A stretch of DNA of 64,000 nt, from positions 34,596,001 through 34,660,000 of the forward strand of contig OX597826.1 of NCBI GenBank assembly GCA_951406725.2. The letters run 5' to 3'. The stretch comes from Octopus vulgaris (lineage: Eukaryota). The translations under genes were made by a program, and so were the position numbers. A model generated the notes under the pieces. That model had not been told where the DNA came from. It worked only from the letters and a program-made list of their open reading frames with translations, and did no database searches. Position 1 is the first letter of the stretch; each line of letters opens with the position of its first letter. Of this stretch, positions 1 to 64,000 are shown piece by piece.

Positions 1-102
1 ACAAAGTAATTTTGGTTTAGTTCCAACCGAATGTGCAGTAACTTGAGCAAATGTCTTCTATTATAGCCCTTGGCTGACAAATGCCTTGTGGGTAAATTTG
101 TA
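1..102 (+). mobile_element. Degraded fragment of the CORE-like tRNA-SINE family (same family as 13208-13606)
   Basis: 'acttgagcaaatgtcttctattatagcccttggctgacaaatgccttgtgggtaaatttgta' aligns by eye to the reverse complement of the 13470-13530 and 33835-33900 segments. Confidence 0.6.
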
Positions 103-188
103 AGTTGTAACCTCAGCTAACAAAGAGTTGAAGCTTGTAAAAATATTTTCTCAACCCAGCTTTACTTGTGGCTGAACAGCAGCAACAG

Positions 189-553
189 TGGAGGCGCAAT
201 GGACCAATGGTTAGGGCAGTGGACTCGCGGTCGGAGGATCGCAGTTTCGATTCCCAGACCGGGCGTTGTGTGTTTATTGAGCGAAAACACCTAAAGCTCC
301 ACGAGGCTCCGGCAAGGAGGGGTGGCGACCCCTGATGTACTCTTTCGCTCCAACTTTCTCTCACTCTTTCTTCCTGTTTCTTGTCCCCGACTTCCTACGC
401 AACCGCTGAGCCTGGATGCGCAATCATCCATCCGTCGATGCTCTCGGTGTCAGGGGCTGACCTGTTTTCTCTTCTGCGGGTATTACGAATAGCAAACGAC
501 CACGTTTCGGATTTCTCCCATCTTGCGAGCTCTGGGACGAAGACCGTTCGCTC
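189..553 (+). mobile_element. tRNA-derived SINE (family A, CAA/CAG-tailed)
   Basis: tRNA-like head with an A box ('tggaccaatggttagggc') and B box ('gtttcgattccc'). About 185 nt are shared with 5012-5200. Degenerate TSD aacagcagcaacag (175-188) / aacagcaataacag (554-567). Confidence 0.8.
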
Positions 554-1984
554 AACAGCAATAACAGCAACAAGAACGACTGTTGCAGTAGCAGTAGTAA
601 CAGTAGTACTAGGAGTGGGACAGATATGAATATTAAGAAAGTAAACACATTGTTGAATTTAGTTCCCTTGAAAAAAGTTTCGTGTATCCATTAACAATGA
701 AAGGGTTATCTCGCTTGGCACTTTTAACCACAGTTAACCACAGCTGTAATGTAAACTATTCCAATAGTTGTGAGTGTTTCTTACGCAAAATGTATTAAGA
801 CAAACTTAACAAAGTGACGATAAGTTTATAAAATCATTGAAATAAAATTGAGCAGGATGTGTGCGAAAGATAAATGCGAGCAGTGGGGTGGTGGCTGAAG
901 AAACCTAACTTCTATTATTAAAAGGGTGATATCACTCAGAATTGGACAATAAACAAGGAGGAGGAATGAATTGGAGAGATTTTGGAAAAATTGGCGATAA
1001 TCAACACGAAGCCGAAATTTATAGAGGAATACACGTGGGAAATTAATGGCTTATAGGATTGATTCAATAATGTTTTCTATTTAAACAATAGCACAAATGC
1101 TAGTTGTTCAGAGTATTCACTCGGTAGGCTATTGGTCAAGTTCTTCGAAATGGTCAGAAATTGGAACTAGAAATAACTCGATTTGCTCATGTTTATTGAA
1201 GATTGGTAAAACATTTGCTCAACTTCGCTGCAATAAAGTAGAAAATGGCTAATACAATATGATAATGTTTACCAGATTTTTTTCTCCATAGCCTTGGCAA
1301 TTCATTGCATTATTTTAACTTATTTTGCTTAACGTTGTAAAGCAATAACAAAGTAGTTTAAAATTATATACAAAGTAAAGAAAAAGCACATTGAGACTTT
1401 AAGAAAAACATGTTATTAACTCGAATATAAGTGAAGAAATCACAAACACATTTATTCATGTTTTTTGTGAATAGGCCAACACGTGCCAATATTGAATATG
1501 ATTTAGTAAATATAAGAAAATATGATTTTGTAAATATGAAAAAATAGACTCTATTATATAAGAGAAAGAAATTGAGAATGAGCAGTAGCAGGGGAAAAGG
1601 GACGTTGGAGGGTGGGTGACAGTGGAGACTGAAAAAAAGAAAATGCGGGAAGGTGTGAGAAAGAAGAAAAAGTATGCAAGTGACAGTGAATTAATATAAA
1701 ATAATATAGACTTTTAATATTATTGGCAGAATTTTGCATCTTTTCAGTTTGTAGTCGATCGAATCAACCCAAATCTATGATGTTATAGGACTGGCCAGAT
1801 GTGAAGTTCGATTTGCTTTTGTTTAATACTCTATCGCCCTTACTGCTGGTTTCTTTCCTTCCAACTACAACATTATAAGAACAATTGAGTTTTTTTGTTT
1901 TTTTTTTGAAGATGATGAAGAATTTTAAACTTGCTTATCCAGCATTTGTCCCAATTATGTGCGCTCTGAGTTCAAATCCCGCTG

Positions 1985-2207
1985 AATACCTATTTCTTTA
2001 CTACCCACAAGGACAAACAAGGGCAGACAAACGGATTAAGTCGATTATATCGACCCCAGTGCGTAACTGGTACTTATTTAATCGACCCTGAACGGATGAA
2101 AGGCGAAGTCAACCTCGACGGAATTTGAACTCAGAATGTATCGGCAGACGAAAAACCGCTAAACACTTCGTCCGGCGTGCTAACGATTCTGCCAGCTCGG
2201 CGCCTTA
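1985..2207 (-). mobile_element. Nin/Deu-domain tRNA-SINE (family B), monomer plus linker
   Basis: Minus strand: 'taaggcgccgagctggcagaatcgttagc' head, 'gagttcaaattcc' B box, and Nin-like 'gcctttcatccgttcagggtcgattaaataagtaccag'. Many related copies occur in the window. Confidence 0.85.
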
Positions 2208-2426
2208 ATACCAAATAACTAATGGGCGAGATTGAGTTTATGGTGGAATTGAGAAAACTTTGGGTTTACGTGATTTGTGTTGATAATTCTCAAGCTTCCT
2301 TTATGTTTTTAGATTTCGTATCTCGTAATTGACTTTCCTTCTGACAGTATTGCAGCCCCAGCTGATAAAAACACATTTCTGAAAATGTTTGTAAAATTGA
2401 GAAAGTATAAGGAAACTTTGACTAAA

Positions 2427-2505
2427 ATCATAAGAATGTGGGGTCTCAAGACAACAACTTTTCCTATTATTATTGCAGTACTTAGAATGATTTCAAAAGG
2501 AGCAA
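2427..2505 (+). pseudogene. Small relic of R4/Dong-clade LINE C-terminus
   Basis: Translates as IIRMWGLKTTTFPIIIAVLRMISKGA, which parallels IGKMWNVKTETIPVVIGALGRIAKEA at 39700-39780. Confidence 0.45.
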
Positions 2506-3400
2506 GATGAGAATTATATCAAAATGAATAAAATTAAAATTCCGATGCCGAGTAACGGTGATAACCACAGAATGTCAGACGTGACGGAGCATCAATCGTA
2601 AAAAAACAAAAACATGACTATCACATGAATATTCGTGACTCCAACATTCTCTAGCATGGGTTAAATGCTAGAAAGATGGAGAGAAAAAAAGAAAAGAGAA
2701 ATAGAAAGCGCAAAATTTCTTAAGCAGACTATTCAAAATTTCCCTAACATAAACAGAAAAAGAAAAACTGCATTTCTCTAATACTGTGAATGGCCACAAT
2801 AAGAAACGACGATGGCCCTACAGAGAAATATTGGAAAGGTCTTCGTAATTGTAGACATTTCTCGTAGTGAGATAGAAAAATAGAAGAAAATTACGTACAT
2901 CCTTTTCAACCCAATAGAAACTGTTTTCGAAACATGAATTATGAAAATCTTGCCCACGGTGTGGATATTATTAAGATATGAACCGATATAACGAATAATG
3001 AGGATTTTTAGCTATAAGAATCCATTGAATTATACGATAGTGATTCATGAAGATTTTAGCTAAGGGCTAAATAATGAAGTAAAATAGCATTGTTGGTGTT
3101 GTTGTTGACTGTAGCCTCACCAGTGCAATATGTGTATGTAGGTATTAAGCTTTATACGAGCCTATGTATGTTTTTATACATGCATGTGTGTGTGTGTGGA
3201 TGTAGGTGTATATGTATGCATTTATGCGCATGTGCGTGTATTATAAGTGTATTTATACATGTATATTTATATAAGTGTATTTCTGTGGAAGTGTATAGAG
3301 GCAATATATATGGGTTGTACTTTTCTTACAATTAAAATCAAATTAATAATATCCACCTCGACCATTCAATCGCATGTAGATATTATTACTATTGTTGTTG

Positions 3401-3680
<280 letters not shown>

Positions 3681-3898
3681 TAGCACTACCAGTAAATAAT
3701 GGAAGCAATTGTGACAGCATTAATAATAATAATCATTATCAGAAATAACAGATGTTCAATTAGTAACATAGATACCTTATATTATTCTAACTCTCAAAGA
3801 TACAGCAGCAACAACAGTCACAATAATGTAATTGGTCTTTATATAAATATACACTCTATATACATATGTAATTTGTGTGTATATATATATATACCTCT

Positions 3899-3941
<43 letters not shown>

Positions 3942-4442
3942 TCATACATACATATTTTATCTACTCATCTATCCAACTAACAAGCTAACTCTATCTATTC
4001 GTGCAAACATATATACGCACATACCTATATACATGTATGCCTACATACACACATACACGTGCGCATATTTATGTATGTATGTATATATGTATATAACCTC
4101 AGGCTGTATATTGCTTTATTGAAGCCTATTTTCCGTAGTATTAACAGGATTTATCGTTACTGCAAGTCCCATCTCTATTAATAGCGTTTCTACCACAACT
4201 ACTGACGCTACCGCTTCTACCACTTCTTACAATGCAATTCTCAGCAACACAGCCACAGACACTAGTTCTTTGAACAATATCAGTCTTAACACCGTTTTCC
4301 TTATTTTTTTTTTTATCAAAGCCATTTCTCGCATAATTAATTGCCACTCGCCACGACCATCATTGCCTCAACGTACGACAAAATTGCCACCATCCTCTAT
4401 CCACTTCAGCATACACAGAATTACGAACAACAACGTCAATAT

Positions 4443-4847
4443 CCTTTTCTACTCTAGGCACAAGGCCCGAATTTTCTTTTTTTTTTTGCGGTGGGCAGTC
4501 GATTATAACGACCCCAATACGCAACAGGTATTTAGTTCATCAGAAAGGATGTCAGGCAAAGTCGACCTCGGCGAAATTTGAAATCAGAATGCAAAGACAG
4601 ACGAAATACCTATTTCTTTACTACCCACAGAGGGCTAAACACAGAGAGGACAAACAAGGACAGACAAACGGATTAAGTCGATTATATCGACCCCAGTGCG
4701 TAACTGGTACTTATTTAATCGACCTAGAAAGGATGAAAGGCAAAGTCGACCTCGGCGGAATTTGAACTCAGAACGTAGCGGCAGACGAAATACCGCTAGG
4801 CATTTCGCTTGGTGCGCTAACTTTTCTGCCAGCTCGCTACCTTAGAT
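4443..4847 (-). mobile_element. Full-length dimeric Nin-domain SINE (family B) with 12-bp TSD
   Basis: tRNA head + Nin domain + linker + second B-box/Nin domain + tail 'gggccttgtgcctagagtagaaaagg'. Flanked by caacgtcaatat at 4431-4442 and 4848-4859. Confidence 0.9.
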
Positions 4848-5011
4848 CAACGTCAATATTGTCACCGCCAACACAACACACAAACACCACCAGCAACGAC
4901 AACGCTTATCTTCCGCCACGACAAAAACCAACAATATCACCATCGCACATAACATCAATACCTTGCCACTATAAACAACTCCACCACCAGCAGTAGCAAC
5001 AGCAACACCAG

Positions 5012-5475
5012 TGGAGGCGCAGTGGCCCAGTGGTTAGGGCAGCGGATTCGCGGTCGTAAGAACATGGTTTCAATACCCAGGCCAGGCATTGTGAGTGTTT
5101 ATTAAGCAAAAACACCTAAGCTTCACGAGCTCCGTTGGGGATGGGGGGACCCCGCTGTACTCTTTCACCACAACTTTCTCTCACTCTTTTTTCCTACTTC
5201 TGCCACAAAACAGAGGAACCACTATGGTGTGGTAAAAACTTTCAGACCCTAGTCTTGATTGAGAATCCTCTGTACCCCAGGATGGTTCAGTTCTCCACCC
5301 GTTAAAAGCCACCGTTTACGAAATGAGGATAACAACGTAGCTATCGCGCCCGTGCAACCGCCAGTTTATCGCGTTTGGTGGGTGGATCTTAAAATTATCA
5401 CACGCATTCTTAGTAGCTTAAAGTAGGCTCGAATTATAGATTATTCTTCGTGGCTAATGGCGTGAGTCCTGGTTG
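5012..5475 (+). mobile_element. tRNA-derived SINE (family A head, different 3' half, ends in (GAA)n)
   Basis: 5012-5195 is homologous to 189-375; the sequence then diverges and runs into (GAA)n. Confidence 0.7.
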
Positions 5476-5590
5476 GAAGAAGAAGAAGAAGAAGAAGAAG
5501 AAGAAGAAGAAGAAGAAGAAGAAGAAGAAGAAGAAGAAGAAGAAGAAGAAGAAGAAGAAGAAGAAGAAGAAGACTACGACGACGACGACT
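5475..5590. repeat. Pure (GAA)n tract of about 97 nt followed by (GAC)n
   Basis: Directly visible in the sequence. Confidence 0.95.
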
Positions 5591-5649
5591 GCAACACCAT
5601 CGCCAAAACCGTCAATAACTTACTTGCTTACAGCTGTCCGTCAACGACT

Positions 5650-6130
5650 ACGTTGTCCTCTAGGATTCTTATCCTACATATTCTGAGTTATAGATGTGAA
5701 AACAGTTCGATCCTGAAATGGCAAGCGAAGTTGCCCATTAACAAGCGACGTTGCCCATTATGGTGTTTGTGAGTTTGAGATGACACTGATGTCTCTTTTC
5801 CTCAAGTTTCTCACCACGGATTAGTTCAAAAATAAGGTCCCCCCACACAGAAATTCTCCACCAAGCAGGTATCTCCAGCGATGAAGCTATCATTCAAAGT
5901 CGTCTTCTAAGATAGGTCGGCCACGTTATCAAGATGCCTGATAGTCATCTCCCGAAAATGGTGTTCTTCAGAGATCTGTTAAACAGTGACCCCAAAAAAG
6001 AGGTTCAGGGACCATTTTAAGCTTGTCTTCAAATCCTGTAACATTTAACCGACCCAAGTTCAATACTTTGCCCCGAACCGGCAAACCTGGCTCTTCATCT
6101 GCGACGAAGGTGCTGCACACTTTGAATTAA
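5650..6130 (+). mobile_element. Decayed RTE-clade LINE 3' ORF fragment
   Basis: Translated pieces: ILHILSYRCE (cf. LLYGCETW), HTEILHQAGISSDEAIIQSRLLR*VGHVIKMPDSHLPKMVF and PKKRFRDHFK...NRQTW. These match RTE C-terminal motifs RWxGHVxRM and KRxKD...DRxxW. Confidence 0.75.
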
Positions 6131-7339
6131 TCTGGTGTTAACACAACTACCACCAGCACATACACTAATCACTTCACCATCAATGCCACCATGAAGCATC
6201 ACTAACGTTGTCACCATGAATAACTCATAAAAACCAACCCTCTTTCAAAATATGCATTACAAACGCCGTTACTACTAAAATAAGAATTCAGATCTTACTG
6301 GCAAATGCACAGTAAATATTAGTATCAAAGTGTACGTCATAAGACTCGGATAATGCAACACAATTTAAGATGAAACTTGCTAATGTAGGATTCTTCAGGG
6401 ACACTTTTAACGACTGAAGAACGCCAGCTTGAAACATAGCAGAGAACGGAGAAGAGTGTAAATAGTTTGGATAAATATCATAAATCATTCTTCGCGCAAA
6501 GAAGGTGCAACCGTACAAAAAAGGTGCAGCCGTAGATATTGTACGGTCGAAAGGTTGTTGACCTGAAAGGCGCCCGGCTGTAAGAACACTTCCTCAAGTG
6601 TTATAAGGAAATGTCCGAAAGGAATCGGTGAAATCTATTCTACAAATTGATTGCCGTTTGAAAAGACACAGGTGTACACAAACATATATATATACTTATG
6701 TATGCATGCACATATATATATAAGTGTGTGCGCGGATGTGTGAGTATGTGTTTTCGTGTAAGTATGTATGCATACATGCGGACAAGCAAACACACGCCTA
6801 GAACACACGTTTACGCAACCGTACAAAAATATATAAATATGTATATCAACGTGCTTGTATTAATCTGTATGCGCGTATGTTTGTATGTGTATGTGTGTTA
6901 CGTAAATACGTATGTGTATGTGTGTGGTGTGTATGTGACAGAGAGAGAGAGAGAAAGAGAGAGACTAAGAGACACAGAGAGTATAAATGCGCAAATTGTA
7001 TTATAACGGAAAAGAACATATAACAAAAAAAACGCGAATATAACTTAACAACAATAAATGGGAATACAAAAACAACACCAAAAACGCAGAAAAGAAAGGC
7101 AGGAATGATAGCAATAATAGTAAGGAGGAGAACAGCCAAATCTATAGTGATTTATTGTTTCTATGTTATTAGTATTGAAGGAAATCAATGCCAAAGCTTA
7201 CCTACACCAAATTCTTCCTTGTCAGTTCTTCAAGTGGAACGATCGCCAAATTGCCTTTTTTTTTACTCTCACCAATCTATGTTCTTTGCTTCTACCAGAG
7301 TCTCCAATATTCATGCTGTATTGCACATTTCACTCTCTT

Positions 7340-7977
7340 TTCGTCTAAATCTTCAGATTTTGATTGTGTGTGCGTGTGCGTATGTGTGTGAGCGTGTGTG
7401 TATGTGTGTGTGTTTGTGTGTGGAGGAGAAAGATCACAGTTAGTGAACACCGGATTATTGTGAATGTGTTTACACACACACAAACACACACACAAAAACA
7501 CATGTATACACAGAAAATACACGCACACGCATTCATTCACAGCATATATATATATATATAGATAGATAGATATATATATATATACATGCATATATATATA
7601 CAAATATATATATACATATATATATATATATGTATAGATATATATAGATATATATATATACACATATATATATATATGTATATATACATATATATATATA
7701 TACACATAATTATACGCACATATGTGTGCGTGTGTGAATGGGTGCACGTGTGTGTCTGAAGGTAGGTGTGCGCCAGGTTATAAGAAAAAAAAAACAATTA
7801 ACATAAATTTGGTGTTGAAATATATTACTTGCATATGAGACAGCGAAAATAAAAAGGAAAGGCAGGTGTACTGCAACTGTGGCTTTATGTACATACATAC
7901 ATGCATACTTGCATACATACATATATATATATGTATGTATGTAAGTATGCATGTATGTATGTAAATATGTATGTATG

Positions 7978-8021
<44 letters not shown>

Positions 8022-8362
8022 TAAGTGTGTGTGCGTGCGCGTGTACATATACACAAACATATACACACATAAATATCCCACGTACCCCGGTGCATACACA
8101 TGCACACATAGATGTATGTACACATTTACAAATACGAATTTTTCTGTACATGGAAACATACACACTTGCAAATATGCATATCTTTATGTTAACATATACA
8201 TGCACATGCACGTATATATATATATATATATATTTATATATGTATATACATTTATAATATAGATATATACATTTATAAACATACATTTGTATATATGAAT
8301 GTATATGATACATTTATAAACATACATTTGTATATATATATATATAATATATATATATATTC

Positions 8363-8402
<40 letters not shown>

Positions 8403-9033
8403 CACACATATATGTGTGTGTGTGCCCGCGTATATATGTCTATATATACATATATAAACCTAAATACATACGCATACACATATTCGTATATATATAAACA
8501 TATACTTATAATATATATTTACATACATTACATACTCATATATGTATATATGTATGTATATATATATATATATTAATATATAGATAGATAGATAGTCAGA
8601 CAGACAGATGGGTGTATGGATAGATAGATAGATGGATAGATAGGTAGATACACACATGCACACACGTTTGCATGTGTTCATGTATGTTACTTTCAATACA
8701 CTTTTGTTACGAGAGTATATGTATATTATGCATGTATAATCTCAATATGTATTCCACGAGATGTTTAAGCCTGTTATTTATATGTTTTATTCCAACACAT
8801 TTACTTATGTGTGTGACTGTTTGTATTCCCTTCTGAATATCTCTCACTTCTCTTCCTGTCTTCTATATGTTATACATACACGCTCAAGTCAAAATATATA
8901 TTTGTACATACAAGCATACATATATATATATATATATATAATATGATTATATGTACAAATATGCAAATATATAGATAGATATACATATATACGTCTATAC
9001 ATATACATATATGTATACATATATATGTATACA

Positions 9034-9099
<66 letters not shown>

Positions 9100-9110
9100 A
9101 TATATATACA
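7340..9110. repeat. Large (TA)n/(CA)n/(TATG)n/(GATA)n low-complexity field
   Basis: Directly visible; it explains the many YI/CV/HT ORFs in this interval. Confidence 0.9.
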
Positions 9111-10106
9111 TGAAAACATTTCATAGCTAGTTCTCCCCCATGGCTGAAACTTTACTCAACATACATTGAAGGAAAAATCTGTGTGTGTGTAGATGTGTGT
9201 ATTGCCTGTTATATACATCATATTATATTATTATCTTTATAATTCACTTCCATCTTTACCCTTTAATTGTCACTTTAATTTTAACTTTCCTATGACATAC
9301 AACTTTCAAGATGGTATAATTTGGTTGTTCATTTTGAACCGATAAAAAGGTTTTTTCAAATATTTTATGTATAAGTCTGTGTGTGTGTATATATATGTGT
9401 TGGTATAAATATCAACACACAAAAATATTTTTTCTTCTCCACTTCCTCCCTTATTTTTATTTTTATTTTTATTTTTATTTTTTTATTTTTTATTCTTTAT
9501 ATTTTTATTTATTCTTTATATTTTTTTATTTTATTTTTTATTTTTTGTTTTTATTTTATTTTATTTTTTTTAAAATAAATATCTACAAATATGAACCATC
9601 TGATCTGATTACCTCAATTTTTCTAATATATAATACCTGTACATCATCTCCAAACCTTCCGATATATATACATACATATATATGTGTGTGTGTATTTATA
9701 CATATAAGTAAAACTTTGTCGGTGTATGGGCGTATCTGGATGTACGTGTGTATGTACGTATATATGTATATGTATATCTTTGTATTCTTAATTTGATCTC
9801 TAGATCTGCATTCCTATATCTCTAAATCGGACACAATCTGCAATAAACCATATTCCCTCTTTTGTTTATGGATATGGTATGTCTGGCAGAACTGCAGAAA
9901 CGTGGCCACAGTTTGGAAAAGTAGCAAGTAGTGCTAATACACTTTAAGAGGGTTATGTCCTGTAATTCATCATCCGAAAAATCAATGATAAGACAAGTCT
10001 GTCGATGTAAAATTGGGTAACGCATTACAAAAATAGCAAATTAACGATATATATACATCCACACACACGCAACATATAATTAGACATATATTTCTAAAAT
10101 ATATTT

Positions 10107-10470
10107 TCTTTTTTCCTCTTGGAACAAGGCCCGAAATTTTGGGGAAGAGGCCAGTCGATTATATCGACTCCAGTACGCCACTGCTACTTAATTTATCGAC
10201 CTTGAAAGGATGAAAAGCAAAAACCGACCTCGGCGGAATTTGAACTCAGAACGTAAAGACAAACGAAATACATGTTTCTTTATTACCCACAAGGGGCTAT
10301 ACATAGAGGGGACAAACAAGGACAGACAAACGGATTAAGTCGATTACATCGACCCCCAGCGCGTAACTGGTACTTAATTTATCGACCCCGAAAGGATGAA
10401 GGGCAAAGTCGACCTCGGCGGAATTTGAACTCAGAACGTAACGGCAGACGAAATACGTCTACGCCGCCTA
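10107..10470 (-). mobile_element. Dimeric Nin-domain SINE (family B), 5' head partly deleted
   Basis: Same two-domain + linker + tail layout as 4443-4847. Confidence 0.85.
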
Positions 10471-11001
10471 CGTATAAAGTATATATTAAATATATGTTTA
10501 TCTGTGTGTATATGTAGATGATTTAATTATTTGATATGATTCATGAAATATCTTGCGAACTGGATTTAGGCAAAGAGTATCTTTCTTATATCATGAGGAG
10601 TATCTTTTTTTATATCACCTATAAAAAAAGCAACCATCCGATGTTCATCCATCTTACTGAGTAGAAAAGATGAATTCCTGCTCGGTAATGCCTGACGGCT
10701 TGTTTGACATAGGAAACAATTTGAGAAGAGGAGACAAATTTCATTTCATTATCGTGAAGGAATGTTTTAACCATGTAACCATAACATTATAAATTACGTT
10801 GGTTTATTCATTTCTTTATACGTTTTAATTCTGGTGAAATATAAACGATCCAAATTGATAAAGCATATTGTCCTGTAATTTCAGTAGTAGGAACTTTGTG
10901 ACCAAACGTTCGATCTGTTCATTCAAAATTATAGCCTTTGTTATAGTGTTTTAAAACGTTATACCACTTCATATCCATGAACATATATATTTTTTTTTTT
11001 T

Positions 11002-11088
11002 CTAGTTTCAGCTCAGAGTAGCGGGCATGCTGATGCACCGCCGTTTAGCGGTTGTCAAGCGATGGCGGGAGAACAAACAGACACACAA

Positions 11089-11147
<59 letters not shown>

Positions 11148-11285
11148 TATATATACGACGATGTTTTACTGTTTCCGTCTGACTGAGACTATAGTAAAAG
11201 ACACTTGCCCATCGTGCAACGCAGTGGGACTGAACTCGGAACCATGTGGTTGGTAAGCAAGCTACTTACCACACAGCTACGCCTG
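11002..11285 (-). mobile_element. CORE-like tRNA-SINE (family C) with internal deletions and (CA)n
   Basis: Head 'gctgtgtggtaagtagcttgcttaccaaccacatggttccgagttcagtccc' and 'gggcaagtgtct' are shared with 13208-13606. Confidence 0.8.
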
Positions 11286-12861
11286 CCAAGCGAAAAAGTT
11301 CACATGACGGACCTCATTCTACCTGAACCTTGTATGAACAGACTGAAATGTTTGTTTTGGAATCATGCATTCTTTCTCCCACATCCCAGCGAATTTTTCC
11401 GAACCTTATTATTTATTTTTATTATTATTAATTTTTTTTTAATCATCGGAAATGTGTAACACCCGAAACAGTAAATTTTCTTCTCTCCCCTCCGTTAGTG
11501 TATTAAACACCATCGTACGTTTCTCTTTAAATTTTCTATTTATATGTCTACGCTTTATAGGCAACTGCTTTCTTCTGTCTGACATTGCGCGGTATTTTTG
11601 TTCATCCCTTTGACTCCAATATACTTGTATTGTTTATGGGAATTTGGCTTATTTGCAGATACACTTTATGTATATTGATAATTGATATTATCGACACTGC
11701 CACCACCTCTGTCTAATACGTTTGCGCTGTAAATAATTATTGTACTATTTGGAATGTCCACTGCTTTACATTGACCGGCTGCTTTAGGGTGGTGTGAAAG
11801 CATTGGATATTATGAGGCTTAGAACATTTCAATTCCCTCAATATATGAATGTGCATGTGAGTGCTTGTGTATACATATTTTTTTACATTATTATATAAAA
11901 TTTATATATCGCCAATTTACGCCTATAAATATAAGCCTCTGTTTATTTCCACATATATTGCTATTCACATTATTATTCGGTAATAGTAAAGAAAATAATA
12001 GATATGGGCAAAACAATTCACTGAAAATATACAACAGAAATTTCCTGTCCATTGTTTACGATGGCTAAAACACCGACAGAAGCGAATCAATGAATTTATG
12101 ACCAGTGAGAATATTGAATAGCAATATTGACCCAAGAGTGGCTAGTTATAGCTTAAATTTCGATATCAGCACCAAGGAAAGTAGATTTAAAAGGGAAATT
12201 ATGACTGTGTGTTTTAGACTAAATGACCTGACCTCAGCAACTAATGCGGTTGCATAGGCGAGATAAAGCTACATTGCGAGATTATATAATGCTTAAACAT
12301 ACACAACAGCTTTTGGTAAGACTCGAGAGGTTTATGGGTGAACAGCTATACATGGTTATCAAACATTATTTTGTATAGATACATAAAGAGACGGTGTCGG
12401 TTTTGTGTTTAAACCGATGTGAATCATTTTAAGATGGTGAAATTCTCGTGCTGCAACAAGATTTCTACTTTCACACAAACATACTTACAAACAAATATAT
12501 ATTCGTACATAATAACATGCATACATACACATACGTCCTTAGAACTACTTACAAATGTTCATATCACTATATTGTGCCCCGATCCTTTCAAGAGATTTGC
12601 GATAAGAATCTTCTTTACAGCTTCCTACTAATAGAAGCAAAATGCGTCCACATTAACATACATTACAAATACTTTGATCAGTAAGCAACCATAAATATCT
12701 TATATGTCAAAATTTGGCAAAAATTCGTTTTTTTTTTCTTTTCAATGTTTAATTCTGTTTCCAATTGCCAGTTCTTTTAGTCAAACTATTGTATCTCCAG
12801 TTGCTTCAGATGCCAAGATATGAAAATCGTAAAAGTGTAGTTCAACAGTTTAGTATTTTTG

Positions 12862-13062
12862 AAGTGTGTAGTAAGTCCAACATACGACAGTTTTGTGAAA
12901 AATATTTGTGACTAAAAATATAACATACATACAAGGAGTTACGATTAACAAGGAGTTACAACATATTATTAAGCTGGAACTGTGGCTAATGTAAAAGGAA
13001 ATGCAGTGGTGAAACTATATTTTCGTTTTCAGAAAATGCAGCGTTTTGGACTTACGACACTT
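12862..13062. mobile_element. MITE-like element with about 38-bp imperfect terminal inverted repeats
   Basis: aagtgtgtagtaagtccaacatacgacagttttgtgaaaa (12862-12901) versus the reverse complement of 13026-13062, aagtgtcgtaagtccaaaacgctgcattttctgaaaa. Confidence 0.55.
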
Positions 13063-13207
13063 TTGCATAATAGCAATGATATGCACGTGCTTACATATTT
13101 ACACGCATAAATATCATAAATATAGGAAAATGCAAAGGCGCGTGCATGCACACACATAATCATATAATGTGTGCACGTGCGTTTATGTGTGTAAGTATGT
13201 GAATATC

Positions 13208-13606
13208 TACTCTTTTACTCTTTTACTTGTTTCTGTCATTTGACTACGGCCACGATGGATCACCGCCTTTAGTAGAGCAAATCGACCCCAGGACTTATTC
13301 TTTGGAAGCCTAGTACTAATTCTATCGGTCTCTTTTGCCGAACCGCTAAGTTACGGGGACGTAAACACACTAGCATCGGTTGTCAAGCGATGTTGGGGGA
13401 ACAAACACAGACACACAAACATATACACATATATACATATATACGACGGGCTTCTTTCAGTTTCCGTCTACCAAATCCACTCACAAGGTTTTGGTCGGCC
13501 CGAGGCTATAGCAGGAGGCACTTGTTCAAGGTGCTACGTTGTGGGAATGAACCCGGAACCATGTGGTTGGTAAGCAAGCTACTTACCACACAGCCACTCC
13601 TGCGCC
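13208..13606 (-). mobile_element. Full-length CORE-like tRNA-SINE (family C)
   Basis: tRNA head (ggcgcaggagtggctgtgtggtaag...gggttcattccc), CORE-like 'caccttgaacaagtg', internal TA/TG microsatellite and (gtaaaaga)n tail. Confidence 0.9.
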
Positions 13607-13941
13607 TAGTTAAAATACATTTCGAAACGTGTCTTTGATTTTATGGAAATCCATATTTTTACTATTTATTTCACTAATCTGATACGTTTGAATTTTATAC
13701 AGCCTTAATACTAATTATTTTACACGAGAAATAATATAATCGATATCACTGATAATAATAAATATTTATCCATTTAAATATTATACCAATTCTATAACGT
13801 GGGCCTTTCTTGAATTCCTTTCTTTAATATAGAGCACTAAAAGGATTCAAGCATTCTTACAACTTCATTGCATGGCAAATTTCATGAAATTGCATTATTC
13901 ATATTTCTGCCAATCCTACCTGTTGTCGCTTATTTGGTAGT

Positions 13942-14028
<87 letters not shown>

Positions 14029-14075
14029 TGAGAGAGATAGACACATAAATAGATGGGTAGATAGATAGACAGATA

Positions 14076-15831
14076 TGTTTCTTTATTAGCCACACAGGGC
14101 TGCACACAGATAGAACAAATTACAAGGTAGAGCTTTTCTTTTGAAGGTTTAAGAAGGAAAAAAAAAAAAAAAAAAAAAAAGGAAGGGGGAGTTTCGATCA
14201 AAAGGGATCGTAAAAGGAGAGAAAGAGGACAAAAAAAAGGGGGGTTAAAAAAAGGGGGGGAGGAAAAAAATTGATCAATAGGGATCGTTATCACAGAAAT
14301 GTCAATATGAAGTGTAAAGGGGAGGACAGGTGAGGTTTACCCGTGCAAAGAAAAGCCTACGGAAAAGACCACGGTAACCTCGGTCAATGATGTCACATTT
14401 TATATTTCTTTTTTTTTTTTTGCAAATAAGCAACTCTCTGTTTTCGATTTCTGGGTTCATAGGACTATGCTCAAGGTGGCTTCGTCATTCATACGTGCCA
14501 TTCTTGCTACATTCATCCATCTTTTTTTAAAACATTCGCTAGACAAAACTTGCCTCTCTACTCTCACTTTCCTTTTCAAGTGGTACTTGAAGAAGTTGAT
14601 GAGAGATTGACCAGAGAGGAAAGTGTTTGTCTCCAATCCTTTCAGACGCGTCCACCAGATACATTCTTTCGCCATAGCCACAAGGATGATGAAAATAGCT
14701 CTTCCTTCCCGTTTGAAGGAAGGAGGCGTGACAATATTGACGATATACTCAGCTGATAAACCGACTCGTCCCACACGTGACAGCAGTTGTTCGACATAAG
14801 CCCACAGGTCGGAAATTGTTGGACACTGAACGAGTGCGTGCAGAACGGTTTCGTCGCTCTGACCGCATCTCGGGCAGGTCGGCCCCGTGTTTCTCGAGCC
14901 GTGTCTGTAGAGCTTATCCCGAACGGGTAGCGCTTCTCGGTAGCACTGCCAGGCCAGGGATCTCTGGAAGTTGTCCATGGGCCCTGGCCCGAAAGTCGTC
15001 CTGAACAGGCGGGTCAGGTACTCCTCGTCGACGTCCAGGTTCGCCCCGACCTCGTCGTCGTACCTCCCCTCCACTAAACCCCTATAGAATGCTTTGGTTG
15101 TGTTGAAGTCACTTAAGGTCGACCCAGGACGGCAGAGTTGCTTGAGAGCAACGCGACACTCGCGGTGCCATTCGCCCTTCCTCGGCCTCTTTTTGATCCA
15201 CGACTGCAGTTCGGTCATGGAGACGAGCTGCGGGAAAGCGTGCCTCACAAACGGCGACCACACCTGTTCACCGTCGTCTACATAGAGCCAGAGATGCCGC
15301 AGTCTCAGCGCGTGTCTGCGCATCATCAACCACGGCATGCCCAGCCCTCCTTTTAACGGGTGTTGACAGCAAATGGATCGCCTGACCATCGGGACGCATC
15401 CTTTCCACAAGAAGCGAAAGAGGATGCGTTGTAGTTTGGTGATGGTAGGGTCGGGACAAGGTACGACGGTCAGGCGGTAGTAGATGACGGACGCGATGTA
15501 CGTGTTCGCCACCTCCGCTCGACCTTTTAGGGACAGTTTCCTCTCGGCCCATTGCCGGGCGAGAGTGACCACCCTACTCGTTATCTCGTTCCAGTTCTTC
15601 TCCACTTGGAGGTCCGGACCAAACCAGACCCCGAGCAACTCAACCGGGCCGTCGGTCCAGCGTCCCACGACGGAGGCGCTGGTGGACGGCATGGGCTTGC
15701 TTCTCCAGGTGCCTAGTCGCAAGCCCACTGACTTTTCCCGGTTGATTTTCGCTCCTGTCACCGCTTCGTAGTTTTTCAGTGTCTCGAAGCGGTGACAGGA
15801 GCGAAAATCAACCGGGAAAAGTCAGTGGGCT

Positions 15832-15832
<1 letters not shown>
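14076..15832 (-). mobile_element. 5'-truncated Tx1/L1-clade non-LTR retrotransposon inserted in (GATA)n
   Basis: GC-rich block with an uninterrupted ORF2 C-terminus, about 380-nt 3'UTR, AATAAA at 14082-14087 (minus strand), and (TCTA)n on both flanks. Confidence 0.92.
14457..15785 (-). CDS. Tx1/L1-like ORF2 C-terminal part (end of RT, thumb, zf-RVT CCHC knuckle); 5'-truncated
   Basis: ETLKNYEAVTGAKINREKS, LLGVWF, LSLKGRAEVAN, FLWKG, P.KGGLGMP and CPRCGQSDETVLHALVQCP are diagnostic L1/Tx1 motifs. No stop codon over more than 440 codons. Confidence 0.9.
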   Translation of the reverse strand, partial: ETLKNYEAVTGAKINREKSVGLRLGTWRSKPMPSTSASVVGRWTDGPVELLGVWFGPDLQVEKNWNEITSRVVTLARQWAERKLSLKGRAEVANTYIASVIYYRLTVVPCPDPTITKLQRILFRFLWKGCVPMVRRSICCQHPLKGGLGMPWLMMRRHALRLRHLWLYVDDGEQVWSPFVRHAFPQLVSMTELQSWIKKRPRKGEWHRECRVALKQLCRPGSTLSDFNTTKAFYRGLVEGRYDDEVGANLDVDEEYLTRLFRTTFGPGPMDNFQRSLAWQCYREALPVRDKLYRHGSRNTGPTCPRCGQSDETVLHALVQCPTISDLWAYVEQLLSRVGRVGLSAEYIVNIVTPPSFKREGRAIFIILVAMAKECIWWTRLKGLETNTFLSGQSLINFFKYHLKRKVRVERQVLSSECFKKRWMNVARMARMNDEATLSIVL

Positions 15833-15870
<38 letters not shown>

Positions 15871-15871
15871 G

Positions 15872-15941
<70 letters not shown>

Positions 15942-15945
15942 GATA
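15832..15945. repeat. (GATA)n microsatellite
   Basis: Directly visible in the sequence. Confidence 0.95.
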
Positions 15946-16199
15946 AGCATATACGAATTTCTTTGGAGTACCGCTGATGCAAGCTTCAGATAAATAGATA
16001 TATCTAAGAGCATATGTGACAAGCAGAAATGCAACGTGTCAAATTATACAATGCAACGCATCACTATTTATTTGAATATGTGGATTGACTTCATATGTAA
16101 GAGTGTCATAGAAAAAGATCTTTATAGATATCAACGATATATTCCGTTTCGACGTTGAATATGTGGTACATTTCACAACACTCCCGCTAATAGCTTTGC

Positions 16200-16446
<247 letters not shown>

Positions 16447-16609
16447 CATTTTCATTGTAACAAAAAGTATTCGTTAATATGAGTTACAGCAGCTCATATA
16501 CATACATATTTATATAAGTATATATATTTGTGTGTACTTATGTATGCCTTTGTGTGTGTGGTAATACATGTATGGATGCATTTTTCAATCAATGTATCTA
16601 CCTATTTCC

Positions 16610-16656
<47 letters not shown>

Positions 16657-16720
16657 CACGAACACATGCACACACACATATATGCGCGCACTCTCTCTCT
16701 CTCACTCTCTCTCACTCACA

Positions 16721-16779
<59 letters not shown>

Positions 16780-17159
16780 ATATATACTGTAGTAAGGTAG
16801 TTGAAACCAACCAAAATAGAGCAAATACAATAACGGTAATATAAAGTGTATGTTCTGTAAAAATAGAAAGCCAGGCCAAGTGCTGTAGAAGAACGCTAGC
16901 ATAAGAAATGGCATATTCTTTGGTACATTGATAAATATATTGAATATGACTCAGTAAATGTCTAAATCGAGAGACAATTATTAAACCATTCACCAAGATC
17001 TTCATATACACGTGAATATTTCTGTAGCAGCATTTTTTGTTATCTGTTCTGCATTTCGAACTTATACGTTCAGGGAATGAATTCATACGATGATGACAGC
17101 AAACGTTTATATGTCCTTTCCTTTGTATGGTTATAATCGTCAATGGCAAAATGATATGC

Positions 17160-17197
<38 letters not shown>

Positions 17198-17247
17198 TAA
17201 TAATAATAATAATAATAATAATGATGATGATAATAATGATAATAATG

Positions 17248-17311
<64 letters not shown>

Positions 17312-17331
17312 TGATAATAATGATAATAATG

Positions 17332-17406
<75 letters not shown>

Positions 17407-17420
17407 GTAATAATAATAAT
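17160..17420. repeat. (AAT)n array with a duplicated GAT-variant block
   Basis: Directly visible; the block 'atgatgataataatgataataatgat' occurs twice. Confidence 0.95.
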
Positions 17421-17645
17421 GGTATAAAAGATGGCCTGCAGCAAATATTCTGCTCAGTGTCAGTTGTTTGATCTTAACCAGTTGAGCATGTCCCTTAGTG
17501 GCTGGCCATATGGGCTAGAAGTAATGGGGGAGCATCATAGCCGTGTGTTGAGAGGAATTCGTTGGAGTTTGGATCATTTACTTCTGGAAACATGGATGTT
17601 TTGTCTAACATCTTTAGACATCCCTTATTCAAGAGCCTTTTGAAC
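17421..17645 (-). mobile_element. Unclassified retroposon 3' end abutting (ATT)n
   Basis: GC-richer segment ending directly in the AAT array. It resembles a recalled common octopus repeat, but only one copy is present here. Confidence 0.3.
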
Positions 17646-17659
17646 TTATAACCAGGAGA

Positions 17660-17953
17660 CAGAGTAAATACCGCTAAGCATAACGACCCGGTGTTCTAAC
17701 GATTCTGCCATCTCACTGTCTTAATAATAATAGTAATGAAAATGGTTTCAAATTTTGCCACAAGGGCCGCAATTTTGTGGGCGGATATGGGTGGATTACG
17801 TGGACACCAGTGTTCAACTGAAACCTATTTTATCGTTCCAAAAAGGATGAAAGGTAAAGTAGACCTCGCCGGAATTTCAACTCCGAATGTAGTGATGGAT
17901 GCAATATCGCTGAGCATTTCGTCCGGCGCACTAACGATTCTGCCAGTTCACTA
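17660..17953 (-). mobile_element. Two degraded Nin-SINE (family B) copies
   Basis: 'taacgattctgcca' head remnants at about 17697 and 17932; Nin domain 'tttatcgttccaaaaaggatgaaaggtaaagtagacctcgccgg'. Confidence 0.7.
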
Positions 17954-18109
17954 AATTGAAGATAATAAAGCTAAACGCACATACACATATTACAATCCCG
18001 ACCAGACACAACTTTATGTATACATGACGCCCACAACTCTTAATACACATGAACTTGAGGAACTATATTCGAATAACTTGTATTTGACATACGATCTTGC
18101 AATCTAGAT

Positions 18110-18175
<66 letters not shown>

Positions 18176-18234
18176 GTGTGTATATGCATACATATATATG
18201 TGTGTGTATATATGTATATATATATATATGCCGG

Positions 18235-18271
<37 letters not shown>

Positions 18272-18288
18272 GTCGATACATGTATAGG

Positions 18289-18319
<31 letters not shown>

Positions 18320-18622
18320 GTATGTATACGTATATATATTTACTTATGTGTATACGCGAGTGTATTAACACATATGTGTGTGTCAAGCTTTGCACAGACG
18401 TCTGTATCTTACCCTACGTGCGAAACTGTGCCCGTATTTATCTACGCTATGTGCGTATATTTATGCTTCAATACACGTGTGTACCTGCGTATATGAGTTC
18501 TTATACATATATATATGTATATATTCATACATACGTGTGCGTATGTGCGTGTATCTAGTGGTACGTATATACCCATATACCTGGATGTGCATGTGTAAGC
18601 GTGTATGTATATATGCGTATAT

Positions 18623-18969
18623 TTAAGACCCCCCCCCCCCTTCGGTCATCAATGACCATGGGATTGCACCTAGAAAGTTACCCTCCTAGACACAAGTCCG
18701 GGCAAGGTTGTTTATGGAAGACCAGCAGTCGCCCATGCATACCAGCCTCCCCTCTCCACGCCACCAGTGTTATCCAAGGGAAAGACAAAGGTCGATACAG
18801 CTTGGCACCAGTGACGTCGCAACTCATTTCTACAACTGAGTGAACTGGAGCAACGTGAAATAAAGTGATTTGCTCAAGAACACAACACGCAGCCCGGTCC
18901 GGGATTCGAGCTCACAACCTCACGATCGTAAGCTCGACGCTCTAACCACTGAGCCATGCGCCTTCACAT
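18623..18969 (-). mobile_element. tRNA-SINE family D (MESC/CORE-like central domain) with 11-bp TSD
   Basis: Head 'gtgaaggcgcatggctcagtggttagagcg...gagctcgaatcccgg' followed by 'gtgttgtgttcttgagcaa'. TSD tatgcgtatat at 18612-18622 and 18970-18980. Confidence 0.85.
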
Positions 18970-19259
18970 TATGCGTATATATATCTGTGTATGTATATAT
19001 GCGTCTAAGCACGAACACAAAACACCATTTCGTCTAAGTATTCTCTTCCTTTCAACTTCTTCCTTTTCTTTCTCTTAAGTGTTTTAACAGAGAAAGCTCA
19101 TTACGTCATTTTCTCTAAATTAGAATATATACTTTCCACGTTCATATTTGAAATTCGCGTTTCAATAATTTTTTTTCTAATTTTACTCATTCTCGAATTT
19201 GATGGACATATAGCGGTACACAAACCGACTCAAGAAATCTCTAGTGAGACTTTTCATTG

Positions 19260-19310
19260 GTGTCCCTGAAGTGACCCAGACGGGTCGAAACATGTGTTGT
19301 GCACAATAAA
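19260..19310 (+). ncRNA. Type I hammerhead-ribozyme-like motif (degenerate) followed by AATAAA
   Basis: gtgtcc CTGAAGT GACCC agac GGGTC GAAA C atgt G TT gtgcac AATAAA. The A9 position reads T. Confidence 0.55.
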
Positions 19311-19529
19311 GTCTATTACACATTCCATCTCCTATTTTATCAATACTATCACCCCAACCGCCACTACAAAGTTTCTGCAATAAATCTACGGTTAACAACG
19401 GGTAATCGAAACTGTGACGGTGCTTTACACATCATTCATTTATACAATTTCTACCATTTCTCCATTATATTCACATATCTGTGTGTATGTGTGTTTGTAA
19501 AAATGTGTGTGTTTATGTATATACATACA

Positions 19530-19592
<63 letters not shown>

Positions 19593-19620
19593 ATATATAT
19601 ATATGTATATATATATGCAC

Positions 19621-19658
<38 letters not shown>

Positions 19659-21059
19659 TTGTGTTTGTGTGTGTGTATATAGTTACATATACGTATATAT
19701 ATGTATGCATACAAGAACCACAAATATTATATGTCTGTTGCATTCTGCAGAACGAAAGAAAAAAACACAAAAGTGCTATATCTCTACAAAGAAATAAGCC
19801 AAGATGCTCTGTGAGGTTTCATTAAAAATATAGACATTACAAAAGCTGCCAGACGTATATGCTGGAATTTGTCATTTAAAAGTGATAAATTTGGTTAATA
19901 ACAGCTTTTGTAACAATGAGAAAGACAGCAATAGAATTACATCTACACATGTCTGGTAATTCTATTTATTTGATTATGTTTCTTACGTAACAACTTTTCA
20001 TATCATCTTATATATAATTCAGAAGGCGCAGCCCTTGTACCTGCCTAAGGCTTTTAGTCATGTAAATGTATAACTCATCGTCTTCTTTATTGTAGTTAAC
20101 GTTCATAGACGTCATCATCTTAATTCTCTTCATCACTATCAGCAGATCGCTTTATACGGTTCACTCTTCAATACTGTTGGACATATATTTGTACGCAATG
20201 AAATTAAAATGTGCAAGTTATATTTTCCATGTGGCAACAGAAATAAGAAGCATAACAGATTTAGTAAAAAATGTTTGGCAAAGAAAGTAATGTGTCTTTT
20301 CTTCATACATTATGTCAGTTTCGGAAGTGACTGTCTGGTCGTGGATATTTTCCATCAGCGGAATATATCTCCTCCGTTTTCACGCTGTCTATGTGTGTTT
20401 ATAACAATCCAGTTTCACTGATTTTTCGAATTTTATGGTCCAAATCAATGATTCTTAGAAGATTAAAGTTTTCTTATGCGTGCCGCTGTCTGTGATGCAG
20501 ATAATAATACGGGGAGCGCAGAAAATAGCGAATTTAAATAAATAATAAATTGTTTCTTTCTCCATACATTTAATAGCATTGTGTGTGTATGTGTGTTTGT
20601 GTGTGCATGTGTATGTGTGTGTGCGTTTCTGTATGTGTGTTTATAAGCCTTGATAATCTTAGTGGCTACTACTAACTTCAGAACACCACAGACAGAGACG
20701 ATGGTCTTGAAGCCGAGAATTTGAAGTTACGGAGACAATACTTACATATCCCCTGAAGAAATACTATAGTTCATAATACAAGGAAATGATTACATAATGA
20801 TGTACCTCGATGACTGAGAAACTACATTCCGTAGAAGCAATTGTAGTGATTGAGAATAAATGTTCAAACGTACGCCTTCTTGTTGACTTCAAATCTGTCA
20901 ATCTGTTCACACACGACAGAAGCCCAGACGCAAACATGGAAGTACGTATACTACTATTACTGGATAACACAGGGTGAAATTTGAAGGTGAACGAGATTTA
21001 TACTGAAACTGCTTCCTTAACAGGATATAGTACAACTATATATGTATATCCATATGCAT

Positions 21060-21079
21060 CTACCTATCTATTTATTTAT

Positions 21080-21115
<36 letters not shown>

Positions 21116-21176
21116 ATATCTATCTATCTATCTATCTATATATCTGTCTGTCTGTATATCTGTCTATCTATCTATA

Positions 21177-21241
<65 letters not shown>

Positions 21242-21256
21242 GTCTATCTGTCTGTG

Positions 21257-21325
<69 letters not shown>

Positions 21326-21345
21326 GTCTATCTCTCTCTCTCTAT
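21060..21345. repeat. (TCTA)n microsatellite
   Basis: Directly visible in the sequence. Confidence 0.95.
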
Positions 21346-21412
21346 ATATATATATAAAGATAATATTAAGATAAACAAAGTTTTCTACAATGCTCTGCTA
21401 TCTCTCTGATAG

Positions 21413-21890
21413 ACTTGCAAGTCTATGCTTCCAAATTTCTCTAGTCCGTGACGAAATATTACTCGTCGAGTACTGTTCTAACCTCGTGTACTGAATTCAT
21501 ATTTTATCCGTCCAAATGATTTTGAAGATTGCGGAATAAATGATAATCAGATGGGGTAATATCCGGCGAATTTGGTGGATGAGGTATCGTTTCCCATTCA
21601 AACTGCACTAGCCTTTGGAATGTCATCCTCGCTGTACGTAGTCGGGAATTATTCAGATGGAAGAACACCTTTCCTCTTGAAACCAAAGAAGCTCGTTTTC
21701 CTTCTAGCGCTGACTTAAACCGCTCAAGCTACTGGTAGTGGGTCTCCTCTGCTATCGTTGGGCTTGGGTTTAAAATTTCAAAGTGAACTAAACCTTTCAT
21801 ATCTCGCCAAATAGATAACAGCACATTACGTGGGTGAAGACCTTCTTGAGCCTGGAGTGCCAATGTTTCTCCTTTCCCTACCCGCTATCC
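21413..21890 (-). mobile_element. Mariner (DD34D) transposase pseudogene fragment
   Basis: WETIPHPPNSPDITPSDYHLFRNLQNHLDG matches the mariner HPPYSPDLAPSDYHLF motif. The frame is broken by stops and frameshifts. Confidence 0.88.
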
Positions 21891-23354
21891 TCGGCGCGTG
21901 ATACTTCAATAGAAAACTCATTTCTTGCCACCAGTCACTATTCGGTCCAAAAAAGATTAATTCGTGAGTTTTTTTTATTGGATTATCATTGAATACTAAA
22001 TATGAAAAACTATGTAAAAGTAAATGCATGATCTACACTTGATAATTCCATATCAAATATAGGAATATAAGATTCATGTAAAAATATGAGGGTCATTATA
22101 AAACGGAATAATTCCCCATTCTTAGGGTTAGTTTACAGAAATATTTATTCTCTGAATGAGTCAAACGAAAAGTCAAGAAAAGGAAATTTTTCATTAATTA
22201 TATTCGCGTTTTTGAATTCCTATCAATTTATCGATCATTCTTCCACATACATATGCCGTATGTTCGAATACACATACACACACACATACACACGTACGTA
22301 CATTCATACAAGTTTTTCTGTGTGTCTGTGAGTCTGTGTTTGTGAGAGTATGTGTGATATATATATATATGCAAAGCAATTGATATATATATCGAGGGAG
22401 GGTGACAACGAGACACACTCACACACATACACGGAGACTGAGATAGAGAGGAAGAAAGATGGAGAGAAACAAGAGATAAAACAAGCAAGGGTGCTCTGTT
22501 AATGTGTGGATGTGCGTGAGTGCCATTATTTGAGTGTTCATCTGTTCATAACTTTGATTTCGAGTAATTTCTGGGTATTTCATTAAGATTCCATCATCAA
22601 TCACAGACAGTGCTACCGTCTCCACTGCAATTATTACTAACAAAAACACTGATATGAAAAGCGCCAACAACAAAAGCAAAAAATTATAAAATTTAATTTA
22701 TATTCTAATAAGTTTTCAATTTTTTTTTAAATATTTATTTTAAAGAATCTGAATTACTGCACTTAAATTTAGTGATTTATAAAGAAAATAGTGAGATAAA
22801 ATATCTTTCAGATATCTTAATTCTGTAATATTTTCTCTTATGGTTTATCTCACTCGAGTTTGTTCTGAATAAATTTATCCAACATAAATTTCATTCAATT
22901 CTGAAGAATTTAAAGTGAAACCAAATGTATCTATATATATATGTGTGTGTATATACATAAACATATATATATATATATATATGAATGTATGTATTATATA
23001 TATATTCATAAATATAGATATATGTATATAGACATTTGTATCTATGAATGTTTGAATCTATGATTACTTGTCTAAAAAGCAGATAAAAGGGAGGTTTATA
23101 AACCTGTGCTTAAGTTATTTTTGGAAAACGGTAAATGATTTTCCCTTGTTATACAAAAGCTCACGCAAGCGGAAAGGCATAGAATCTTTCTCACGACAGT
23201 TTGAATACAGTACAATATGGAAAACAGTAAAATCATATCTATATACACGATTACTTTATAAATATATATATATGCATGTTTCTATAATTTTGCCCTTACT
23301 TTCTTCGACAATGACACACGCTCACACATGCACAAACACTCACAGACGCAGCCC

Positions 23355-23406
<52 letters not shown>

Positions 23407-24264
23407 AACACACATTTACGATGAAGAAACGATTTTAAAAATACGTAATTCTCTTCCAACAGTGATTGAATCAAGCGCAAGTTGAATGATGTAAAAACTT
23501 GAAACAGAATATTTTTCATGAAGTACGGTTAAAAACAATTAATTAAAACGAGAAAGTTAATAGAAAATATTTTCAGAAATATTTCATTGTTAAATAAATT
23601 TTTTCATAAAATTATATTATTCTTATTTCATGAAAATATAAAGTACATTTTAACATAAATTTGTTTAACAAAAATTTACGCAAATCATTATAAAGATATA
23701 TATATATATCATTATAAAGCTGTATATAAATAAATACATATTTATAAAACAAAACTTTGTTTTTAAGACAAACTAAAATTTCGAAAAATGCAGTGATCTT
23801 GAAAATGGCCAACACAGATGAAGATATAGATCAATACAGCATGGCTTTTTCAATGTTGTGATTTGAAGCATCGAAAGAAATTTTAAAGTCTAGTTTTGTC
23901 ATTTGCAGAAAATTCTCAAGAACACTTAAATCAAACATTACAGATGGAAATGAAGGGTTGGCTAGAAACGTTAAATGGATTTCCTAGAAGTGTTGATCAG
24001 GAAGTAGACAGATTGGACTTTTGTTGGCTTCTAAGTGGATGGATTTTCATGCAACAACAAATTCACATTCTCTCACTGACACATCAGTTTTTCATGTGTA
24101 GAAACTGTGGAAATTAGTCTAATCTTAATTAGGAAAGACGATTTTAATAAGAAATTTCAACCAAGAACGTCCAATTGAGAATCTTCTTTACGTTTAAATT
24201 ACACTTTCCATGAAGGAACTTCGATGTTTTTCTCTTTTATAGAATATTTTCCAAACTTTCATTA

Positions 24265-24341
<77 letters not shown>

Positions 24342-24899
24342 GTTATTATTATTAGAGACTTGCTTTTAAAATGTGATTTCTAATACCTTCTGCTTGACTT
24401 CTCTTTTGAATTTCATTAATTCAATGGTTTCTGTTTTGTTTTTAACAATTTAATCAACGCTTAATTGAGGTGGGGCACTGTACGTTGCACTAATGAACCA
24501 AAATTGAATCTTGCATTGCAGGAATGAATGAATGATTATTGATGAAAACTAAAACTTCCCAATTTCAATTCACTCAAATATTGGTAATAGTGCATTTTCA
24601 CGGGGTAATTCTTACGTATTTGGTGAATGGTCTTTTGGTGTTATACCCTAAGTCTGTTGAAGTGTAGAAAAATAAAATGTAAGGAAATATATTTCAGATG
24701 TCACTGCACTAAATTTGAACTGATTGAGCAACAACGTATTTCTTCTGATTATATTCATCGATATATATGTATATATACCTGCGCGAACGCACATTCCCAC
24801 ACATACACACTCATATATCTTTCCCTTGCACTCTCCTATCTCTTTCTCTTGCACTCTCCTATCTTAGAAAGAACTTTTTCTTCACCTATTTCCTTCCGG

Positions 24900-25106
24900 T
24901 CATTTCAAAATGTAACTCCGTGTGCATCGCTGGCGATTTTCTTCCTCCGTCTTCCATTCTTTTTGGACTTATCTCTATTTCTGAAGAAGAGCTTGGCTCG
25001 TAGCATTAAATCCTCATCCCTTTCCTGAGCGTCTGATAATACAGTACTTGTACCACATCCCCGCGTTATTGATTTTTCGTTACTTTTTGTTCTTCTTTGT
25101 TTGGAT

Positions 25107-25110
<4 letters not shown>
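24900..25110 (+). mobile_element. Penelope-like terminal-repeat relic with hammerhead-like motif (24977-25011)
   Basis: attt CTGAAGA A GAGC ttg GCTC GTAG CA TT aaat. Downstream 'ttcctgagcgtctgataataca' is homologous to 44717-44740; ends at (TA)n. Confidence 0.5.
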
Positions 25111-25150
<40 letters not shown>

Positions 25151-25200
25151 GAAAATAGGATAAAATCTTTATAAGAATTTATCAAGTAGTTAGCGTGAAC

Positions 25201-25232
<32 letters not shown>

Positions 25233-26324
25233 ATATGTATATATGTATATATTCCATTCATACACCAAAATCTTCATGTTATAATATAACATATTTGAAT
25301 TAATTTCATCATATGAGTGTTAGAAATATGTAAGAGTATAACGATGGGCAGAAAAGAAAATTCTTTGGTGAATAATATGTAAACTATGACATTTGGGTTT
25401 CGCATATGTGCATATTTTAATGCAGCCACAGTTGTATACGCCTGTGATAATTATACATAGAATAGGCTCATATATGTACACAAGATAACTAAAAAAGAAT
25501 GACAATGTGAAAATGTGCAAGCAAACATCAATAGACCTTTTAAAGCAATAACGGTTTTGATTATCAAGTATTTTAATACAATTTTCATGCAGTCCAGTAT
25601 GTGGGTGTATGTGCGATGGAAGCAAATTTAAAGAGTAAATTTCTATAATGACAGCAGTAATATATGTTTAAAAGCAGCTATTATCTTGGATTTGTTTGTA
25701 ATGCCCACGCAAAACCATCTAGATCTAGCAATTAATATCATCTTTTGGCAACGTAGTGCGAAAGCATAGTGTTAGAAGAATTATGTTTTATTGAACCGCA
25801 TCTGTATCTTGGTGCAATTGAATGACGTAAATCTCTTATGTGAACGTTGCAAAATATTATTTACTCCGCTGGGGGCTCCACTTCAGGAAAGTTTGAATGT
25901 CGTAGTGGGGGATTAGCAGTGCGTTGTCGTTTATTTAGGGTCGCATGTATGTAGAGGTTACAGTGAAGATGCTAATAATCCAAACAAGAAGAATACCGAA
26001 GGATAACCGATCCTTGTGGTACACCTGAGTTGATATAGTAATGGCTGAGAAGACACATGTTGCAATAGAATTACTCGGCATGAAGATTCCAATCCATGTT
26101 AATAGAGATCAGTAGAAACAATTTAGCAAACAACTTAAGCAGAAAATTCTGTATTACATTATTTGGTATTGTTTTAGAGTAAATTATTGCTGTTATTGTT
26201 AGTGCTGTGATTGTTTTGCTTTTTTGTGTTTTAACTATTTCTCTGTTTTTTTTGTGAGTTTCATATACTTGCGTTGTTTTTATATTCATGCTTCCTGCTT
26301 GTTTTCCACCTTGTTGTTGTTTTC

Positions 26325-26386
26325 ATTATTATTATTATTATTATATTATTATTGTTATTATTATTATTATTATTATTAATATTATT

Positions 26387-26430
<44 letters not shown>

Positions 26431-26622
26431 GATCCTCACAATCATCAACATGATCATCACAATCATCATCATCATCATCACCATCATCACCATCATCATT
26501 ACTATTATTGGTATTATTATTGTGGTTGTTGTCATTAACATCATTATTATTATTATTATCATTATTATCATTATTATCATTATCATCTTCATAATCATCA
26601 TCATGATCCTCACAATCATCAA

Positions 26623-26658
<36 letters not shown>

Positions 26659-26725
26659 TACTATTATTGCTATTATTATTATTGTTGTTGTTGTTATTGC
26701 TATTATTATTATTATTATTATTAAT

Positions 26726-26785
<60 letters not shown>
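26325..26785. repeat. Compound (ATT)n/(ATC)n/(GTT)n array with internal duplication
   Basis: Directly visible in the sequence. Confidence 0.95.
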
Positions 26786-27783
26786 CGGTGTTGTTTTCTG
26801 TCTTGTTATCCGCCTCAGTGTTTCTTTTTTATAGTTGTTGTGTGTGTTACTGTATGCGGTCATATTTTGTATTTCGTTTGCCGTTATCATGGTTGCAGTT
26901 TATGATGTCGTATTCCTTATATTTCACCGTTTCTAACGTTATTGTTTCGATTCTTTTATATCCTTGGTCACACAGAGCCAATATCATTGTGGTGTATCAT
27001 TGCATTATAACAATTATATTTCATCTTTAAGCCAGAATAGCAGTAGAAACTAATTTAGTGATTGCGTTAATGTTAATTGTTTGTTAACTTCTAATGTTGT
27101 TGCAGTCACTGCATTTCCTGCAATCAACAAATTATTCATGCCACAAGGACGGCTGTTCAGCAAACCATGAACCAACAAACAGATAATTGCTAATGAAACT
27201 AAATACCTGTCCGTTTGTCTATTAATGCATTTATACATTCAGCCAGCCAGCCAGCAGCTATCCAGGTATCGAATCCACTGCATAATGTCATCTAACCATA
27301 TGGCCTTTCTTATAACTTTCTCCCAAGCTGACCAACATTTGTGATACCGTTAAACCTCTTATGTTTATATTCAGTCTCCGGTGAATCACCCACCTTGCAA
27401 TATTAATACTCAGCTAAAATATGACAGCAGAGATCAATAATACTTTTGTGCAGTGGTCCTTTGATTGATTTTGAATTTTCCCATGGTTAACAAACATAGA
27501 ATATAAAAATATCTCTGGATTTCCCTTCTCAATCATCAGCGGCCATCAGCATGGAGTTACTACACAAGCAAGAGTTATTTAATTCGATTTAGCCGGATAC
27601 ACGAATAACCCATGGACCCCAGGCGCTCGCATATACATACAATGCCAAAAACACAGCGACATGCACATCCGTAAATATATATGCGCGCGCGCGTGTGTAC
27701 AGATATTGTTAGATATATGTAAGTATATATATTTATACATATACATACATATATATACATATATATATGTGTATATATATACG

Positions 27784-27814
<31 letters not shown>

Positions 27815-29654
27815 GTATGTATATATATATATATATATATATATACGCGAGCATATTTTTTATACATAAATACATGTCTATTGGACAAAAAAAGTTTGAT
27901 ATATAATAAATATACATATACATTTACGTGTATACATTCATAAATATATATACACTCTATACATAGACACATGCATATGGATATATATATCCACATGCGC
28001 ATACTGAACCTCGTGTGATATGTGCTTGCATGGTTTTTTTTATTATATAATTATTTACTCATCAGTCTCTACCAAACACAATTCAGCCATCATAATCTAG
28101 ATCAAGGTCATGCGTAACTTTGGTCAAGTTTTCTCTACAGAGATTACTCTTCTTACGCGCTTAGTGTTGAAATGACGGGAAACATAATATATTCTAATAC
28201 TTGCTAACATCAGCCTAGTTTGAGCCGTCTATAGAAATTTAGTTGTCGTTGTATACAGTCCAGCTCGAGGTCTTATCTTGTTCAGACTATAAATGAATGC
28301 TTACTACATATTCTGGAAATATTTCTTGGAAAAGACTGGTCAGCTCTCTCGTCGATCCTTTATGCTTTATAAACAATTTTCTGTTAAACCAGGGTTATGC
28401 CTGGAAGTTTACTAATTCGTCGGATATACAACGCAGTTATTATTTATTGTAAAACATGTAAATGCATACATTGCACATTTGTATATATAATTCTATGTTT
28501 TGTATTTGAAACGTTTCTCTATATGCGACCGATGTTTCGTATTAAGGTCTTACCTCCAGAAGCAGATGAAGAAAGACAGAGAGAGAAAGAGGGAAAAGAG
28601 AAACAGTGAGATAGACATTCAGTCAAACAGACTGAAACAGAGTAAGAGAGAGACTTGAATATTTATTTGGATGGACGTAATGTGTTTTATCTAATCGCAA
28701 TCTATGAAATATGACAGAAAGTGGTATAAACCTTCTATTTGTTGAATTTCAGTACAGCATTCTGCTGATGTCACTTTGGCTAGAATCAATCAATTAAGAG
28801 AATCTGAAAGAAAAAATGTCTATTGGTTTCGTGATACGCTGTTTGTGACACTAAATCAAACAGGTTTTAGTTTAACGTATTAAATACATACCAGAGTACC
28901 AGATCATATTAATCAATATCCTAAAGCTCTGACGGGTGGAATGTTGCCATAAACAGTCAGATGTTGAAAAAATTGTATAGCAGCATTTACTTTACATCCA
29001 TCTATTTCCTTATTTCAAGTTCCGTCCTGTTTATTTTGTTTTTACCTTTCCATGACCCCAGAAAAATAGTATTTGATGTTATTTTTCTGATATTGTTAAT
29101 TTTTGTTTTCATCTTACTTTAATTTACATCTCCACAAAGCAGAGGTTTCCATTTTGTACAAAGAGAATAATTTTACAAAACTTTTATATATATGGAACAG
29201 TATAAATCTGGAAATCGTCTTTTCTAGCGACGTGTTACGATATGGGGAGGTGAATTTAGATTATACAAATGAAAGCGGCCTGTTCAAATATATAATAAAA
29301 AAAATACAGTAGCTTCAAATCACATACCAGGAAGTCGAAAAAGATCATATGTAATCAGCTATCTCCACACTGCTAATACATGATAGAAGCAACAACAGTA
29401 TACGAGGCTTTGAGTTCATTAAGAGCTTAACCTATATGATGCGGTCTTAATTTTGCTCAGAGCAAACCGTTGTTTTTTTATTAGAAAATATTAACAAAGT
29501 TAACACACAGTAAATAACGTTATACGGCACTGGACAAATATCACAGATTTCTTCCAATTCAATAGAAACACAAACTAATGGGTGGACAAGGCTGCACTAG
29601 GTTGTAGAATGAAACATGCGATAACAAAATGAATTTATGAATTACAATAACAAT

Positions 29655-30010
29655 AATCCTTTCCAAAATATGAACGAGGCCAGAAATAGTTTTGGTAGAG
29701 ATCAAAAAGTTAATTACATCAGCAGTAAATACTTTATTGTTAATTCAATTTAAAGATTAGTAAATATGAAAGGCAAAGATGACCTCAACAGTATTTGATC
29801 TCATAATATTGAAAGTCGGGACTAAAGACCGCAAGGAATTTGCTCAATTATCAAATGGTTCTATAAATGTGCTGTCCTAACTTCTAAAATAGACACAAGG
29901 CCATAACTATGTGTTTAGAATATAGTTGACTATATTGACTCTGAAGTCTTTCTTTGGTACAATTTTATCGACTTCGGAAAGATAAAAAGCAATCACAAGC
30001 TAGGCAGGAT
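29655..30010 (-). mobile_element. Highly degraded Nin-SINE copies
   Basis: 'atgaaaggcaaagatgacctcaacagtatttgatctca' and 'ggtacaattttatcgacttcggaaagataaaaagcaa'. Confidence 0.5.
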
Positions 30011-31059
30011 TGCAAAAAGACTTAATTAAATATTTGCAGTTTCGTCCACAGTGGGTTCTGACGGATACTTATTGAACAGCTTGTAGTAAAAGAAAAACCA
30101 TTGAAAAGCAACATGAAAGATGTCGCTATTGAAAATATAAGCAAAAAAAAAAAAGAAAAGAAAAATGTCATATACACGCTGTAAAAGATTTCATGAAATA
30201 ATATGATATGAAGATTTATTGATGACGTAAAGAGTTTGAGATTATTCAAATAACAAATTACTACACTGGAGGCAACTATGTATGGTTGCATATATGAAGG
30301 CTTGTTTGTGTATCAATGTGTGTAATGTTGGCACGTATACTGAATCGATGTGCATGTGACTCATTAAATACTCATGAATTCAGGCATGCTTTCTTACTGC
30401 TGCCCTTTGTCTATTTACCAACTTTACGCAGACACGCACAAACACACACAAACAAGCACACACACACTATAGATAGATAGATAGATAGATCTGTGTGTGT
30501 GTGTGTGCATATATCTCCCCCTCTCTCTCGATATATATATATATATATACATGCATGCACACATGCATAGAAATATATGTGTGGATATTTATTTTGCGTG
30601 CAAGAGGAGAGAAACGGTGATTTCAATCTAAATGCAACTCCATTGGTAATATGCAAGCTGTAGATATCCTAAAGGGTTTTCTAATGTTTCAACGAGTAAT
30701 TTGCTAAATATTCGCTAATCAGTTTGGAACCAATATGATATCTCAATCCGCGTGATATCTGCAAAATTCATCACAGAATATAAGCATAAATGCATCTTTC
30801 AGCATTTTATTGGATACCATATATTTACAAAAATCTACAATGATTTTTACATTTATTGTTCAATATTGACGTTAGATAAATGTTTCAACACATATACCTT
30901 CCCACACAGAAATAGATGTGTAAATATGTACACATTTACGGCTGCATGTATTTGCAAATATGCATACATGCAAATCATGCTTCAACATAAATACATCTAA
31001 TTACTATATTCCTTTCCTGGTAAGCTAATGTAGCGTGTTTGAGCTTCCCTTCGTATACC

Positions 31060-31061
31060 TC

Positions 31062-31120
<59 letters not shown>

Positions 31121-31144
31121 CAGTTATCTATCTATCTATCTATA

Positions 31145-31193
<49 letters not shown>

Positions 31194-31345
31194 GTTTCTC
31201 CGTCTGTCTGTCTATATATCTATCTATATGTCTTTCTATCTATCTATCCAGTTATCTATCTACCCATCTATTTAGCAATCTATCTATCTCCCTCTCTCTC
31301 CCTTTCTCTCTCTCTCTTTCTTTCTCTCTCTCTCTCTCTCTCAAT
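31060..31345. repeat. (TCTA)n/(TC)n microsatellite
   Basis: Directly visible in the sequence. Confidence 0.95.
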
Positions 31346-31362
31346 ATATATATATATTTGAG

Positions 31363-32220
31363 GCAAATACAAAAATGGGACAAGAACTCAAAACATCCAG
31401 ACAATTAGGTGATACAAAATAGGGGACAACAAAATATCCAGACAAGGAAATCAAGGACGGGTAATTCGTAGTATCCTCAGTCGAATTCCAGATTATCTTT
31501 GCAATTGCGACTGGTTATACTCGAGATTGCACCAAACTGGCCAGCCCCAAGGAAAAAATAAGCGAAGAGCATTAGATACATTGTAAGAATGCAGCGAATG
31601 TAAACGAAAACAAGGACGGAAAAAAAGAGAGAAATGTTACACACATACAAATTCAATTAACAGGACATAACAACAGGTGTCTTTCGACTTAGGACGAATT
31701 AAATTAAGCTGGCGTGTGTGAAAGTAAAGCTTTACGGCAAGGACATTATATTTAACAGGCACAGGGAGGGATATAGATGTTGCACGGATGGTAGTCTAAC
31801 CAAGAAAAAAAGGTCAGGCCTGGCCGAACAGTGGTCACGTGGAGAGAGAAGAGAGAGAGGTAGAGACAGAGGGATAGAAGACTTAAGAAGGGGCAAGAAA
31901 AAATGAAAGAGACAGTGACGTGAAAGAGGAGGGAAAGTGAACATAAGGAGAAGGCCAAGAAATGTCAGACAGGGGGAACGAAAGAACGAAGTGTGGAATG
32001 AACGAAGAGTGAAAGGGCTGATAGAAAGGAGGAAAGGATGAAAGAATACAATGAATGATAGAGTCGTACAAAATTTAGATGTATATATACTTACATATAA
32101 GAGACCAAAGTGTAGGTACGCCGCTGTATTTTATATATGAAAAATATAAAAATTAGATAAGAACGCAAAACATCCAGACAGTCAGGTAATACAAACAAGG
32201 GACAAAAAAATATCCAAACA
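31363..32220. mobile_element. Non-autonomous element with about 80-bp terminal direct repeats (possibly Penelope-related)
   Basis: 31363-31444 is similar to 32141-32220 (aagaac.caaaacatccagaca...gggaca..aaaatatcca.aca); (TA)n flanks. Confidence 0.55.
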
Positions 32221-33565
32221 GACGATATATATATAATTATGCTCACCCGTACAACATTACAATCTTTACAAAGAAATAACCGATGTTCATTACTCATGGA
32301 GATCCGAGGGTTTGAGGCAAAATTTATCTGGAAAGGGCTTTATCATTCCTTACTGCTGTAGAAACAAAACATTACTGAGCATCTAGTTGTACCTTTTACT
32401 CTTTGTGTCACCGGAACAGGTGTACATGTAGCATTTAGGAACACTATTTGTTCATCAAATATTATTTTTTTCATCTTGTCCGAGGTTATTCATGATATTA
32501 CTAAAATCGGTGTTCCTTTAGGAGAATGAATAATAACGGTATCCCCTTCGAGATTCATAATTCATTTCAAACTACCCGTATCCTATTCGAGATTCATCAT
32601 TTATTTCAAATCTTTCCTAAGCCCTTTTTCAATATGAAAATAATGAGTATAAATTCTAACAAACGCAGACTGTCAAATATTTGAAGGGAAGATGTTAGTC
32701 AAAAATGCTATCCTCAATGTGGTTGGTAAGCAAGTCACTTACCACACAGCCACTCCTATATATGTGTGAATCTGTGTATATATATATATATGTATATATA
32801 GTCTCACACAAACTTACATGCATGTGTGTGCATGAGTGAGTATGTCTTTGAGAGAGACCACGCCTGCAGCAACAACTACAGTAATTGATAACCATGCTCT
32901 GAATCTACACAGAAACACCGACGCCCTCACGCGTATACACACGTAATTATAAATTATAAATTAATTGCTAAATTTTAATAGTAATGATATAAGAAATTAC
33001 AGTATCGCTATTTACTCTGAATGCGATATGTTTAAGATGCTCGAACGGCTGTTGTAGGTTGGTGGGTGGGGTAAGAATCGGCGTTGTTCTTTTGAAATCT
33101 TAGGTTGGTACTTATAATGACTTTCATAATTTATAGTTAAACATTAAGCGTTAATATACGATTCATTCACGTCGTAAACATGAAGACATTGTGTCGTATT
33201 TGGTTATGTTAGAGAGTCGCAGGTGTAGGAGTAGAGTGAAGGTTAAGCGAGGGGATGATTACATATGAAATGAATGCGCTGTCTATTGATAGCCGACTCT
33301 GTGTTGTGTGATGCGCTAAGTGGCTACTTTCTTTGAGCTGGCTACAAGGATCGAATTCTCTTAGGAAAACTGTCCAGATACTCTCATTCCGTATAATGTT
33401 CTATACCACACATATATACACACACACAAATACAAGCACAAGACACATATTTATACAAATACAGAAAGATATATTGTAGCTGTTTCCTTGGATCGACTTT
33501 TGGGCTAAAATTACATATGTAGTGCGTCAACATTTTCGGATTTGACAATGATTATAGCTTAAACC

Positions 33566-33971
33566 CTTTTACTCTTTTACTTGTTTCAGTCATGTGACTG
33601 TGGCCATGCTGGAGCACCGCCTTTAGTCGATCAAATCGACCCCAGGACTTATTCTTTGTAAGCCTAGTACTTATTTTATCGGTCTCTTTTTGCCGAACAG
33701 CTAAGTTACGGGGACGTAAACACACCAGTATCGGTTGCCAAACGATGTTGGGGGGACAAACGCAGACACACAAATGCGCACATACACACACATATATATA
33801 TACATATATACGACGGGCTTCTTTCAGTTTCCGTCTACCTAATCCACTCACAAGGCTTTGGTCGGCCCGAAGCTATAGTAGAAGACACTTACCCAAGGTG
33901 CCACGCAGTGGGACTGAACCTGGAACAATGTGGTTCGTAAGCAAACTACTTACCACACAGCCACTCCTGTG
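33566..33971 (-). mobile_element. Full-length CORE-like tRNA-SINE (family C)
   Basis: Collinear with 13208-13606 over its whole length. Confidence 0.9.
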
Positions 33972-35449
33972 ACAGTAAAATAAAGACTCGTTCTCACGAG
34001 CACTGAAGGTACTTCAATGAAGTAAGTACCAACCAAGTTGCGAGGATGCTCAGAGGATTGTAATTGATTTTTCACTATAATGCGCTTTGAGTTCGCTCAT
34101 AAAAGAGGAATGCATGGGCGTTGCGCCATTTCATTGTTGCAACTGAAACTGTGATTGCGACCGGCATATTGCAGTATCTGGAGTATTTTGCGGTCCAATG
34201 AACCCAAGATTTGACCTGTACATAAATAAGAAAGAAACGACAAAACAAACGGGAAATATACATTTATTTTAAATTTAATCGTAAAATTTTTTAAAAATTA
34301 CAAAACCTTGTGCACCACTCACTCTACTCCTATTTCTGCACGTCAGAATTGTTGATATTGATATTGAACCAAAAGACAAATCAAAGTTGGCTAGACTCTT
34401 AGAACATCTTAGCTCTTCTACTCACGTTAATTCACATATACGTTTGAATACCTGTATAAAGACAATTACATGTTATTTCATGGGTTGTGACCCTCCTAAG
34501 TTCATTTGAAATATAACAGGTGTTGGTATCTATTGATTAAGACATTCAGAATTTATTCGCCTGAAAGGTAAGCATTTGCTCGTTATGCTACTGACGAGCT
34601 AATAATGCACAACTTCTCCTTGCTACTGGCTTCCATTTCAATAGCGAGCCTCTGATATCACACCTCTAATATGACAGGCGGACACGGATACTGAGTCACA
34701 CACACCAAATCAAATGCAGACAGTAACACACACATACACGCACACACACGTTCATAAACACTTGTAGAGAAATAAACAAAAAGAAGCCTGATATATTACT
34801 GCATTTTGACAACTTTTTGATGAATTGTCAAAAGCCTTTGCAGTGCTTGTTCCGGCACTCTGGTGTCTGCATTGGAATCCCGTCGAAATCGGCATTACCG
34901 TTCATTATTTCTGCGTCGGAAGATTTGGGCTGATAGAATTGTAACCACAATGAAGAGCTTCTTTCAGAGTATCTTTTCCTTGCATTCTGAGTCCAAGAAT
35001 CCCCATACAATGATTGGTCTCTCTGTTGTGGAGGAACAGCCTCTTGTTTCTGATAAGGCCCCAGTGTCAGTCTAAAATCACATCTTATTTATATCAATAA
35101 TAAGTGATGAACGCACTGAGCGTTGACAAACATGAGGGTAGATACAAACGAGAGGGTCGTTGAGTTTTTGTCACAAAGTTGCAACGTTTACGAAAACATA
35201 CCGTTGGTAAAATTGACTCCAACACCTAGTTGGTACCTATCGTATCGGCCCATGATGCATGAATCACAGAATCCACTTGGTGGATTCTGAACTCAAAGCT
35301 TACAGAGTGGTAATAATTTTTTTAAAATATTTTCTCTGGCACTTTATTTATTTTCTCTAGCTAGTCTTGAATTCAACCATTTTCTGTTTGTGTCACAAAA
35401 TTTCTCATTAAAAAGTAACAAAGATTAAGACGTCACACTCGAACCATAG

Positions 35450-35666
35450 ACCCATAAAGGCCAGTTTCCTGAATTTGTTAGAGTACATATTCACCCGTTG
35501 AGCCAGCAGCAATACGTTGCTGCATTACTCATTCTTCCAGGTGAATGGACTGGAAAAGCGTGTTCTTTTGTTCAAGAACACAGCACATGTTTCGTTTGAG
35601 GAATGGGAACTACAATCTTATGATCATCAGTCCAACACACTAATCATTAATTCACACGCCTCCACA
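35450..35666 (-). mobile_element. Degraded family D-like tRNA-SINE
   Basis: 'tggactggaaaagcgtg...tgttcaagaacacagcac...cacgcctccaca' parallels 18840-18968. Confidence 0.55.
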
Positions 35667-36384
35667 TAGTATCAATTATTTAATTAATGTAAATAAATAG
35701 TAAATTTACTATCATAGTAAACTAATACATTACTAACATATTTGCTGACTCTGTTTAGGTTACAATCAAATTGTCTGACTTGGGACTAACCAATGTCTAC
35801 AAAGTTTCCAAAGCAACTAATGTAGGGTTCTTTGGCAATTCATTCTGGAACATACTTTATGCCTAAATTATTTTTGAACATTATTTCCTTTGTTAACTCA
35901 GAAATGTTTTGTGGTTTAAATAGCACCAAAAGTAATATTTATTTAGCTAGTTAACATGGTCTAAAATTCAAGGCAATATCGTAGTTTTATATAAAATTGC
36001 TTATTAGTGGCGTTAATTCGATACTAATAATGAGAGGCCTAATACAAGAATTTTTAATGGAATATTCTTACCACTAGTTATTGTGCTTAAATAGTTTTAC
36101 TGCATTTATGTAATTTGCATAGAAACAGAGTAGAAACAGTAATGAGGAAAATAGCCGCCAGCAAAATAAAAAAGAAGTACTAATTATATATTTAAATCTA
36201 AGATATTATATTGTTTTTTCTCAGACCAGTAAACAGAGAGAAAGGCGTTAAGAAAGACAAAAGCTTACAACTTTACTTTTAACATAAAATGATGTTAAAA
36301 AAGTACAAGTGAACAAAGACGTATGCAACAAATCAATAAAAGTATTAGAAACTTCTTAAAATTGTTGTCTATTACAAGTGATGC

Positions 36385-36431
36385 TCATTACTGAGACGGC
36401 TAAATCAACCCGAAACATCGATGTTTGATGA
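36385..36431 (+). ncRNA. Minimal type I hammerhead-like motif
   Basis: tcatta CTGA-GA cgg..ccc GAAA catcgatg TT tgatga. Stem I tcatta/tgatga, palindromic stem III, and the N7 nucleotide is missing. Confidence 0.5.
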
Positions 36432-36672
36432 TTCTTTTATATCACTCTGTGTCAGTTCGGTTTTTTTAACACAAGATCTTGTTTAACTGAAAAATATTAT
36501 GGCTAACACCGTCTTGTTTGTTTAAACATTATACTTGTCGTTATAGCCTAGAGTATGATGTTGGGCAGAGCTACACAAATCTCATAAAATGCCTGTGTAA
36601 TATTGTGTTAATTATTTACAAAATAAATTAAAAATTAAAAAATTCTAAACTTTATTATGTTCATTATATATT

Positions 36673-36826
36673 GTTCAAATTCCGCCGAGGTCGACTTTGC
36701 CTTTGATCCTTTCAGGGTCGATAAATTAAGTACCAGTTACGCACTGGGATCGATGTAATCGACTTAATCCGTTTGTCTGTCCTTGTTTGTCCCCTCTGTG
36801 TTTAGCCCCTTGTGGGTAGTAAATAG
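36673..36826 (+). mobile_element. Nin-SINE (family B) fragment
   Basis: B box, Nin domain and linker closely match the reverse complement of 4610-4770. Confidence 0.85.
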
Positions 36827-37915
36827 ATATATATATTGTTTCCGGTATAAATTAATATTACTAAGAAATATTGCCGGTCCCTGGTACATTGGGGAAAAAG
36901 ACTGCTGGTACGCCACTTCAGATAGTTTGAGAAGCGCTGATGTAGGGGACAGACAAATAAGTGATGGTCAATGATCTAGACTTGTCGAAGCCACTGTTTA
37001 TCAGATATTATTATGTGCTACCATCTGCACTTTTGTTTACAACAAACAATATAGAATCATAAAGGAAACAAAATAAAACAAAAATAATGATATAAACAGT
37101 TAAATTAGGGAAGAAACAATAAAATGAATGAAGAAGTAAGGAAGTGAGTCATTATGTACATACATGATTATGAACAGCGCAATTTCCAGAGAATTAAACT
37201 TCATTATACACAGAAGAAATGGTTTCAATATTAGTGCGTTACGCATATTTATGAGTCACATGGTTATATCGTATGATTACGCACAGTCTGTATAAGTTAA
37301 CGAAAGCAACTGTCCAATATTTATTGACCAGACCGAGCGTCTAACTTTCTTTGACTAATCCTAGATTAGGAATTCAAATCAATTTCTTTAATTACTCTCT
37401 AGTCCCCGATAAATATTCACGCCAAACTAATTATTAAGCGTTTAATTTCATTTACCATATTGAGATGAAAGTTATTTCTGGCCAACACAAGTCCCAGTTT
37501 TTTTCCCCTTTATTAATATCAAAATATAATCCTTTCTTTCGATTCATCAAGATCAGAAGCCAAATAAAATACATATAATAAAAGACATCGTTCTTAAAGT
37601 GTGCCTTAGTCTATCGTTGCTGGCTTGTTTGACGTAGGATTTGACCAGGGCCTTATATGCTGAGTAGACATTAATTAGATACATAGTGTTGTCGTTGTTT
37701 AAAGTAGGGAATACGCCGAAATCAGTAGACTGGGTCTCGTGTTCTGTGGATACAGACTTAAATCTGGTTCGAGATATGATGACCTCTTGATAAACTATCT
37801 ACTATGGTGTGTAGATCTTCGTAAAATAAGAGTTAGTATTGTTTGAAGTTAGCAATTTGTCATAATGCCTTCTTTATCATATATGGATAAACTATCCATA
37901 ATTTGCAGGAGAACG

Positions 37916-38312
37916 ATAGCGTCTTATAAAGCTAGATTTATATATCCTAAAATTGCAGAAGAATTTGTCGCTAGGCAGTTTTTTTTAGCTTAATAGTAAA
38001 GCACTGGCCGCATAATCACAGGGAAGCGAGTTCGAGTCTCAAGGCTGGCCGCCGACAGATGTTTCAGCAAAATATGGATAATTTATTCTGTTCATACTAT
38101 ATTATTAGCATTATCCTGCGTTTGAGAATAAAGTTGTTTCCTTATCTCTATCTTTCAATACAATATGTTAGTTGAATTTACCGTATGATAGCGTCTTATA
38201 AATCTAGGATTATGTATCCAAAAATTGCAGGAGAATTTGTCGCTGGGCAGTTTAGCTTGATGGTAAAGCACTTGACGCGTGAGTTCAAGTCGCATGGCTG
38301 TCCGCCTACAGA
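37916..38312 (+). repeat. Direct duplication of about 145/125 bp containing a tRNA-like sequence
   Basis: 37916-38060 is similar to 38187-38312. A box 'tagcttaatagtaaagc' and B box 'gagttcgagtct'. Confidence 0.75.
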
Positions 38313-38448
38313 GAAGATTGCATTGTTTATACCTTTTATTCTTTTGAATAAGTATCAGTGGAATTTTTGAAACATATGTAGAAAGAAAAAATACTTGTTT
38401 AAACCTGCGTTGACTCCATTTTTTATTCCTATATATATATATATATAT

Positions 38449-39350
38449 ATTACATGCTAAAGTGCGAGCAAGAGAGAAAATATTCTTATGATTATAAACC
38501 TAGAAAAGTACAGGACAAGTCATTACAATTGGAAAAGTTCAGGACAAGTCGTTACAATTGGAAAAGTTCAGGATAAGCTATTACAACTGCTAAAGTACAG
38601 AACAAGGATATTTTCACTTAAAATATTGCAGCTAAGGATAAAATTTCAAATAAAATATTTAGATTTAGACAATATCAGGTTTTATTAGGAGTAAAAAAAA
38701 ATATTACAAGTTATTACTTTCATTTGTTATTATTTGTTGCTTCTATTAAAAATAAAAAATAACTCCATAAAAGTATTTTTTGCACTTTAAAAAAATTCAT
38801 TTTCGGAATTATTAATTTAGAATTAGAAATTTGAAAATAGGTTATAAAGAATAATATTAGTTGATAATTAGTACAATGAATAGAACAATACAAAAATTAG
38901 TTATATATTACAGTAAAATCTAACTATAACAACTAATTCACAGTAAAATTTGCTTGATGTATTACCTAAATTATTGCCTAGTCTTCACATTTTTAGACTT
39001 GACCCAATGCCTGTTTTTTACATAATGAATTTGCCTGCTGTATATACTATTCTACTTTGCGTAAAACTTTTGCTATATTGGTACTTCTGGATCTAATTTT
39101 TTAAGTATTCTAGTGTGTCATTATTTCAACAAAATGACGGTACCGTTTTACAATTATAATGTTACTTTGTAAATTAAAATCTAATAATTCTTAATATTCA
39201 AATTTTATCCTTAGCTGCATTAATTTAAAGAAAGATTTTCTTTTTCTCTACTTTACCAGATGTACTAGCTTGTAATAACTTGTCCTGTATTTTTACATGT
39301 TTATAATCTTAAGAATATTATTTCTCTTACCCTGCACTTTTCCATATAAT
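38449..39350. mobile_element. Foldback/MITE-like element with about 175-220-bp inverted arms
   Basis: 38449-38667 versus the reverse complement of 39176-39350 (e.g. tgcagctaaggataaaattt / aaattttatccttagctgca). AT-rich non-coding interior. Confidence 0.75.
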
Positions 39351-39539
39351 CAATGTTTTTTCCTGGTTATGCTTCTATGATAATTAACAATGTGTGTCAA
39401 ATATGTGTCAATTAGTGGTGTTGCTGATAATATTTTCGTTACCTCAATGATGCCGGTGACATATATTTAAAATCACCTTATATATTCATAAAAATGTACA
39501 GAACTATATTATCAACCTCAAATTTGAGAAACAAACTCC

Positions 39540-39810
39540 CAAAATTTTTTTGCCCTTAAAACTTCATTGCCTGAGATTGCTGCCATGAATTGAGCCGTAA
39601 CATTTAAGCATTTTATACAGGATATGTGCTGTTCCTATAAGCACTATCTTTTGAATTTCTGACATTTTGGGGTTTCCTGTATCTGAGACAGGTATCAATC
39701 AGCCTCTTTTGCTATCCTTCCTAGGGCACCAATGACAACAGGTATTGTTTCAGTCTTCACGTTCCACATTTTTCCAATATCTATTTCGAGAGCTTTATAC
39801 TTGCTCATTA
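39540..39810 (-). mobile_element. R4/Dong-clade (RLE) LINE 3' fragment
   Basis: SKYKALEIDIGKMWNVKTETIPVVIGALG, then after a frameshift EIQKIVLIGTAHIL. This is the typical R4/Dong C-terminus; the 5' junction lies in (TAA)n. Confidence 0.85.
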
Positions 39811-39825
39811 TTTTTATTATTATTA

Positions 39826-40016
<191 letters not shown>

Positions 40017-40026
40017 TTTATAATAA

Positions 40027-40243
40027 TAAAGCGGTGAGCTGGCAAAATCATTAACGCGCCCGATAGACATAGTGGGATTCCTTCCTGCTTCTTCACCTTG
40101 TGGGTTCAAATGCCACCGATGTCGACTTTATATTCCGTCCTTTCGGGTTCGTTAACATAAGTACAAATTGTTCCCTGGTCTTGTCGGGATAGACATAAAC
40201 CTTCCAATAAAATTACTGGCCTTGGTAGCAAAATTTGAAATCA
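40027..40243 (+). mobile_element. Degraded Nin-SINE (family B monomer)
   Basis: 'gcggtgagctggcaaaatcattaacgcgcc' head, 'gggttcaaat' B box and 'tcctttcgggttcgttaacataagtac'. Confidence 0.7.
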
Positions 40244-40350
40244 TTACATTAGCTTCAGCAACGGCAGCTGCACCAGCAGCATCAGTTGTAGTGGTTATAC
40301 TAGTGGCATAGTAGCAGCAGCAGCAGCAGCAGCAGTAGCAGTAGTAGTAT

Positions 40351-40399
<49 letters not shown>

Positions 40400-41477
40400 C
40401 ATTTGTAGCATCAACTTCAAACACAATATATTACGGACCAAACAGAAAAAAAAATGAAAACGAACTGTAGCTGGAACATTAGGAATCCCCTACGATTGTA
40501 ACAATAAAATTTAACCATTCGCAATCCTCAGCACATTCTCCATCACGTACAATATCGGAAGAAAAAATTCTCGGATGAATAATGGACAGGGAGAAACACT
40601 TGTTTTAGAAACCCGAGACGTTGCTCTGTAATGAAGGATTTGAATATCTGTTAACTCTCCAGGGGGTTTCTGTTATTGTTCACAAAGTTATTGAGTCAGT
40701 CATTGGAAATGGATTGATTTGTATTCCAAGAGGCCCACAGCTCTTATTTCAGTAGCTGCAATGTACCGAGGGAACAGGTGGTGGGGACGCAATAATTCGG
40801 TTTAGGGTCTGTCTCTATTAGTTTTATGTACGTAGTTTTATATATATATATGCGTGTGTGTGTCTGTTTGTGACAGAGTGTGTGGATGTGTGTGTGTGCG
40901 CTCGCGTGAGTGTGTGTGAGAGGGTGTGTGCGCGCGCGTGTTTCGACCTATATTTGTGTACTATATATTATATATTCATTGTTTTATATACTTATATACG
41001 CTTCTGCAGCAAAGAAAGCCGCCCCCAAAAAAATAAAGCTGTTTACTGCGTTACTCAAGCAGCAAAGAATAATTGCTTGTTCCTTTTACCTTTTTCCTGG
41101 CTGCTCATGTGTATGTTTGATTGTTCTCAGGTGTAGCAGAATGGCTGAGTTCTTGTTTTCCCAATCATTGATTTCTCCAGATTTTAAACAAACATCAGAT
41201 GTCTTAACCAAATGAATTTTTCCTTCGCTTCGCTTAGCTTAAATGCTTGTCAATGCAATTTCACGAACATACTGTGGTATAGACCTACCCGGATAAAAGA
41301 TGCGTTGTGTTATGTGTGTGTGTGTGTGTGTGTGTGTATACACGTACGAATGTATTTATGCTGTGTGCAAAGAAATATATATATGAGAAGTATTTAAAAT
41401 TCAGATGAAGTAGGTACTTAAGTTGAAGCAGCAAGTCAGTCCGATATTATCCACACAGCTCGAAGTAAGGTGAATAA

Positions 41478-41875
41478 AATCAAAATAAGTAACAGAATGT
41501 TAAGTAGTAATGCAGTACGACAATTTCCAGCGGGTCTATTTTATTGAACAATGCAATTATTACATCAATTTAAATACAGCGCTACCTTTAGATGCATAAA
41601 TATGAAATTTCAACAAACACGATAAGTTAATATCATTTTTCTCTTAGATATTTTTGCTACAATAGTGACAACATTAAATTCTTCCATCTTCTTGCTCTGT
41701 TACAATATTTAAGAAAAATCATATTACTATATCTTGTCTGTTGAAATTCCGTATTTGTGCAGCTGAAGGTAGCGCTGTATTTAAATCGATATAATGATTG
41801 CATTGTTCAGTTAAATGGAACCTCTTGAAACGGTCGTACTCATTACTGCTTGACATTCTGTTATTTATTTTGATT
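41478..41875. repeat. Inverted repeat with about 155-bp arms and about 90-bp spacer
   Basis: 41478-41632 versus the reverse complement of 41722-41875 (e.g. atttaaatacagcgctacctt / aaggtagcgctgtatttaaat). Confidence 0.85.
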
Positions 41876-42339
41876 ACTAATACATTTGTTTGTTTGTACT
41901 CCACCTTCCTTCGTCTTTTGTTTATTTTCGTAAACCTTACCATTACTATAACTGTTTCATACTACATGCATTATATACGCTACTAACAGATTTATTAAGC
42001 GCTGATTAAAGTATCCAACCAAGAAGTTTAAGTTTAAAAATAGGGCAGGTGTGAAGCGATCCTAATGGAAGATTCCACCAAATTGGGCGAATGATTAATA
42101 AAAAAACAAAGAAAAAGATTCAATAAATAATGAATAAATAAAAATTTAATATAAATTTTAAATATATATCAAAATATATTCTTTTAAACTATAAAAGCCC
42201 GAATGAACATGAAAAGTACGAAGAAAATAGAAAACGTGGATATAAATACAAAATACTAGTCTCTCATTAGATGGAATACTCTTTTTATTGATGTTTACAG
42301 GAATTAATTACGTGTATAATATATATGTATGTATGTATG

Positions 42340-42396
<57 letters not shown>

Positions 42397-42397
<1 letters not shown>

Positions 42398-42710
42398 TCT
42401 TTTGCTTTTTAATCTTTTATTTGTTCAGTCCATTAGACGGCAGCCATGCTGGATCAGCGCGCCTTCAAGAATTCTTAGTCGAATGTATCAACCCCAGTAT
42501 CTGATTTTTCTTTAAAGCCTGGTACTTATTCTAAGTACCGCTAATTTATGGGACGTAAACTCACCAGCACCGGTGACCAAGCGGTGGTGGAGGGACAAAC
42601 ACAGACACACACATATAGATATATACATATATTTGCGACAGTGTTCTTTGAATTTCTGTCAACGAACCCCCTTCACAAGGCCCTGGTCAGCCGAGACTAT
42701 AGTAGAAGAG
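42397..42710 (-). mobile_element. Family C SINE, 3' portion (degraded)
   Basis: Matches 13210-13515 in order ('gccatgctgga', 'agcctggtacttattcta', 'gggacgtaaac', 'gactatagtagaaga'). Confidence 0.75.
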
Positions 42711-44604
42711 TTAATAGACCATGTTCTTGAGCAAAATACTTCATTTCACGTTGCCCTGAGATCACTTCGACACCAGGCAACGTCGATTTGATGGAGGGAG
42801 TTAGCTACCCTGCGGCACGATTATTGGATCACTATAAACAATTTATTTGTGCTTCTCCTTCGGCAAAAGCTGAATCCCCCTATTTCATCTTCGACGGGAG
42901 AGTCCATAATCCCCCACCACCGCCACCACACACGTATGTATGTACTTGTATATATAATATTGCTTCTGTTCAGAACATCACTTGTTCAAACTTCCCATCA
43001 AACACCATTAATTTACAGTATTGACTTTTGATGAAGCCTAGCTAGTCTTTCAGTTATACAACTCGCTAAGAGACATTAATAAACCTAGAGGTGATTTTTA
43101 TTTTCAGGTTTGCTGTAACTCTGAAGTAAAATTCAATGTTAACTAATATTTCCAGTTGTGTATAAGTTTAACAATGGTTGCAGGGCGAGAAAGTTCTCCA
43201 TGGATTAAAAGGTGTTTATATGAATGTAATTTCGTTCTTGTGAAATCACTTAAAGGTACAATTTCCTTACGTTAACCCCAACTTTGGAACTTCATGACGA
43301 GAGGTCACCAAACTCACAAATAATGAAGATGCTATCGCTTAACGGAACCGAAAGATTGCTGTAGAGATACGAATAAATGAGATTTTGGAAGATATTAAGT
43401 GGTGTTCTCAAACGATTTGTTGAAGTGTTGCCTCACCATCTATATCGGAACGTTTTCTGCGATAAATAACACATATATTCGCAACCTCATGCACACATTG
43501 TCACACTGACACAAACTCAGAGACATGCTCATGCACTATGTATATGTATGTGTCTATTATTTTTCTCCTCAAACACATTTGTACTGGAAGTAGGTAGAGT
43601 CTCATACAAGTCACGTGAATGTAAAATGGACAGGATTACACCTCCAAACAAGTGTTTCGTTCAAGAAGCACCTTAATCAGTCGAATTCTTTAACAGATTG
43701 AGAAGAAGAGTGTCCATCAACAAATCTGCAATATTTTCAGAATATATTTGCATTTCCGGCAATACCGTTATAAACCTGTCATAAAACAGTAAGATGCTCC
43801 TCTGATAGGTTTTGATTAATGCCTTCTATTTGACTGGAAACCAACTTTTACAAGGACATTTCTTGTTAACGTGAGCTATTTTTAAAAACGTTCGTCTTGA
43901 ATTACAGTTATATGCGAAGTATGGCGTCTTTCACATTGCTTTCAGTATATGTGGTAAGGAAAGAAACCTCGCATATAATGTTATAAAATAGTAATGTTAT
44001 GTATTCAGTTACTTGAGCACATTTTCGACTTCGTTGGATGCGGACCAACAGGCATTTAACATTATAGTTCTTAATGACACGGTATCAATCGGTAACCTTT
44101 CAATGATTACTGCGTAGTGACACAGTTCGTTTCCTTTTGTCATATTAAGAAAAAGAAAATAACCTAATGTAATTCATTCGCCTGTCAAACACGACCCGAC
44201 ATACATTCTAACACAATAACTGATTTAAACTATTAATAAGATACAAAAACTTTCAGTGACAGACAAAGAAATATATAAATAAATAAATGAATATATAAAT
44301 AAATAAACAAAGAATGAATGAATTAATGCATGAACCAGAGACAGTAAGTGAAAATATTTTCCCCACAAAATTTTAGCAAGTTGATATATGTAGAGTGAAA
44401 AATTATAAAGAGAAATACAAAAGAATCTGGGAAATATTCGCATATTCCTGATAATACATACAAGTACTTCTCCATAGGGCCTCACTTCTTCCGCTTTCAC
44501 ATAGCACACACGCAGACTCACAGGTCAACAACGCACGCAAGCGCACGCGGAGGCATGTATGTTTGTATGTATGTATGTATATATTTATCTCTCTCTATAT
44601 ATAT

Positions 44605-44792
44605 ATATTCGCCATGATATATCGGTAGCTATTTCACACATTTTTTCTCTCCATGTGTCTTTCTGTGTTCCTTTTTGTGGAAGAGCGTAGGCTCGAAACG
44701 TTAAAGACTTTTTCAATTCCCGAGCGTTATACTAATACATCTGTTTGTTTTCTACACCACCTGTCTTCGTTTATTTTTTCGTGAATTCTCCC
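44605..44792 (+). mobile_element. Penelope-like terminal-repeat relic with hammerhead-like motif (44671-44706)
   Basis: cttt TTGTGGA A GAGC gtag GCTC GAAA CG TT aaag. The tail is shared with 25020-25110 and 41876-41940; flanked by (TA)n. Confidence 0.55.
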
Positions 44793-44844
44793 TATATATA
44801 TATATGCCTATATGTTTTTATATATATTTGTGTGTGTGTATATT

Positions 44845-44885
<41 letters not shown>

Positions 44886-45213
44886 TAGTAATGCAATACT
44901 AGAGTATTGCTTTCCAGTAAAGAATAGCCCGTGAGGAAAAATATACAAAGAAGTAAATATATGGCACAACGAAGTACCGATATTTACTGGAAATAGCGAA
45001 CGTAATAATACGACGCTAATGTATAGCTCACCGCATATGTACTAGCAAAATGCGTGAGTGCAACAAACTTGAAAAAATGTCTTATATGAAAGATGAAATA
45101 TAGAAAAGGATATGTATATCCTTTTCTAGGTATTTCATATGGATATTTTTATATATATATATATATATATGTATTTCCAGTAAATATCGGTATGTGTATT
45201 TCTCTCTCTCTCT

Positions 45214-45284
<71 letters not shown>

Positions 45285-45427
45285 GTGTGTATATATATAT
45301 ATAATGTACATTTAAACACAAGAGAAACTACCTTTAACCGGTAATTTTACATGCTAGAAGAAGCAGTCAAAACGACGAAAACCATCTAAAGGGAATAAAA
45401 AATAAAAACTCTTACCTTGTTATTTTT

Positions 45428-45502
45428 TACCGTTATACATAGGTTTCAAATTATTTTAGTAAATAAAATAATAAGCTACGCAAAATTCTCATCAGTAAAT
45501 GC
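45428..45502 (-). ncRNA. Type I hammerhead-like motif with intact core, within a probable Penelope relic (about 45340-45740)
   Basis: Minus strand: tta CTGATGA GAATT...(AT-rich insert)...AATTT GAAA C ctat G TA taa. Confidence 0.55.
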
Positions 45503-45875
45503 GCCATAACATTAACATATAATTTAGAAATAAATAACACGTGTCTCATCATTATATGCTATAATTTTTCAAATTCGCCGCGCAAGCGCAGTTTCAGTTG
45601 GCTGTATTTGTAATTTGCTGAACTGTTTTTTTCGAAATGCTAAAATCATATACGTAAAAATATATAGGGTAGCGAATATTTTTAGAAATATCACTACCAG
45701 TGGCCTAGCATGTATAAAAAGTCAATAGACGACATATTCTCGATATAAAACAGTGTACATTATATATATATATATATATATATACATACATACTTCTACA
45801 CATATCGGAACATTAACAAATCTTAACTAAGACAAATGTATGAACATATATAATATTAAATTATATATATATAAC

Positions 45876-46008
45876 ATTGCTTGACAACCAATGCTGGTGT
45901 GTTTACGTCCCCGTAACTTAGCAGTTCGGCAAAAGAAACCAATAAAGCAAGTACTAGGCTAGCATGGCCGCAGTCAATAGACTGAAACAAGTAAAAGTGT
46001 AAAAGAGA
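45876..46008 (+). mobile_element. Family C SINE 3' fragment
   Basis: 'gcttgacaaccaatgctggtgtgtttacgtccccgtaacttagc...gactgaaacaagtaaaag'. Confidence 0.8.
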
Positions 46009-46010
46009 GG

Positions 46011-46061
<51 letters not shown>

Positions 46062-46157
46062 GAAAGATTATTACATCTACAACATACTGGCAACTATATA
46101 ATACTCACACACACACATATATGTACATATATATATATATATATGTATGTATGTATA

Positions 46158-46211
<54 letters not shown>

Positions 46212-46220
46212 ACTTTTTAC

Positions 46221-46256
<36 letters not shown>

Positions 46257-46285
46257 GTATATGTATGTATGTATATGTATGTATG

Positions 46286-46317
<32 letters not shown>

Positions 46318-48638
46318 TGTATGTATGTATGTATGTGTGTATGTTGGGCAAAACAATACAAGCACAACAACTACAAATGGAAAGTGATCGGAAATTCCGT
46401 TACCGTTTAACGTTTCGTGAATGACACATCTTTCCTTACGACATATCTCGAGTTTCTAATATTAGTTCTTTTGTTCAACGAAGCTAACGACAGAGATTGA
46501 TGCAATCATTACTTTCTACTTGAATGAACTGTAGTTCGGAAGCCAAGCGATTAATTACCATCTGTATGGGGGTCACCACTGAATACAATAGAGTGTCTGA
46601 TAACTATACATGCTTACTACTTAGTTTATAAGTCTGGCTATTTGAACTACTCATGACAGATATTTCTGTACATTAAAACCTCTTGTTTATTCAAAGAAAG
46701 TCTCTCTCTCAATGATAGTTTCCCTCTCACAAAGAAAATCTCTCTCTCTCTCTCTCTCCGTCTCTGTGTGTATACATTTGTGTATGCATATGTTTGTGTG
46801 TGTGTGTGTGTTTGTGTATGCGTGACAGTCCCTGTGTGTGTATGTTTATGTATACCCACGTATATTATGTATCACTTTCTATACTTCTCGATGTTTGGGT
46901 TGATGTTTTTCATTAAGCCTTCCATATTTATAATGTTTCGCAACCAGTGCAAATGATACTGTCACTCTCATCACTGTCGTCGTCCAGCCCTCGGTCATCC
47001 CTTACCGCCCGGCCTAACACTAGATGCTTGCTACTCGCGGCCATCCGGTTCTTTTCGTGTGAGATAGTAGAGCTAAATTATCGAACGTATATCCTTCCTT
47101 TTCTTAAAAGACGGTGAAGTGTGATTTGAAAAATATATCCCTGTTGTTTCTATGAGATTCAATGACCACATTGTATCTCTGTCATTGTTCTATATCTTTC
47201 TGTTACTGTTATTGTTTTTGTTGCCGCTTAATTCTGATCCAAGTGATGTATATGAAATGTATTCTAGGCATGACTATTTCATCTATTCGTGTATTTTACA
47301 TACAGCCCCAGATTGTTTTGGCCAATAAAGAAAAACAAAAGCGTATGATTTGAGGGCAAGTTTGCTGCTTTTTGTAGTTTGGCAATTTAACTCCTATAGA
47401 TGATCTACCGTTAATAACTCCACCATTAGGACTAAAGAACAACTCCATCATATTCACATGAAAGTGGACCTATTCATTGAAATAAGAAACATTTCTTTGC
47501 TCAACACTCACGTCTACTGTTATTTTCGATTTTTCCCCACGCTCTACCTCCTTAATCATTTAGGTTCGATCGATCATTTAGGCGAACGCTAATGATCCTC
47601 TTGTCGAACAAATATTTGAACAAAGCATTGCTTAAAATTTGCGCACTGGCTTATTAGCATAAATATATTGCTACATTAAATTGTGGCTTCGTTTTCACAT
47701 AACCTCTTTGACATGAGGAGTCAAGGAGTTCTTGTCGAGTTCATCCTTCCGTTGTTATGTAGTTTCTAATCGAGTCTTGTTATTCATTTAACTGATAATA
47801 CTGTCCCTCCTGATGCAACTCTTTAATGATGCACCAACTATTATTTCTCACTACCTTTCGTCTCTCCGATTCCATTCACTCTTCTTCACATAGTAATCGG
47901 ACAGAAAAGATGTATTTTCACATCGATTTATGCAAACTTCACTCATACACGCATCCATGACTGACTCGTAGCTTATGAACCGAAATAAAATAGTTCACTG
48001 TATGTCACCATAATGTCTGACACGTATGTGTCAAGGGCTTCGTCACGAATCTTCAGCCGTCGGCTTTTCTTGACTTTGCACCTGTACATACACAACACTT
48101 CGTCGTTTTGCTGCCGATTTTAGAAGGGAAGGGCTATGATAGATTACCTGTTACTACGAATCTTCCAATCTCACATGTTTTCTCTTCTATGTTGTCAAGT
48201 AAAATTGTTCCCTGCTGCTTTTGAATTCTGAAAAATATATTCGATTCTGCGTTGTCTCTGCTCTTGCGTTGTTAATATTCTTGCCGTTCCAGTTCCACTT
48301 GCTGAAGGTAATAATGGAAGTGGTGCGTGCCGTAACTGTGGCATTGTTGGGGTCAGCTGGGATTATTGGAAAGTCACTTTGTTGGTAATAGTAATATCCT
48401 TGCCGATGCTGGAGCAGCTGGTGCTGTGGCTGCTGGTTGTGCTCACGGTGCTTGAGAATGTCACAGCAGTTCTCATCTAATACGGTTCTGTAGCACCGAT
48501 ATTGACTGCTCTGGTATTAATTGTAATTTTGATCCCTACTGCTTGTTTTGTATGTGATAGGGGGGTTGAAGTAACCATGCAACTGCTATACTTATTACTT
48601 CACAGCTATTGTTACGATGGCTACCATGTTTATATCTA

Positions 48639-48705
<67 letters not shown>

Positions 48706-48709
48706 TATC

Positions 48710-48768
<59 letters not shown>

Positions 48769-48959
48769 AGAGAGAGAGAGAGATATTATCAATTGTTTTG
48801 CAAAAATAAACATTTCTTTGTTAGACGAAGGCTATTCCAGCACGCCCTAGAAAGTGGACGATAAAAAGCGGTCCTTTCTTCACACTGGTGACCTATTCCG
48901 TTACAAGACTATCACAAACGCGGTTGAGAAACTTCAATTATAATTGAATACAACAGTGA

Positions 48960-49230
48960 AAGACAGCAAGTAGTTTAGTGAGAAAGCAAGTAGTCGTTAG
49001 CGGTATTTGGTGATGTTGGCAGTTGCAAATTGGCCGGAAGGTACAGAATTTCGATTCACATTCATGAAGCGCCATTTCTGATCCTGCTGCATGGCTTGTT
49101 AGGCCATTTTTCATTAGCCTATGATGGACGCATATTATGCGAGTGGAAATGTAGAAACGGGGGCTGTATGGAAGCTCGTTAGCTGGATTGTAGCTGCAAT
49201 TTAGAAGTTCTGAAAGTTCCATTAAGGGTA
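48960..49230 (-). pseudogene. Possible decayed LINE AP-endonuclease relic
   Basis: LLNCSYNPANELPYSPRFY resembles ISxYAPT..E..FY; NCQHHQIPLTTTCF resembles FCxxHxLxITNTFF. Weak similarity only. Confidence 0.3.
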
Positions 49231-49897
49231 CAAATGATTGTAGAATACTCAACCCGACACAAGATAAGTCAGTTAGACTTGTAAATAGCACAATTGAACA
49301 CTCGTGCACGGAAGTTCCGACCGACATCCATTTACTGCATTTAGTAATATGTTTTTTGCTGTTGCTGTAGTTGCATTACAGTAGCTGCGGCAGTTGTAGT
49401 GGTAGTAAAAGTAATGATGGTGGAAACGATACTGATAGCTGTATTATAATTTCTAACACTAACATAAATTTTGTGGTGGAAGGGGATTATTGCCGTAAGT
49501 CTAAAAACTATTAATCTGGTACTTTATTTTATCGATCTTTGAAAGATAATAAATGAAGCTGAACTCGGCAGGGTTTTAAAAACACAATGCATAAGCAGCA
49601 GCTGTAACTACGTACTTTGTTCAATGCTCTCTAGATTCTGCAGTAAATATAATAATTAAGTCGTATACAGTCACACCAAATTTATTTAGGAGACGACTGC
49701 CTAGATTATAATGGGACCAGAGGCATAAAAGTCAAAAGAATGTCCCGACGGAATTTGAACATAAAACATAATATAGAACATGTGTTTTGTCTACTGCGCC
49801 GGTGTTTCGGTCACACCTTCGGCCATCTTGCCTATCTCTGTGATCTAATCATTACAAACAATGGATTTTCTGACGCTATTGTCATTGTTGTTGTCGT

Positions 49898-49928
<31 letters not shown>

Positions 49929-50615
49929 CCTGCTATTGTAGTTGATGTTATGGTTACAATTACTTGTCTTCCCGGTGGTGTAAGTGATGTTGTTATTATT
50001 GCTTTTGTTGTTGCTAGAATAATTCCTTTCCCTGGTGCTGTTATTGTTGTTATTGTAATAGTAGTCTCCGTTATTTTAATGTTTTTTAATGTTGTTATTG
50101 TTGTTGTTGTTGTTGCTGTTGTTTCTCCTCCCGGTACTATAATTGTCGTTGCAGTTGTTACTTGCTATCACAAATTTCCTGTCGTGTCAAATAACTATTT
50201 ATCAAAAGCCAGTTTCTGTTTGAGTTAAGTATCCTTCATGCCAAAATACACTAAATGATGTGCCAACCATGGTTAGTTTTCCAGCACCATTTCAACCATT
50301 CGGCCTCTTTAGAGCTTCAGCAGCTAATTGTTTCAACGCTATCAACAACAAAAGCTGTTTCCGTTCTTCCTCTTCACACACCAACACAATTCTACCAACC
50401 ATTGAGTAATTTGTTATCATATTCACTTAGCTTCCTACACAAGCTTTTGATAAACTCGAGACGTGTTGCGTATGATTTCTTCTTAGTACTATTGTGAAAA
50501 CGAAAACTGCGTCGTCCATTTCTTAGTAATGACTCTTGGCAATAAGATCTGTTAATATATTGCCAACCACCATAATATACATTTTAGTGAAGGTGGTGGG
50601 AATACAAGACATGGT

Positions 50616-50958
50616 CGTTATTTACATTATTTACATTTGACGGATATCTCTCCTCATCTTGTTTGTTGTTAACACAATAATTTTGGCTGACAAACCCTCC
50701 AGCCTTCATCAGGTGTCTTGGGGAAATTACGAACCTGGCTTCTCATTCCTAAGGTAGTTTTCGATGTTGTTTATTATTATCATTATTATTATTATTATTA
50801 TCATTATTATTATTGTTGTTGTTGTTCAGGTCACTGCTTGGAATCGAACTCGGAATCTTAGGGTTAGTAGCCCGCGCTCTTAACCCCTACGCCATATGCC
50901 CACGGGCATAATAATGTAAATAATGTACATAATTCCTCATCTCTTAAATATAGAACTG
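50616..50958 (-). mobile_element. tRNA-headed retroposon with hammerhead-like motif, 13-bp TSD and terminal inversion
   Basis: TSD tacaagacatggt (50603-50615 and 50959-50971). Minus-strand tRNA head 50900->50830 (A box 'tggcgtaggggttaagagc', B box 'gagttcgattcc'), (AAT/AAC)n linker, then acac CTGATGA A GGCTG..CAGCC AAAA..TT gtgt. Confidence 0.8.
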
Positions 50959-51242
50959 TACAAGACATGGTGTTATAAATTTAACCTCCTTTTTCCCCAC
51001 AGGTAATGGCAGTTAATTGCTTCTACTGATCTTCGATACTTTTTCTTTTATGCAAGAATTTATCTCCAGGAGATCAAATCCTACTGCATTTTAATTAATC
51101 TTCCACCATCCAGATGATATATAGTAAGACACAGTAATTTAAAGTGCCGGGTTTGGCATAAACCTGCATATCGATTGGTCACGAGAATTAGGATAAACGT
51201 ATACGAGTAACTAGATTACTCAGCCATTTACCCGCTTATACA

Positions 51243-51695
51243 TTATCATCGTCATTGTTCGACCGTGGTCGAACAATGGAATTTACCATGCTACGCCAGA
51301 CTTTACGGTCCATCATAGCATTACGGAGGTCCTGTTGCTGGATGCATGTATCCCTGGAGATTACATCAGGGTAGGCGAGTGTGCGCCCTCTGGTGTTGCG
51401 AGTAGATGGCTTCCAGAGGAGAAGAGTAGAAATTGCCTCGTTTTCAGCTCTACAACAATGTCCAGCAAACTGGACTCTCCTACCTTTCACAAGAGATGAC
51501 ACGGTGGTAGTTTCTCATATATTTGCATTTTGGTTGGATGACGCTTCCACGAGAGATTTTGAGCTCTCATAAGGAGGCGAGTGTAGGTTCCATCCAACCG
51601 CCTCTCAAGCTTCTTTGATAACGTCCAGGTTTCTAAGCCATATAGTAGAATTGGTTCGACTGTGGCTTTGAAGATTTCAAGTTTGAAGTCTCTAC
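51243..51695 (-). mobile_element. RTE/RTEX-clade LINE 3' fragment
   Basis: FKATVEPILLYGLETWTL...RRVQFAGHCCRAE...GRTLAYPDVI...MMDRKVWR, ending in a GAT-type tail. Confidence 0.88.
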
Positions 51696-52730
51696 TTATA
51701 CATTAAATCTGTTGTTCTGCTGATCAAATAACTGAAAATTTCATCGTCGCAAGCAGCTGTATCATTGTTGTTAGTGAGGATCCTCAATAAACACTTGAGA
51801 ATGCATAGACAAATGGATAAGTATAAGATACTGTAGTTAATGGTGCATATACTTTGACAGTACTGGTATGTGGCTATGAGCAAACACTTAAGTGTAGGAA
51901 CACAAACAAACGGAATGGCCATATGAATTGCATATTGTCCTCTACAATTTGTAGGATGTTACTACATGATGTCGCAGAATATCAGTGCATGATATTGAAC
52001 ATCTAAGGTGTATGTAACACGCCATGAAAACTTGAAAATGTTTGAGTCTTCCGATTGTTTCGATTGAGCGCGTGTCATATTGTTTTCCTCCAATTGTTTC
52101 AATGCCGCGAGGAGCTGAAGACGGTGGCTCAACCTCTTGAGTTGTTCCTGATCGTCTTATATAAGAAGACCCATTGGAAATTTCGATCACCGCTTTGAAG
52201 AATTGGATTGAGAGTCATACTGAAATGTGTTGACCATAGTCCAATTGACTAGGACTGACCGGGTACCAAGCACCACCTCGAGGAACGATTTCTCCACTGA
52301 CCATCCCATTGAATAAGTATGAAATATTTAATTATATTTTAAGGATTTAGTGAAATTTGTATCGTGCTAGGGCCATAAAAAATCGAAGGACTCCGCCTGT
52401 CTGATTTCTCTCAATATACATGACGCTAACACAGAGTCTTCAGCAGCTATTGGATGTTTCAGGGATATATTCCAATTAAAGTGAGTAAAACTTAAGAGAA
52501 GAACTGTATTAGTTAGGGACACAAAGTTCTATCAATGGTAGCATATAAACAGCTGGCATCTAGATTTGGTCATTTGAGATTTTACACATTCACACGATGT
52601 AAGGAAGTTGTAAGAAAGAAAGGAAAGCCAGCAGTAACATACAGACCACTGAATTCTAGACTCAGTCATCTGCAGTATTGCACAATCATGATACAGGAAA
52701 ATCTGCGCATGGGTGTGTGCATGCATGTAT

Positions 52731-52782
<52 letters not shown>

Positions 52783-52808
52783 AAAGATATATGTATGTAT
52801 GGTATGTG

Positions 52809-52842
<34 letters not shown>

Positions 52843-54567
52843 TTTTGTGTGTAGTGCATGTGTCATGTGTCCGCTCGTATATGTGTGCGCACGTGTGTTT
52901 TTGCACGCACGTAAATATATCTATGCGTTTTTCTCTGCGTTTTGTGTGGAATCTAATACGCATGGAATCTTCTATGCACGAGACAGGAATATCTTCTTGT
53001 TGCTGTCTAATATAATAACAGCATGTGTACCAGAATTTTTGTTCATGTGTTTATGTATGAGAAATTGCGTTTATTTGTGTACCATTGTACCTAAGTGGCT
53101 GTGAGTGTATTAGAAAAAATGTCACTCAATATGTGTACTTGTCTCTGCGTATTTGCATGCTTACCTACGAAGCGTGCATACATATGTAGCGTGCGTGTTT
53201 GCATTTGAGAATATGTTTAAACTCTATATACGAGCGACTAAAATATCGAACTACTAAATAAGCTAGATCATAGAGTTACTACTTCACTGCAGCATCGATG
53301 AAAATAGTTATCAGATTATCAATCCCTTCTGGCTTCTGGTCTAGAGTTGCAGATCATCTTACCGATAATATCATGATTGATATTAACCATTTTGACTTGA
53401 CAAAAGAAAAATGCATGTAACAGAGACTAAAAGAAAACTTCTCTCTCTATCTCTTCTCCGCCCTCTCTTCTCCTTCTGTCTCTCCTCTATGTCTCTACCT
53501 ACGTAATATATATATATATATATATGTATAGACACGTATGTTGTATTTATACATATATATGTAACTCTATATATAAGAATACAGATGTGCTTACACCCAT
53601 AAATATATATAAATATATATATATTTATATATATCCATATGGATATGTATAAGTATAGATGTGTGTACAGAGTGATGTAGATAGACAGCAACAATATAAA
53701 CATATAAACAAAGTAGACAGCACCGGAAACATCTAGATCAAAATGTAAAACAACTACAACTGCCATATGCTTGAAGATTGGTGATGCCGAAGTCGATCCA
53801 ACAAAGCAAGGATTAAGAAAGAGTCTGGCGGGAATTAACGTCATATGAAGAAACGGTTAATCTAGCAAAATGAACTACTGCCATTTATTATGCTGCTTCC
53901 TTGCTCTCTGACCAAGTCTCCAAAAGTCATTCCAACAAAGGGTATGGATTTAATGTGTGCTGTGGTGCATTGGTGAAATATCGAACAAGGAAATGCCAGG
54001 ACGGGATTTCGATTCCTGGGTCAGGATATATTCATTTATACGCAATTTTGCAGTTTTCTCTTTTTAGTATATTAAACAGCAAATATCCAGTGTAGGCATA
54101 GAGGGACACTATTTTCATTGTGACGTGTGTAGCATTCCAGAAATTGAGAATATTACTTCAGCATTGAATACATGAGAGGCGGTAACTTGAAGAAACCAGG
54201 GAAATTTGATGGTTAAACATTATCATACAGAGGGTAATGTGCACATTGGCTAACATTGTGCACTGTTCGATCTGTAGTTCTCTTCAAGTGCTTTTAATCG
54301 GTCTTATGGCAAATATGTAGATGGCTAACAAGTGAGACGTGATTGCGTGCAGGGTAGCCGATCAGACACAGAAATTGCCTGAGATGTATCACTAATATGT
54401 GAAACATGTCGGGGAAAGCATAAAACACCATATTCATAACCACTCTATATTTTCCTCTATCACTGAGTTTTTTTTTAACGTATCACCTTGGAAACTGTTT
54501 AACGTTTACAATAGGAAAAGAATAAATTCCCTTAGTCGATAAGCAAATTTGCCTTTAACCGTCTCTG

Positions 54568-54992
54568 GGCAGAATGTTTGGCTGTGACGTCGCAAAATCG
54601 TCAGGACTTCGACAGTTTTACTTCCGGTTTGCTACGTTCTAAGTCCAAAACATATCGAGCTCAAATTTCCGAGTCGTTAAAATAAAGTACCGATCAATTA
54701 CTGGGATAAATATAAACGATTATACTCCTCTTCGCAATATTGCTGGTGCTGTGCCCGAACTAGAAAGAATTTATGTTTGTATTAAGATGGCGTGTTGACA
54801 GAATATCTAAAATGTCGGCCATAATGCTTCGCGGCATTTCGTCCGTCTTTAGGTTCTTAGTTCATATTTCGCCGAGGTCGACTTTACTTTCCATCCTTTC
54901 GGGGTCGATAAAATAAGTACCAGTTGAACACTGGGGTAGATGTAATAGACTAATCTCCTCTTTCAAATTGCGACCCTTGTGGCAAAATTTGA
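54568..54992 (+). mobile_element. Two tandem Nin-SINE (family B) monomers
   Basis: 54783-54992 has 'gccgaggtcgactttactttccatcctttcggggtcgataaaataagtaccag'; a more degraded copy precedes it. Confidence 0.75.
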
Positions 54993-55198
54993 TGGAGGAA
55001 GTGAGCACGTGCGTTGAGTGAGGAAGTGAACACAGACATTCACTATAAACGAATAATTTGTGCACATCGTTCGGCAAAGTTTAAAACGAATACGTCGTTT
55101 TCGACGGAAGAGGGCATCATTATTATTAAAAGATTTATTATTTTTTTCATAGCCTGGACAATAGCACATATGACTGCTGTTGATTTTTCATTATGTTT

Positions 55199-55242
55199 GG
55201 CTACTATAGCCTCGAGCCGACCAAAGCTGAAAGAAGCCCGTC

Positions 55243-55284
<42 letters not shown>

Positions 55285-55285
55285 A

Positions 55286-55381
<96 letters not shown>

Positions 55382-55538
55382 TCCCTCAACATCGCCTGAC
55401 AACCGATGCTGATGTCTTTGCGTCCCCATAAATTAGCGGTTCGGCAAAAGAGACCGATAGAACAAGTACTAGGCTTACAAAGAATAAGTCCCGGGGTCGA
55501 TTTGCTCGACTAAAGGCGGTGCTCTAGCATGGCCGCAG
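55199..55538 (+). mobile_element. Family C SINE, 5'-truncated, with greatly expanded internal (TA)n(TG)n
   Basis: 'gaaagaagcccgtcgtatat...(tg)n...gtttgtccc..aacatcgcctgacaaccgatgc...gcatggccgcag'. Confidence 0.85.
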
Positions 55539-57921
55539 TAACTTGTCCAGTTAGGTGTCTTGTATTTTAATTAAGGAAATCTTGTCTTATGAGGTTTCCC
55601 GTTTGTACATCGAATATAGCTGATTGAATTTATCAGTCATCTCTCAACATCATTTGTATTCTCAACGTTGGCAGTATATTTGAACTCAGAAATTAGATTG
55701 GCGAATAAAAACGAGCGCATACATTGCTCTATAGTAAGATGGTTGTTTTAGTTTCAATAGCCCCGGGAGCTACCTTAGGCTAGTACTTTATTCTATAGTG
55801 AAATGAAGACCAAATTTTTGTGCGTGATATTTGCTGGACAAAGTTTAGATAAAGTTGTTTCGGAGGGACCATTTCTGTTCCTCAAAGCAGTCATGTTTGG
55901 CCCTTTGAAATACAACTGCTTTATGTGTATTTTTAGCAGAAATGACTCTACGACAAAATTTCTGAAGCTGGTCTTCGATCTGTGGTGGGGAAGAACTTCC
56001 ATGGCATTCTTCTTGGAAATTAAGGCTTATACCCTTCATCCTTTTACTAAGCGTAACCAAAAACATTTAGATGTACTATCATTTCTTTCGCTCCACTGAT
56101 TTCGGAATCATATTTTGGAGAGTAATGAGTTGTAGTAACGTTGATAGTGAGTGTATTAGAAATGTAAGGGTATTTGGTTGCTGTTAAACGGCAGATCATA
56201 ATACAATTATCGTACTTGCTTGAATATTGCCGTTGTCCGAAGGCATTTCGCATCAAAATTTACTTAGGTTCCGGTATATTTGATCTAATATTTCAAGTTG
56301 TCAATTTTAAGGAGCGTGAATTAGCTAGTTGTCCGGATTAAACACCGTTCCAATATAAGTATCATTTTCCTGCAGGAATAATAGAATAAGGCACGGAAAT
56401 GGAATTGAACATAACAATTCGTTAGTTCTTCCGTTGCTTAAAGCAGTGAGTTATATAACATAATAATTATTGGAGGATTTGACTGGTGACGTCGGTGTCT
56501 CTTGATGATCTCACAAACAAGTGAGTAGCAGTGACAGAACACGACTTCTGTCTTCTAGTTAGCTTTCTGCTACAAAACAGGCTCAGGAATTTAAAATCTC
56601 CTTATCTATAATAGTTCTTATATATTGTTAGTAGCTGCATTTTAGCTTTAATCTCATTTGCGGAATGCCAAAGATGTAAAACGCTGGAGAATCTTTCTTT
56701 TACATCTTCCGCTTTAAGACAGATTTCAAATTGCGGTGGCTCAAACCTTCCCTTCATACCTCTCGTATCAGAGTCTTGAGTAAGTGTCATTCTTTTCTAG
56801 CGCCCCCCGACCTTTGTGGTTGAAATTGAATAAACGAAAGCTGCTTAGAAGCCCGTTGGACGGATTGCATTCACAATTCGAAAGGGTCGGCTTTGTCTTA
56901 AATTGTGTCATGTAGATTCTACCGGAGAATTAGGTTTGTGGTATATGTGTGTAGAGAATGTGTAACTACAAGATCCATCTGTGGTGCAGTTACATTCTCT
57001 ATCTGCCAGATAGAATATTGATTTAAGCTTTTCAAAGTTGGTGTATACATGTGAGCACGTGGCACAATGTTTGCACGTGTGTAGATATATACGCTGTGTG
57101 ATTGTGTATGTAAGTGCATGCGCGTCTCCACGTGTGTGTGCACGCGCGCGTGTCTCTGTGTGTAGTGTGATCTAGATTATATTATAATATAAAAGACAAT
57201 TGTCTGCTTAGTGCTTCTGCTATGTAGGTAGCAAGTTCATTTCGTGGTGTTTAATAATTTTTTCAAGACAGATAAACATCTTGTTGTAGCATATGGTTAA
57301 TGATTTTAACCTTAATTATTATCATAATGACACCATCTGTCGTAGTAAATATTGACGATGCGGTGGAGGGTAGGTGCAGTGGTGGTGGCGGTCGTCGTCG
57401 TCGTCGTGGTATTTGACAGTGAAGATATGTTGATAATGATAATTATGAGATAAAGTGGATTTTGAGAGGTAACAGTTGATGCTGAGACTGATTTCGGTCG
57501 GGATGATGATGTTGGCGAGAGTGATGATCAATAATTGTGATGATAGATCACAACAGTGGTGGTGGCGGCGGCAGCGATGTTGGCCCTGGTGGTGGTGGTG
57601 GTGGTGCTGCTGCTGCTGGACGTGGCGGTAGTAGTGGCGGTGTGAGGGCTAATACTAGTGCTAAATGATGACGGTGTCGAGTGTATATGAGGTTGAACGA
57701 TTGTTTAAGTTAGTAGTGGCGGTGTGTGCGGAAGTGGCGGGGTGGTAGACGGGAAGGATGATGGTGTATCCATCAAGGAGGCATAATGAAGAGCTCAACC
57801 CTCCATCAATCAATGTCATTAAATGCACTCCAAACTCCTTCAGCAACATAAGTGGCGTATAGATACATACATACACACATACATACATACATACATATAT
57901 ACATACATATATATGTATATG

Positions 57922-57993
<72 letters not shown>

Positions 57994-58011
57994 TGTATGT
58001 ATGTATGTATG

Positions 58012-58056
<45 letters not shown>

Positions 58057-58783
58057 TGTGTATCTATATGCATATGTATATTCTTTCTTGATACTAGTTA
58101 TTTTTCGGTTTTTTTCGTCGTTCTTTTTTGGTTCCATTTTTTATTACTGTGGAATATAGAATTTGGCACTACCGTCTTTGCATTTCTAATTTAAAACTAC
58201 TGATGATATCTTTATATTATGTCTTTTATGTTTTTTTTTTCTTTTTTCCCATCCCACACATCATCGCCTCATTGTGTTTTAGTCGCCTCCCTTGCTGGTT
58301 AGGCAGTTGAACGAAACCTTCCACACAACACAATATTTACTGCTCCATCTCAATGAAGCCAATATAACGAAAGAGCGAAAGAAAGAAGAAAAGAAAAACA
58401 CACATGGGTGAAATGAAAAGCGAAAAAAGCAAAGTAGAAATACTAAATAAACTGATAAACCAATATGAGTGTTTATAGTGGCGGTGGTGATGACTGGAAC
58501 GATGAGTAAATAAAAAAAGTAATCTTTTAATTGCCAAAAGAGGACAAAAAGAACAAGAAAAAAACAATTCCATTACTAGTTTAATACAAAATACATATAT
58601 ATAAAAATAACTAAATATATATCAGCACAAAACATTGCGCTCTGTATACACACAGACACACACACCAGCAGATATCCTTATATATATATTTAATATATAC
58701 ACACACATATATGTTTTTGTTGTGCGTGTGTATGTATATAGTTGTGTGAATGTATGCATATCTCTATGCTTGTATATATATGT

Positions 58784-58870
<87 letters not shown>

Positions 58871-59400
58871 AAGTTAAATACACTTTTTGAGATCAACTTG
58901 TATATTTAAATGTGTCAACTGTGCGACTTCTTTCTCCTATTTAAAGATAAGTTTAAACATAATTATGTTTTATACCTATATATTTATGTCGTGGAATGAT
59001 TCTCCGATAGAAACGTTAACATAATTATCTTCAACCAGACGAAGGGGAGTCAATAAGCAGTCATCCAGAATTCCAGAGATAGCAGCCAAACTACTTTAAA
59101 AGTAAATACATTCTTTTACGTATTTCCAATAAATGAAGCCAAAAATGCTGTAATATATCATAGGTTAGGCTATGATTGGTAAGTACAGCAAAATAAACTA
59201 AAGAGTACATCGTCTGTCAGTATCGATAAGAAAATTGTAAGCCATGAATATGCATAGATGCAGAATAAAAAGAGAAACTGTTGGTGCATTGGTGAAGAGA
59301 TCCACGCGATGATCAACAGAGTAAACGTATTTACGTTTCTAAAATTGTATTAAAGTGTTAACAATTCAAACGGAGTTTCATTTCATAGAAAGTATATATA

Positions 59401-59955
59401 CAGGGTCAAACAAAATGATCTGACTCATTTGTAGGTTAAATAAAAGGCAAATGAAGTAAAGAAACAAACAAGGGTTTTTATTTTTGAAAAGTACATATAA
59501 TGCCATTTTGTTTCATTATGTTTTAAAAATTAAATCAGTCAAATGGGATCCATTATTGTCCACACACTGTCGAAGGCGTTCACGAAAGTTGTCAATAACT
59601 CGGCGGGTCATTTCATGTGGAATGGCAGTAATTTCTTGACGAATTGCATCTTTAAGTTCTGGCGGTGCGAGGTCGGCCGGTTGATTTTCGTTTCAATGCA
59701 GATCCAGTAGCTCTGAAGTTCGTAACCCATAACAAGATCGTGTTTCGAGCTGGTACGGGATCATGTCTACCAAGATTGAAGTGCAAACGGAACGCTCTTT
59801 GTGTTGCAGTTACAGAATCGTTTGTTTTGATAAACGTTTCCACAATGAAAGTGCGATGCTCACCAGTCCAATTCATGGCAGCAACTGAAAAAGAAACGAA
59901 AAACAATGCCTTTTATTTAACCTACAAATGTGTCAGATCATTTTGCCTGACCCTG
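59401..59955 (-). mobile_element. Internally deleted Tc1/mariner-superfamily element (DD41D/rosa-like) with 49-bp TIRs and TA TSD
   Basis: TIRs 59401-59449 and 59907-59955 (46/49 identical), flanked by TA. N-terminal DUF4817-like HTH (MNWTGEHRTFIVETF...TQRAFRLHF...GRPRTART) is joined to the C-terminus LKDAIRQEITAIPHEMTRRVIDNFRERLRQCVDNNGSHL. Confidence 0.9.
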
Positions 59956-61014
59956 TATATGGGTTTTAAAACTATAGTTGTGTTAATATCAGATTTTTAT
60001 ACAAGATAAATATGAAAGATTTAAATGAAATAGATCTGATAATTCATATAAATCTAAATGAGATACAGATGAAACAATATTTCAATGAAATGAAGATAGA
60101 TAAGAAACGTAATACATCCACATTATTATCTTGTTAACATAAAAAATTCAGACTTTTCAAAATTGAACAAAATTGAACAAAAATGTCAAATCTCCGAAAC
60201 TTTGAATGTCTTTACTCGTCACAGAAGAGTATATTTATTTCTTAATCCACGGACATTCATTGCTGTGTATGCTTTCTTGAATCCAATATAAGTCAGCACA
60301 GTACGTCATCATGGAATTAACTGATAACATTGCGATAACAGGAACATGGAAAGTTTTTGTCGTTTTTTTTTTTTTGTATTTATCGACATTTCTATATCCT
60401 GACTGTAGAGAGGTAAACTCTATCATTCACAACTGAGGTATACTATACTACGATAAAATCAAATTTCAACTTTGGCTATGAAATCTCGGTGACAAAAGAA
60501 CCAGACCCTGATTATCAGAATGTTTGATGGCGCAGATCAGCATGACCGGATTATTCTTGTTTTGGATAGGAATAGGCCCATGTAATATAAATGTGACGAA
60601 TAAGAAAGCGTGGACAAGTCTGCCTCACCTGACTTGAGACACAGTGAAAAGGCACCCATTGCAAAGTATTTTGTCCGACGATAACAGAACGAATATTCCA
60701 ACACCTTAAATTCAAGTTTACGTACAAACACTCGCGCGCATACGCACACGCACACACATACACACACACACAGAGATACATACTCACAAGGGATATAACA
60801 ATCCTTATACATTGATATATGCATATGAATGTTAACATACACAAATATGTGTATACGTGTGTGTGTGTGTATGCGTGTGTATGTGTGTTCTTGCGTGTTT
60901 GTGTGTGTATAGATACGAAACTAATGTGTTCTATTCCCATATTTGCTGTACCAAACTGATACCGATACGCACGTGCATCTCACCTCACTTCTCTTATATA
61001 TTCAATATATATAT

Positions 61015-61071
<57 letters not shown>

Positions 61072-61949
61072 AATGTGTATATACATACATATATACACAT
61101 ATTCCTATATATATATACATGTATGCATTATGAATGTATGTATGTTTTTGTGCTTATATATATGTGTGTACGAATATATATATCGCAATATATATACGTA
61201 AAACATTATAGTACGGGATATGACATTGCGTATTCAAAGTATCGCGATATGCATATTTATTAGTTTCACTGGAACCAAAAATGGCAGTAAAGAGGTAGAG
61301 GTAGCGAAGGAAAGAATATGTCTTCATATATTAAGTTGAAATCCCAGCAGAATTCAATTTTCCTTCTAGACCTTCAGGGTCGATAAAATAATTACCTTTC
61401 ATGCATCGTGATTGATTGAATTGCCAATATATTCCCTTTGCAGCGATGTGGACTTGTATAGATTTATGTGTTTATTTATTTATTTCATTAAGATAAAGAC
61501 TCGACTTTATGAAGCATGAGTGCACCGAATCAAACCATTTCCTATAGAAGAGAAGGTAAGCCTAATTTTTCCGAAATAGTTCTAATTTCACGTTAAAACC
61601 AGAGCTTCATATTTCAGGAGTTATCGACCTTAGGTAGCGCATGCTACCTAATAATAATCAGTCTGTTATTATTACTTTTGTTGTTACTGCTGTTGTGCTT
61701 GTTATTTTACTCTCTCACGTAGATACGGCGTGTGAATTGGTTCAATCCTGAGTTTGTGGAACAAAATGCTGTGCGATATTTTTTCATGTTGTTTCATGTT
61801 CCAGTTCAAATCTTGCACATGTCTACTTTGCCTGTCATTGGTCAAGGGGTCAGTAAAATATATTACTTGACCTACGAAGGAAAGTAGTGGAAATGCTGGA
61901 CAATATATTTTGCGGCCTGTGCCCCTAGTTTAGGTGCTCAAGCATGTGT

Positions 61950-62600
61950 ACCAAACTTATCTGCTTCTTGCCGAAGTGGTGTCTTATTGTAGAGAAAATC
62001 ACTGAGCGAAGGCAACAGGAATCCAACTTTGTATTCTACAAAAAATTCTATGTTAATGACTTATTGATTACAATGGTATTTACCGAATATCCTCCGGCTG
62101 TCGATTTGATACGAAAAAGAGAAGATGGAGCAGATATATGGTCGCTCAAATTAGAACATAGATGTTCACAATAAAATAACGTAGCAACAAAATTACATGG
62201 CCACAAACCTTCCATAAATCTATTTTGAACTTCTACGGTTAGCAACGTTGTGACGGAATTATCTCCGAAGTTTGTGTTAAGCAAATGAGAGATTACCTTG
62301 CTGTCTATCACCTCTATATTTTGCCATATGGAGAAATGTGTAGAAGCCAATGACCAAACCGAGAATTATGTAGTGCTACAAGACTCATGCAGAACCAGGT
62401 AGATTTTCAAGATTTAACTATATTTTGATCTATAACAACAAAAATGAACTTGTTAGGTCATCAGCCAACGAAAACTCAGCTGTTTATCTGAGATCCCGTC
62501 AAACAGGTGGATGACTTGCAGAACCATTTAAGTGTCTGACACTATGTCGACTATATTTAGCTATAGCCATTCTATTCGCAAAAAACTCGTTCAAATGAAA
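61950..62600 (+). pseudogene. Possible highly decayed BEL/Pao LTR-retrotransposon pol relic
   Basis: KKFYVNDLL...AVDLIRK resembles RT 'NFYVDDLL...AxxLI'; ELVRSSANENSAVYLR resembles Pao 'ELHxFxDAS...AVxYLR'. Confidence 0.3.
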
Positions 62601-64000
62601 TCTTTCTTTCAACAGTGCACCAATAAAATGCAAATCTTGTTCAGTGCCATGATTAATTAATACTGTTATAAATACTTTTAAATGTGAAAAGAATTATAAT
62701 AAAAACACTAGAATATATGAGGTTATTTACATTGTTTCTGTAAAAACACTTTGTTATAGAACGTTTATTGTTTACACAATTGGCAACGATGCATTACTTT
62801 TAATGTTGTTAGATTCCAAAGATAAATTCACCTGGATAAGACGTCAGGCAATACTAATTCACATTTCCACATTATTTAGTAAATATTCTGGAGTTATTGG
62901 GAAATAGGTTTCTCGAGATAGAAAAATAAACAACAAATGCTAGCAACTGATTTGAACTCGCTGTTCTGTTCTAATCAGCCAAATACTTTATCTACTACGT
63001 CGTTTCGCTCCTACACAATTCGCTGTAGTCTTAAAAGTAATAGTTCAACCAGATTGTATTAGCAACTCCACATCGATTTTGCATCATAGAATAAGATTTT
63101 ACAGCCTGAAGAATAATTGGATTGGACTGATGTAGCTGAAACAGTTATTAATATTAGCCCATCAAAGTTATGTGTCATGGTGGAGTGATTATAATATTGG
63201 CCTCTAAATCCAATATATTACACTTCTAAATCTTCAGCAAGATATTAGAAAAGGATAGGCTTGTGTATATTTAGAATGAATAATCTAATGGATAAGTTAC
63301 ATACTTTCTCTAAATAGAGATTTTGGCCTAAGAATAATGATGATTTCTGAAATGATGTTGTGGTGACTTTCTCTGTTCAGGCGTTCCAACTTTGACCATC
63401 CTATCTTTCGTTTATACTTAGGAATATATTATCCAAAATTTCAAGATGTTAAGTTGTAATTTGATAGGTAATTGGCTGCTATTAAAACGCAAAAGGTATG
63501 CGTACAACAGTGTTTTCCGTAGGGTCAGGGTCCTATGAGGAATGCCTGGGAGGAATGAAAATACGAGAGGGTAGACAAATTACGAGGTTTAGTAAAAATT
63601 AGAAGCCTTTAATAATTTTAAAGACACGTCCCTGCCAAACTCAAACTACTGCCACTACTCCCATGAAAATACTGGACAATAACACAACACCAGCAAAGCC
63701 AAGAGCAGCAGCAGCAGTACCAACATCACCGTCTTAAGAAGTTCATTAAACGTCGATCACGATGCTTCATTTATATATTCTTTCACTTTTACCGATTCCC
63801 TTTACACGCAATCACTCGGTGTGCAGAAGTTGGTCACTTGCGAAATTATTTCGACCAGTTGCTGCCATATGTAAGATTAATCCAATGATTATCGAGCTCC
63901 GTTACGAATATCAGTCCGCCATCTTCTTTAGTTGGGAAGCCGAGGTCGTTTTTATTAGCTTGGTTGTCTTTGCCAAAGAGGCTGTGTGGTGAATCACATT

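Follow-up and report, generated by a model that had tools for sequence, protein, structure and literature searches.

The EN+ PLEs Pen2a_Av (PMC3846280), Poseidon_Ac (PMC11167929) and D. virilis Penelope (PMC2377424) are described, in the parts of these reports on which we draw, as elements with a single RT + GIY-YIG ORF that starts within the pLTR, where a hammerhead overlaps the ORF start. Their insertions carry an inverted 5′-truncated arm, a one-sided tail of 30–40 nt, a TSD and an inversion palindrome. For Poseidon_Ac and Pen2a_Av, the same sections give the ribozyme and the tail as the first codons of the ORF, and two priming sites are reported to bound the tail (PMC11167929). As far as the cited sections go, the inverted arm, one-sided tail and TSD constitute a known PLE signature (PMC8557442; Pen2a_Av in PMC3846280), and the minimal PLE hammerhead has a conserved core, a 4–5-bp helix I, an extra base before helix II, G10.1–C11.1 and a palindromic helix III (PMC4209133). 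The tested Drosophila Penelope pLTR promoter is said to resemble TATA-less LINE promoters (PMC2377424), and the sections of the Pen2a_Av, Poseidon_Ac and D. virilis Penelope accounts used here mention no Pol III promoter.

The Schistosoma repeats Sm-alpha and Sj-alpha are presented as short repeats in which a Pol III-type promoter is followed by a hammerhead; they are tandem, their hammerhead is canonical, and no ORF-bearing parent is named in the portion of the report that we cite (PMC6765202). Non-LTR retrozymes are short non-coding hammerhead units related to PLE pLTRs and are defined by tandem repeats and circular RNA, with no tRNA head mentioned in the cited passages (PMC7229834; bioRxiv 10.64898/2026.07.22.740005). 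The octopus SINEs OK, OR1 and OR2, reportedly described by Ohshima and Okada in 1994, have a tRNA-derived head. OR2 is given as a CORE SINE in the relevant part of its description (PMC4758252).

We analysed a 64,000-nucleotide stretch of the Octopus vulgaris genome (the window; assembly GCA_951406725.2, contig OX597826.1, positions 34,596,001 to 34,660,000) and conclude, with a probability of about 0.62, that a short repeat within it is a two-armed insertion of the pLTR of a Penelope/Poseidon element, whose tRNA-like A/B-box head is likely an internal promoter, probably for Pol III. The octopus element shares the ORF, pLTR, hammerhead, arm, tail, TSD and palindrome traits listed above for the three EN+ PLEs. 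It differs from them, as they appear in those sections, in that its pLTR contains a tRNA-derived A/B-box sequence and a microsatellite and most of its copies stop at or inside the A/B-box sequence. Compared with Sm-alpha and Sj-alpha as described in the cited portion, the octopus unit has a minimal PLE-type ribozyme, occurs in head-to-head copies and is part of an ORF-bearing element. Its body is the start of a PLE ORF, unlike that of OR2; the descriptions of octopus SINEs, in the parts available, set it apart in this way, and it may equal OR1 or a Repbase or Dfam entry. The features of the window copy are collected in Table 1.

Table 1. Features of the pLTR insertion, in window coordinates
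Feature	Position	Strand	Remarks
TSD, left copy, 13 bp	50603..50615	.	direct-repeat search
TSD, right copy, 13 bp	50959..50971	.	direct-repeat search; TSDs of the family are at most 13 bp
Long arm, a pLTR copy from the 5′ boundary to a tail-less 3′ end in 9-nt repeats	50616..50910	-	
Palindrome at the inversion junction	50895..50910	.	covers the 5′ boundary of the family and the initial bases of the tRNA-like stretch
tRNA-like head, likely internal promoter	50829..50901	-	putative A box 50894–50884, B box 50851–50840
(AAC/AAT)n microsatellite spacer	about 50766..50826	-	length varies among copies
First codons of the Penelope/Poseidon ORF	50616..50746	-	ATG at 50746; overlaps the hammerhead; frameshifted here
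Minimal type I hammerhead	50671..50717	-	G12 is A (50684) and helix III is altered in the window copy
Short inverted arm, the last 46 nt of the pLTR	50913..50958	+	includes the ~30-nt Penelope tail

The first-pass annotation of the window had proposed a unit of 343 bp between perfect 13-bp direct repeats, and both the repeats and their spacing were recovered. The order that it gave for the minus strand, a tRNA-like A/B-box head followed by (AAC/AAT)n and a hammerhead motif, was confirmed. It had also noted an inverted terminus at which a repeat resumes on the plus strand; the resumption stands, and the segment was refined to the true 3′ end of the element including the tail. This short arm is 97.8% identical to positions 128–173 of the family body, and the minus-strand arm ends short of the tail. 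The long arm agrees with the family majority at 82 of 84 positions of the head and at 93% in the body. Two 39-nt words were searched for as exact matches in the genome (2.8 Gb, 227 contigs): the one from the hammerhead occurs 1,576 times and the one from the head 429 times, with no occurrence of their reversed controls, so the unit is not a product of chance. A genome search gave 4,425 candidates, 40 of which were scored. Head and hammerhead co-occur across other copies, as had been expected, and the feature is real, old and high-copy.

The insertion footprint was determined in the first 30 loci from each exact-word search (L071–L130), all on contig C1 and 58 of them distinct; locus samples throughout are small and partly biased towards chromosome C1 and well-conserved copies. 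Two-armed head-to-head insertions were present at 32 of the 58 distinct loci. The tail was on exactly one arm in 30 of these 32 insertions, on neither arm in 2 and on both in none. A TSD of at least 7 bp (maximum 13) flanked 27/32 insertions compared with 3/32 when the flanks were shifted. The family therefore shows the inverted truncated arm, one-sided tail and TSD of PLEs. The same arrangement is seen in the window copy, whose long arm is without a tail and whose 46-nt arm carries it. From these data we conclude that the inverted end is the known Penelope footprint. Like the TSD and the ribozyme, it belongs to the ordinary biology of Penelope elements. The window copy by itself was compatible with classical L1 twin priming, an explanation that was dropped because in most loci the two arms begin at the 3′ end or close to it.

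The T/A ribozyme variant was common to both arms in 18 of 20 informative pairs from the same loci (L071–L130; P = 0.003), and the arms of one insertion were only 89% alike, compared with 88% between loci. The two arms thus appear to come from the same source subfamily, which is not proof of one template. At 9 of 22 exact tail ends in L071–L130 the tail is followed by TA, which matches the next two bases of the ORF and is also found in the window copy; a 2-nt priming microhomology is possible.

In the window hammerhead, helix II is 5 bp long, the loop has 10 nt and GAAA is replaced by AAAA. Because G12 is A and helix III is altered, this ribozyme is predicted to be inactive, in agreement with the earlier description of it as likely dead. 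The complete core, with the anticipated GAAAC followed by GUU, is present in the majority sequence of 30 copies. Among 100 arms chosen without regard to the ribozyme the family majority reads CGAAAC; 84 of them retain G12 and 42 the entire core. In the family hammerhead, helices I and II are both 5 bp long, a bulged base precedes helix II and helix III is palindromic, and the majority sequence has every feature of the minimal PLE hammerhead, which the window copy does not. The MFE fold of the monomer (−13.6) differs from the hammerhead fold (−12.2 kcal/mol), and pairing of the helix III palindrome of one copy with that of another is feasible (−5.7); the ribozyme is predicted to work only as a dimer. 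Short deletions near the cut site were seen in 10–11 of 22 ORF-linked pLTRs (L131–L160) compared with 2 of about 63 head-start arms, a comparison that is biased by selection. Such deletions could mark cleaved templates that were rejoined via template jumping.

At locus L079 an ORF end, distinct from that of Neptune, sits between two arms. A search with this ORF end gave 3,075 candidates, from which 30 loci were fetched. The ORF stop and a short UTR continue directly into the head at 27 of these 30 loci, which were picked by the ORF 3′ end (one of the 27 is the query and four are near-duplicates), and the ribozyme body is also reached at 16 of the 30. Of 30 loci chosen through the 5′ end of the ORF, 21 have a tail that continues in frame into the ORF, 3 of them with an upstream head by score; an exact 37-mer spanning the tail–ORF junction occurs 31 times in the genome. 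L164 and L184 are pLTR–ORF–pLTR copies. Together with L223 and L229, the latter a UTR–head–body–ORF copy with a shortened tail, they are pLTR–ORF–pLTR or partial tandem arrangements with the ORF start inside the pLTR. The full element consists of the head, (AAT)n, the ATG and hammerhead, the tail, an RT + GIY-YIG ORF of about 835 codons, a short 3′ UTR and then the head again. As the ATG lies just upstream of the ribozyme, the ribozyme and tail form the first ~52 codons of the ORF. The proposal that a Penelope RT rather than a LINE mobilises a non-autonomous unit was thus half right: the enzyme is Penelope-type and its family is now identified, and a separate family is not supported. At L137, L142, L145, L148 and L160 the copies have the order ORF–UTR–(head)–microsatellite and stop at the (AAT)n tract, which suggests priming or recombination at host microsatellites.

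The protein has an RVT_1 match, and its DKG, YVDD and degenerate GIY-YIG region can be aligned both to relatives and to the Neptune protein; the single ORF encodes a PLE-type RT (DKG) and, at the C terminus, an endonuclease of the GIY-YIG type. The PF01541 GIY-YIG profile gave no match to the endonuclease of the family, which counts against this assignment. In the protein alignment the linker joining RT to EN is without a zinc finger; a zinc-finger linker at this position is ascribed to Neptune and Nematis in the cited part of the report (PMC8557442). The protein has 1,009 database relatives. The family would belong to Penelope/Poseidon, where it is placed by architecture rather than by a tree including named clade references. 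ORF-bearing copies are ~93% identical to their majority, and the family majority retains one frameshift, in an A-run. No intact full ORF was found among 30 loci, in which the longest open frame is 569 aa. Eight distant relatives in short metagenome contigs (34–42% identity) had neither a pattern-matched hammerhead nor a convincing tRNA head. A protein search with the 52-aa N-terminal peptide had a putatively exonised copy in an Octopus sinensis gene model as its sole match. This gene model, for a cysteine-rich and apparently membrane protein, starts with ~36 residues of the ORF start and is a possible exonisation of a pLTR copy.

A young and abundant Neptune family (765–781-aa ORF, 456-bp pLTR) was considered as the partner and rejected: similarity to the unit was absent from 30 GIY-YIG loci, and 10 long loci contained just 14–18-nt matches. 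L061 (G000:C16:20834000-20841500) is itself a young Neptune-type PLE with several copies ~98% identical, many of them with a 781-aa open frame. In its family the pLTR is 456 bp long, and a separate ORF of 346 aa lies upstream of the one for RT-EN.

The 5′ ends of 59 ribozyme-carrying arms were counted after exclusion of arms selected for having a head. The body accounts for 17 of these ends, the microsatellite for 16 and the head interior for 12; another 13 fall in a 14-nt interval at the head start, and 1 lies upstream. Thirteen of the 14 arms at risk stop in this 14-nt interval, compared with 0.007–0.011 stops per nt further in, and the stop rate at the head start is ~20 times background. 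The count becomes 13/15 (P = 7e-11) once the left arm of L079, scored as microsatellite, is counted as ORF-linked. The boundary matches tRNA position 1 to within a few bases and is most simply read as the place where RT would run off the 5′ end of the RNA. Palindrome annealing as its sole cause was ruled out, as 32 of 38 boundary arms are joined other than palindrome to palindrome. Heads are about sevenfold commoner than ORF ends. Genome-wide, exact 20-mers occur 813 times for the ORF end, 856 for the UTR and 5,148 for the head; corrected estimates are ~1,500, ~2,600 (1,800–4,200) and ~18,000 (14,000–27,000) arms, respectively.

The head is colinear with a genomic tRNA-Arg(TCT), to which it is identical at 50 of 70 aligned positions (z = 9.6 relative to shuffled sequences), and its global alignment begins at tRNA position 1. 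The A box and the B box each agree with a genomic tRNA at 9 of 11 positions. The cloverleaf is decayed and the boxes are kept, also in short copies, so that the unit has a tRNA-related 5′ head with A and B boxes, as SINEs do. OR1 and OR2 were reportedly found by Ohshima and Okada in 1994 to be derived from tRNA-Arg, and the best genomic match here is also tRNA-Arg(TCT). Our comparison set was drawn from 30 genomic tRNA loci, which yielded 38 distinct tRNA-like sequences and represent no more than six isotypes apart from one Ser and one Glu call; as most isotypes are absent from it, tRNA-Arg(TCT) is only a candidate parent of the head. ARAGORN called 0 tRNA genes in 15/15 family loci and Rfam gave neither a tRNA call for the head nor a hammerhead call for the motif, so the tRNA likeness of the head rests on the tRNA-Arg(TCT) alignment.

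The sharp stops at the head start, the head excess and the absence of TTTT argue that transcription likely starts at the head. That Pol III is probably responsible is suggested by sequence features, namely A and B boxes kept despite cloverleaf decay, a boundary at tRNA position 1 and the lack of T4 runs. TTTT occurs 0 times in the 2,646-nt unit compared with 16 times in a 4,784-nt Neptune element of equal T content, and another PLE ORF has 8 such runs. This deficit is marginal under dinucleotide (P = 0.054) and trinucleotide (P = 0.145) nulls, and codon nulls gave P = 0.04 (shuffling of its own codons) and 0.016–0.018 (Neptune codon usage). Three short control ORF pieces are also free of T4 and the unit is free of G-runs as well, which counts against a specific deficit, and how an uncapped Pol III RNA would be translated counts against the Pol III reading. 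No transcript was seen; the one run compared that was guessed to be RNA contained 3 contigs with <90% identity. Alternatively, the head could be a passenger, an old tRNA-SINE or tRNA piece in the 3′ UTR, with the pLTR read by Pol II from a TATA-like site, as for Drosophila Penelope, or RT stalling at the palindrome, and the short copies being ordinary truncated pLTRs. A TATA-like word is indeed present ~30 nt upstream of the boundary, where it fits Pol II as well as Pol III, together with an initiator-like word. The marginal T4 deficit agrees with such a head, as do two points taken from the cited parts of earlier reports: known PLE promoters sit in the pLTR and behave Pol II-like (PMC2377424), and rotifer pLTRs have 5′ palindromes without a tRNA (PMC3846280). 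However, a head of this kind would not be expected to place the boundary within a few bases of tRNA position 1 or to match genomic tRNA so closely in both boxes although the cloverleaf is decayed, and the native hairpin of just ~5 bp would be a weak RT barrier. We regard a passenger head as unlikely.

The short copies might also be a true SINE born inside its partner, transcribed by Pol III, re-copied in trans by the Penelope protein and forming a lineage of their own. The excess of heads over ORF ends, the sharp 5′ boundary and the boxes retained in short copies are consistent with this, the T/A ribozyme-core variant is somewhat commoner in short copies (25/64 vs 3/23, P = 0.02), and PLE pLTRs can be trans-mobilised according to the part of the report cited (PMC3846280). 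However, a comparison of 37 ORF-linked with 79 head-start arms revealed no fixed diagnostic position, and the same three common polymorphisms occur in both; a separate short-copy lineage is therefore not shown. ORF-linked arms differ mainly through gaps and lower identity, partly from selection. Moreover, the Poseidon_Ac template is described, in the sections used, as one that must include ORF sequence beyond the priming sites (PMC11167929); such sequence is missing from the short copies. What the copies have in common with the ORF-bearing element is not only a 3′ end, as in a separate SINE lineage: the whole unit, head included, is its pLTR, and the idea of a separate non-autonomous family is not supported. 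We consider a true SINE rather improbable. The label of retrozyme, which the first-pass annotation had also applied, would imply that hammerhead-cut tandem monomers are circularised and reinserted. A type I hammerhead within a ~300-bp unit, a few partial direct tandems (L078, L110) and the link between retrozymes and PLE pLTRs drawn in the cited text (bioRxiv 10.64898/2026.07.22.740005) would suit such an origin, but copies end at the tail and the head, not at the ribozyme cut site. Since they are dispersed and head-to-head rather than head-to-tail tandem repeats with a hammerhead in each unit, the label does not fit, and we give this origin very little credence. It is conceivable, though we would rather doubt it, that a coding retrotransposon captured a tRNA promoter and is transcribed by Pol III from end to end, with TTTT terminators being kept out of the 2.6-kb unit. 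Its uncapped RNA would then be translated, perhaps after hammerhead processing, and the same promoter would make from the pLTR a SINE-like product that outnumbers the parent, that is, a SINE being born in an autonomous partner.

For the preferred reading, a two-armed pLTR insertion with a likely internal promoter, the biochemistry of Poseidon_Ac offers a model. By analogy, the protein would cut both target strands ~13 nt apart, and reverse transcription would be primed from both ends, once where the tail ends and once ~30 nt upstream, after which the pair of cDNAs would join head to head within one TSD. Most templates would begin at the head, and RT would consequently run off there and leave SINE-sized copies; ORF-bearing copies would arise only from read-through templates. 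The short copies are thus likely to be run-off products.

Among the literature matches listed, in the parts of these sources that were available, we found neither a tRNA-type promoter inside a PLE nor a PLE-mobilised tRNA SINE; Repbase, Dfam, SINEBase, the Zenodo library of PMC13282606 or supplements may hold the family. The new aspect is a tRNA-derived promoter-like sequence in the pLTR together with SINE-like copies that start there, likely by run-off. SINEs are normally separate parasites that share just their 3′ end with a LINE. In contrast, the tRNA head found here lies inside an autonomous element, with an enzyme of the Penelope type. Should the head function as a Pol III promoter, a SINE could arise in this way from within its partner, and the element might be a coding retroelement driven by Pol III. 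Automatic annotation pipelines would file the ~18,000 head-bearing arms as SINEs. The sharp 5′ boundary and one-sided tail also make the family a large natural dataset on PLE priming and the joining of two cDNAs.

Close copies of the family are present in sequencing runs under four organism labels, and 3 of those runs cover the UTR, head, body and ORF start of an ORF-linked copy. No contig among the joints listed corresponds to the empty site of the window insertion. Flank contigs from runs X2, X5 and X6 enter the element by 22–29 nt, which is below the 31-letter threshold. For window positions 50250–50637, flank contigs with ~5% divergence, from runs that carry the labels organism A and organism C, enter the first 22 nt of the element, a weak hint that the window insertion is older than the split of organisms A and C. 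Another high-copy repeat lies at 51245–51400 of the window; it begins with a 12-bp inverted repeat, has deep coverage in run X5 and resembles a stretch in L086.
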